A stretch of 63,663 nucleotides of DNA, counting the filler, from Hyphochytrium catenoides (taxonomy: Eukaryota; Protista; Hyphochytriomycota): the NCBI GenBank assembly GCA_900088475.1. It is 6 parts of 6 records of this genome, joined end to end, with 100 filler letters (N's around TTAATTAATTAA, not from the genome) between each part and the next. Parts side by side here need not be neighbours in the genome. Positions count along the whole stretch, not along the records: positions 58,645 to 63,663 come from FLMG01004029.1; 5 more parts are not named here. One strand, given 5' to 3'. Numbering within the stretch: the stretch's first letter is position 1; every line of letters starts with the position of its first letter. Positions 1-63,663 of this stretch are shown here, piece by piece. Made by a program: the position numbers and the translations under genes. The notes below the pieces were generated by a model. That model searched no databases. It saw nothing but the letters and a program-made list of their open reading frames with translations, and was not told the origin of the DNA.

Positions 1-1068
1 GGCATTAAGACCCCGAACCCAGCCAGAGCAGCGGTGAGAAAGAGGATGACGAGAACAAAGCACAGAACAGAGAAGAGATGATAAAGATCGAGAGAGAGAG
101 TCTGGGAAAGATGATGGGAAAGAGAGAGAGAGAGAGAGACAGAGAGAGAGAGAGATGGATGGAGAGTGAGGCAATATACAGAGTAAAGGAAACGAGAGGG
201 ACAATTGTGTGTGAGTCTGTTTAAGAGTTACTGGAGTAGGGACCCAGAAGAGAATGGCCCGTAGAGTGACGAAATATCGCGACCGAAAGAGCGTACCACA
301 GAATCATAGGCACACAGAGAGAAAAAGAAGAGAAAGGGAGAAAGAGAGAGAGAGACAGAGACGAAGAGACAGTCAGACAGATAAGCAGGCCGACATGCAG
401 ACAGAAAAACAGACCCGTGAATGGCCTGATCAGCTGATGGAAAAGGAGAGAGAGCAGAAATCTTTCCTCGAGGATTGAATTGAAGAAATGATCTGCAGAA
501 GAATGTATAAGAGAGAGACAGCGGGAACAGGAAAGGAGAGACTCTGGGGAGGTAATATCTCTCTCTGAACCTTTTTCTCTCTTCGTCTCTACTCTCTCTC
601 AGGTGTCTTCTGGCCCACGACCTTCAGGCGGTCAGGCTGCTGAGCCGATGGGAGAGGTAAGGAAATAGTCATTTGCTGGCTTTGATTCCAGTCTCTTCCT
701 CTTCTTCTCTCTCTCTTCTCACCTTTCTCGTCGGTCTCTTGACACCTCTTCATCTCTCCTTCCGTGGAAAGTCCCTCCTTCATTTCCCCTCTGCGTCTGT
801 CGTTTTTTCTCTCCGTATTTTCTCTCTTTTCCTTTCCACTTCTTTTTTTTTCGTTTGGGGCTTGCTATTCACTCTCTTTCTCTCTCTCCCCCTTCCTTTA
901 TTAGGAAGCAAAACTGTTTGTCCGTGAGCATTTGATGCAGCGGAATGTGGAGCTGGAGGTTGAGGACATGGACAGAGGAGGAAACATCTTTGGACCGCTC
1001 TATGTCGGTATGGGAGAGAAGGTGAGAGCAAGGAGACCTATCGTCTGGTTTCGCTTCTTTCCGCTGCG

Positions 1069-1105
<37 letters not shown>

Positions 1106-1578
1106 TTGTTTTAGTTAGTCTCTTGTGTATCGTCTCTCTATTTCTCCTGCTCTTTCGCTCCCACATCCCCCTCTCACTCTCCTCTTTCTTTCTCTCTCTT
1201 TGCTTTCCCTCCCTCTCCTTAGCGTATCAACTTCGCTGTGAAGCTGTTGGAGGCGGGATTGGCGTACGTGGACGAGTACTCAGTGGACCGGACTCGCAGC
1301 GCTCCCGACCTAAGGAGAGCGGAGGAAGAGCCGAAGAAAGAGAAGAAAGGGCTGTGGAAGTTCCATCAGGAGGGAGGAAAGAAGGGACAAGAGAACGGAC
1401 AAGAGTTCAAGTACGGCTCGACCTTCTTCCTTTGCCTACTGATCTTCCTTTCTCTCTCCCTTTCCCTCCATATGGGTTTGTGCTTTCAATCTTTCTTTTC
1501 TTACTTGCCGCTTCAAGGCGCTCCAAGCCTGCCAAGCACTAATTATCACTCGCTCCTCCAAGAGTATTACGTCCCTCC

Positions 1579-1609
<31 letters not shown>

Positions 1610-4367
1610 ACTTTGCCTGCTTCTTATTTAATCTCTAGGGAGCAGATGGTAAAAGTGTCTGTTTCTGAGATTGTTGATGGCTCCCATGTTTACGTGCAAA
1701 TGGTGGGAGACAAGGGCCTGGAGGTATGTCTGAAGATTTGTGAGTGAAGAGAGAGAGAGAGAGAGCAGAGAGATACTCAAAGGTGGAGGAAAGTGGGAGA
1801 ACCAAGTCAAGAGAGAAACCTGACCTAGACACAGGCAGGAGAGAAAGAGAGAGAGTTAAGAGGGAACAAGAAGGCATCTAGAATAAGAGAGTCTATTTTT
1901 TGGTCACTCTGAATGTTGGGCTGTCTATTCCCTGATGCCTCAATTTTGTCTCTCTCTCTCTCTCTCTTCCAACTTCTTCTCTCGTTGTACATCCTTTCTC
2001 TTTCCCTCTCTCTCTCCTTTCCTCTCGGTCCCCACAAAAGAATGTGGAGCAGCGGCTGAAGGAGTTCACTGCTGAGGTTGGGACAAGCGGTGCTCCCTTT
2101 GAGCCAAAGCGAGGGCTTCAGTGTGCTGGACTCTTTGATGATGGAACTGGGCCGCAGTGGTTCAGAGCCAAGGTAAGAGAGAGAGAGAAAGAAAGGGAAG
2201 TGAGAACTAAACGAGAGACGAACGAGAGAGATAGCTGAAAAAACGAAAGAGTCCGAGGATGAGAGAGCACTCTATGAGAGCGAGGCGAGAGCGCTAGAGA
2301 GAGAGACAAATCAGACGGGGCGGTATGGATGTCAAAAGAAGGAAGGAGTTACAAAGTTCAAAGGGAGATTGACAGAACGACACGAGTCAAAAGCAGGATC
2401 GGGTGAACAACAGAGAGAGAGAAAGAGAGAGAGAGGGAGAGAGAGAGAGAGAGAGAGAGAGCAGCAGCGATGAGAAAAGGAGAGAAGGAAGAAGTGCCGG
2501 ATAAAGAAAGAGGGAGATCTCACGTAACCTTGCTACCACGTCTTGTCTCCTAGGTTGAGGCGCCTAATGTGGGTGAGCATGGACGGTGTCGGGTCCGCTT
2601 CATTGACTATGGAAATGTGGATGTCCTACCTGCGACGAGGTGAGCACCTCCTCTCTCTCTCTCTCTCTCTGTGTCTTTTTCGGGGTCCACTCTCCTTTCT
2701 CTCTTTTACCTTATATCCTCTCTGGCGCTTCAGCTCTCGGGGCTTTCTCTCCTTCTCCGTAATGATCTTTTGTGACTCTTTGTTCTCTTATGCTCTCTCT
2801 CTCTTCTCTCTCTCTGTACTCTCTCGTTTTTAATCCCTCCTTAGCTGTATCTCATGGCTGCATCATACCCATTGGGCCTTGTTTCCTATTCTCAACTGAT
2901 GATACGTTTCTCTCTCCTGCCTACCCATCTTACACTTTCTCTTGTGGCCCTTTGATACATTCATTCACGCTCTCTTCACCGCTCGCTCTTCTTTCGCTCT
3001 CTCTCCCCCTGTACTCTCCTTCGTCACTCCGTTCTTCTGCTCAACTAATTCTTTCCATCCTCTCTCTCTCGCTCTCTCTTCCCCTCCCCGCTCTCTCTTC
3101 TTTCTCTCTTGCGGTTGATCGCTCTCTGGCTGTTGTTGGGGATGCAAATAGACTGCGCCCGTTAGACCCGTCTTTCCTCTCCATCCCTCCTCTGGCGAAA
3201 GAAAGTACTTTCCCTTACATCAAGGTTCCCGGTCTTGAGGAAGACTTTGGAAGAGATGCGGCGATGGCCATCAGTGACATGCTTTATGGCAGGCCAGTGA
3301 CAGCCAAGGTGAGAGATAGAAAAAGAAAGAGACAGGGAGAGGCAGTGGGGAGGGAGAGAGAGAGAGACAGAGAGAAAACAGAGGAAGAAGTTTCGAAAGA
3401 GATAGAGACAAGGAAGCGACGGAGGACACAAAATGGAGAGGGAGAGGGACATAACAATGCAACTCAGCGAAGAAAGGGCGGAGAGCGGCCGAGTTTTACA
3501 AGAGAGAAAGGGAAAGAGAGAAAAGTGAAAAGGAAGCTCCCGATGCTCCACATCCTCTTTCCATTGCTCCCTCTCTCCTCCTTCGTGTCTCAACTCTGTC
3601 TCTCTTGTTCTTTATTTCTCCTTGTCGTTGCTCCTCGCTCTCTCTGTCTCTTCTCCCCTTCTGTGCCGATTCCTCTTTTCGCCTACTTCCTACTAACTGT
3701 TCCTCGTCGACTACCCTGTTATTCCCTTACTTCTCTCCTTCTCTCTCTCTCTTTTCTCTCTCTTCTGGCAGCTCGTTGGCCGTGACTCTGAGGGCCGTCT
3801 CCTCCTCATCCCCTATGAGGAAGGCGCGGACTCTTCAAGTGTCCAAGAGCAGCTGGTGCTCGCAGGACTCGCCAGAGTGCCGAAGGATGTCGCGAAGAAG
3901 GTAGGAACTTTCTCTCTGAGGCTTTACTCCTTCCTTGTCTGAGGGTTCGACAACGCTTCTCCTTCTCAGCTTCGATTACTTTTCTCTCTTCAATTGTTCC
4001 TTTGGTTTCTCGCTTTCTTTTTCTCTCTCTCTTTCTCTGCCTCTCTCTCTTCCCTTCTCAGGTGTTCAGGCTCTCTTCTCTACGTTTATCTTCCCTTTCC
4101 CTCGCAGCTCTAACTTTGTACTTACGCACACACAAACTCTCTCTCCTATCTCGCACTTCTCCATCCCCAAACCCCATCTCTCTCTCTCTCTCTCTTTCTC
4201 TCTGTTTGGCCCAGGCCTCCTCAAACGAGTTCGTGGCCAAGCTCCTGGAGGCGCAGGAGGCTGCAAGAAAGAGTCGCGCTTGCATGTGGCAGTACGGAGA
4301 TGTGGACAGTGACGACGAAGAAGAGCTAGGAGGGAGGAGAAACGCCTGGGGCGCGAAGAAGAAGTAA
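1..4367 (+). CDS. SND1: Tudor staphylococcal nuclease (Tudor-SN), 3' part, multi-exon; 5' end lies outside the window
   Basis: Phase-consistent GT-AG exons: 1-33, 603-656, 905-1021, 1223-1410, 1639-1723, 2041-2172, 2554-2639, 3152-3308, 3772-3900, 4215-4367. The translation gives SN4-type LMQRNVELEVEDMDRGGNIFG and LLEAGLA, a Tudor domain (QWFRAKV...VRFIDYGN), and C-terminal AQEAARKSRACMWQYGD. Confidence 0.93.
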
Positions 4368-5611
4368 GATTGGGAGCAGAGAAAGAGAGAGGAAGCCAGG
4401 AAGAAAGAGCTCAAGCGAAGAGAAAGTGTGAGAGACAAATTAAGTTCAAGGGCTGTGGATAAAGCCTGATGAAAGGCTCTGAGTAATAGTGCTGCTGAAG
4501 ACGATGTATTCGGAGTTTCTCTATTCTCTCTCTCTCTCTCTTTCTTTGTATCTCGCGGCTTCTTCAGTTCGGCCTCTCTTTGGTCATCACTCTTCCTCTC
4601 AGCAAGTTGTGGAGAATTTGCGTTGTGGATAGTTTGCTCCGTACTAAAAGAGAGAGAGAGCGAGCGAGCGAGGTGATGAGGTGAAAAACTGGAAGTAACG
4701 TAAGAGGGAAAGAGTGTACGAGAGAGAGAGAAAGAGAGAGAGAGACAGCAACCGAGAGCAGTACGACACAAGGAATAAGGGTCATTCATTTACATCAAAA
4801 CCTCATAAAACAAGCAATAAATAAAAATATACTACGGGTAGAAACTTTTAGAAACTGTTAACTGTGATAATACCTTAATTTTTATTTTCGGTTTTTTGTG
4901 GTTGTTCTTGTTCAAAAAGTCATGCTTATTGCTTATTGCCAAAGAGATTTGTGCGTAAACTGGGATGGAATAAAAAAAACAGAATAAGAAAGTCAATAAA
5001 TGGCCGAAAGTGCAGGACCAGAGATGATGGAGGATGTAGAACTAACAACCAGGAGCCCCTGTCTTTTCCCATCCCATTCTGTCTCTCTCTCGCCTTTCTT
5101 TCTCTGTTTCTCTCCTCTTCGCTCTCCTCTCAACTGCTTTCTCTTCGTCTCTGTTATCTCATCCTTACCTGCGTCATCTTCCCCGCTGTGTCTGTCCGCA
5201 CACTTCTTTTCTTTCTCTCTTCCCCTGTCTCTCTCTTCCACAGAAGAGAGACCGTTATCTTCCTTCTTCTATTGCTTGTGGCTCAATGACTCTGTGTCCC
5301 AGTACCAGCAAGGAGTTGTCTCTCCTGGTGCCGTCCTCTTTCTCTCTCTCTCCTTTCCTTCCTCTTTGCCCATCTCACTTTCTCGCAGGCTGAACGCTTA
5401 ACGACTTCATAGAAGATGATGAGAAGATGTGGTCTGCGAGAGTTGTTCCTGCACTTGATAATAAACCAGCAAGGCTTCACTTGGCAGGCACCAGCCGCGC
5501 CGAACTCGTTACTTTTCCCGCTCGCACAACCGGCAAACTTTTGTCGTCCTTCTCCTTTTTCTTTCTCTGTCTCTTCTTCCCTTTCCAGTCTAAAGCCTCC
5601 TCGGTAAGACT

Positions 5612-7809
5612 ATGACCTGTCCCATGATGAGCCAAGACGAGAAGAGAGCTCCTGCTTGCCTTCTGTCTCCTCTTCCCTCCTCGCCGGAGGTCCTACTTCC
5701 TCCTGAATCATGCTGCTTGAGGAGAGTAGGAGCTATCAGGTCTTCTGTCTTTCTCCGCATTGCCTTGCTTGGCCTCGTGCTCTTTCTCGGGGATGCCCAC
5801 GCAGCGGAGAAGAGAGACGTTGTTCCCGATTACGGCGTGAGAAGAACTCTCTCTTCTTTTCAGGTTCCCGCAAGCTCCAACCCTTCTTCTCCAATAAGCG
5901 AGAAAGAGAATGAAGGAGACTCGAACGCTTGTCCCCTCGATTCTGTGTGCTATACGCTTAGGATTACTAAAGGGAGAGTCTCTCCAGCAGGCTCCGCCCT
6001 GTCTCGGGATGGAATCCTCGTCAATGGACAATATCCAGCACCAACCTTGCGCGCTAGAGTGGGACAAACTCTAAGAGTTCTGCTAGTAAACGACCACGAG
6101 ACGCCCATCTCCATCCATTGGCATGGGATAGACCAAGGAGACTCCCCTTATGCTGACGGCGCCACAATGCTCTCGCAGTGCCCTGTAACAGGAAAGAGGG
6201 AAGGGGAAAGAGGCGGAGAGTTTCTTCACGTGATGAAGCTGAAGAAGGCGGGAGAAGTAATCTACCACGGGCACTTCCAACTCACAGGTGTAGACCTCGC
6301 GGGTGTGCTCATTGTGGAGGACAGTCCGCTTCACTTCGTTTCAGACCATGCAGAATCGCTCTCTCCTCCTCCTTGCTCCAAGTCTTTTATCCTGGCTAAC
6401 AGGCGAAAGCCCTTCCATGACGACCGTCTTCTCTTTCTCTCTGACTATTGGAATAGAACATCGGCTGAACAGCTCTCGGGCATCAGGTCGGCCAACTTCA
6501 CGTGGATAGGGAACCCTCAGGCCATTCTCATAAACGGCAGATCGCGCCCTCTTGGTCCTCCTCTCTCTCTCCCCATTTCTGAGCCCTCTACTCCCCATGC
6601 TGCCTCCAGTGTTCTCTCTCCTGCCCCATCTCCTCTTTTTCCTGGCAACCAAGATGCCTTCCACTCTGTCATCAGAGTCAATCCGGACATTTCTTACCTT
6701 TACCGGATAGTTCACGGCGGGATGCTCTCTTACCTTTCTCTCTCTGTGGAGGATCACTCTTTCATTGTCTTGCGAGCTGATGGAAGCAAGGTTATTCCCT
6801 ATAAAACGCAGGTACTGGAGATAAACTCAGGTCAGCGTTATGATGTGGTGCTAGAGAGAGAGAAAGACACGGCGCAGAACAAGACGCAGTTCTGGATCCG
6901 TGCGCAAACCCTTTGGAGAAAAGGAGACGTTATCTCTTGGGCCCTGTTGAGATATGAGAAGGGGGAGAGAGAAGAGCCCGCAAGAAAGAAGAGGACATGG
7001 AGGAAACGGACACAATAGATCCACCTGCGTATCTATGGATGAAAGGAAGGATAAACGAGACAACGCCCGGAAATGGAGAGCGAACTCTCTCCTTTCTTTG
7101 GCGAGGAAGAGAAGAGAGAAGAGATTCCTCCTGCTGACCTTGAGATTGTTCTCACTGGCACTCAAGCGAAGAATAATATGACGGGACATATGACCTGGAA
7201 CACGGCTGGTCGCCCCCGTAGGCCTCCTGCTCACTTTCCTCTCCTTCACTACGCCTATGCTATGGAGAAAATGGAGAAGAAGAGGCGGAACTGTGGTTAA
7301 AGAGAGAGATTCCTAGAGAAGAAGAGAGGCCTGCTATCTTCAGAAGAGGCCAGGTCGTGCAGTTTGTCATGCAGAACACGGCAACCCTGGGAGGTGTCTG
7401 CGAACAGCATCCACATCATCTTCATCTAGGAGATTTCTCTGTGGTTGGACGGGGAGAAGGCTCCTACAAGCCTGGCTCTCTCTGTCTCTCTTCTCCGTCC
7501 AAATCTCTCTCTCTTCTCCGAGACACCGCTACGGTCTTTCCTTCCTCCCTCGTCCACACTGGGCTGCAGTCAGGAGAGCATTGTGGGTGGTTAGCCATAA
7601 GAGCAGAGATGAAGAACCTTGGCGCTTCTGTTCTTCACTGTCACATCCACGCGCACATGAGCATGGGGATGGCGTTTTTCTACCTTGTTCTTCCAGAAGC
7701 AAGCAGCGACTCCCTTTCCGTCTCTCTCCTTCCGCCGTTGCCTGATGATGAAAAACAAGTCAGTCTGGGCAATTGCACTGAGAGACTTGCCATGCCTGTC
7801 CATGAGTAA
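5612..7809 (+). pseudogene. Multicopper oxidase (L-ascorbate oxidase/laccase-like), intronless, with three frameshifts (pseudogene or sequence error)
   Basis: All four Cu-binding motifs are present: IHWHG, YHGH, HPHHLHLG, HCHIHAHMSMGM. There is an N-terminal hydrophobic segment. The domains are spread over frames 5612-~6960, ~6961-7071, 7073-~7270 and ~7261-7809, with no plausible intron between them. Confidence 0.85.
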
Positions 7810-8378
7810 TAGCACAGGGAGAGAGAGGGAGAGAGAGAGAGAGAGAGAGAGAAAGGCCTTGATGTTTTTGCTCCCGCCATTTCTATTCTTCTCTCAGTAC
7901 AAAGTCAAAGGCTCTTTTTTTCCTCCCTTTGCTTTTCGCCGCATAGCTTCCCCGTTCTTTGCTTTCCAGGGCTTGTCAGACAGAGGATATTCTCTCTTTC
8001 TTTTCGGCGATGATGCCTCTTCAATGTAAAGGCCATAAAGTCTCTTTGAGCTGGCCACTAGATTTCTCCAGACTTCTTTGTTTGAAACATGCTTCCCTCT
8101 ATCTGTCTTGTCCCAAAATAAGGTTGCCAGTCTTCCCGCTGAAGTCTTTCTACGATATTGCCTATGAAGCGCAGAGAGACAAAGAGATAACTGGACAAGA
8201 AGCCGTTTTCCCTAGATAAAGATGTGATATGTATTGTACAAGATTGTTCCCTCTTCGGTCGCCTCCCGTCTCTTTTCTTTGGGCACACACAGACCTCTTT
8301 CTCTTGCTTCCAGCTCTCCCAACCCTTGCAAGAGACACAGATGATTTTCTCAATCTCTCTCGTTCCTCTTCCCTCCGC

Positions 8379-9552
8379 TCATATAATCGTTAAGTCGCAG
8401 CTGTCTATCGCTGAATAGTACTCGCGCATCTTTTGGAGGGTCTTCTCCTGCTCCTCTTTATCTACACCCACTGGTCGTCTTTTGCCATCGCCTCCACTGC
8501 TTCTCCTAGCGTTACCCCTTTCTTTTTTGGGAGAAAGGAGACTGTGGCCCCTCCCCTCTCCTTTCTTTTCGATGCTGTCTCTTTTCTGTCCTTTATGATC
8601 TTCCTTTGACTCTTCGCCAATACGGATGGAGGACATGACTGAGTCCTTGGTCTCCACGTCCTCTTCCGTCTCCGGACCCTGCACGGTCTGAAAGGCGATG
8701 GAATAAACTGATTAGAGAAGGTATCAGGCTACTAAGGCTACAAAATCTTGAAGAAGCAGCTGACTTCCGCAAAAAGAAAACATAATAGATGTAAGGATCA
8801 ACTGTACGCACATGAAACAAAGAGACACGAAGTTGAGTGAGGCAGAAGATAGGTAAGACTGTAAAAGAGCTAAAGCACGGTAGCGGGCATAGGATGTGTG
8901 AGACTGTACAACGCAAAGACCGAAAGATGAGCAGAAAGTTAACACAACTATTCCCACACACCAGAGAAGCAATGGATGACGAAACGAACATGCAGGACAA
9001 AGGTAGTAGAAAGTTTTCAGGGAAAATGGAGTTGAGTAAGAGGAGTGGCGACAGCTGTGCATGCTCTAATTGGCGCTACCTTGGGCTTCTTCGGCTGCGA
9101 GCTAATCCGCCGACTCTTTGCTGAGGATGAGGATGAAGGTACGGCCGGTGAAATGGGTGAAAGAGCAGGTGAAAGTGGAGGAAGTGGACTGGATTCTGGA
9201 GCGAGAGAAGCTTTCTTCCTTGTTGTCCGTCGAGAAGGCAGCTTTTGCTCTCGGCTGCTCNNNNNNNNNNNNNNNNNNNNNNNNNNNNNNNNNNNNNNNN
9301 NNNNNNNNNNNNNNNNNGACTTGAAGAAGATCTGGCTTTCTTGGTCACGGCGTGGGGTTGAGAGGCACCTGCCCCCTGCGGTTGGGGGTTGGAAACGGCA
9401 GGAGATGCATTTTCTTTGTCTACAAAGTCGTCTATGAAGGGAAAGGAGCGTCCAGCCTTCATCTCAACGTCAGAAGTGAGCCGGGCACTTCTTCTTGGCA
9501 TTGGAGCCTGAGCTTTGTGCTGCTTGCCAGCCCTTTTCTTAGGCTTGGCCAT
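8379..9552 (-). CDS. Candidate Sororin-like protein (KEN box, SP-rich middle, Sororin-type C-terminus), 2 exons, N gap inside exon 1
   Basis: Exon 1 is 9552-9080 (GT at 9079) and exon 2 is 8687-8379 (after tttcag), phase 0. It has RRSARL...DKEN at the N-terminus and ESSPLPPLSPALSPISP after the gap, and ends EKTLQKMREYYSAIDSCDLTII*. Confidence 0.55.
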
Positions 9553-10010
9553 CTTGAGGTCTCCCCTCTAACTCAGAACTGCCTCTATTAAAGGCCACCC
9601 AGTCGCCAATCCCCACAATAGATATCTCCAGAGAAGAAGAGAACACCTAACCGCAGCTCATCTCGCAGTATGGCGCTCAATGCGTTCCCTCTGAGGCGCT
9701 TCCTCAAGGTCTTTCCAAGATGAAGCCCAATGCTCAACTTTACAACGAGAGCTCGCTGAGATTGTAGATCTTTCCCAGGCTCGAAGAACTAAACGCTGCA
9801 GCCTAGTAATAGCTCTATGAGATCAATAATCTGAAGTTAGCCGTGCCCAGAGCTTATCAGGTCTGGATTGCAGATGCAGACTGGGAATGAATATTCGAAG
9901 CTTCTCACAGTCCGCGAGCTTCTTTCGCAGCGGCGCTCGAGAATCAAGCGAGAACTATCGTCAAACCGAAATGGCGGNNNNNNNNNNTCTTTCTCTCTCT
10001 CTTTTCTCTT

Positions 10011-10050
<40 letters not shown>

Positions 10051-10438
10051 ACTCTCTCACTTCTTTAGCGATCGCTTTGTCTTGCTCTTCTCTTCTCTTC
10101 CTCTCTCTTTTTCTCCCCATCGCTCTTTGCTTCGAAGGTCTCCGGTGCTTGCATGGGTGCCTTCTCAATCAGTACTCTTCTCTTCTTGGTCAACTGTGTG
10201 TTGTCTCAGTTCTCTGTCTCCCTCGCTGCCGGTTTTGTCTTCCCATTCTTATATCTCTAGCATTCCCTTATTACAAAGCGTGCAGCCCTTTCTTCTGTTA
10301 CTCTCCTTTACCAAACAGTTTGGATTTTGAATTTATCCCCATCACCACAAACGGCTAGTTATCACTCTCTGCAAATCATTTACAAGTATTATTACTGCAC
10401 TTGATAAAGCCGATAAACACAATCTAGATTTATCGTGC

Positions 10439-10510
10439 GGCGCTTTGGTCTAGGGGTATGATACTCGCTTAGGGTGCGAGTGGTCCCGGGTTCGATTCCC
10501 GGAAGCGCCC
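10439..10510 (+). tRNA. tRNA-Pro(AGG)
   Basis: 72 nt. Acceptor stem GGCGCTT/AAGCGCC, D-arm TGGTCTAGGGGTATGA, anticodon arm CTCGC-TTAGGGT-GCGAG, T-loop GGTTCGATTCC. Followed by a T-run Pol III terminator. Confidence 0.97.
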
Positions 10511-12264
10511 GAAACTTTTTCTTTTTTCTTCTGACAAAAACTGCTCTTCTGCGGTTTTGTTACGGTTCTGTTCTGTGCTATCACAGTCATCATTCTCCAA
10601 GTCCGTGTCCTCCCCACCGTCATATCATACCTGTAGAACTACTCCTCCTTCATTGACCAGTTTTTATAAGAATCAAAGAAGTACTACAAATCTCTACACT
10701 ACCATCCTAGGAATAAACCTACCACTAGTTCTTACGCTTTCTTGAAGCCGATTACTGAACACTCATCCTTGTTGATCATGATCCGCTATCTGGAAAGCAG
10801 TGTACTAATAATGTTACCACTACTACTACTTTTATTTACTCCCTTAATTTCTACTGTCTTCTTCTATTACCTACTACCACTCATGGATGATGCAGCATGA
10901 GGAACTTTTTTGGTTCTTCTTTGATGTCAGTCCGTCAAGAACAAAGAAGAAGAAGAACAACCAACGTCGTCAACCAACAACAACAAAAAAGAAGAAGAAG
11001 AACAACAACAAGAGGGTCAGCCAGCAGCAGTCAGCAGTCGGTAAATAATCCTAATAATAATAAGCCTTCTATGACAACTTATAGTATACGGCTTGTGTTA
11101 AATTTCTTCTTATGCTTGCTGTTTCTTTGCTGATGATCTGGTGTGGCCACGAATGAAGGCATGGTGCAAGAAATTGGCACAGGACAGGGTTCACAACAAA
11201 GTCCCGACGAAGACGGCCAGCTGTGTCTCAACGACGGATTACCCTGCAACACACCATCTATTCTCTTAAATTTCTCCTACGCATCATCGTCAGAGACCAT
11301 AGTACAAGGGGGTTAATAACTATTCCTCTTTTTCTGGTCTGTTACTCTTCTGACTCCAACCTCCTCTTCGTAGAGTGCCTACAGCGGCTTACGATTGGGA
11401 GTGATGATGATTGTCTTTATAATAATAGGAACGGCAAAAATAACTAATAAAGCAAAGTAGCGGGTCACAGGCAACTGGATGGTGCCTAGCTTCTGGAAAT
11501 TAATAAAAGAGTAATAGCTTTCTTCCTTGGCGTCCTCTTCGGGTCCGCCGCGTTCTTTATTTTAGTTTCAAACCCTTGAAGAAGAATGGATAAAGCGGTC
11601 GCGGGTAAGAGGTGGTCTATGACTTGTTGGTCGCGGCAATAGCTGAAGCATCAGCAGTAGGGAATATACATAGCTCAAGTACTTTTTATAGATAGTACGA
11701 CGGGTAGGTAAGTTATTTTCGGACTTCTTTTTGTCGACCGCCTGATCAATTGTAGTTGCAAGCCATTGCCCTTATTGTTGTTGTCACTGTCCTGGCTGCT
11801 GATGGTGGTTCAAGGTCCCCTTATTATAATTTAATAGTACCGGAGGGCTAGTTATGGTTACTCCTCTAGGAGGAAAAGAGGACTAGAGTATGAACATTAA
11901 TGGTCGTCACTAAGAGAACTGCCGAGCAAGAACGACGACTGCTGGGACTAACCCCACAGTTTATCACTATCTCCTCCGCCGCCGCATCCTCGACGAGGAG
12001 AGGGGTTGTTGTCCTCGTCAGTCCCCCAGCCTCCTATCATTGATGCATTCTTAACGAAGATTTATAAGAAGAGAAGCAATAGCAACTTGATGATGAAGAA
12101 CTATTAACCAAAGAAAAAAGAAGCCTCAGGACAGCGGTGACCATAGAGTAGTAATAACTGACAGCAGGTCTTCAAGAAGAACTCTTGGAAAACGCCGTTG
12201 TGAACTTGAAGGCATCTTACCCTGCAATATTATAGAACCTTTTGAGGTTTGCCGCCAACTTAGT

Positions 12265-12336
12265 GGCGCTTTGGTCTAGGGGTATGATACTCGCTTAGGG
12301 TGCGAGTGGTCCCGGGTTCGATTCCCGGAAGCGCCC
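12265..12336 (+). tRNA. tRNA-Pro(AGG), identical second copy
   Basis: Sequence identical to 10439-10510; followed by aaaacttttt. Confidence 0.97.
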
Positions 12337-13535
12337 AAAACTTTTTGACCCTCACAGCTCACAGTACGAGTAGAATTAACTTTATCCGTCCTGGAGAAGG
12401 TCTGGAGCTGGTCCCAAGAATCATCAGCTGATCTTCTGTAGTGTTCTGTTCTGACCTGCCAAAAAGGGGCGGATTTGTTATATATCCATATGTGAGGACA
12501 TCGGTCCATATAAAGAGGTTTTGCGATCTTTCTTATGTTTGAGGAAAATGAATCTTCAACAAGAGAGAAAAAGTGTGAGAGAGAGAGAATGAAAGAGAGA
12601 GAGTGACAAGTGAGAGAGAGTGGAAAAGAGAGACAGTGAAAGAGAGAGAGAGAAAAAGAGAGAGAGACAGAGCGAAAGAGCGATAGAGTGAAAAAGAGAG
12701 AGAGTAAAACAGAGCGTGAGTGAAACAGAGAGAGAGACAGAGCGGGAAAGAGAGAGAGAGAGAAAGTGAAAGAGAGAGAGACAGGGAGACAGAGGAAGAG
12801 GTTGAGGGAAATAGAGGGCAAGGGAGAAAGAGAGAGTGGGAGCGGGAGGGAGAGAGAGAAGAAATTGTCAAACAGGGAGCAGGAAAGGTCATTTTCATTG
12901 AAATCCCATTGCCGCGTTCATTCTTCTTCTTCTGCTCTTGGAATCAGCTCCGCGGCGTCACAGACTTGACAAGGTTCCCGCAGAAGAGAGACGACCGCGA
13001 CCGAAACGGTAAGCTCATGCAATCCTGGAGAGAGAGAGANNNNNNNNNNNNNNNNNNNNNNNNNNNNNNAGAGAGAGAGAGAGAGAGAGAGAAACCTTTG
13101 AGACGGTGATGAGACTAAAGATGTTTTAGGAAGGGAGAGGAGAGAGAAAGGCAGAGAGAGAAAAGAGAAAAAGAGAGAGAGAGTGACGGAGAGTAGAAGA
13201 AAGTCCTAGGTGAATGAACGGCGTGGGGTTGTCTTCCCGCTACAGAGTGTCGCGTCTGTTACATCTTCTTCTCTCTCTTGGTGGCATTCAAAACCTGACT
13301 CTCTTTCTTCCCTCTCTCGTGTCCGGTCTTTCGGTTCTCTCATTTCTTCTTTCTCCCTCTTTAAATCTCTCTCTCTTCTTCTGTCACTTTCTTTATCATT
13401 CTCTCTCTCTTCTTCTTCGTGATACCTCTCTTTTCCCTCCCGTCCTGCCAGAGTTCAGAAGCAGCTTCGAGACAAGAAAGAGTGAGAAAGGGAGAGAGAA
13501 AGGAAAAAAGAAAGAAAGAGAAGAGAGGGAGAAAG

Positions 13536-14236
13536 ATGTTGGGTCGTGTTCGAATTACCAGTAACCCGCGGAGTCAATGGGCAGGACTCGTATCAGTTGC
13601 CAGTGTGATGTTCGGCGTCATCCTTCTTCTCTCTCTCGCCCATAACAGTGAGAAACACACTATCTTCCGTAGAATAGCGGGAGGAGACGAGTACGATCTC
13701 TCTCTCTCTCGTCCTGGCTCCCGCTCTCCCTCTCGCTCGGCACACGCGCACGCAGGGATGGAAGAGGAGACAGAGAGAAAGGGAAGTCGCGCCTCTCCAC
13801 GGTCCTCTTCCTCTTCACATTCTTCCATAGAAGAGGGGGAGGAAGGCTGGGGACCTTCCCCTCTCTGGCAGCTGGCCAGAGAAAAGAAAGAGAAAGAGAA
13901 GGTGGACGTCAGAGTCTATTTTGAGTCCCTTTGGTGAGAGTCTCAACCCATATTCTTCACTGTCCACCTATTTCGTACTCTCTCTCTGTCTCTGTTTATG
14001 CTTTTCAAATTCCCCCTGTCTCTCTCTCGCTCTCATTTCTCTTTGCAATCAACACATTTCCTGCCACGCTACCTCTCTCTTTCTCTCTCTCTCTTTCTTT
14101 CTCTCTGTTTCTCTCTCTCTCCTTCTCTCGCATTTTTTTATTTCTTAGTTAAGCTCTTCAACCTCAATAGCTGAGTGCACTAGTGGTTACAATATCTCTC
14201 TTTTTCTTTCTCTCTTCTCTCTCCTTCCTCTCTCTT

Positions 14237-14273
<37 letters not shown>

Positions 14274-14873
14274 TTCTCTCATTTGCACAAACAATTTCTC
14301 TGTCGCCTGTTCGGCCACTTACGTGCAGCCCTGGATGTCGTGAGTTTATCATCGGCCCTCTAGAGGAAGCTGTGGAGGACGACGAGTAAGCCATATCTCC
14401 TCTCTCTCTCTCTCCTCTTTTCTCCCTCTCTCTCTTACGGTCATTGCCTCTCACTTCTTTTCTCTCTCCTCCTTTCTCCCTCTCTCTCTCTTTCGGTCAT
14501 TGCCTCTCACTTCTTCTCTGTCCTCGTACTCCCTCCAATTGCCAATATCTATCTCTACTTAACGGCCACAGTTGCCAAACTCTATAGCCTGCCTTGTCCT
14601 TGCGTACTAACGTGTATTTGCTCTCTCTCTCTCTCTCTCTTTACCCCCCTCCTCCGCCCTCTGTCTCTCTCTCCGCTCTTATACTCACTCTCTCACTTTC
14701 ATATTCTCTCTCCGGGTCTCTGTATGGCTACTGTGTCCCTCTGTCGCTCTCTCTCTCTGTCTTTCTCCCGTCTCCACTCCATTCTCACACTCTCTGTTCT
14801 TTTGTAATGCCCATGTAGGTTAAATGCTATTTTCAACCTCACGTAAGAAGGCTTGGTGACTGCCTACATGACC

Positions 14874-14918
<45 letters not shown>

Positions 14919-15223
14919 CTTCAAGTGTCTCCTATGTTTGTGTCTTAAGACAAAAGCAACTCTCTTCTCTCCTCCGCGAATTAAAACCCTGAAAACCCGC
15001 TCTCTCTTTGGGCCCTTTGTCATGTCTCTTTCTAGCTGAGGCTCCTCTCTCTGTTTTTGTCTTCTCCTCTCCCTCTTTCTCAATTAAGTCTCGTTCTCAA
15101 TTCAGTCTGCGTTATTTCGCCCCTTGTCTTCCTCTCTCTCTCCTCCCTCTCTCTCGCTGTCTCTCCGTGTATCTCTCTCTCTTCCTCTCTCTGTGTATTT
15201 CTTTCTCTCTCTCTATCTTTTTC

Positions 15224-15289
<66 letters not shown>

Positions 15290-15583
15290 GGATGGTTCCT
15301 TATGGTAACGCTGTGGTAGCAAAGAACGGGACAATTATCTGTCAGCACGGACCCAAAGAATGCGAAGGAAACAAGTGGGAAGCCTGTCAGTACCAACTTT
15401 TTCTCCCTGTCTCTCTTTCTTTCTCTCTCTCCTTAAGCATTCTGTGTATTCGTTTCCTGTTGTCGTCTTCTGTATCTCTTACATTTTCGTTATCTTTCTC
15501 CTTTCTGTGCTCTTGCTCCGGGGGACGAGATTGGTCTCTTCTGAGGCTTGGCCTCCATGCTTTAGGGTATTCCCCTTTCACTT

Positions 15584-15632
<49 letters not shown>

Positions 15633-16515
15633 TCTCTCCCCCCCTCACTTTTGTCTTTCTCTCTTACATTCTGTTTCCCCACCCTTGCTTTGGCTTTCTT
15701 TCTGCCACTCACAAGCTTGCATCCTTTATCACTGCAGGCGCTATCCATCACTACCCCAAGACCAGCGAATACTTTCCGTTCATCGATGTAAGGCCGTCTC
15801 TCCTTTTCTCTCTCTCTCTCTCGCTCGGTCGCACTGTCTCTCTCTCTCCTTCTCTGTTTCGCTGTCACTCACTCAACGTTCTGCACGCTCGTTGACTCTT
15901 TTCCTTTCTCTCTCGTCACTCAGTACCGCTCCCATTTAGAGAAGTTTCTCGCTAAATCTGTCTCTTTCGCACTTTCTTCATCTCTGAGAAGCATCTCACT
16001 CTATTCCCTTCTCATCTGTGACTGTCTGTTTTTCTCTCTCTCTCTCTCTCTCTAATACTCAAAAGCGGGCTCTCTCTCTCTCTCTCTCTTTCTTTCTCCA
16101 TAGTGTGTGGAGAAGAGAAATGGAGAGTCTCTCTCTGTTGGCTGGGAGTCTGTCGTCCAGTACTGCGCCGCACCTCACAACATTGACAAGAACGAGCTCA
16201 AGCGCTGCATGCAGAGCGGAGAGGCAGACACTCTCATCCAACAGGTCTCTCTCTCTCTCTCCCCTTTCTTGACGCTATTATCTCTGTAGAATGGACATCC
16301 TCACTACCCTGGGTTGTCTTCTCTCTCTCTCTCTTTCTATATCTTTTGTTTGGAAATCGCTCCTTATCTCGTTAGCTGTTTTCTCTCTCATTTCTCCGCT
16401 GCCTTTCTCTCTCTCTCCCTCCATGTCTATCCTTGCATGCAGGCGAGAAAGGCCACTCCAAAGCATAAATACGTACCATGGGTAAGCCATTCAATCTTTA
16501 GATCATTTCATTACC

Positions 16516-16590
<75 letters not shown>

Positions 16591-17064
16591 GAGGATCTAA
16601 CGAAAGGGCGGAGAAAGGGGAGGGGGATGCGCCTATTAATCGCAGAGAAAGAGAGAGATGGAAGAGCGGACGGACCCGTAAGAGGCGATGTCTACAAACA
16701 ATTTGAGGCAATCGCTTGGGGAGAGAGAAGAGAGAGAGCGAGAAGGATGGAACCCAAAAGAGGGATGAAGAGGCCAAGAGAGAGAGAGAGAGAGAAAGAG
16801 CCAACGGAGGCTAGGTGTCTGAGAACTTTTCCCACTGCAGGTTCTGATCAATGGAGAACTCGCTGATTTGAACAAAGATCTCGGGAAGCAGATCTGCGAG
16901 GCATACGACGGAAAGGACAAGGTGTCGTGTCCTTTCTTCTCTCTGTCTGTCTCTCTCTTTCTCTCTCCTCTAATGAGAATAACATTTCTCCTACGCAATC
17001 TTCTCCACCGCGGAAAGCTCTTTAGTGTCTCGACTTCAAGAGCCGAACTGAAAGGATCTGACTC

Positions 17065-17112
<48 letters not shown>

Positions 17113-17246
17113 CTTTTTCTCTCTTTGCGTCTTTGTATGCCTCTTCTTTTCTCTCTTCTCTCCCACACTGAACATAGCCAAAGAGCTGTCGCTCCTCCCA
17201 GATCTCTCTCTCTCTCTTTGACGCCGGCCTTCAGGAGACAGTCTAA
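13536..17246 (+). CDS. Gamma-interferon-inducible lysosomal thiol reductase (GILT/IFI30 family), multi-exon
   Basis: Exons 13536-13933, 14329-14385, 14819-14842, 15291-15385, 15738-15787, 16104-16244, 16443-16481, 16841-16921, 17178-17246. Motifs YFESLCPGC (CxxC), VPYGNA, CQHGPKECEGNKWEAC, YVPWVLING and ICEAY...PKSC, plus an N-terminal signal-anchor. Confidence 0.92.
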
Positions 17247-18131
17247 AGGTTATCCACTCTCTCTTCTTCTCCTCCAAGAGAGTGAGAAGAGGACGACGAG
17301 GGAGGGAAGAATGGAGTTGATCGAGGAGCAGGAGAGACTCCCCTCTCCACTTGGGCAGCAAGACGATTGATGAGAGCCGTGAGCATATCGTTCCCGCCTG
17401 TGAGTGAATGTGAGAGTGAGAGAGAAAGAGAGAGAGAGAGAAAAAAAAAGAGAGAGAGAGAAAGAGAGAGAAAGAGAGAGGGAAATCACGTGGAAGACAA
17501 GAGAAAGTTATAATGAGAACAGGTTAAGAGTGAAGTGAGAAGGGCAGAGACTGCAACCAAGAGACATTGGCACAGGAAGCAAACAACAGGCAAGGCCTAA
17601 CTACAGAGGAAGAGAGAGCGAGAGCGAAGGAGAGAGAGAGAGAGAGAGAGAGAGAAAGGTACATAAATAATATAAGGCCAAGAGGAATAACAGAGGATCC
17701 AACCTAGAGCAGTGATCTGGGCCAAAATTTTCTCTTTCACCTCGCGCAGCTTCCGCCGCGTGTAGTTAAATGAGTCCTTTTCAGAAAGGAGGAAGAGAAA
17801 GAGAGTGTGGNNNNNNNNNNNNNNNACTGGACTGCATATCTCTTGATCTCTGGATCCTCTGTCTTCTGTCTCAGGATGTTCAACAGGCGGCTGTCGGAGG
17901 GTCGGGAAACAATCGAATGGATGATCGGAAAGGAGAACTTTCCTAAGAAAGAGAGAGACAGAGAGAGAGAGAAAGAACTTTCAGTAGAGACCAAATATGA
18001 GCTCTCTTCCTCTTTTATATCCTCTCTCTTCTCTTCTCTCTCCCTCTGGGTCAGACGACATACACCCTTTCGCGTCCTCTGTCCTTTCATTCTTTCTCTC
18101 TCATTCTTCCTCCCTCATTCTATCCCCCTCA

Positions 18132-18174
<43 letters not shown>

Positions 18175-18271
18175 NNNNNNNNGGGAATGTAGTCCCCACC
18201 ATCGCTGCTGAAAGCCTGCAGGAGACGGACCGCCAGACGGAAGAGACCACCAGTCTCTGCACAGAGACAGA

Positions 18272-18319
<48 letters not shown>

Positions 18320-18962
18320 AAGAGATGCAGAGTGACAAAGGGCGAGAACGGTCATAGGCCATTAGGGGACAGGAGAGAGGATCAAGGAGAGTGTATTTGT
18401 GCGTATGCAGAGAAAGAAGCGAAGAAAATGGGAAACAAGAGGAGAGAGAACAGAAAGAGAGAGAAAGGGAAGGCGAGCGTCAGAGATAGGAACAATGAGG
18501 AGTGAAGAAGAGAGATCAGCGGTAAGTAAGAGAATCAGAGGATAAATAGAGAAGCGAAAAAAAGGGAGAGAGAGAGAAGAGAAGAGAAGAGAAGAGAGAG
18601 AGAGAGCGAGGACACTGTCACTGCACTTACTGTCTATGATCATGAAGAGGATCAGAGGAGAAATCGAGGAGCGAAAGAAAAGAGAGAGAGAGAGAGAGAC
18701 GAGAGAGAGAAAGAGAGAGCGAGGACACCGTCACTGCACTTACTGTCTATGACCATGTCCGTATATTCCTCTTCTGTGGGGCATCTCCCTCTGTCTCTCC
18801 ACAGAATATCAAGGCCTTGGCCCTTGTGAAGAGAGAGAAGCTCCGAGACAAACGCGTCTATCGCCTGTTTGCTCCCCAGCCGATGGCAGTCTTCTAATGC
18901 CAAGAATGTCACATAATTCGCAGTGTTAATCGTCGATGGCGTGCCATAGATTGTGTGGGTCA
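17243..18962 (-). CDS. Geranylgeranyl diphosphate synthase (GGPS1/BTS1 type), 3' part; 5' exons lost in the gap
   Basis: Exons 18962-18744, 18256-~18182, 17942-~17827, 17776-17704, 17397-17243. Motifs [62 protein letters not shown] and SFNYTR. Confidence 0.92.
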
Positions 18963-19694
18963 CTGTTGGTGGCGGGAGAGAGAGAGAGAGAGAGAGANNN
19001 NNNNNNNNNNNNNNNNNNNNNNNNNNNNNNNNNNNNNNNNNTTAATTAATTAANNNNNNNNNNNNNNNNNNNNNNNNNNNNNNNNNNNNNNNNNNNNCTC
19101 TCTCTCTCTCTCTCTTTTTCCTCGCTTATCTCTCTCTTCTCTCCTCTCTCTTCTCTCTCTTCTCTCTCTCTCTCCTCTTTCTCTCTCTCTCTCTCTTTCG
19201 CTCTCTCTCTCTCTCTCTTTCTCCCCCTTTTCTCTTCTTTCATCCTCCTGTTCCTGCTATTCTCTTCCGTCAAACGTCTGCCTGCCTGCAGCTCCCTCTC
19301 TCTTCCTGTCCAGTATTCTTCCCTCTCTGCCTTTTGCGTCATTCACTTTCATGTACACAGAGCTCATTAGTACGCCGTCTCAGCCGTCCTCGATACCTCC
19401 TCAAGTTCCCTGCTTGTCCTGCAATACTCTCCTCTCAATCTAATACGACTGAACAAACAGTAAACAATGTTGCCTAGCTTCCCTCCGTGATGGTGTTCCA
19501 GTCGAAAAGCTCTCCCTTCGAGCTCTCATTCCATCATCTGGCATCTGCCTTTCTCCTTCTTGACCACTCTTCTATCTCCTAGCCAAGTTTAACACAGTGA
19601 ACCTCTTGCTCTCTCTCTCAGTTAGCGCCGCTTTAAAGGCTCTTTATTCTTCACCCTTTGGACGGCTCCATACTACTGTGTCAATGCGTTTTAA

Positions 19695-19754
19695 CTCTTC
19701 CTCTAATTAGCTCTTCCTCTAATTAGCTCTTCCTCTAATTAGCTCTTCCTCTAA
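19695..19754. repeat. 16-bp tandem repeat (ctcttcctctaattag), ~3.7 copies
   Basis: Read directly from the sequence. Confidence 0.9.
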
Positions 19755-22700
19755 CCCTCTCTCAAGTTGTTGTCTCCACGTCTGCATTTTCCTTTCCTTG
19801 CCCTCCTTTTCGTGTGTCTCTATTAGCTTAGTGGCTAGGATATCTCCTTCTCCCCAGTTTTCCTGACAAGACCGCCCCCTCCTTCTTTCCTTCTTGCCAT
19901 GGTCGCCGCTTTATAAATGGGTTCATTGATACCTTTGTTGCCACCGCTCCCGGTTGCTTCTGCTTTAATTGGCCTCTTGCCTCCACTCTCTGTCTCTTCT
20001 ACTACTCTCTCTCTCTGCTGGCGATACTCGGGGCTGTTCATCTTCTCACTTCTGCTCTAACCTTTCCCACCTCCCCCTTTTCCTATCTTCCAACTCCCTC
20101 ATTATCTCTTCATTGTTGACAGCCATCATGTTCTTTTGCTTGCGATATTATGATGATGATTTAGGTGAGGTGCCGGGCAGAACTCTAAGCAACGGAAGAT
20201 CCAAAGAGAAACGAACAGACCAAGGAATGGGAGGAAATGCTGCTACTACGTGTAGGAGAGCTTCGCAAGCAGAAGAGCAGAGGGGCCTGAAAAGACACTT
20301 ACAACAGAAGGCTACACGCTTCTTGCTGACGCCTCTGGCAGAGTCCAGCCCAAAACCTGTTTTCTTCTCCTTCTTTTTTGATATTTACTCCATTCTCTTC
20401 AGGGGAACAAAGAAATAGACGGAACGCAGCAACAAGGAGCACAGATATGTATGGCCTATCAATGAACAACCAGTATTTTATCAGCCGATAGCTCCGTAAC
20501 AGCGGCTCCTTCCGTGCCAGTGGCCACCGTTGTCTCTGATGTCCTGATCATTTAACTGGACTAGTAATCGATCCGTACAAAGAAGATGCCCGGTCAGTAG
20601 CTTCTTCTTGTTTGGGCAGAGCCATCATATCTTGGGAACGCCTCTCTACCCTCAGAGGCGGCCGAGAAGTTAGGGAGATGGAAGAACTTCCCAGCAGATA
20701 GACCTCATTAAGGCAGTATGGTGAGGGACGAAAGAATTGAAGGGCAGAGGCGATTCTGGCAGAAGAAAGAGAAAGGACGGGAGATTGGCTGTAAGCTGCT
20801 ATCAGGGAGGCCGAAAGAAGTCTGTCCTGTCGAAGAAGTTGTCGGGCAAAGGGATGGCAGATCGAGACCCTTACAAGAGAGAAGCTCAGCAGGATCTCTT
20901 CTCTTTTGACAAAGACAAAGTCCGGGAGGAGAGAGTTTAGCTTTTCTTCTCAAATGAGAAGATATCGTCTCTCCTCTTTCTCTGGAGGATGAGGCACCTC
21001 TTGCTCTTCCGACAGCAGTCTCGCCGAAGAGACACTGTACTGCTGCCTCTCTCCCTCTTTTTGTACCTCTCTCTATATCTCTATGGTCTCGTTCATGGTC
21101 TGTTCCTTGACGTCTTATTTTATCCTCCCCCTTAACCCCTATAATAATATTATGACAAACAAGACCGAAGCGACAATATCCCTTTGCTCCAGAAACCCCA
21201 AAGCGAAAGAAAACTACAGGCAGAGAGAGAACTTGACGATGGACTCTCTCCTCTAATCTCTCTTTCTCTCTCTTTCCCTTTTTGCCTCTTCTCTCTCTCA
21301 CTCTCTCTGTCTCTCCTCCCTCTCTCTCTCTCTCTCTCTGTCTCTCTCTGTGTCTCTCTCCTCGCTCTCTCTCTCGCGCGCGCTCTATCTCTTACCTCTG
21401 TTTCTCCTTCTCTCTCTCTCCTCCTCGGTCCCTCTCTCTCTATTCTCTTACCTCTGCCTCGCTTGACAAGCTGCATTATGGCCCTACATCTCATTTACTT
21501 CCTTCACTAGTCTCAATAGTATCTCTCTAGCTGGAGAGACGCGACGGTGGCAGATAACGCTGGAGCTTCCTCTTTCTTCGTCTCCCCTTCAGAAGTCACT
21601 TCCTGAGCGCAGGACAAAAAATGAGAAACCGGGCACCAGAGAGAGAGAGACAGCGAGAGAGATGTATAAAGAGAAAGAGTTGTTAGGCAGTGAGAACAGG
21701 ACTCAGTGAAGTAGATAGAGGAGCTTGTACAATGAAAAAGAGAGACATAGAGAGAGGAGAAAGGGTTTGCCGATGGGAAGACCTTTAGTCCTTCGGCATT
21801 GAGTAAGAAGAAAAGACACTGAGAAGAGAGAGAGAGTGTATGTCAACCGGCAGAGAGAGTCCGATCAAGCGGAGTCTTCTCTGTACGACAAACCAAAGTA
21901 CGGTCAAGAAAACCCTTCTCTCTCTCTTCTTCTTTCCCCTTCTTCCTCCCCTTCTTCTTCTCCTTTCTCCTTCACCAGGAGAGAGAGTCAACAAAGAGAG
22001 AGAAAAAAAGGGAGATCTGGATGCTCAGCTTGCAATGCTGACATGGAGCAAGATGCAGAACCATAGTCAGAGCAGGCAGACGATCGAACTCCTTCTGTCA
22101 GACGCTGAAGCACCAGGATGTAGAGCTCCGCAAGGCGCAGAATGAAGCGAGAGATAGAGAGAAATGGATAGAGAAAATTTTGAGGAGGAACTTTGTAAGC
22201 CTCTGACCTCTGACTTTTTCTTGGTGTCTCTCTCTCTCTGACTTTCTCTCTTTCTCTTCCTCTCTTCCTTTCTTTCTTACTATCACCGTCTCTCTTTCAT
22301 TCTCCTCTACCCTTACCTGTGTTGAGAACCCTTTTCTTCTGGGGTCTCTATAGCAAGGAATATTCTTCTTCTTGATTCCTTGTCCTACTTTCTTTCTTAT
22401 GATTTCTCTAGAAATTTGTTCTTGCTTCCTGAATATTCTTCTCTTTCCGACTTTACTTCTTCCCTTCCTTCTGGCCACCAATTTATTGCCGATTCTCTTG
22501 TCTGAGACGATGGATCCCTTGGTGACCATTCGATCATTTCCAAACACTCTCTACTCTCTCCCGCCGCTAAGAGCATTCCTCTCTGCTTTCCCTCTTCCAT
22601 GTCACTCTTATAGCTTTGCATACTTAGGCTTTATAGGACTTAGGGATCATTAGTTCATTGAGCTCTGCTCGAGCTCATAATCTTCATTAATCTCATTCTG

Positions 22701-22991
22701 CTATTTGCACCATAACGAAGAAGAGCTTCCAACCAACTCTGCCATCTCATCAACCTGTCTCTCTTTTCTCTCTCCTCTCTTCCGCTAGACCTTTCACCGA
22801 TCACTTTCTCTCTCCCTCCTCCTTGCGATTCCTTCTTCCCTTATCTCTTTCTTCCTCTCGCCTAGAAGGCCTAACTTGTGTCTCCTTCCTGCCTGTCCTT
22901 ATACTCCATCCCTCTTCCTCTCTTGCTCTCCTCCCTTTTGCTATCTCTTCGTCTCGTTCCTCCTTGCTTCTTCCCCCCTCATCTTCTTCTT

Positions 22992-23049
<58 letters not shown>

Positions 23050-24651
23050 CTCTCTCAATCTCTCCTTATTCTTTTTCTCTCTCTTTGTTGTTTTTTCTCT
23101 CGTCTTCTCTCTCGCTCTCACCTCATCGCTTTTCCCGCCGTCTCTTTGTATCTGTAGCTGGGCTCTTCTTACCTTGAAGATCTGAAAGAGAGACAACGGC
23201 AGACCATGAGAAGGGCGCGAGAGGATCTCAAGAAGCATAAAAAATGATCAAGAGCTTAGAAGACTCTCTTTTTTTCGAGAGAGGACAGAGCTAGGAAAAG
23301 AAAAAAGGCTTACAAGGAAAAAAAGAGCCAAGTCCGATCTTCGCTGTACAATTCTATGGATGCAGGCGGAAAAGTGAGGTTGCCATCTCTTGGAAGCTTG
23401 ACAAAGATAGTTGCCGGTGAGTTCTCTCTCTCTCTTTCCTCTCCATCCCCCTGCTTCCTTTCTCTCTAACTTTGATCTCTCTGCTTCTTTCTCTCTAACT
23501 TTTGTGTCGACCTTCTTTTACCCTCGTCGCATCTCCTTCCTCTCTTCTCCTCGGAGTCAAGTACTTCTCCAATTCTCTCTCTTTACTTCTCTCTCCTATG
23601 CTCTGTCTCTGTTGCGCTTTTCTCTCTGCCTCTCTCCTTCGCCCTTTCATCAAATGAAGCTTGTCACTTGGACCCTGTTCTTTTCTCTCTTTCTGTGGTT
23701 CCTTCCCCTTCCTTCCAATCTTATCACTCTTCTTTATCCCGACTCAACTGTGCACTTCTTCGTTCTCCTCGCCAACCTGCATTGCTCTTCACTACTGATT
23801 TCCTGCTATCTCTCCCCACGTTCCGTTGGGCAGCAGCTTCTCCGAATCGCTTAACGCCTGTTCCCCAACTAAGATTCATTTGCGCCGAGTGAAGGAGATG
23901 TGCGCGCAGTTCAGCAGCAGCCAGCCACGTTAGATATGTGAGAGAAAAAGAAAGAGGGTGAAGAGAACCATGAGGCCTAGAAGGAATTAGCTCATCAATA
24001 TGTCTTTCTTTTACTTCTTCTCTCTCTCTCTCTCTCTCTCTCCTTCTTCTCTGTCCCTTTCCCCGTCGCTCTATCCACCCCTCAGTTTTGCTCTCTCACT
24101 CTCTCTTGAGACCTGCCTCAGTCTCACATGTTATAACAGTGCGAGAATTATCCCGGCACGCAGTCAGCAGCGAGTGGACCCTTTTCCTTCCTCTTTTCCT
24201 TTCTCCTGCCTCGAGAGTGTTACGACCTACTCTTTCTCTTCACCCCTTATGCCTTCTTTTTTCTCTCTTTCCTTTCTCAATTAGCTTGCCCTTGCTGTTC
24301 ATAGGGTTCTCTAAGTATCTAGGTAAAGCACTCTCTCTGAAGGAAAATCGCTTTGAGTAGTTTCCGCGACGGTCTTCTGCTTGTTTGCCTGCATTGTGGT
24401 GTGGTCAGTCAACCTATCCGGATAACGGACCCCACAAAGGCCTTCTTTTTCTCGTGGTTACAATCCTTATCAGGGTGTGGACCTACTCAGGTGGCCTATT
24501 GGGGTGCCACTGTAGGTCGGTATGAAGCTGGCGCCTGGAAGGTTCCTAGGATGGCATCTAGGTTATCAAGTTTGAGGCTGACGCCGTTGTTGATTTCTAA
24601 GGCGGGTAAAGGCTATTTCTAAAGCTGGGACGTATGGTGGCACCTACACTA

Positions 24652-24725
24652 CCAGCACCTTGTAACCGAATTCACTAAGCTTAGGGTTAGGCCAGCCAGC
24701 ACCTTGTAACCGAATTCACTAAGCT
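24652..24725. repeat. 30-bp exact direct repeat flanking a TTAGGGTTAG telomere-like seed
   Basis: ccagcaccttgtaaccgaattcactaagct occurs at 24652-24681 and 24696-24725; the spacer is tagggttaggccag. Confidence 0.85.
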
Positions 24726-25314
24726 AGCAAATATATCGGCCACCTAGTTGTTCCACCAAGCAGCATGAGGGGCAGTAATATAAGATGGCGTTTAGACAGG
24801 TTAATTAAGTTTGCATCCTGGCACGACGTAGACTGGCACAAAAACTAGCAGGGCATATCTTATCATGACAGCTCTGATGGCAACTCAGGCTGGCACCTAC
24901 TAGGCTTTCACCTAACATGGTGAAACAGAGTATCATCTAGCCGGTAGCAGGGCTCGCACTATGTTTACACCTAAGGATGACCTCAGGGTAAAGGTCCTCA
25001 TCCTTGTCCCCTTCCCCAACCAAGGAAGAGAGCATGCTCCATGGGTCAGCTTCCGCCTTCTCCTCCCTACTATAGCTGAGCGCTTTTCTCTGGAACTTGA
25101 TGAATGATTAGTTGTTAGCACCACGAAGCTTCACTAACAAATGTCTATCTAAGCTCATCACTGAGCTCCTCAAGAAGAAGTCCTTCACAAAGAGAGAGAC
25201 CAGAAGAGAGACACAAGAAAAGAGCAGGAGGACAAGATAGAAAGTGCCCTAAAGAACCTATCCTCAATCGTCCACTCAGTCCAGGAGCAAGCCAGTTCCT
25301 TCATCGTGTCCACG

Positions 25315-25420
25315 AGCTTGCAGCCACAGGTGCCCAAGAGATGCTGCTGCAATAAGTTCAGCACCATAGCTTGCAGCCACAGATGCCCAAGAGATGCTGC
25401 TGCAATAAGTTCAGCCCCAT
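25315..25420. repeat. 53-bp tandem duplication
   Basis: agcttgcagccacaggtgcccaagagatgctgctgcaataagttcagcaccat occurs twice, with two mismatches. Confidence 0.9.
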
Positions 25421-25898
25421 AACTCCTACCACTATCACATAGTCGTGACGCTCACTCTCGCAACACCTACTGCTTCTTTTTGTATTGCAATCCGAGGGAT
25501 AGAAGTTAGGTAATGTAGGAATTGAGGAGCGGCTTAAGCACGAGGAGAGCGCGCGGGAGAGAGCAAAAGAGAGAGCACGGCAGATTAAAAGAGACAAACC
25601 AGTGCGAGGAGGGATAGACATATGGAGGGAGATAGACGGGAGACAGATAAGTAAAGATGTAGAGAGTGATGAAGAGAGGCGCAGATAGTGTATTATATAA
25701 CTAAAGTGTGACTAATGATAGAAGGAAGCAGGTTACCAATTATATTTGCGCAGAGGGTGAGCGCTGTATTAAGTCGATGATGGGAAGGAAGAGAGAGAGC
25801 ACCAAGAAGAATCTGTATAGAAGACAGAATTCACCAGAAGCAGCAGATTGAAGCAGGAGCGGGGAGGTAGGCGTGAGGAACCAAAGAATTAGCTATTT

Positions 25899-25916
25899 GG
25901 GTTAGGGTTAGGGTTA
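25899..25916 (+). repeat. Short interstitial (TTAGGG)n telomere-like repeat
   Basis: gggttagggttagggtta. Confidence 0.6.
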
Positions 25917-26176
25917 ACCGTACGGGGGTATGAAATAAATGTAGTGTTAGTAAACGAGCAAGGAGACCGTAAAGGAGCAAAGGGAGGGTAGATGGAGTTA
26001 GGAACATTGATGGGAGTGTAGTTGCTAGGGTTAAGAAACAGAGATATAGACGAGGAAAGGAGAGTAAGAGCAGTTTCCACCGGGCCAAGAGTTGGAGAGT
26101 AGGGGCAGAGAGAATCCAGAGCGGGGACTTAGGATTGAGGGAACACAGTGAAATGTTAAAGGCTGACGTTGAGTTG

Positions 26177-26262
26177 CATATACCACAGGAACAAAAGAAG
26201 TCCAGTGGACGGAAATAACATATACCACAGGAAGAAAAAAAGTCCAGTGGATGGAAATAACA
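26177..26262. repeat. 42-bp tandem duplication
   Basis: catataccacaggaacaaaagaagtccagtggacggaaataa occurs twice with few mismatches. Confidence 0.85.
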
Positions 26263-27457
26263 AAGAGATCATTTAATTAGGAAAAAATAATGGGCGAGCA
26301 GTTGGTAATAGAGGGAAAGACAGATACGACGAAGGTAAAGGGAGAGAAAAAGCATCAGAGTTGGTACGGAGGATGATGTTGGCAAGAATGTCTAGAGTGA
26401 AGAAGACTGGCCAGTAGAGTGGGAACTAAAGTTGAACTATCGGAGTAGAAGTGACAAGCATGTAGCCCAGAGTTGAAGGCTGAATAAATAAAGAGGCAAT
26501 TTAAGGAATGGAAATAGAGTGGGGGGCAGTTGCTAGTAAGGTGAAAGAGAGATAAAGGCTAAGAGCAAGGTGAAAAGAAGGCATCAGAAAGGATTTGCGC
26601 AGAGTACGGAGTTCGTTGAGAGTAAGGAGAGTAAAACAAGAATGGGGAAATAGGAGTAAGGGACACATTGGAGTGTGGTTGGTCAACGCATGTTAAACAG
26701 TGTAAACAAGTCAACAGGACGGTAAGTGCAAGGACAGTATACGACAGTCTAGGAAAGCTGGTGGGAGAGCAGTGATAACAGGGGGAATGAGTGGTAAAGA
26801 CGAGGAGCAAGGGAAAGAAAGGGCAAAAAGAACATTTGTACAGTGACGGAGTTGGCGAGAAGGGGCAGACAAATGAATAAAAAGAGGGTGAAGGATTAGA
26901 GTTGGGGTAGTAGAGTTAAAAGGGCTATATTCGGTGGGCAGTTTAAGGTTAGGACAGAGTATGAGCGAGTAGTGGCTAAAAGAGGGAGCATTTCCAAGTT
27001 ATGAGAGATACTGAGGAGGGAAGTTGGTACCAGGGAGGAGGGCAGTTGGTACTGTACTGTTCGTCCGACACTAGTACTGGCTATGGCACTAACGTACACC
27101 AACAGGTTNNNNNNNNNNNNNNNNNNNNNNNNNNNNNNNNNNNNNNNNNNNNTTAATTAATTAANNNNNNNNNNNNNNNNNNNNNNNNNNNNNNNNNNNN
27201 NNNNNNNNACTCTGTAGTATGGGGATCATATAGGGCTTCCTGATGTTCTTAGGGAATGGCTTGTGCGGGTGCTGTTGGACTTCAATCTCTCACTAGAAGA
27301 CATTGCCGGCTCAACATCAGACTCCTCATCGAGTGATGGAAATAATGGAAAAAAACGTGCTCTTTCAACCCTTTCTGGGGGCGAGCTTTCGGAGTACGAG
27401 CGGTGTATTCTCCATATGGCTAATAGGGCTGTCCAAGTCTCTTTTGCTAATATCGCG

Positions 27458-28233
27458 ATATCACTAGATCCCAGAAAGACCAAGAAGCAGGGAGCCAGGA
27501 TGTTCGTTCAGGATGTAAATCAGTTATCCAACATCTCATAAGCCATCAAAGGGCATGAAGCAGTTCAGAGAAACTGCAGCAACGATTAATGAGCTCTGCA
27601 GACCACGAGCAAGAAGGGTCATCAAACACTGCTATCGGTCCGAAGAAGATAATCAGCCACGCCCCTCATCGCGTTCTTAGCCTTGCTCGTTATACTCAAA
27701 ACGTGAGAGGCGTTACCCCGTTCACTGCTCTGTAGAGGATCTTGCAACTTCAATGTTCCCTCCGTGTTTAGGCTTGTTATCTGAAGTTGAACTGACCCTT
27801 GGATAGCAGTTGGAGATGTTACCATGGTGCCTCCTTGAGTGAACTGCACAAGAAGGTCTGCAACTGGGGCCAAGAGAGAGTAGATCTGTTAGAGATGGTT
27901 GTATCTTGTCAGAAAGGCGAAAAACCTTTCACAGTCTTCATCCAGAACTAAGTCTGGTTGATAGGCTCCCAAAGCTCAAGGATCGTTTTGAGTACACGAG
28001 CAAGGCTAAGAAAGCGATGAGGGGCGTGACTGATTATCTTTCTTCGGACCAATAGCAGTGTTTGATGACCCTTCTTGCTCGTCGTCTGCAGAGCTCATCA
28101 ATTGTTGCTACGCTACTCTGAACTGCTTCATGCCCTTGGATGACTTATTGACATGTTCGGTAAGTGATTTTACATCCTGAACAAACAACATCCTGGCTCC
28201 CTCGTTCTTGGTCTCTCTGGGATCTAGCGATAT
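27458..28233. repeat. Long imperfect inverted repeat (~245-bp arms, ~280-bp spacer)
   Basis: 27458-27703 is the reverse complement of 27984-28233, apart from scattered substitutions and small indels. Example shared block: acgagcaagaagggtcatcaaacactgctat. Confidence 0.9.
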
Positions 28234-29226
28234 ACCAAGGAGTCTACGAGTCATGACACTGTGGAACGTCATCTGATGATCGGCCAGGAAGAGTTGGCCG
28301 ACACTCAATGATGAATAACTGATGTGTGATGAGCCATACGTCATAGTACGGGTAAAGAATCGTCGGAGTATCGTATTCGCAGCTATGTCCCGGCCGTCTC
28401 AAGATTCGGGGCGAATAAGACCTTGGGGAGCCTCTCACACATTAGTGACCTTGAGCTCTACTGCTATTCTGTTTCACACCAGTGCCTGCGCTGTACTATG
28501 GGTTTGCACAACCGCAGTCATTTGCAAAGGTAGAGGCGGCGCCTCTGTCTATCTTTTGATGTTGTCTCCCGAGGGAACTAACGTTTCATGAGATTGTTCT
28601 AATCTCAAGTGGGCATCTACTGCCCCCATATATGGACAAATGACTGGTCCGTGATGCTTTCCTTTGACTCTTAACTCTATGGCTTCTGGACAAATCTGGG
28701 AACAGCTGATGATTGACCCTGCAGCATCCGCTGTCCATATCTTCTACCTATGTCCCCTCTCTGCAGTCTCATAACCGACAAAATCTCATTGGCAGCTTGA
28801 AGGTGGTGCGCAGGTGGACGACGGGACCTTGAAGCTCAATGCCGAGATTCTGAACTTCCGGTCAGCATAGTTTGTCAGTCTCAGAGAGGAGAGTGACTCA
28901 CCTAATGATGATGTCGTCGATAACTTAAAGCGCAACCTTCCAAGTCGCCTACATGCAGCCATGCCAGAGAAGACTCACGCTACGAAGCTCTCAAGAGTTA
29001 ATCCACCGCCTGATGTTGAAGTCTAAGACTTAGCGAGAGGAAACCTGAACCGGCTACAGCCCTCTTCTTTCTTGTCACCTACTTATGGACACACTGACGG
29101 GACCGAATGGGTTCTATTCTCATTCTTACTATCCGCTCCTTTCGCATTACTTAGCCACCCTTATCTCATTGCATTTTCAGACGAAAAGTAAGGGGAACGC
29201 TGCTCTGTACATTAGGAGCCTAATCC

Positions 29227-31089
29227 TCAGAAGTCAACATTATAATCATCGTCACTATCCTCTGTCTCCTCACTCGTGTCACTATCAAGGTCTTGAAGGT
29301 GCTGAAAGAGACTGGACTTTCTGCAAAGACTATCAAGAGCAGCTTCTGGCGTGAGTGTTGACCGACTTGTTCCTTTAGGGTGGTGCGGTTCACTATCACT
29401 TGCTCTTTCTTCTTCCTGACGAAGGGAGGGAAGTAGAACCTCAGCCAAACGGCTGGCGGCCGCTCGAGCACCCATTAGATTCCCAGCGGTCGGCCCTAGC
29501 TGAAGAGCTGCAAAGGCTCCAACAACGAAGAAGTCATGGTCAGGTGCCCACCGCAGCTCCTCCGTGAGAACTGGCAAGCCCTGGATGGCCTCTGGCTGTC
29601 GAGGAAACTTCTCCTTCAATTGGCTTAGTAATGGGTGCAGATCCATATTCAGCTCTGTTCCGGTGGCTAAAAGTATGCCATTTACGCATAAAGTAAGACT
29701 CCGATCTTTTGCATCCCTCTCACCTTGCTGAGGCGAGCTGTAAGCTAGCTTTACCTCGAGAGAACCATTCACTGACTCTGCAACCTGCTCGACGACGGTT
29801 TCCTCGAGCAGGGTAAAGGTAGAAGGATCCTCTTGTTTGGCCGCCGTCTCGTGGAGCTTGTGCCAGGCATCAAGGGGAACGCTAGCACGGCCACGAACGG
29901 CACGGATTCGCTTCCATCTCTCTTCTAGGTCTAGCCCATAAAACTCGGACAGTCGATAGTGCTGGAAAAAAGGCGACAGCCACTCCACTGGCACGTCGAA
30001 CTGTTGAACCGAAATGGGCCTTCGGGTGCAGAGGATCACCCGGGAGCCAAGCCTCAGAAGCTTGTCAGCTAGCTGGACAGCGGTAAGGCCACCGCCTACA
30101 ATTAGCATAGTTCGCCCATTGTATCGTGGCATCCAACCAGTGGTTGCGATGTCTGCGCTATGATAGATCCCTTGGATCTTTTTGCCACGTGTAGAGCTCC
30201 TGAGTTGATCGGCTCGTGGTGATGTCGAGTTGACCCCTAGAGGGCGAGGCACTGCTAGTGCCCAGGCTGGTATTCGAGGAGTTCCTGCCCCTGTGGCAAG
30301 AACTACTCGAGCTGCGAAGAGCATCTTACCGCTGCCCAGCGTAACTTGAAAAGCATGACCTCTTTCATTGTTGTCTAGCACGTCGATGCCCTTAACATAA
30401 TCTTTCTCTACGAGGTTGCGAATGTCATAGCGTTGCACCAGGTCTGAGCAAAAGTCTTCAAAGAGTTCTTTGGATGGGAAGGCAAACCTTTCGCGATCCC
30501 AAGTGTTGAACATCTGCTGCCGCAGATTAGCCTTCCCTCTTCCCTGTCGTTTATTCTTGTTGAACAGAAATGAAGGTGGTGCTTTTGTCTCTGACGCAAG
30601 GCGACCATCTTTCTGAGCGAACTCTCGCAGACCCTCGTCTGTAAGTGGGTCGGGATGCACGATAATGGGGCTACGAAGAAATGAGATATCGAAGGCATTG
30701 AAGCAGGCGTTCCAGTTTGCCATCCACTCGCCGGCGGGGTCTATCACCCGCACCTGAGTCGACAAAAGATTGCTACTTCCGTCTTCGTGGCAACTTCCTG
30801 GCTGTGGCTTTTGGGTTTGTTTCTTCCGTCCCAGCTGCATCTTTCGCCTCCAGAAAGACATGTGGCTGTGCTGGTTATCGTTGTAAGTGTCACCAGGAGC
30901 ATCTTCCAGAAGACGAAGGACGAGGGTCATAGCATGGGGTCCGGCGCCGACGATAAGAAGGGGTAGCAAGTGGTCAGGGTCATCGCCAACTTTCTTTACC
31001 ATGCTCGAGTTTGGTTGTGAATGAGAGGGTGCGCCTTGTGCAAAGGCAGCGGATTCTGCGCGCCTCCTACCCACAGCTACGCTCTTCAT
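29227..31089 (-). CDS. FAD/NAD(P)-binding oxidoreductase (lysine/ornithine N-monooxygenase-like fold), intronless, 620 aa
   Basis: Two Rossmann motifs (LLIVGAGPHA and MLIVGGGLTA), two ATG motifs (VVLATG, ILLATG), LRSP..HPDP, and C-terminal FVVGAFAALQLGPTAGNLMGAR. Confidence 0.85.
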   Translation of the reverse strand: MKSVAVGRRRAESAAFAQGAPSHSQPNSSMVKKVGDDPDHLLPLLIVGAGPHAMTLVLRLLEDAPGDTYNDNQHSHMSFWRRKMQLGRKKQTQKPQPGSCHEDGSSNLLSTQVRVIDPAGEWMANWNACFNAFDISFLRSPIIVHPDPLTDEGLREFAQKDGRLASETKAPPSFLFNKNKRQGRGKANLRQQMFNTWDRERFAFPSKELFEDFCSDLVQRYDIRNLVEKDYVKGIDVLDNNERGHAFQVTLGSGKMLFAARVVLATGAGTPRIPAWALAVPRPLGVNSTSPRADQLRSSTRGKKIQGIYHSADIATTGWMPRYNGRTMLIVGGGLTAVQLADKLLRLGSRVILCTRRPISVQQFDVPVEWLSPFFQHYRLSEFYGLDLEERWKRIRAVRGRASVPLDAWHKLHETAAKQEDPSTFTLLEETVVEQVAESVNGSLEVKLAYSSPQQGERDAKDRSLTLCVNGILLATGTELNMDLHPLLSQLKEKFPRQPEAIQGLPVLTEELRWAPDHDFFVVGAFAALQLGPTAGNLMGARAAASRLAEVLLPSLRQEEERASDSEPHHPKGTSRSTLTPEAALDSLCRKSSLFQHLQDLDSDTSEETEDSDDDYNVDF

Positions 31090-34000
31090 TTGCGGAAGAG
31101 TGTGTCCTTAGATGGCTGCTACTACGTTCTCGCTGATATGCCACTGGTAGATCTTGGTTAAATGTTTGGCAATGGTTAGTTAGGTTAGAGGCAGCGCCTG
31201 GGGAACCTACAGAATCGGAACTTAGTAAGGAAGCGATGATGATGCTATTGCTGCGGCAAGTTAGGGAGAATTCTTGATCTGGTGTGAGCCACAGACGCAT
31301 CCAACTCTCACTCAGGAGCTGACGATAAGTGAGCAGAGGAAAATTTAAAACTGGGCTTCTGTTGCTGGTGCAGTCTCGGGCGACTCTGGACCATCAAGTT
31401 GTTCCCATAGACAGAGGACTAGGAAGAGAGGTGTTGAGCTATCAGAAGGGCAGACTACAACGACAAGAAGAGGAGGAGAGAGAAATGAAGCAAAAGATTC
31501 GCCCACGCGAAGGAGAACTCAATGGCCGTGTATTACTATGAATGAGCTTATTAGGGGGACAGAAGATCTCACCAGCTCGCTCACAATCTGCTTCTAACCC
31601 CTTGTTGCTAATGACTAGCACTACTCCTTTCGTACCCTCGCCACTTCCTGTCCATCCCTATCATCCTCCAGCGCCACCGTCGGATAGGACATAAGACCTC
31701 TGCTGCGGCATAATATAACCATGAGGGCAACAACACGGAGTCCGGCTTCCGTCCCGCGCTCTCCTCCCAGATATTCCTCATTCCTTGCCTAGCCCAGCCA
31801 CCGGCCTATCCCTGGCTGCCTTCTTTGCCCGATAAAACTATAGGGAGTTAAGAGACCTTGCAAAGGAGGAGGAACAGTCCTCTCTGAGGAAGGATGAAAG
31901 AACGAAGAAGAGTAGCAGTAGATAGGCTTCTATCTTCTCTGCTTTTTCTCGCCGTCTGATGGACCAGCAGCAGCGATGGATGATCGCTCGCCGTCTGAAG
32001 GCTGCGCCGTCGAATCCACGCGCCGTCGGATAACCCAGGCAGAAAGCCGTTACTGGCATTCAGACCGTCGCGTACTCGTAGTATCTAGGATTATATATTA
32101 CTGTAACACATTAACAACGACTACGAACAGGTACACTCCTGCTCCTACAGGTGGAAAGGTTGCACGTTTCACGTTTCTATACTACTCGATGACACATGTG
32201 CGTTGTTGTAGTTATCTTGGGTTCTCCCTCTCTCTGTCTCTCTATATCGCGCTACCAATCTCTCTCTTTTTCTATCTCTTGCGCTCCTTCTCTCTCTGTC
32301 TCTCACCAGCTCTCGCCCTCTCTTGGCTCACTCGTTCTTTTTCTCTGTCTTTGTCTATTTCTCCTCTCTCTCTTCACTCTCTTTCCCTTCCTCTCTCTTC
32401 ACTCTCTTTCCCTTGTTTCTGGATCTTTATCGCTGTCTTTCCCTCATACAGTTTTAGCCCTGTCACTACTGTTTTACCTTCTAAAGGTTACCCAATGGTG
32501 GTACCAATAATGCCATTGCACCGATTACAGGCCCTGTAGTTCTATAGCTTGTGAGCTACAACTATATCTTGGTCTATGATGACGGGCCCTCTCTGATGAT
32601 TAGCGCTGGTCCTACAGGGAGGAGGAAAGTCTCACGATGGAGCCATGGATTGATGGAGAGCGGACCACCAAGAAGCAAGCATCAACGGCAGCTAACATCA
32701 GGTCACGTTGTTGGTCTTGACGTGACCTCCCATAGCGCATGATGACAGAGTAGAAGGGTATCCGATCATCTAGCATGTACATGGCCAAGAGTTTAGCATG
32801 GCACGTTCCCGTCTTGCAGGCCATAACCATCGGTCGGAGATGGACCTCACCACGCAATAGTCGCCCAGCGACGTAGGCTGTGGCGATCGGCATGTTCGAC
32901 TCGTCCCACTCCTCGAACCACTTAGCGTTAGTTGGCGCGGAGAGCTGCTCTCCTTGTGACAGGAGTACAGCGCGTGTATGAGTTTTGATCCGTGACAGGA
33001 CTTGCGCTGTACTCCTGTCCGTATCATTATCATAGCCCAGCTACTCGTGTTCCTAAGGCCACTCTAGTTATAGCTAAGTCAGTGCTCCTTGTCTATTACA
33101 TTCCCTCTCCTCAAGGGGAAGTCCTCCCCCGCAGATAGTCTTCGGGTCACAGCGGCAGGGAGCATTGCAAGTATCGACAGTGCCCATGAGTCTTGTAGCT
33201 ATTCAACACCATATATTAGGACTACATGAAGCTCTCAAGACACGTCGTAATGTTGCTGGCCTATCCCCTCCCATCAGATACGTTCTGCTACGACTGCCCA
33301 CAAGATCACTTAGGTTTTCTTCCGCGTTGAATGCCTCAGAAGCGTCGAGACGTGATCGTGTGACCATCATTAGGTCTGGAGAAGAGTAAAGAGTGAGCTA
33401 TGCCGTATAGAGTTACACATTTAGCGCAAAACAGGCCTAGATATACGGTTCCTAACTTTCTCGTTGTTGGTCACCCGAGATGTCCTGGGAGCCTGAGGTC
33501 ATGCCAACAATAAGTGGGAAAGAGTGCGAGAAGGGGACCTTGCGTTAGCCAGCTTGTTCCTATTACTGCTCTGTGACTACTGCGGCTGCAATCATATTGG
33601 TGGGATTGCGTCTCAGCCTCCTCTTAACCTGACAATAGTCGAGAGCTTCACTTATGAGTCCACTGCACTTCAAGAACAGACTCCGCACGACGCTGTGAAA
33701 ACTCTCACTTTTTCAAGATTAGCCTAATGACGGACCGCTTTGCTCTTGTCAGTCTTCCCCTGAGAATGAAGGATGGCAAGTGGCCACCTTGTTCTCTCGC
33801 ACCACCGCAGCTGGGGTTAGTAGAAAGCTCTCGGCTATAGATAGAGCTCTGCAAACCAGTTCGTTTCCTTCCGCAGTCCTAGTAGAGGGTAGCAGATATA
33901 GTTAGGAGGTTGGTGGGGATAGCGACCATGAAGTTTGGGAAGGCATCTGGTCGTTTTCCAGTTTATTCAATCCTTGCTCTTCCGTGATCACGAGAGCCAA

Positions 34001-35015
34001 GTCTAGAGGGCGATGCCACTCTTGGTAGTTCTACTGCCTACATATTGTTCCTAAGTCAGTGAAGTCGCTACTCGTCGTAGAACGACCGGGTCGTGGCGAC
34101 GATGAGCGAGCAAGAGCAAAGAAACCTTCGAAGAAAGGAAGTAGTTCTCCTTTCCTCCTGTCAAGAAAGTGAGTTCTTATTCCCTTTTAGGAAAGGAAGG
34201 CATCAAGGGACTTCAACAAAGCAAAGCCCTACTATCAGTCTAACCCCTAGCATAGTACAGGTCATTCTTTGCTTTCTCCTTCAAGAAGACGAGTGCCTCA
34301 GGCAGCGTTCTTAACCTGTCCATGTTTCCCGGTGGCTGCGGACTACGGACGACTAGCAGAAGAGGGAATCTTCCACTTCTGGTACCTAATAAGGGTTCGG
34401 ATTAGACTGAGGTTTATTGAATAACCTCCTCTCTCCGAGGATCTTTACTCTTGTCGCTCGCTAGCTTCGTTGTGAGTTCTGACCAAGAAACGTTGAGGTC
34501 TTGTCAGCTTTGTTCTGAGGATCAGCGTACCTCCTGACGCCTTCCCGAAGAGCTTGGCATAATACTGCTCTCTGTGTATGGCCCAGCCAGTGACACCTAT
34601 GACGCGGCAAAACTGACTGGCCCCACTAGTCATCGTGCTCTTCAACGAAATAGCATTTTGCTTTTGCTGACTTGGCCCAAAGGGGGCAACACAAGGACGT
34701 TCATGGGTTTCCCCGTCCTCGTCCGGCTTTCAAGCAACCAGAGAGTAACGTAGAAAAGCGGTCAGAGCTTTATTGGGCCCACTCTCTCTCCTCTCTTCCG
34801 GCCACGACGAACCTCAATCATTTCATCGACGATTAGAGTCAAAATCTATCTAAGCTGACAAAGAACCATCGGAAGGGGCACTGCGTTTGTCCACAGACTA
34901 AACGTCACAGTCGCCATTTTCTCAATAGCGCTCTGCGGCTGAGCCTTCTAGTGCTGCGGTTGCTTGCTATCTCAAAAAGCCGTGTGCCCAACATACCAGT
35001 AGGGCCTAGTTGCCA

Positions 35016-36464
35016 ATGCATCACCTTCACTTTCATCCTCCCGCTAAGCTTCTGCATGTAGGGGCTATGTACCTCTTCCTCTGCCTGTTCTTGATAAGAC
35101 ATAGCAGGCCTGCGCACACGGTAGCAGCGACTCCGACAAATAACGTGGTGCGATTTGGGTCAGAACTCGAAGAAAGGACTCAACTGTTGGTGCCTAGCAC
35201 AGGTGAACATGGGACAGAGGCAGGGTTATGGTCCATCGGCGCTGCTGATACTGCCAATCAAGCAAAAGCTCCAAGAAGAGAGCATGCAGCGCGCAGAGGT
35301 TTCTCTTTCCCCTTGAAGAGAGTTCTTGAAGAAGACGACGACGATGACAGTGACTTTGAGGATGGAGGGCCCATTGACGTAAGAGAAGATATGGAAGATA
35401 ATGCTCCTAGCAGAGGAAGCAATGACAGGACTAAGGACGTGGATGAGGAGCAAGCAGAAGAAGTTTGGCGTCGAGTGAAGAGAGATATGCAGGATATGTT
35501 GGAGAAGCACCGCGTGGAATCCTGCTCAGGGCTAAACGGCACGTATGGCGACGCCAACACCCGCGTATTCTGCGAGGGCACCTTGGAGGTCATCGGCTTC
35601 CCCTGCCTGGACTGTGAGCACAAGTTTGATTGGAGAGACATCAACTCCGTTAGGCGCTGTCGAGATAACTCTACATGCCAGGAGTCAGGGTTTAGCTATA
35701 GCGTGGACAACTTTGGTGGAACTTTAAGCTACATTGGTCAAGTGCCTACCTTAGCTTCAGGACAGAGGTTCTCCAACCATGGCAACGTACAGGACTCGAG
35801 TACTTTCATGTACCGCCAGCGTGAGGATAGCCAGTTCGCTGTGCAGATTACCAAGGGCTTGAATTTAGCCTCCAGTTTCAAAGCAGAGCTCAAGCTACCC
35901 TTCGGAGGCCTTGAAAGCGAGTTCAGTGTCGAAGGAAGTCTGTCTAACAGCAAGACAACCCAAACAACGCTGTCCAAAGAATGGACGACGAGTATCAACA
36001 TCAACCTTCCTCCACACTCAGTCACACAGCTTCAGTGCTTCCTCTGGGCCAACAGATTCCGCGGAGACTTCTCCTTTAGCCTCCGAATCAAGGGTCCCGT
36101 CCTCGTGGTTGTATGGAACAAGAATGGTGAGAAGGAGCACCCATACTTTGTCTATTGGAAACCTGAGGAACAACGTGCTACGATTGAACATTGGACTCCA
36201 GATGGCTATCAGTATGCAGCTCGGGTTGAAGGTCTTCGTGGCGCCCATGTGGACTGCAATAAGACGATTGAATTTTTTGAAGGGGCACAGCCTGTAGCTG
36301 CGAACTCTTCCTCTGCGCCGTCTGGCCAACCAAAATCACTTCCAGCCTCGCTGCTTTCTTCAGCTAGCAGCCCGTCACCTATCTCGGCAGGTGGTGCTCG
36401 CCGGTCGCATAGAGGCGGTGGACGAAAAACGCTGGAGGTCTTACCTAGATCGCTTCGCTCCTAG
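35016..36464 (+). CDS. Secreted aerolysin/ETX-MTX2-like beta-pore-forming protein, paralog A, intronless
   Basis: Signal-peptide-like N-terminus, then an acidic pro-region ending RRVKR, a Cys-rich domain, and a Ser/Thr-rich beta domain. The beta domain has the amphipathic hairpin VQITKGLNLASSFKAELKLPFGGLESEFSVEGSLS, followed by W..SININLPPHS. ATG 35016 is preferred because HPPAKL aligns with HVPAKL of paralog B. Confidence 0.75.
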   Translation: MHHLHFHPPAKLLHVGAMYLFLCLFLIRHSRPAHTVAATPTNNVVRFGSELEERTQLLVPSTGEHGTEAGLWSIGAADTANQAKAPRREHAARRGFSFPLKRVLEEDDDDDSDFEDGGPIDVREDMEDNAPSRGSNDRTKDVDEEQAEEVWRRVKRDMQDMLEKHRVESCSGLNGTYGDANTRVFCEGTLEVIGFPCLDCEHKFDWRDINSVRRCRDNSTCQESGFSYSVDNFGGTLSYIGQVPTLASGQRFSNHGNVQDSSTFMYRQREDSQFAVQITKGLNLASSFKAELKLPFGGLESEFSVEGSLSNSKTTQTTLSKEWTTSININLPPHSVTQLQCFLWANRFRGDFSFSLRIKGPVLVVVWNKNGEKEHPYFVYWKPEEQRATIEHWTPDGYQYAARVEGLRGAHVDCNKTIEFFEGAQPVAANSSSAPSGQPKSLPASLLSSASSPSPISAGGARRSHRGGGRKTLEVLPRSLRS

Positions 36465-37503
36465 TTGATGAGGCCAAGGCTGCTCTGTTCTTGTCGATGC
36501 AGTTGACTCTTGCTTACTTTGTCCATGGTGTCGTTTCGTTATATGTCCATTGTGAGCTCTATTTGATTCTCATTCTTTGTTGGCCTCGTCCTCAGACATC
36601 GGCTGTCGTCTTGCAGCCAGTACAATGTCCTTCCTGTTCCGTATCTGCGGCTAGCAGGGGACTAGGGGCGCTAATATTAGTATATGTCGTTTACCTCTCT
36701 TCAATAACGCACTGTCGGAGGGTGTGGAGAAGCATCTTAATGGCACCACAGGGGCAACTCCTGGTACCTTGCAGTGGTGCTCGGTCGAGAAAGAGCTCAG
36801 TTGAGAAGGCCATGCGAGCGATATCAGCTGGTTGCCTTGCCTTGCTCTGTCCAACAAGTCGCTTCCTTGCTGATTGACCGAAGGGAAAGCTGAGAAAGGA
36901 TCCAACCTTCTCTACCGTTTGGCTTCATAGCGTATCGCCAGGTAAACCCTGCTAGACATGAACGGACACTGCTGAAAGTAGTCTTGGGGATCATTAAGAT
37001 GGAGGAGTCAGTATGAGATGCTGAGTAGATAGCACGATATCTCCGTGCTCTGGACCTTCTGTCACCATCATTTGATGAGGGCATCCGACGCCACTGAAAC
37101 CAGGTGCCAAGGGCTTCTACTAGAGAGGCATCTACTCTTAGTTGCCGAGCCTTTCTTGACATTGACTATGAGAGGAAAGCTTTATGGCGACAAAAGAAGC
37201 GTGGTACCGAGCTACTTGTCAGACAAAATCTTATGCATACGGTTAATGAACACCTAAGACAGACGAACATAAAGGGGCAGCAGCGAGTCCATCCTCCATT
37301 CTAAGCTATCTTCAGCCTCCTGCTTTGCCCTTGTCAGAAATAAAAACGCTGCGTAGAATAGGCTTCAGAGGGAACCAGAAGACGTACATCCACGCGGTAG
37401 CCAGTTATTAGCGCGACCACATGGCCTGGCCCAGTCTAGCTCTGCTTCACAATGTACAACGATGAAAGAGCTACCAGGAACTTGCTGCTTTGACGATGAC
37501 AGA

Positions 37504-38757
37504 CTATAGGCCGCTCTCGGTGGCAGAAAGTTGTTGGCCCTTCGATGCTGGGGCGCTGTGCTGGCGGACAGTGCCAAGGGTGACCTCCTTAGGGATTGTG
37601 GTTCCATTCTCATGCAGAGTCACCGTCTTATTGCAGTCCAGAGCCACTCCTTTCAAGCCTTGAACAAGGGCTTTGTAGGCGTAACCATCGGGCAGCCAGT
37701 GCTCTATCCTTCCCTGCGGCTCCTCAGGGTTGAAGTAGGTGTATTGGGGCTTTCCTTTCTTATTGTTCCAGACAACTATGAGCACTGGCCCTCGAGGCTT
37801 ATAGGAGAAGTCGAACTCGCCAGAGTAGCGGTTAGCCCAGATAAAGCATTCGAGACGCGTGTCAGAGTGGGGAGGAAGGTTCGTGGTGACGGCAGTGGTC
37901 CACTGCGTGGATAGTACGGTCTGTTTGCTAGTGCTCCGCGAGAGACTTCCTTCCATGCTAACGCCGGCCTCCAATGAGACACCAGGTAAAGTGAACTCTG
38001 CCTGGAAGTTTGTCCCCATTGTGTACCCAGATGTGATCTGCACGGTGAGCTGCGTCTCCTCTCTCTGGCTGTACGTAAAGGTGCTTGAGTCTAAGACGCC
38101 GCCAAAGTTGCTGAATCTCTGGCCCGCAGCTAAGATTGGCACTTCGCCTTCTTTATCTAAAGCACCTCCAAACCTCGCGGTTGCTCTCCTGAAGCCTGCC
38201 TTGACGCAGTTAGGATCCTGCTGACAGCGTCTGATAGACTCCACGTCTCGCCATTCAAACTTTGCTGGGCAGTCTAGGCAGGGAAAGCCGATAATCTCTA
38301 GATTTCCCTCGCAGAAGACGCGAGCATTGTCACTCTCATACTGACCTTTGAGCGCAGCGCACTCATTCCCTCTCTTCTCTTGAACAATCCTGAAGAGATC
38401 CTCCTTAACTCTCAACCACTCTTCTGGTCGTTCTTCCTCTTGTGCTCCCTGCTCTTCCTCAGTTGAATGCAAAGAACGACTCCTCTGTCGATGCTGCCTC
38501 TCTCTGACTTCTACGTCTCCTGCGCTCAACCAGGTTCCCACTGACGTGCCGTTCTTCACCAACCGCAGACGAGAAGAGCTGCTGGACTTGCCGCCACTGT
38601 TCAGGCAGGAGAAGATAGAAGAAGAGCCGGTATCAGTCGGCTGGGACCTTTCAGAGACTCCCGTTGTCTGATAAGCACTGATATCTGCGGCGGTTAGAGG
38701 TAGAAGGGTAAACCACGCAAGAAGCACACGAAGCTTCGCCGGGACATGAAGTGCCAT
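37504..38757 (-). CDS. Secreted aerolysin/ETX-MTX2-like beta-pore-forming protein, paralog B, intronless
   Basis: Signal peptide (LLAWFTLLPLTAA). It aligns almost without gaps to paralog A over ~270 aa: RVFCEG.LE.IGFPCLDC, GQRFSN, DSSTF, VQIT.G, EGSLS, NLPPHS, WANR, GPVL.VVWN, IEHW.PDGY, DCNKT. Confidence 0.75.
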   Translation of the reverse strand: MALHVPAKLRVLLAWFTLLPLTAADISAYQTTGVSERSQPTDTGSSSIFSCLNSGGKSSSSSRLRLVKNGTSVGTWLSAGDVEVRERQHRQRSRSLHSTEEEQGAQEEERPEEWLRVKEDLFRIVQEKRGNECAALKGQYESDNARVFCEGNLEIIGFPCLDCPAKFEWRDVESIRRCQQDPNCVKAGFRRATARFGGALDKEGEVPILAAGQRFSNFGGVLDSSTFTYSQREETQLTVQITSGYTMGTNFQAEFTLPGVSLEAGVSMEGSLSRSTSKQTVLSTQWTTAVTTNLPPHSDTRLECFIWANRYSGEFDFSYKPRGPVLIVVWNNKKGKPQYTYFNPEEPQGRIEHWLPDGYAYKALVQGLKGVALDCNKTVTLHENGTTIPKEVTLGTVRQHSAPASKGQQLSATESGL

Positions 38758-39174
38758 CGCCAATCTGTACACGGGAAGCTCCGTCGCCGCAAGGAAGAAC
38801 TGAAGATAAGAGTCTATGATGGCCCCGGGAAGATGGCGTACGGACAGAGTTAGGTCATGGGTTTCCTAGGGCACCTGAGTCCCAGGAGTCATTTTAAACT
38901 CTGCCTCAACACACCACGCTGAGGAGAATAGGACGATGATCGGTCCAAGTCGGTCCGTTGCCGTGTTCTTTAGCGGCAAAGTGGTGCCATCAACAAGGAG
39001 CATGACCAGGAACAAAGAGCATATTCGAATGCTGCAGCAGTGTATGTCCGATATTCTAGCAGCTCTTCGAGCAGAGCCGTGGCAAGGACATCCGTCGCAT
39101 AGATGAAGTCTTCAGATAAAGGACAGTGACAATGGATAAACGCCACGTCCCAACACTCTTCTCTCTCTTTCTTT

Positions 39175-39208
<34 letters not shown>

Positions 39209-40297
39209 CTATTTATATCTCTCTCTTGCACTCCCTCTCTCTTCTTCTCCATCACCTCTATTCCCCCTCTCTCTCTTTCCTCTTCCTTCTTGGGACAGGA
39301 GTGATATAAGAAGGCCAAGGCAACTGGATCAGTCTCTTCACTTTAGACGTGACCATTTATGACCGCCTCATGGTTCAACCTTCCCCGGAGCGCCGCAGAA
39401 GAGAGAGCTCAAGGCACTGTCCGAGGACGCTGTTGTTTGACAAAGCAACAGAGCTAGGAACTCTAACAACTATAGGAGAGAGAGGAAGAGGCACAGAAGC
39501 TGTTAGGAAATAAGTTGATTCACTCTTATCCTGACAGTCGTCCTCTGTCGTTGTGCCTTGGCTAGGAAACCTAGGGATCATCACAAGGCTGCGATGTGGA
39601 CTAAGTTATGCAAGCTCCTCTTGGCCAGTAGGGCGCAGCTGCGGACGATCGAACAGAAAGATTATCCCCTAAGACGTCTAAGCTTCACACGATGATCCCT
39701 TGGATTCTTGAGGTCACACTGAGGAGGACGAACGCTGAGGATGCCTTGTGGCCCGTTCTGCTGCCTCCTACTTGCTCCTGCATCTCCTGATGGCGCTCTC
39801 CACTGACAGTCAAAGTCTTCATTCCTTGTGTCCGGCAGCGAAGCGAACCCCTCAGTCAAGCGCTGAGCTGAGGTAGAGTTCTAAAGGCTCAGAGACAGTC
39901 TTGGTCGTTATTTGAGCTTTTGACCCAGTCTAAGCTGGCCAGAGTTTGCTCTAGAGCGGCGCAGAGAGGCGACAACGAGGATAAACTGAAGCATGGACAT
40001 CGCTGAAGGAATCGATAACTTTGACGCTCCGGCTCTTTAGGCTCCAGGCCCCATCATCATTTGGCTCTTCTTCCTCGTTGACAGTTGTACGCAAAGTAAT
40101 CTGTGCGCTCTGTCTTGCATGGTAGACTGATGTCGGGAATAAGATTAGATGGGAAGCAGTCGTTCTACTGAGCGTCGTCCTATGACCTATGAATTCACCT
40201 GCTACAGCGTAAGATCCGTGTCTCTGTCTTCTCTGTCTCTCTCTCTTCCCTGTCTCCCTCTTCTCTCTCTTCTCTCTCTCTCCCTCTTCTCTCTCCT

Positions 40298-40329
<32 letters not shown>

Positions 40330-42128
40330 TTTTGCTCTCTCTCTCTCTTTTTCTCTTATCCCCGTCTCTCTCTCTCATCACATTTCCTATTATAGAACTC
40401 TTCCCCCTTCCACTCGCCGGTACAGAGTAGTTGAGCAGCATTTATGCCAAAAAACTCTTACTCTTTTCTCTCATTCGTGGCTAAACGTGTTTCCCCGTTG
40501 AAGATCCCTTGTCCTGCTGATGTATGGCTTCCCTGCTACTGTCCTTATCTACCTTCCCACATCGACTGTCTCGCTGTCGAAGTCAACCTCGTGGATCATC
40601 GAACATTGCGGGGCTATCTCTTAGGTTTCTTTTTAACTAAGAAGCCCTATCCTTGTTGGCACTCTGTCTCTCCTGACCGTCGTCGTCTGAAACAAGGTAG
40701 GAGGAGACTGGCGTCGCAGTCGCGATGTATTGCGTATCTCGCCACACTCTGTCTCTCAATATAGATATCCCTACTCTCTGCATAGGCTATCTAGGGGCGC
40801 TCTGTCTTCCAAAGCAGAGTGCGGTCGTTTCTCTGATACAAAGACAGCGGTACTGGTTCTGCCTACTACCGTTTTGTCTAACTTAATGTTTGAAGAAGGC
40901 CTGTTCTCCTCCTTTTGCTCTTCCCTGTGTGCCTCTAGACTCTAGACGTCGAGGAACACTGATGACTGAGCTCAGAGGCCAGTGCTGAGATTTCGCTGAA
41001 GATCTTGAAAGGTTAGAGGCATAGACTATCCCTGTAGAACGAACTGCTGCTCTTGCTCTTGCTCTTATCCCAATCCTTCTCAATCTTCATCGTCTCTCTC
41101 GCTGTCTCTTGCTCTCTCAGGCTTATCTCTCTCTCTCCCTCCCCTCTGACCTTAATAATGCTTAGCCGCTGAGTAATATCCGGCCTTCTCTCGTGCAACG
41201 TAAAATGCACAATGCTGGACAGTGCGTGATGCCGTTAGTAGCCTCGGCCCGAATGCAAAAGCAAGTTGCCTCCTCATGCCAGACTCTTTCGTAAGGAGGA
41301 AAGTTAGGTGAGGCGAGAACAAAGGACGATATTGAGTCAACAGCCCCTTGCTATCTGTGTAGAGGTATAAAGGACAACAGCTCACCGCACCAAATCTTCA
41401 TGAGTTAAATGAGCAGGACAAGTAGACAGATGAGAAAACGGAGACACCGAGTCTTTTCTGTTCGAGAGACACACGGTCCTGTCCCTGATGAGGGAGAAGA
41501 GGAAGGAGACACTGAGAATGCAGACCCTAAAGCCAGCTGTGCATCAACCTCGATCTTCTGCCTGAAAGAAGCCACCAAGAAGTGATCTGGGAGCATCTAC
41601 ACGGCTATCGACGGCTATCAATAAAGTTTGCAAAGCTGCAGCTTCCCTTGAGGCTCGTCATGTCATGAATAACGCTCAGCAGATGGCTGGGGACGCTCCA
41701 ACTGCTATGGGATACCTTTAAGACTCATCTCTCTTCTTTCTGTCTGAATCCAACGGACCTTTGAGCTCATTATCTAACGCCATCAGAGGATGAAAGGCAT
41801 CTCAGTACCTCTGAAAGGCACAAAGACTCTTGGTCAAATTATACATTGATAGGTATAACGCCTTTTAACTAGGAGAGAAGAAGAAGGACAATGACGAGAG
41901 ATGGGAACGAGGGAGAACGCCTAGGACATCACTGGCACAGGTAGATGGACACTGAACAGCAGAACACCGACAAGACACGTAAGAGAGCAACGCGAGAAGC
42001 AGGCCAACAAGAAAGACGATAACCCTAAGGAGAGAGAGAGACGGAGAAAAAGGGAGATGCTTTCTTCTCCTTCTCCCCTTCTGCTATATCCTCTATCTTT
42101 CGCCCATCTCCTATGCAACTCCCGAGCT

Positions 42129-43439
42129 CTATAGCTCAATGTGATACTCCTCTGACTGTGAGTGGCGCCTAGGGCTGTCCACATCGACTATTCCCTCCAT
42201 ATAGTCTTCTCCTTCTTCTTCTCCTTCCACCTGCTCCGCGGCCGCACTCTTCTTCCGCTCATGAGCAGGAGAGACGCTTCCTCTCTCATCCTCTTCGATC
42301 TCTATTATGTCATCTCTCGAGGAGGTCCGAGCTTTCTGTCGCTGTTGGTTGGAGCGAAGAATTTGAATCTTCCTCTCCAGTGTCATCATCTCTCCTTCTC
42401 CTATTGCTCCTCCTCCCCGCTGCTGCTGCTGAGTCAGCTGTGGGAGAGAAGAGTATTGAGCTTGAAAAGGCCCGGCAGGAGACGGCTGAAGGCTCCTATT
42501 CGCTTCCGCCCATCTATGATAGTCAGTCGTCTGATACTCTGAGCTTTGATACTCCGTAGAATAGCCAGGAGCTCCCTTCCACTGGCCAGTCCCGGCCACC
42601 TCTGGCCCTTCCATTAGCAGCTCAGGATCGTCCAAGTTCTGTCTCTTGTCCTCTTGTTCTTGCCTTCTCTTTCTCTTCACATAGAGACCACCTGCCGTGC
42701 CAAGCAGCACAACGCCAAGAACGATGGAGGCAGATAGTATGGCGATGCCCATAGGGCTATCCAGCGCTAAGCCCTCGCCATTCTTGGCTGCAGCGCTGTC
42801 TTCATCTTCCCCGCCTGAACCTGCAGAACGAGTAGGAGCAGCGGAAGTACTCGTGTCTCTGCTCCCGATAGGAGGTGACGTTGGAGTGCTAGGACTTGTG
42901 GCCGAGGTAGGAGAACGCGTGGGAAGTGGAGAGGAGGATGAGGAAGGAGTGGAAGAAGAAGGAGAAGACGAGGATGTGGGCGTGTCTGCTCCTCCTCCTC
43001 CAGTGCAGTCAACAGCCTCAGTCCCAGGCCCAAAGAGATCATTGCAAGTGCCTTGTAGATTGTAAGCATAGCAACCCACGGACGCAGTCGTGGGCGGCCC
43101 AAAGCCAGGCTTGGTCTTGACTCTGCAAGGAGGGCAATCCGCTCGTCCTGCCGGGCAGATCACGGCTCCCACCATCTCACAGTCCACGCTACAGATAGAA
43201 GAAGAAGAAGAGCTAGACGTCGATGATGCTAGAGACCTTCGAAGAAGAGAAGAAGGACTTTGAGGAGGAGAAGAGAAGGACTTGGCGGAGGAAGATAAGC
43301 TCCCAGCCGCGGGGACTAGAGGCAAGTGACATGAGGAGAAGAGGAGGAAGCAGAAGTAAAGAGAGAGATGACCAAAGAGTATAGACTGTCTTCGCTCCGG
43401 CCAAGTATGAAGGAAAGGGAAAGAGTCAATGCGAGCCAT
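42129..43439 (-). CDS. Single-pass type I membrane protein: small Cys-rich ectodomain, Ser/Thr/Pro stalk, TM helix, cytoplasmic tail
   Basis: 436-aa intronless ORF with an N-terminal hydrophobic signal, the Cys pattern CSVDC...CPAGRADCPPC...GC...C...C, a mucin-like stalk, the TM segment IAILSASIVLGVVLLGTAGGLYV, and a KRKRR stop-transfer. Confidence 0.8.
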   Translation of the reverse strand: MARIDSFPFLHTWPERRQSILFGHLSLYFCFLLFSSCHLPLVPAAGSLSSSAKSFSSPPQSPSSLLRRSLASSTSSSSSSSICSVDCEMVGAVICPAGRADCPPCRVKTKPGFGPPTTASVGCYAYNLQGTCNDLFGPGTEAVDCTGGGGADTPTSSSSPSSSTPSSSSSPLPTRSPTSATSPSTPTSPPIGSRDTSTSAAPTRSAGSGGEDEDSAAAKNGEGLALDSPMGIAILSASIVLGVVLLGTAGGLYVKRKRRQEQEDKRQNLDDPELLMEGPEVAGTGQWKGAPGYSTEYQSSEYQTTDYHRWAEANRSLQPSPAGPFQAQYSSLPQLTQQQQRGGGAIGEGEMMTLERKIQILRSNQQRQKARTSSRDDIIEIEEDERGSVSPAHERKKSAAAEQVEGEEEGEDYMEGIVDVDSPRRHSQSEEYHIEL

Positions 43440-44111
43440 TTCGAGAGAAGTCTTCCTTGTTGCCCTCAGATTACTGCGGCAGAAGAGAGAGAGATGTCCT
43501 CACTCTTTGTATTTGGCAAAACGAGAGAAGAAGACGAGCCCACCAGCAGCAGGGAGAGAAGAAGAAAGATGATCCACTAGCTCAACGTTGGCTGCTGCTA
43601 TCTCTTCCGTGTTAGAGCAGCGATGTAGAGACAGAGAAAGGGAGATAACCGGTGCGTCAGAAGAGGAAGAGACAGAAAGGCACCAAGCAGCGCCGATTTT
43701 CACTTGTTTTCTTCTCTCAGAGAATACCTCCTTTTGTCTCTCTCTTTTCTCTCTCCTTTTGTCTCTCTCTTTTGTCTCTCTCTTTTTCTCTCTTCTTCTG
43801 TCTCCTCCTTCTGGATCAACCTAGAACTAAAAATGTCTCTCTTCCTCTTGCTTCGTTGCCTTCTTTAAACGCCCAGCGCTGTGGTTCTACGCAGGGCGCC
43901 GACGAAGAAGGAAGATAGAAGACTGATGACAGGCGAGGGAGGAGGACTCTCGCGAACAGACGACGACGAGGAAGGAGCAGATTGAGGAGAAGGGAGTGGA
44001 GAGACAGAGACAAAGAAGAAGAGAGTGGAACTTAATAGCCAAGGGTGCGGTCTAGAGGAGAGGAGAGAAGAGAGAGGGCGAGAGAGCAAGAGAAGTGCTG
44101 TCTATGGAATC

Positions 44112-44179
<68 letters not shown>

Positions 44180-44185
<6 letters not shown>

Positions 44186-44601
44186 GCTGTGGCGCTGGCC
44201 AGCAGGAGGCGGGCAGGGCGGCCGAAGGTGGGGCATCACCGCCCCAGAGGAACGATCTATTTTCTGTCCTAATTACCAATAAGAATCCTATTATCCAGTA
44301 TAGACGGACAGTAAATGCCTTCTATCCTGTATCCGACCGGGACCCCTGTCTGTTGAGACTGTGGGGCCAAAGCTACGAAGATTTTGTGCTGATGAAGAAA
44401 CTGCCCCATGAGACGGAATGCTATCAGGTAGAGGCTTGCAGGATATGGATCACTAATGAAACGCAGCGGCTAATCTTTGGGAGGATTGGACATCATCGCC
44501 AGTCCGACCGTCAGCCTTTCTCCTTGCTCCAGGCGCTTCAGTGCCTCCCCGTCCTGGACAGAGAGAGAGAGAGAGAGCGAGAGAGGGAGAATAATGATGG
44601 G

Positions 44602-44633
<32 letters not shown>

Positions 44634-45490
44634 ATGACGGAGAGAGAGAGAGAGAGGAGAGAGAGAGGAAGAGAGAAAGAGGAGAGAGAGAACAAGAGAG
44701 AGACACAGAATGAGTACAGTGACAGTAATGGTAGCACAGGGAACGACGTAGGGAGAGCAGAGAGGAGAGTGGACGCAGGGAGGAGGAGAGAGGGAGAAGA
44801 GGGAGAGAAGAGCAGGGGGAGAGAGAGAGAGAGAGAGAGAGAAGAGAAGGGACAGTGCGGGGCACTTATTAAGGCCGTGGGAGGAGATTGGAGAAAGAGC
44901 CGAAGGCTGGTGATGCGGAAGATAAGACGGACTTGAACGGCGGGCAGAGATTGTGGGGAGAGAGGGAGAGAGAGACATTGCGATGATCAAATAGAAGCAG
45001 CTTGCAGTCAGAAGAGAGACAGAAGGTAGAACTACAAATAAAACAACAGGAAGAGCGCGTCATAACAAGAAAGAGAAAGGAGGGGGAACGAAGAGAGAGA
45101 GAGAGAGAGAGAGAGAAAAGAAGAACAGAGGGTGTGTCTGACGATCGCGGTGCGTGAAACGGTAGGAAGGAGGAAAAGAGGGAAGAGACAGAAAGAGACA
45201 GATCTTTCCGTCAGACTAAGATGAAAGTGAAGGAAACAGAGAGCGGCGACAATAAAGAGATAGACAGAGAAAAAAAAAAGAGAGAGGGGGAGAAAGCGAG
45301 AGAGAGAGGAAAGAGAGAGACAGAGAGAGGCACAGAACAAAAGAACTCTTGAGATTGTGACGAAGAAGAAAGCGTTGATGAAAACTTACAAAGAGGGATT
45401 CTTTCATAAAATAGCTCCTTGGCTACTCTACCATATGTCTCTCTCTCTCTCTCTCTTGTCAGAACAGTCTCTAACTTTTTCAAAGGAACG
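44180..45490 (-). pseudogene. Decayed multi-exon coding sequence of unknown family
   Basis: Exon-like non-repetitive blocks between microsatellite introns. The block after ctgtccag (~44553) reads DGEALKRLEQGERLTVGLAMMSNPPKD*PLRFISDPYPASLYLIAFRLMG... with several in-frame stops. Confidence 0.35.
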
Positions 45491-46349
45491 TGGGCAGACT
45501 TAGAGAGACGGAAAGAGGCTGCCAGAGAGAGAGAGAGAGAGAGAGAGAAAGTGTGTCATGAGGACTATGACGGCAACAAAGGGATAATAGGATGCATTAA
45601 ATCCTACGCCATGCCGCGAAACAACGGAGACAAGCGAGAAGGATGTAAGGGAAGAAGAGAGCCTTGAAGAGAGAGAGAAAGAGAGAGAGAGGCTTAGGAG
45701 AGAAGCACCACCAGATGATCCTTAACTGAAAAACTGACAAATGAGAACAGACGAGAGAGGAAGAGACACCACGAACGTTCATAATAGGAAGGTAGTATCA
45801 GTGAACGAACGGTTATTCATCCATACATTGCTCTGTCCTTCTCTCCCGTCTTGCGCTCCTTCTGTCGCATTCTCTCTCTCTCTCTCTCNNNNNNNNNNNN
45901 NNNNNNNNNNNNNNNNNNNNNNNNNNNNNNNNTTAATTAATTAANNNNNNNNNNNNNNNNNNNNNNNNNNNNNNNNNNNNNNNNNNNNCCATAATAATAT
46001 GAACTATGAACTCTCTCTCCCTCTCTCTCACCTCTCGCTTGCTGGTCTGTCTCTCTCGGGCTCTTTTGCTTTCTCTCTCTATCTCTCTCACTCAGGTACC
46101 TGTCCATGCCGCGGCCCGAGCTATCTTCTCTCGTTCTCTTTCTCTTCGTCTCTCATTATCTCTCCTCCCCGCTACGTAGCAACCTTTTCTGTTTGGAGAA
46201 TGCAGGGTTGAGGCTACGTTGCTATAAGCTTCAGGCTATATAAGGGTTATAATATAGGAGAAAGGAGAATCTTCTTCGATACAAGCAGAGGCTATGCCTG
46301 TCATTTCTCACTCGCTATCTCTCTTGATCTCTCTCGGCACCCATTTCTC

Positions 46350-46395
<46 letters not shown>

Positions 46396-46451
46396 TTCCT
46401 CTTTAATTGTGTTATGCCTCTGCTCTGATTTTGTTCTCTTTTCTTAGAAGC

Positions 46452-48194
46452 TCACTCTGCAAGCACTGCGATTCTGGGGTCTCTTGCGAGCGCTGCCTCC
46501 AGGTCCGCATATTTCTTCAGGGCAGTCTCTTCATGACGCGAGAGTCTCTGTTCCAAAATCTGACAAGCCCAGATGTACGAGAGAGAGAAGAGGGACAGAG
46601 AGAAGGAAAAGAGAAAGAAACATAAATGCAAGAGAGACAGACAAAAGGGCGTTAGCAACCAATTGATATGAGGGAGCTGTCCACCCATATCCCGGAGGAG
46701 AAAACTTAGAACCAAATAGATAGAGCAGGCTCGAAGACAGAGAGAGCGCTCCTTTGTGGTATGTTTATCTTCTTCTTTACTTCCTCTTTAGTCTCTCTCC
46801 CCCGAAAGGAAAGAATATTGCTCTCCCTTTGCCGTCTTTGTCTCTCCTATCTCTTTTCCTGCTTTTCCTGCTCTCTCTTTCCCTTCCTCTCCCTCCGTTT
46901 GAGCACAAGGGCAATCTCTCTTCCTCTATCCTCCCCCTTCCCTCTCTCTTCTGTTCTCTTCCTCTCTCTTTTGTTTCTTTCTTTTACTCTCCCTCTCCGT
47001 CTTTCTCTCATGACCTCTCTCCCATTTTCTTCGCTCATTGCCCGATCTCTCCTCTCACCTGGATCCTGAACATCGCCTCCGAGCAGAAGCGCTCAAATTC
47101 TTCATCTCCTCCGCTCTCCGCGCTTCTCTGACCTCTCTGGAACGCCGCTTGCTTCTTTGCCAGAAGCGCATTCTCTTCATCGAGTCTCGCCTGTATAATG
47201 TTAGCTCTTTCGACTAATCGCTCTTTTAGCGCGCGAAGACAGGAGTCTTGGGCCTTTTGTGCCTCTTCCAGGGAGAGAGGAGGCGCATGGGGGAGGAAAG
47301 GAGTAAGGTAGTCCACGATGCGTGGATCCCTCTGCGTTTATTAGGGTGAGAGGGAGAGAGAAAAGGAGTGAGAGTGAGAGAGAGAGAGAGAGAGAGAGGG
47401 TGGTGGAGAGAGAGAAAGAGAAGGAGGGGAGACAGAGAGAATGTTTTGGATGAGAGAGTGCGAAAGCAGACCTTCGGATCAGAGCAAGAAAGTTTGTAAG
47501 GAAAGTAATACTCGTCATAGAAGACAGGGCAAAAGATGGAGAGAGAGAAAGAGAGAGAGAAAAGAGAAAGGTGAAGACTAGGAAAGAGAGAGAAAGGAAG
47601 GTGGGACTGAGAAGATTAATCTGAACATAGGAAATTACTGCGGAAAGCATGGAGACGAGGATGAAGAACGATACCAGATAAAGCAAGGAGGACATAGGAG
47701 AGAGAGACGAGACAAAGTGACAACCCCAGAGAAACTGAGACGCGTGCGTGAAGAGACAGAAAGTGAAAGAGATGACAAAGAGGAATGTAGCAACAAGCAG
47801 GAAGGGGAAGGAAGGTAGCTGAGGGAGAAATGTCTGTCTCGCCGCTGACCTCCATCTGCTGCACTTCTCTCTCTAGATTCTCGCCATTGTCTTCAGCCTT
47901 CTGATGATGTTCATCCCACACCTGCACAGAAAACAGAGGACGGAAGGCGTTAGGAAGGAGAATTTATTGGTGACTTAGGCGAGTGAAAAAGAGAGAGAGA
48001 GAGGGAAGCAAAGCGAGAGAGAAAAAGAGAGAGAGGGAGGGGGAACGAGAGAAAGGGAGTGAAAGACAAGACAAATGGCAAAGAGAAAGCCCCAGTAGTA
48101 AGTGCTTAAGGGAACCTTCAAGACATAGACCTTGCATCGAAAGAGGAGAGGGAGGCTATCAAGCGAGAATGACGAGACGGCCAGAAAGAAGCCT

Positions 48195-48229
<35 letters not shown>

Positions 48230-48818
48230 GAGAGAGAGAACATGACCTCTCTTTCGAGAACAATTGCGTCCTCTTCTCTCATTCTGAAGTTCATCAGCTC
48301 TTGCATCTCAGCCTCCATCAGACGGCAGGACTGGTAACAACCACGCTCAGCCTGCAGGAGAGAGCCACAAAGAGAAAAAGAATAGGACTTGAGACAACTC
48401 GAGGGAAACCGCGAAACAAAGAGAATGAGGTCACAGTCTTTCTCTCTCTCTCTCTCTCTGTGTCTCTCCTCCTTTACTCTTCCAGGCATTCGTACCTCTA
48501 GACTCTCGACAAAATCTTTTTGCAGCACACTCTCCTTCGGTGGTACGCTGTAACTATCAGCCATACGCACTTGCGGTGGCCTCTGCCAAAGAAGGCAACA
48601 GAAAAAGAAGCGCAAAGCAAAAGAGAGATGATAAAGAGAGACGCGTCGGGATAAAAGAAAGAGTTGGTGAGGGACAGGAAGAGAAAAGGAGAGAAAGGCC
48701 CGGATAGGTTAGCCTCACGAAAGGGTCCTCAACTTCATTGTCAAACATAAAGAGGGAAGCCATACCTGGCAAAATGGAGAAGCTGTCTCTCTCTCTCTCC
48801 CCATGTCTCAATATCCTC

Positions 48819-48858
<40 letters not shown>

Positions 48859-51800
48859 AGCTTTCTCCTGTCTCTCTCTGTCTCTTTCTCCCCCTTATCC
48901 CCCGTCAGTTACCTCTCCATCCTTGTAGTAAACGCGAGAAGAGGAAGCAATCTTCCCCGGTCCAAAGTGATATTGAACGCGGATGGTTCCTTGCTGAAGA
49001 TTAAAGGTCCGCTTGGCGATGTCCTGGAGAGCAAGAGCACGGAACGTCAGAATGTCTAATCCACCGGTACCGCTTGAAAGAGAGAGAGAAGGAGAAAAGA
49101 GAGAAGGAGAGAGAGAAAGGGCGAGACATAGAGAGGCAGAGNNNNNNNNNNNNNNNNNNNNNNNNNNNNNATAATTTTTTCTAACCTTGTCCGCTTCCTT
49201 ACTGGGGGTTCGAGCAAACTTCTCTGTCATCTTAATGATTGGAAGGTCCCCTAGAGGCGTGTTCGGGAGAAAGAGAGTCTCTCTCCCTTCTCCATCGCCT
49301 CTCTCTCTCGCCACAGTGACTGACTGATAGATAAGCTTGTCTTCCCTTCCCTCATAGAAATACATATACTTTCTTCCTACAAGCTCCACGCGTCGGAAGA
49401 AGCCGTCCGTGCGGGAAGAAGAGTAAAAGTGGAGCTCTTTCTTCTTTCCTGAGATCTCTGTGTACTCCCGCAGGGCTTCAGGCTGAGAAGAGGCAGAGCG
49501 TCTGTTAGAGATGGAGAGGCAGGGGAAGGAGAGAAAAGAGCGAGCTGAACGAGTCGAGAGAGAGAGAGAGAGAGCTGTTCCCAGCAGAGACATTATAACG
49601 AGAGAACATGAAGAATCGCCGTAAGGACTTGTGGAGAGACAGCAAAAGAAGGCCTTGGAGAGAAGAGAGAGCTTTGCTTTTTCTCCCTCTCTTTCTCTCT
49701 CTCTCTCTCTCTCGCTTGCCCTCTTCTCTCACCATTCGTCCGGGAAAAAATTCCTCTGTGACTGAGTGTTCTATGGGAAACCTCCTTCTCTTGTGCAGCT
49801 TGTCCGCCCTTTGAGAATAGACGCAGCGGATCTCAGAGGGAATACTTCTCGCCAGATCCTGAGGAAGAAGGGAAAGGCAGGCGCAAAGAGGAAAGTGAGA
49901 AAAAGAAGGAAGAGAGTCTGCTTCTTTCTTTCCTCTTCCGTAGAAGGGACAAACCTTATATATGGTCAGTCTTGACACCAAGCCTTCAGGATGCAAATAG
50001 TTCCCGAACGTCTCATATTTTGCCTTGCGATAGAGGACAACACGGCCTTGGGACTGAGAAGCACGCAATGTGAATGTCTCCCAGGGAACAACGATCCTCT
50101 CCGCCCAGGAGCGCGGCACGTCAAGAATGTTATCTTGTAAGTCATCGGGCTCGTCCTCCTCTTTCTTCTGCTCAATGAGGGAGACAGAGAAAGAGAGAGA
50201 TGGAAGAGCGGGAAAGAGATATGAAGGAGGGAAGGGAGCAAAAGAAGGAGAACAGGGGAGAGAGAAGTAAGCGACGCCAAGGCACGGCTTGAATGTATCA
50301 AGAGTTCTCAAAGTAGGGTGCTCGGAATTTGATAAGAGAGAGAGGGAGATAGAGGGAGAGGTGCAGGGGTAAGGGACGACAAAAGAGAGAGCACCTACGA
50401 GGATGCGAAGTAAAAGCACTGAAAAGGACACACTCTTATACTCGAAAGAGAGCTTTGAAGAAGGTAGGAAGAGAGAGAAAAAGAGAGAGAGAGAGAGAGA
50501 GAAGCTGGTGTCCCTAGGTCTCTGTTCTACCCCTTTCTCTTCGCTTTCTCCTCCTGTCTTTCCCAGTTCCCACTCCTCATCCCCTCTCTTTCTCCCTTAC
50601 CATCCCATCCTGTCCCGGCCCGTCGAGGGCGGAGAGCTCGGGCTCTTCTCCTTCCTTTCTCTCGGAGGACGAGGCTACAGAGTGTTGAGGCTCGACAAAG
50701 ATAAACTCCCAGAAGTCAGTGTTATGCAGGTCCCAGGAGAGAGAAGAGACAGCGGCTGTGTCACGCATCTGCACCCAGTAGTTATGATTATTCCAGATGC
50801 ACTCGATGGAGAGGTAGGGGCTCTTGTTGACGTCATAGATGACCGCTGCGTCGTGGACGGATTCAGAACTTAGTTGATCCTAATCTCTGAGAGAAGTCTC
50901 TCCTTCTTCTTTCAAGGCTCTCGTCTTTCCTTTTCTGCTTCCCTCTCCCTCTCCCTCTCTCTTCTCTCTTTCTCTCCCCCACAAAGAAATTGCTCTTAGG
51001 GACCTTCATATGATCACCCTAACCTGCCCCAATGTCCTCGAAGGCACTGAAGCACGATCTGTCCTCTTCACTGTCGCTCTATCTCTTCTTCCGGGCATTC
51101 GTTAATCGCGCTCTCTCTACTCCTCTCTCTCTGTTTGCCTCTCGGTCTGTGTGTCTCTCTCTCTTTCTCCCTCCCCTTGCCTCTTGTGCAGCTCTTTGCT
51201 CTGCCCCTGCTCCATTGACACGCATGCGGACTAGTACACAGCTTCGTCTTTGTCTCTTCATCTCCTCTCTCTCCTCTACCCCGTTTTCTCTCTCGGCCTC
51301 TTCTCGCTGTTTTCCCTTTCCAAGGTCCAAGGATCACCTGCCGTTCTCTCTCCCACTCATTCTTCCCTCAGCCTCTCTTTCTCACCTGTGGTGGGCTCAA
51401 TAAAGAACTGTTTCTGGACGTTTCTCTTTCCTGCTCGAACATAGACCCAAGCGTGCACTCTGCTTCCCTGCAGAGGGTCAGCGGAGTGCATCTTCGGCGT
51501 CTCTCCATCGATGATCAGAGTTTCCTCTTCTCTCTCGAGCAGTGAGGCCTGGTGCTAAGCCCAATATGAAGCCGTCGTGAGATAAGAGAAAGCGAGAAAG
51601 AAGGGAAAGTTTTATACTAAATTGAGAGCTAGATAGGTCGAGGTGGAAGAAGTGAAAAGAGAGAAAGAGAGAGAGAGAAAAGAGAGAGAGAGAAAACTGG
51701 AGACTATTGTATAGCCAATGACAAAGAAAAGAAGAGATTCATCGCGAGAAAGATACGTAGTCGGAGAGGAAGAGAGAGGCGGAGAAAAGATTGAGGAAAG

Positions 51801-52515
51801 GGAAAAATAGAGAAAGAGAAGGAGAGCGAGAAACAGCGGTGAAGATGAAAGAGAGAGAGAGAGAGAGACCGAACGGAACAAGGAGAGACCAAAAATGAAA
51901 GAAAAAGAGAGATGATGAGAAAGAGAATATGCTGCAGCTTCTACCGAAGGGAGAGAACAAAGACAAACAACAAAAGAGAAACATACATAAAGATCGGACT
52001 AACCTCTGCATCTTCCTTCCTCTTGGACTCCTGCTCTAAGAATGAACTCTTTCCTGTCGGTTGCAGCTGCCGGTGATAGACCCTCTCTCTCCCTTTCTCT
52101 CCGTCTTTAGCAGGAGTAGCATTCTNNNNNNNNNNNNNNNNNNNNNNNNNNNNNNNNNNNNNNNNNNNNNNNNNNNTCGCATCCACTTTCTCCTCACCTT
52201 CTCCTCCAAGAAAGGGCATACAGCGTCACTCTGGTCCCTCAAACAGACATCTCTTGGCGCGGTCCCGACCACTACGTACGCATCGTATCCTGCTCCTAGA
52301 GAGAGAGAAAAAAAGAGAGAAAGGAAAGAAAGAGAGAAAGAAAGACAGAGAGCGAGAGAGAGAACAAACGAGGAAGTGCATTAAACAACGAAAGCTGATT
52401 GTCTGCCTCTCGCTGGCCTTCTTTCTTCTTCCGTCAGTGCTCCCTCTTATCATGCAACTATGTACCGTGTGCCCTCTCTCTCTCGTTACATTTCTTCTCT
52501 CAGATTTCCTTTGTC

Positions 52516-52547
<32 letters not shown>

Positions 52548-52981
52548 NNNNNNNNNNNNNNNNNNNNNNNNNNNNNNNNNNNNNNCTGCCCAGGAGACGG
52601 AAGAAAGGATGGCGGCGCGGTCGGAGGAGAGAGAGGCTCAAAGTCTAAGCGTTCTGCTAAGAACTTTGCGCACTCTTCCGCCTCATAAACAGACTTGAAG
52701 GGAAGGAGAGACGGTCGCACGGTGGTGCAGACAAACTTCCTGACTCCAGCTTCATTCTTAGGGAAGAGAAAGAGCTCTTTTCTCTTTGGATAGAGTCGAG
52801 AGAACTCTCGGTTAAAGTTCTTGACGAACTCCTCGCAGATCTGTTCCTTGTTGCTGTTCTTTCTGTAGGAATCGGGGAGAGACTTGAGGTTGAGAGAGCG
52901 GATTCTCTCTTCCTTGGTGTTTCTCTCTCCCTCCACCGTGATGACCAGCTCAGGCCGAGAGAGCTCCTCTTCTTGAGACAT
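46452..52981 (-). CDS. DRC7: Dynein regulatory complex subunit 7 (CCDC135), multi-exon, with internal N gaps
   Basis: N-terminal LPDSYRKNSNKE...NF...YPKRKELFLFPKNEAGVRKFVCTTVRP and GAGYDAYVVVGTAP; HAWV; LDVPRSW; C-terminal DYLTPFL...CLRALKERLVERANIIQARL...FCSEAMFRIQILEQRLSRHE...DPRI. Confidence 0.92.
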
Positions 52982-55264
52982 CTCTCTCTCTCCCTCTCTC
53001 TCTCTCTCTCTCCTTGCTTCCTGCCAATGCCCTGGAGTCTCTCTTTCGTCTTCTTCTCTCTTTCTTTGGGACGCTTTCTGTCTGAGATTGAGCTTGGCTG
53101 AGCTCAAAGATAGAGCGGAGACTGGCTATCTTCGCCGATAGAGAGAGCCGATAACAGTAGGAAAGAAGATAGATGAAGTCCGCAGAGAGAGAGAGAGAAA
53201 CGAAAGAAAGAAGCAGCCTCCTCAGATAAGTAGATTAAGAAACACACAGTGAGAGAAAGAGAGTGAGAGAGAGAGAAGAGTACTTCGAGGAGAAGAGAAC
53301 TAAGCCTTCCTAGGACTGAAACATTCGGCTGAGGAAGGCAGACAATGGGATGCAGAGAAGAGTAGTGAGCAAGGGGAGTCCATGACAAAGTAAAAAGGGA
53401 GAGATGCGGCCGGAGTGGGGAAGAGAGAAGAGAAAGAGAGAAAGGGCACTAGAGAAGAAAGAAAGAGAAAGAGAGTGATCGAGAGAGGAGAGGAGAGAGA
53501 GAAGGGGGAAGAGAGAGAGAGAGAGCGAGAGCGAGAGCGAGAGCGAGAGCGAGAGCGAGNNNNNNNNNNNNNNNNNNNNNNNNNNNNNNNNNNNNNNNGA
53601 GAGAGAGAGAAAGAGAGGGGGGGGAAGAGGAGAGAGGAAAAAAAGAGAGAGAGAGAACGAGAGAGAAAAGGAGAGAGAAACAGAGGGCTGAGGCTTTAAG
53701 TAGGCCTCTAAATTCCTATTTAAGATACTTAAAGGGCTTGGGGCCGTTACTGAAGCTCATATGAGTCTCTGGGGATTCCCTATTATTACAAATGCTCTAG
53801 GGCAAAAGCTATATGAATTGAGTGTAAACGTGCAGTATTACTACTTTGCTTGAAGGGGAGCTGGCGGCCAAGCGAAGGAAAGCGAGAGAGAGAGAAAGAC
53901 AAAGAGAGGGAGAGAGAGAGAGAGAGAGANNNNNNNNNNNNNNNNNNNNNNNNNNAGAGAGAGAGAGAGAGAGAGAGAGGGAGAAAGAGAAGAGATTTAT
54001 TAGTCAAAAGAGACAGTGAGAAAGGAGAGACAGAGAAGGGAGAGAGAAGAGGGAAAAGGAAAAAGGAGAGAGTATAGGAGATGGATAGGCAGGAGGCAGA
54101 GAAGGAGAAAGGAAAAGAGAGGAACGAGACAAAAGAGAGGCTGAGAGACAGGGAAAGAGATATGGAAAAGCAAAACGAAGGAAGAGAGAGAGGAACGAAG
54201 TAGGAACTTAATAACCTACCAAGGATAGCAGGCATCGCGGTGGAGGAGGAGAAGTAAATAGCGAAGAGAGAGACGACAGCTTCACAAAGAGAGCGCGAAG
54301 AAAGGTTGAAAGAGAGAGCGAGAAGTAAGAGAGAGAAAGTAGAAGGGGGGAGCGCAGGGAATGAAGGAGTGGACAGACAGCGTTCAGGGGAGATGAGGGC
54401 CATTGGCTTGTGCCTCCCTCTTTAGCTTACATAGTCGGATAACTCTAGAGCGGGCAGAGCTGCTTCACGGAGATCAAGCTGTCTCTTTCTAGGCAAGAAG
54501 CTTCAGAAAGAACCGTCAGCCATTTGTCTCTCTCTCTTTGCTCTTTTCTCTCTCTCTCTGGGTGTACCCTAACCAAGTCTGCTCCTAATTTATAGACCGA
54601 GGGAGAGAAGGCTTTCTCTGTTCTCCCTCTCTCTCTTTGTCTCTTTCTCTCTGCTATGGAGGACCCTCACAATGAGNNNNNNNNNNNNNNNNNNNNNNNN
54701 NNNNNNNNNNNNNNNNNNNNTTAATTAATTAANNNNNNNNNNNNNNNNNNNNNNNNNNNNNNNNNNNNNNNNNNNNCGCCAAGTGAGTCTCACTTCGCTG
54801 TTATCCCTTTCGAAACCCTTGTTGCCCCTCTCTCTCTCCCCATCATTGCTAGGATACGTTCGTACTCCAGGCAACGCGAGACCGCGTTCGGACTCTCATC
54901 TGACTCGCTCTTCCGCACTCTTCTGTCTCTCTCTCTCTCTCTGTCGGTTTCCTCGGCGGGCTCTATTCGGCGTCCCTGTCTGCCTACCCCTGACGTGCTG
55001 TCCTGCTCCTGAAACTTCTAAACTCTCTCGATCGCAACTCTTCCGCACCCACATCTAACGCTCAATCCCTATTTCCCTCTACTTGGTACGTCACTCCCCA
55101 TCCTGCCGTAGTCCCCGCTCACCATTCTTCGCTCTATCTTCCTCGTGTGTTCGGGGGTGAGAGATTGAAGGAAGCCCAGTTCTCTTCCATGTTGAGTTGT
55201 CACTTAACCTTTTGTCTTCGTCGGACTGCCTCTATCCTCTTTCAAATTTGATCTATAGTTCGAA

Positions 55265-57520
55265 ATGGATAGTCCTCTTAAGCGTACCTACGATGGTACT
55301 GGAAGTGATGGTCTCAAGCGCCAGAGAGGCCCTGAGGCCGCCCCTTCAAAGGTACAAATATATATATCGAATATCCCTCTTCATCGCGTCGGCGCTTTCT
55401 GCCTTTGGTTCGACGAAGCTATATTCAGATCTCTGTCAGCTTCGGCCGATGTCTGCTCTTCAGACTGTTTGACTCTTCATCGGCTCCAATCTTCCAGGTT
55501 CTTCTTTGCAGAAACCTGCCCCTGGACGTGACGGATGCAGAGTTTCTTCCTCTCTTCTACCCCTTCGGACCTGTTGTCCAGCATCTGTCTATCAAGAATA
55601 AGGGTCAAGCTTTCGTGCAGCTTGGGGACGTGAACACTGCCGTCAATGTCGTCAATTATTACACAGCTGCCCCGGTACAGATTAGAGGTAACCTGCTGTC
55701 CTTATGTCTTTCTTACATCTTGAACGTTCACAGCTGGGCTGTTTATCTCCTTGGTGACCTCCTCTGTGAATTCCCTCTTACTTCATAGCGTATATCACTC
55801 TAGCTTTGACTTTTGACACACTTTGCCACCCCAGCTCTCCCTGGATGCCCATAGATCTCACATTTCTTTCCGCATAGGGCGCACAATTTTCATTGGCTAT
55901 AGCAACCGCCAGGAGATTGAGACCCGTGACCAGGCTCCTGGATCGGGCATGGACACCAACAGCGAGCCTAGCAACGTCCTTGTCGTCACGATCACCAATC
56001 TGGTTTACCCTGTGAACGTGGATGTACTCTATCAGGTCTTTTCTAAGTTCGGCCGCATCATGAAGATCATTTGCTTCATGAAGAACGACCAACAGAAAGC
56101 GCTGGTGCAGATGGAGAGTGTTGCTATTGCAACCATCGCAAAGGCGTCTCTGGATGGCCAGAACATCTACACGGGTTGCAACACGCTTCAGATTGGTTTC
56201 TCAAGGATGACGGATCTGCATGTGAAGTTCAACAACGATAAGTCTCGCGACTTTACCAATCCGTCACTACCTACCGATGGAGGACAGAGCGCGTATGGAC
56301 AGCCTACTGCTCCCGGTCTTTTACAAGGTGAGATTGACGATTCACGAGCAATGATACGCGGAAGGGCTGTCTGAGAACCAAAAAAAGCAATGGGAGTTTT
56401 AAAAAGAGAGCGGGCGACTAAGACTTAGACCAAAGTGAAGGGGCATGCAGCATGTTGATCCTTAGGATATAGCTAGGATAGCGGGGTCAGAGATGCTACT
56501 GGTTTCCGCAACCTCAGACTCACCACAGCAGGTGTACCAGGTATGCAAGGAGGTCATGAGGCCTATTACCAAGCAGCATCAGGAGCTTATGGTGCTGGAG
56601 CCATGGGCATGGCCATGGGGCAGGCTGCAGGAGGCCTTTCTCCTGTTGTTATTGCTTCCGGTATCCCTGCCAACAAGCTTACGCCGGACTCGCTCTTCAC
56701 TCTTTTTGGTGTTTACGGAGACGTTGTCAGAGTTAAGATTCTCTTCAATAAGACGGACACTGCTCTCATCCAGTTCAATGACGCCAACCAGGCTGGAATG
56801 GCTATTCAGCATCTTAATGGCTTGAAGCTTGGCGAGGACACACTCAAGGTAAACAGGAGTAAGCACACCTCTGTCGCACCTCCCCGCGCCCCTGTGGATG
56901 GCCAGCCTGCTTCGGAGAACACGAAGGACTATACCGGCCATGTGCTCCATCGCTTCCGTAAGGCTGATGGGAAGAACTCCAGAAACATTGCGCCTCCTGG
57001 AACTGTTCTGCACGTCTCAGGTGAGACATCCTCCCAACAAACTATTTTGCTTCAGAAACCCTGCAGTCCTACTTATTCTAGGATTATCTTGGTTTTCTGT
57101 TCCCTCTTGGTCGTCCTAGTCTTGAGAAATGACTATGTATGACGTGATATTGGGCCCTGACTCTCTTGGGACGCAGGTATTGCTGAGGATGCGGGTATTG
57201 ATGACCAGGCCATCATCTCTCTCTTCATGCCTTATGGCAACGTTGTGAACTTCAAGTTCTTCGATAACAACAAGAAGATGGCACTGGTGGAGATGGATAG
57301 TATTGAGAGCGCTGTAGACGCGATCCTTGGCATTGACAACTATATGCTGGCGGGCAGGCACATTAGAGTCCAGTTCAGTAAGAGCACCATCAATCTGCCT
57401 CCTCTGGCACAGAGAGGCATGGGAGAAGGAATGCCAAGTGGAGAGGCGGAGTATCAAGATCAGAGTATGGGAAGAGATGACGAGATTGGCCATCAGCAGG
57501 ACCCCACGGAGGAAGATTAG
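55265..57520 (+). CDS. Polypyrimidine tract-binding protein / hnRNP-L family, 4 RRMs
   Basis: Exons 55265-55351, 55498-55687, 55878-56327, 56532-57020, 57177-57520. Motifs PSKVL.CRNLP, NLVYPVNVDVLYQVFSKFG, LDGQNIYTGCNTLQIGFS, VKFNNDKSRDFT, LFTLFGVYGDVVRVKILFNK, NIAPPGTVLHVS and VQFSKSTI. Confidence 0.93.
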
Positions 57521-58328
57521 GAGCCTCTTGCTAGTTTCTCTTCTTCAGTGGAGGGACCTTAGCAGTGGAAGGTAGCATGAGCAGAGGAGAGACTCCAAAG
57601 TAGTACTTCTTCTTCTATTTCTCGATAGTCTTTCTTCCTTTCCTTCTAAGCTTTATAATTACGTACGTTCTTCATCAATCCACATCCACGGAAACTATTG
57701 CCTTGATCAGTGTTGCTCTACAATATTGCTCTACAATAGAAGACTCTACTTTGCACTGTGAATGACTCAAAAGCATATCTCTGAGGTCTGCATATTCATG
57801 AAGTCTGTCACCTACAGAGCCACGGTCTCCATGGACGGATCTTGATCATCAATTTATCCTTTATCTGTTTCATAAGCGAACCAGAGTTAGACCTCTTAAC
57901 ATTTTGCTAGCCTTTCTCCGTATGTGGAGGTCTTCATTCTTGTCCTTCTTGCACATCCCCTGACTCTGTTGCCAAATTTCCGAGTGGTATAGTTAACAAT
58001 AATAGGTCAACAAGCTGAGACTGTTTATTCATTGACGATCCTTTGTGCTTAGACTGGAGCCAATAGGAGGGAGCAAGCGAGCGCCCCTTCTGACCGCTAC
58101 TTTCTGACTCAAAAAACGTCAACTACCGCCATGTTAAGAGAACGGACGAAGTAGAAAAAAGCATAAGGCTTGAGAAGGTAAGAGGAGAAAAACGCAGGAG
58201 CAAGAGCAGAAGCGAAGAGCTAAAAAGTGAAGGGTCGTGAAGCCAGACTTAGCTCTGCTAATCAACTAAAGAAGAGAAACGTAAACCTAACAGCAAGCTA
58301 TAACCTAACATCTGGAGTTGGCTGCGCC

Positions 58329-58544
58329 TTAGCTCGAGAAACCACCTCCTTTGCCTACTAGAGGGGCTCGTGTCCCAGCCTCTCGTAAGGCCACGCCTGT
58401 CAGCTGCCGATACTCTCTCGCTAACGAGATCAGCCGCTCGACCTCTCTCCCTATTTCCTTCCTGTTTTCTCCCTTTTGCTTCATGCCTCTAATCCGGTCT
58501 GCTATGCGACTGATCTGCTCTTTCAATTCTACCGCCCGCTGAGG
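58329..58544 (-). CDS. C-terminal gene fragment with a WHEP-TRS-like helix-turn-helix domain
   Basis: LKEQISRIADRIRGMKQKGENRKEIGREVERLISLAREYRQLTG matches the WHEP pattern (..VR.LK..K....I...V..L..LK.EYK.LTG). The 5' end runs into a gap. Confidence 0.6.
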   Translation of the reverse strand, partial: PQRAVELKEQISRIADRIRGMKQKGENRKEIGREVERLISLAREYRQLTGVALREAGTRAPLVGKGGGFSS

Positions 58545-58644
58545 NNNNNNNNNNNNNNNNNNNNNNNNNNNNNNNNNNNNNNNNNNNNTTAATTAATTAA
58601 NNNNNNNNNNNNNNNNNNNNNNNNNNNNNNNNNNNNNNNNNNNN

Positions 58645-58810
58645 ATGTTGTCAATGGCGAGGTAGGTGTGCTGCAGCATCTGACAATCGAACGGCGTTGA
58701 GCCCGTGTTCTCAGCGCTTAGAACAGTGTGAAGCCGATCCTCTGCAGTAGTGTAGGGCAGGAGAGGCCAAAGAAGGATGGTGTCGTCAAGAGTGAGGGGA
58801 CAAAGAGAGG

Positions 58811-58841
<31 letters not shown>

Positions 58842-58842
58842 T

Positions 58843-58893
<51 letters not shown>

Positions 58894-59007
58894 AGAAAGA
58901 GAGAGAGGAGAGAGAGAAGACGGACGGGATGGAGAAGAGTAGCAAGACAGAAAACGCTGCTACAAAAGGAACCGGGAAGAGGTGGGCATCGCTACCGCTC
59001 TTATCTC

Positions 59008-59045
<38 letters not shown>

Positions 59046-59975
59046 TACTCTTTGTGCCCTTCCCATTCACTTTTTCGCTTACCCTCAAGGCGGACAGTGA
59101 GCCGCAAGGAGAAGACATGCGGCCAAACTTTTAGAGTAACCTCAGAGCTTCGCAGGACTAAGGTCGCGACAGCTCCTGAAGAGCTGGTCGAAGACTCTTC
59201 CACTTCCCACCTAGGAAAGAGAAAACGAGGGTGAAGGGGGGCCGGAAGAGAGGGAGAGAGAGAGAGAGAGAGAAAGCAGGAGAATGTTTGTGTTAAGGGA
59301 GGCACAGAGGGAGATGGAGGGAGAGACAGAAAGAAGACCAGTGACTGACAAAAAGGAAATGGTTGAGAGAGGATGGGCAAAAGAGACCAGAAAAAAAGGT
59401 GAAATGGGCACGAGCAAGATTATTTAGCCAGCAGGGAGAGAGACATAAAAAGAGAAGAGAGCAGTGAACAGAGAGGAGGGAAAAGGCGGAAGGAGGGATG
59501 GAATCCAAGCAGAATGAAAACAGTGTGAGGCAAGTACGAGAGGTACAACGAGATAGCCAGAAAGAGGAAGTGAGCCACAGAAAGATGGATGACAAAGAGA
59601 AGACGGAAAAGAGACACACACACACACACACAGAGAAAGAGAGAGAGAGAGAGAGGGAGAGAGAGCGAGGATGCCACACATGCTGTTTCTTGCAAACCCA
59701 TGCTGAGGAAGAGGGCCAGGTCCAAACTGGGGGAAGACGAGAGGAATTCCTCCTCTAATGGCCTTCTTTCCATCGAGGATTGCCTTGCTGGAGACGCGGA
59801 GGATCTCTCTCCCCTTTTTCGTTGTGAAAGAGAGGAGAGTGGCCCCGAAGAGAGAGAGAGAAGCGCAGGCGCCGCTGGGATGAGAAAGAGAGAGGAGCGC
59901 GAGGCCGCTGGAGTGAGTGAGTGAGTTGACCTCCGGCTCAGGAGGGAGTCGTCTGCCTGAACCGTGTGGGTCCAT
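58645..59975 (-). CDS. D-hexose-6-phosphate mutarotase / glucose-6-phosphate 1-epimerase (aldose 1-epimerase family); 3' end lost in the gap
   Basis: FGATLLSF, SSKAILDGKKAIRGGIPLVFPQFG, QHGFARNS / W / WPHVF / ENTG..PF...LQHTY, across three exons. Confidence 0.9.
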
Positions 59976-60100
59976 TATCGTTTCTCGTTTTCTCTCTCTC
60001 TCTTCTCTAGCCGCCCTGTCAGTAGACGGAATGTTGCAGAATGATGAGAACCCAGGACTATAGTTCCTGCCTTTCTCCTGCCAAAACTCAGCGTGCCCAT

Positions 60101-60159
<59 letters not shown>

Positions 60160-60968
60160 CACCTCTTCTTTCTCTCTTTTCTCCATTTCTCTCTCCCGCT
60201 GCTAGAAGTGCACATTGGCTGACTGAAGAAAGAACACGGCTGTGTTGATGTGAAGGACAAAAGAAAGAAACTCTGGGGGAGAGAGAGAGAGAGAGAGAGA
60301 CAGGAGCAATGAGACAGAGTGAGGGTAAGAAAGGGGAGCAAAAGGGAGAGAGAGAGAGAGCCAGAGAAAATCGGATCCTTCTCGTTAACGGCTCTGCATC
60401 AGAATCCTTTCCCAATGGCCGTTACTCATCATACACTATTATTATTATTGCATCTGAAATATAAAGTGCATGAATTTAACTCAGACGCCACGAGAATAGT
60501 GCTTCAGGTATAGAGGGATACACGGCTGCGTCACGAAAGTTAGATATACTGGCCTAAAGTAAGACGTACATGCCAAAAGCGTAAGGCCGACATCAACAGG
60601 GAGAGAGAGAGAGAGAGAGAAAACGAGAGAGAGAGAGAGAAAACGAGAGAGAGAGAGAGAAAAAGAGAGGGAGAGAGAGAGTCACGGACAACGAGAGAGA
60701 AGAGATACATTTTCCACTGGAGGTGAGACAGAAAGGAGAAAGACTCGTTGACGGAGGGCTGTTGAAGACGAAGCTCTAAAGTGGCTGGGCATATACATTA
60801 CTTTTTTCTAAGGAGGAAGCATTTTGGGCGCTTAGCATTCAGAGTCGAAGCTAGAGACAGAGAGAGGCAAAGAGGGAGAGCGAGAGAGAGAGCGAGAGAG
60901 AGAGCGAGAGAGAGCGAGAGAGAGAGAGAGAGAGAGNNNNNNNNNNNNNNNNNNNNNNNNNNNNNNNN

Positions 60969-61617
60969 TGAGAGAGCAAGCTCATAGTCAACCATGGTAA
61001 AGCTGTCAGTTCCCTTGCCTAGCTCCCTTCTTTCTCTCTCCCGGTATCCTCTTCTCTTGTACAGTCTGACCGCACTCTCCATAGCACTCAAAGTACTGAG
61101 GACAATCCGCTTGTACCCACAAAGAGAAGAGAACTCTTCCACTGTCCGACAGAGAAATTCACCGATGCCTTGCCCTTGGAAGCGAGGAGAGACAGCCATT
61201 CGACAGAGCTCTACCTCTTCTCCATCTAACCTCTCTCTTGCCGCTATACAGCCTTCTCGTTCATGAGAGAGAGAGAGAGAGAGAGACAGAGAGAGAGTTA
61301 GTAAAGATTTTAAGGAAATTCATGAAAGAGCATCAAAGGTGATCAGCAAGGGTTGATCTAAGGTGAGTCGTGAAGGAAGATAAGCCAACAAAGCAGAGAA
61401 TGCGAAAGAGATATGCTGTTCCAAGGTTTATTGGGAAGTTCGGAAAAAGGAGCACAGGAGAGCAGATGGGAAGAGAGAGGGAAGAGAGAGAGACAGAGAA
61501 AGGGGAGGAGGCAGAGAAAGAGAGAGACCGAATATTGACGGGAGCTAAGCGAGAAAAGAGGGATAAACGTAGAGCAAATAAGGGAAAAGGATCGAGAAAG
61601 AGAGAGAAAGAGCGAGC

Positions 61618-61656
<39 letters not shown>

Positions 61657-61873
61657 GCGAGGACATTGAAGTACAGCAATTGTGAAAGGGCAAGTTGGAG
61701 CCCATAACGGAAGGAGGTCGAATAAAGAGGGAACAAGAGTCTATCACCTATCACTTCTCCATCCAGCTCAAGCACCCAGAAGCAGCTCCCTCTCTTCGCC
61801 AAGTAGAGCCTAAATGTCACGGAGAGACAATGAGGAAATGATGGTTAGCGAGAAGATGGCTTCTGGATGGAAA

Positions 61874-61918
<45 letters not shown>

Positions 61919-63663
61919 CACCGTAGAGTAGAAAGCAGAGTAGAGAGAGAAAGTGAGACTGAGCTAGGAGAAAAGAGTTGCCTCCACGCCGACGGAACAA
62001 AGAGAAAGAGTGTGGTCGAATGGTAGATCAAGCAACAGGCGCAGGTGAGAGAACCTGGGCGCATGTGAAAGTGAGAGAGAGAGACCACTGGGAGGAGAGG
62101 AAAAGAAGAGAGACAGACAGCACTCACTCTTCTATTCTGGAGAGTTCTCTCTTGATGATCGTCTTCACGAACTTCTCTATATATCTTGGCAAGAATGCCT
62201 CATGCGCGGAACGATAGAGAGAAATGACTCTCTCTTTATCCGACGTTATGTAGGGACGGAGAACAGCTTCCCTTGCTATCTCTTTCGTCTCGTCTCCCTC
62301 ATCTCTCCTGTCTTCTCTCACTGCAAAAGTGCAGGCCCTGGGGAAGAAGAAGGAAGAGGCCACGTTCTCTCCTCTCTCAGCTTCCCGAAGCTTGTTCATC
62401 ATACTTCTTTGCAGCCTTTGAAGAGGAACCGTTTTCATAGTCTCTCTTGACTCCTTTTCTCTCCTTTCCTTCAGTTCGCCCAGCTTAAAGCCACCTACTA
62501 AGGCGTAGTGCTGATGGAACAGAAGAAGGTCCGCGTGCTCATCAAAGAGCTCCAGCTTTGCTATTCTGTCGGACAAAGAGAAAGAGACACAAGAGGAGAG
62601 AAGTTTTCGCGAAAAGAGAGAGAGATTTTAGCTGCCAGGCTAAGAGAGATGTTTAGACTTCAGCATGGAGTCCGATCATCAAAAGAAAGAGCAGATGGGT
62701 AAGCAAAGAGTCTCGCCTAGGACTGGAGAGAGACACGGTGAGAGAGTGAGAACAGACTTCTTATACCTCTCTCTCTCCTCTCTCCCTCCATACGCTCGAT
62801 GCCAGCCGTTCATATCCATAGCAAACTCCTGCTCCCATCCTCTCTCTTGGAACCTCCTTTTCAAGCTCTTCAGGTCGCCATAGACAGAGGAAGAGAGAAG
62901 CGCGCTCTCTTTTCCTCTCTCTTCAAAATAGCGGAGTAGATGCTTGCCATAGAGCGTAGAGAAGTTGGTAGGTTCATACGCGAGGAAGACAGAGGAAGAG
63001 AAGGTGGATGATGCCCATTCCAAGAGTGAGTCCCCATCTTCCGGACTCATATAAGCCTAAAGAGAGGCAAGGAACGAGAAAGAGAGTAAGAGAGAGAGAG
63101 CGAAGACGTGGAGGGGAGAGAGGGAATGAGGGACAGATAGAGGAGAGGTCAGCAAGACGGTGTGTGTGTGTGTGAGAGAGAGAGAGAGAAAGAGAGAGAC
63201 GGAGACAGACAGAGAGAGAAAGAGAGAGAGAGACGGAGACAGACAGAGAGAGAGAGAGAAAGAGAGAGTGAGAGAGAGAGAGAGATGAGAGTGGCGACAA
63301 GCAGCAGGATGTGATAAATCCAGTGCCAGAGCCAGTGAGAAAAAGAGAAAGACAGAGAAGCGCCGCCGAGACCCAGGCATAAATAAAATAGCCCCACAGC
63401 AGGGTAGGAGGAAAGTAAAGAGTCATAAAAAAGAGAGAGAGAAAGAGAGAGTGAGAAGACACCTATCCAGGGAAGAAGAGGGGTGTAGACACGAAACGAG
63501 AAAGAAAGTCATGTGTGGAGAAGGATTGCCATGCAACAAGACTATGGGGTTCCCATACCAGGACACATTCGGCAAGAAAAAAGGTGGGGAGAGAAGGGTC
63601 CACCCGCAGCTCTTTCAACAGCTTCTCTCCTAGACTCGAGACCTCAGAGAGGTCACATCCCAC
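60969..63663 (-). CDS. Leucine carboxyl methyltransferase (LCM) domain fused to a C-terminal GNAT acetyltransferase; 5' end outside the window
   Basis: Exons 63663-63559, 63056-62767, 62565-62128, 61809-61748, 61252-~60969, all phase-consistent. LCM motifs: PTFFLAECVLAYM, FLAYE, LELFDEHADLLLFHQHY. GNAT motifs: VLRPY..SD, FWVLELDGEVIGC, ELCRMAVSPRFQGQGIG, AVRLYKRRGY. Confidence 0.85.

What the first reader, a model, noticed from the sequence alone, without database searches (positions are those of the whole stretch)
60969..63663. Leucine carboxyl methyltransferase–GNAT acetyltransferase fusion
Seen: the end of the LCM domain (LELFDEHADLLLFHQHY) and the start of the GNAT domain (VLRPYITSDKERVISLY) lie in one uninterrupted exon (62565-62128), so the fusion is not a splice-prediction artefact. 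The acetyl-CoA motif A (RFQGQGIG) is intact. Established: LCMT1/Ppm1 is a stand-alone PP2A methyltransferase, and LCMT2/TYW4 carries a Kelch domain. I do not know of a characterised LCM-GNAT fusion. Inference: a bifunctional SAM- and acetyl-CoA-dependent enzyme that could methylate a carboxyl and acetylate an amine on one substrate. That would parallel TYW4 capping both groups of the wybutosine side chain, or it could act on a protein or small molecule.
Basis: partly seen in the sequence, partly recalled or inferred. Interest (0 to 1): 0.7.

Follow-up and report, generated by a model that had tools for sequence, protein, structure and literature searches.

The report
LCMT1 methyltransferase fused to GNAT acetyltransferase
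An intron-rich eukaryotic gene appears to join a PP2A-type leucine carboxyl methyltransferase to a C-terminal GNAT acetyltransferase in one protein; this domain pairing was already listed in oomycete genomes in 2016 but has never been studied biochemically.

Summary
The sequence facts hold. On the minus strand I rebuilt five exons with canonical GT..AG introns and matching phases. Exons A and B align colinearly to human LCMT1 residues 168-201 and 203-283. Exon E is a clear GNAT C-terminal half (Pfam Acetyltransf_1, E 3.6e-12) with motif A intact. Exon D aligns to the strands just before it in a bacterial GNAT. No profile search recognises either peptide by itself, so calling them "LCM end" and "GNAT start" rests on position and length. 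The LCM part resembles LCMT1 far more than TYW4, so the wybutosine parallel is not supported. The architecture is not new. Wang et al. 2016 (PMC5112689) list LCM + Acetyltransf_1 proteins (PifHAT1/PITG_11234 and homologues, 396-652 aa) across oomycetes, uncharacterised. The N-terminal half of the methyltransferase lies outside the piece, and the stop codon is hidden by an N gap. Verdict: probably a real fusion gene, a new member of an already annotated but unstudied architecture. Modest interest.

The parts
63559..63663 (-). Exon A (cut by the piece's edge): LCMT1 core strand ending ...AECVL
   Evidence: Pfam LCM profile 140-171/187, E 0.006. Human LCMT1 168-201, E 0.008, and the only family hit.
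63057..63558 (-). Intron A/B, GTATGG...TTTAG, 79% pyrimidine, (CT)n arrays
62767..63056 (-). Exon B: LCMT1 region corresponding to human residues 203-283
   Evidence: phmmer against PDB: 3iei_A LCMT1 E 9.9e-9; 2zw9 TYW4 E 0.48. The junction with exon A falls at human 201|202.
62566..62766 (-). Intron B/C, GTATAA...GACAG; split codon AG|A = Arg
62487..62565 (-). Exon C, head: inferred last helices of the LCMT1 domain (…LELFDEH…HQHYALVGG)
   Evidence: By position only. No PDB or Pfam hit by itself.
62265..62486 (-). Exon C, middle: 74-residue charged linker (18 K/R, 16 D/E), no family match
   Evidence: No relative among 1.84 billion representative proteins.
62128..62264 (-). Exon C, tail: inferred GNAT beta1-alpha1-alpha2 (VLRPYITSD…SRIE)
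   Evidence: Right length and position ahead of exon D. Not significant against Pfam or against a 17-sequence GNAT HMM.
61810..62127 (-). Intron C/D, GTGAGT...TTTAG; split codon GA|G = Glu; if the intron is retained the frame stops at once
61748..61809 (-). Exon D: GNAT beta2-beta3 (…CFWVLELDGEVI)
   Evidence: Aligns to residues 45-63 of a 156-aa bacterial GNAT (L001), directly ahead of the exon E match.
61253..61747 (-). Intron D/E, GTGATA...GAGAAG; split codon G|GC = Gly
60969..61252 (-). Exon E: GNAT beta4 to beta6/7 with motif A (RFQGQGIG) and the LY..RGY motif; runs into the N gap
   Evidence: Pfam Acetyltransf_1 E 3.6e-12, Acetyltransf_7 8e-11, Acetyltransf_10 3.6e-10. PDB 8iym E 3e-7. 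45% identity to the L001 GNAT.
60937..60968 (.). 32-N assembly gap hiding the last few codons and the stop codon

Best explanation
One gene on the minus strand encodes an LCMT1/Ppm1-type leucine carboxyl methyltransferase. Its C-terminus continues through a ~74-residue charged, probably flexible linker into a complete GNAT acetyltransferase domain. It has the same N-LCM / C-Acetyltransf_1 layout already annotated across oomycetes ('novel HAT family I', PifHAT1). Shown: the exon structure, the LCMT1-like and GNAT identities of the flanking exons, the single open exon between them, and the intact CoA-binding motif A. Inferred: the methyltransferase module docks on a PP2A-family catalytic subunit and methylates its C-terminal leucine, as LCMT1 does. 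Also inferred: the tethered GNAT module binds acetyl-CoA and acetylates an amine on the same complex or a nearby partner, so one protein couples SAM- and acetyl-CoA-dependent marks.
For: Exon A aligns to human LCMT1 168-201 and exon B to 203-283, colinear across the splice site. All four introns are GT..AG, and every phase is compatible. Exon C is open for 166 codons, reached by 0 of 2000 shuffles, and is exon-like in composition throughout. Exon E is a GNAT above Pfam's threshold, with motif A. Exons D and E map to adjacent stretches (45-63 and 74-128) of a stand-alone bacterial GNAT. That leaves about 44 N-terminal residues to be supplied, the size of exon C's tail. The LCM + AT_1 architecture is conserved in most oomycetes surveyed, with full-length models of about 490-540 aa (PMC5112689). 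In the P. infestans member, the matching ME.A..LY...GY.E stretch lies about 35 residues from the C-terminus. In our gene the same stretch lies 38 residues from the N gap (read by eye).
Against: Exon C itself matches no family, so the claim that both domain ends lie in one exon is positional. An AlphaFold model of exon C alone was uninformative (pLDDT 50). The SAM-binding N-terminal half of the methyltransferase is outside the piece and the stop codon is in an N gap. No relative of the junction exon was found among 1.84 billion representatives. I could not fetch the oomycete proteins, so orthology to them is untested. The substrate and activity of either module are untested.
Confidence: 0.6

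Rival explanations
1. Gene-model or assembly artefact. The LCMT1 gene ends in exon C with a lineage-specific tail. Exons D and E belong to a separate GNAT gene or were brought next to it by misassembly in the (CT)n-rich introns.
For: Every intron carries (CT)n microsatellites that can mislead short-read assembly, and the scaffold has an N gap. Exon C's tail shows no significant GNAT similarity. If intron C/D is retained the frame stops immediately. There are no transcript data.
Against: Sequence is contiguous from 60969 to 63663. The C/D junction is GTGAGT...TTTAG with compatible phase. Without exon C's tail, the GNAT would lack its first ~45 residues and any start codon, since exon D opens on an acceptor site and has no ATG. 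The same fusion exists in oomycetes.
Confidence: 0.15
2. The fusion is real, but the GNAT module is a non-catalytic acetyl-CoA or ligand sensor, or a pseudo-enzyme, that regulates the methyltransferase rather than acetylating a substrate.
For: Only the cofactor-binding motif A and the motif-B tyrosine can be read. The acceptor-binding N-terminal arm is highly divergent, with no family match. From established knowledge: yeast Ppm1-dependent PP2A methylation is known to report SAM levels, so a second metabolite input is conceivable.
Against: The motif A and LY..RGY residues are those of active GNATs, and the closest relatives are ordinary stand-alone enzymes. Nothing points to loss of catalysis.
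Confidence: 0.12
3. One reading: a TYW4-like tRNA-modifying enzyme in which the GNAT caps the amino group of the wybutosine side chain while the LCM domain methylates the carboxyl.
For: TYW4 is an LCM-family enzyme acting on both groups (established knowledge). The Pythium member of the oomycete family was auto-annotated 'similar to LCMT2'.
Against: Exon B scores 38.6 bits with human LCMT1 against 13.9 with yeast TYW4, and exon A hits LCMT1 only. There is no Kelch/propeller domain. As far as I know, no N-acetylated wybutosine derivative has been described.
Confidence: 0.05

Closest known systems
Oomycete 'novel HAT family I' (PifHAT1 = PITG_11234/D0NGI2; PsoHAT1 G4YW24; PyuHAT1 K3X9P2; SpaHAT1 A0A067CPD4; Wang et al. 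2016, PMC5112689)
   Same: N-terminal LCM (PF04072) followed by C-terminal Acetyltransf_1 (PF00583) in one multi-exon gene. The GNAT lies at the extreme C-terminus. A short stretch around the LY..GY motif looks alike.
   Different: Orthology was not tested because the sequences could not be fetched. Our gene has long pyrimidine-rich introns unlike typical oomycete genes, so the host is probably another lineage. The oomycete proteins were called histone acetyltransferases on domain content alone.
LCMT1 / yeast Ppm1 (PP2A C-terminal leucine carboxyl methyltransferase; PDB 3iei, 3p71)
   Same: Colinear similarity over human residues 168-283 (…AECVL|.YM.PE…).
   Different: LCMT1 is a stand-alone ~334-aa enzyme. 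Here a linker and a GNAT domain follow. The N-terminal SAM-binding half was not seen.
LCMT2 / TYW4 (PDB 2zw9)
   Same: Same LCM superfamily, and also a two-domain protein.
   Different: TYW4 carries a Kelch-type C-terminal domain and acts on tRNA-Phe. Similarity here is marginal (E 0.48).
Stand-alone bacterial GNAT N-acetyltransferases (e.g. Chitinophagaceae MAG protein L001:3185-3652; PDB 8iym, 2ae6; RimI-like profiles)
   Same: 45% identity over the motif A-motif B core; same length from beta2 to the C-terminus.
   Different: These are about 156-aa single-domain proteins. Their N-terminal arm is not recognisably similar to exon C's tail.

Membership tests
LCMT1/Ppm1 | Sequence colinear with LCMT1 and closer to it than to LCMT2/TYW4 | tested here: met
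   Exons A and B align to human LCMT1 168-201 and 203-283 (E 0.008 and 1e-8). TYW4 scores E 0.48 for exon B and gives no hit for exon A.
LCMT1/Ppm1 | Pfam LCM (PF04072) above the gathering score | tested here: inconclusive
   16.8 bits against a cut-off of 22.3, but only 35 residues of the model's span lie inside the piece.
LCMT1/Ppm1 | Class I SAM-binding motifs in the N-terminal half | not testable with these tools
   That part of the gene lies beyond the piece's edge at 63663.
LCMT1/Ppm1 | Methylates the C-terminal leucine of PP2A-family catalytic subunits | not testable with these tools
   Needs a biochemical assay.
GNAT superfamily | Pfam Acetyltransf_1 above the gathering score | tested here: met
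   47 bits against 20.7, E 3.6e-12, profile positions 51-116.
GNAT superfamily | Motif A, Q/R-x-x-G-x-G/A, for the CoA pyrophosphate | tested here: met
   RFQGQGIG read directly; aligned to the same motif in 8iym, 2ae6 and L001.
GNAT superfamily | Complete fold including the N-terminal beta1-alpha1-alpha2 arm | tested here: inconclusive
Exon D maps to beta2-beta3. Exon C's tail has the right length but no significant similarity.
Oomycete LCM-AT_1 fusion family | LCM N-terminal and Acetyltransf_1 C-terminal in one polypeptide | tested here: met
   Phase-consistent five-exon model; architecture as described in PMC5112689.
Oomycete LCM-AT_1 fusion family | Sequence orthology of both domains | not tested
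   The proteins (396-652 aa) are outside the length range reachable with exon-sized queries. Only a 15-residue stretch from a qPCR amplicon was compared by eye (8 identical).
LCMT2/TYW4 | C-terminal Kelch/beta-propeller domain | tested here: not met
   The C-terminal exons are GNAT, and no Kelch hit appeared in any exon.
Histone acetyltransferase (the name used for the oomycete family) | Acts on histones; chromatin-targeting domains | not tested
   No chromatin-related domain was seen in the exons scanned. The name rests on domain content only.

The most novel reading that the evidence does not exclude
The LCMT1-GNAT protein is the organism's PP2A methyltransferase, and its tethered GNAT acetylates, or reads acetyl-CoA for, the same phosphatase complex. 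PP2A assembly would then be set jointly by SAM and acetyl-CoA levels. This would be an undescribed mode of PP2A regulation shared by oomycetes and at least one other protist lineage.
Probability: 0.1. Interest if true: 0.7.

Novelty: new member of a known kind. Interest (0 to 1): 0.35.

Why it matters
LCMT1 controls which regulatory subunits join PP2A, and in yeast it links SAM supply to growth control. A conserved fusion to an acetyl-CoA-using domain would point to a functional link between the two central acyl/methyl donors at one signalling hub. It would also name a candidate substrate class for an orphan GNAT. As it stands, the architecture has been annotated since 2016 and has no biochemistry. 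This locus adds a probable extra lineage, not a new principle.

Tried and rejected
- HMMER search of exon C against 1.84 billion representatives gave one hit, a spurious tandem-repeat protein.
- Word-based homologue search with exon E found no candidates.
- The ESM Atlas returned only LCMT1-like and generic GNAT fragments, with no fused clusters.
- A metagenome scan with exon B found nothing. With exon E it found only bacterial GNATs.
- Synteny route: the neighbouring epimerase's best relatives (52-70% identity) sit in unrelated gene neighbourhoods with no LCM gene.
- The first 26 residues of exon C against PDB, and its tail against Pfam, gave nothing.
- An HMM of 17 Bacteroidota GNATs scored about 0 bits against exon C's tail.
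- AlphaFold of exon C alone gave pLDDT 50 and was not used.
- The spliced protein was never joined. All searches were exon by exon by reference, so no whole-protein Pfam scan, fold or full-length homologue search was run.
- The third homologous-protein search was left unused. No stop-free reference longer than 173 aa exists, and the known fusions (396 aa or more) are out of its length range.
- The organism could not be identified.

Full report
**What is in the sequence.**
The piece 58645-63663 is eukaryotic, and both genes seen in it run on the minus strand. Reading that strand and the ORF list, I derived a five-exon model for the finding:
- A: 63663 (piece edge) to 63559
- B: 63056-62767
- C: 62565-62128
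- D: 61809-61748
- E: 61252-60969, where a 32-N gap (60937-60968) begins

All four introns are GT..AG. The phase bookkeeping closes without adjustment, and the three split codons read Arg, Glu and Gly. Exons are 46-61% purine on the sense strand. Introns are only 21-33% purine and each carries (CT)n arrays.

**The methyltransferase part.**
- Exon A matches Pfam LCM positions 140-171 of 187 (E 0.006). This is below threshold because only 35 residues are available.
- Exon A also matches human LCMT1 residues 168-201.
- Exon B matches human LCMT1 203-283 at E 1e-8.
- The A/B splice site therefore falls between human residues 201 and 202, an independent check of that junction.
- Yeast TYW4/LCMT2 scores only E 0.48 with exon B and does not match exon A.
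- The N-terminal SAM-binding half lies beyond the piece's edge.

**The acetyltransferase part.**
- Exon E scores 47 bits with Acetyltransf_1 (E 3.6e-12, profile 51-116) and also hits Acetyltransf_7 and Acetyltransf_10.
- It matches ordinary stand-alone GNATs in the PDB (8iym, E 3e-7) and generic NCBIfam GNAT models.
- Motif A (RFQGQGIG) and the LY..RGY motif can be read directly.
- A metagenome scan returned a 156-aa bacterial GNAT (L001:3185-3652, also found in a Chitinophagaceae MAG).
- Exon E aligns to its residues 74-128 at 45% identity, and exon D to residues 45-63.
- That supports the D/E junction and leaves about 44 N-terminal residues to be supplied upstream.

**The junction exon.**
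- Exon C is open for 166 codons, which 0 of 2000 shuffles reach. It is exon-like in composition over its whole length.
- It holds the peptide ending ...HQHYALVGG, then a 74-residue charged linker (18 K/R, 16 D/E), then 45 residues beginning VLRPYITSD.
- Neither end is recognised by any profile or PDB search by itself.
- The tail scores about 0 bits against an HMM built from 17 bacterial relatives of exon E.
- A single-sequence AlphaFold model was too poor to use.
- The statement that both domain ends lie in one exon therefore rests on length and colinearity. Human LCMT1 has about 50 residues after the end of the exon B alignment. A GNAT needs about 45 residues before exon D. Exon D starts on an acceptor site and has no start codon.
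- I rate this as good but not proven, hence "partly confirmed".
No whole-protein scan, fold or full-length search was made.

**Is it known?**
- The junction exon has no relative among 1.84 billion representative proteins; the single hit was a spurious repeat protein.
- Word-based, Atlas and metagenome searches gave nothing useful.
- The literature search did find a precedent. Wang et al. 2016 (PMC5112689) describe three "novel HAT families" in oomycetes.
- In the first of these, PifHAT1 and its homologues carry an N-terminal LCM (PF04072) and an Acetyltransf_1 domain.
- Their table lists these members:
  - PITG_11234 / D0NGI2, 396 aa
  - G4YW24, 403 aa
  - K3X9P2, 490 aa, auto-annotated "similar to LCMT2"
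  - A0A067CPD4, 507 aa
  - M4C3X1, 536 aa
  - a 652-aa P. ramorum model
- All are multi-exon genes. The roughly 500-aa members fit an LCMT1-sized domain plus a GNAT.
- The published qPCR amplicon of PifHAT1 translates to a stretch that shares 8 of 15 residues with our ME.A..LY...GY.E segment. It lies about 35 residues from that protein's end. Ours lies 38 residues from the N gap (by eye). This is a hint, not a test.
- No paper I could find characterises any member.
- Toxoplasma LCMT1 (TGGT1_237570) runs at 54 kDa with a 3xHA tag (PMC10269777). That is probably too small to include a GNAT, so the fusion is not universal among protists.

**How it probably works.**
- Shown: one gene model in which an LCMT1-like module is followed by a GNAT with an intact cofactor site.
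- Inferred: the first module methylates the C-terminal leucine of a PP2A-family catalytic subunit.
- Inferred: the second module, held on a flexible linker, acetylates an amine on the same complex or a nearby partner. Alternatively, it binds acetyl-CoA as a regulatory input.
- The "histone acetyltransferase" label in the oomycete paper rests on domain content only.

**Rivals.**
- A model or assembly artefact is possible. The introns are microsatellite-rich, there are no RNA data, and the frame stops at once if intron C/D is retained.
- Several points count against an artefact: the canonical phase-compatible junction, the GNAT exons' lack of their own start, and the oomycete precedent.
- A GTAGGT hexamer in phase 0 sits exactly after ...HQHYAL (62498-62493). 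It could serve as an alternative donor giving an LCMT1-only isoform. This needs RNA data.

**Verdict.**
This is probably a real LCMT1-GNAT fusion gene (about 0.6-0.75). It is best filed as a further member of an architecture already annotated in oomycetes but never studied. The host organism is unidentified. The neighbouring glucose-6-phosphate 1-epimerase gene has no relative closer than about 70% identity, and its relatives show no shared gene order. Interest is modest. It would rise if the GNAT proved to act on PP2A.

Noticed in passing
window 58645-59975 (minus strand): Downstream same-strand gene for a glucose-6-phosphate 1-epimerase (aldose 1-epimerase family). The ATG is at 59975, with exons 59975-59680, 59210-59083 and 58741-58645 (cut by the edge). 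Pfam PF01263 E 1.6e-15. The best database relatives are only 52-70% identical, mostly unnamed environmental eukaryotes and early-diverging fungi.
   Followed up: partly
window 58645-63663, all introns and intergenic DNA: Strong strand asymmetry. Non-coding DNA is 67-79% pyrimidine on the sense strand, with (CT)n/(GA)n microsatellites in every intron (20 TRF rows). Exons are 46-61% purine. This separates exons from introns by eye, but it is a risk for short-read assembly.
   Followed up: partly
window 62493-62498 (minus strand): A GTAGGT hexamer in phase 0 directly after the inferred end of the LCMT1 domain (…HQHYAL). It is a possible alternative splice donor that would yield a methyltransferase without the GNAT.
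   Followed up: no
window 60937-60968: A 32-N assembly gap starts right after …MVDYELALS, within a few residues of where comparable GNATs end. The stop codon and 3' end of the gene are therefore unseen.
   Followed up: no
L001 2699-3655: The closest stand-alone GNAT found (156 aa, Chitinophagaceae MAG) sits immediately downstream of a 158-aa ORF on the same strand that looks like a small winged-helix (MarR-like) regulator. The regulator call is by eye only.
   Followed up: no
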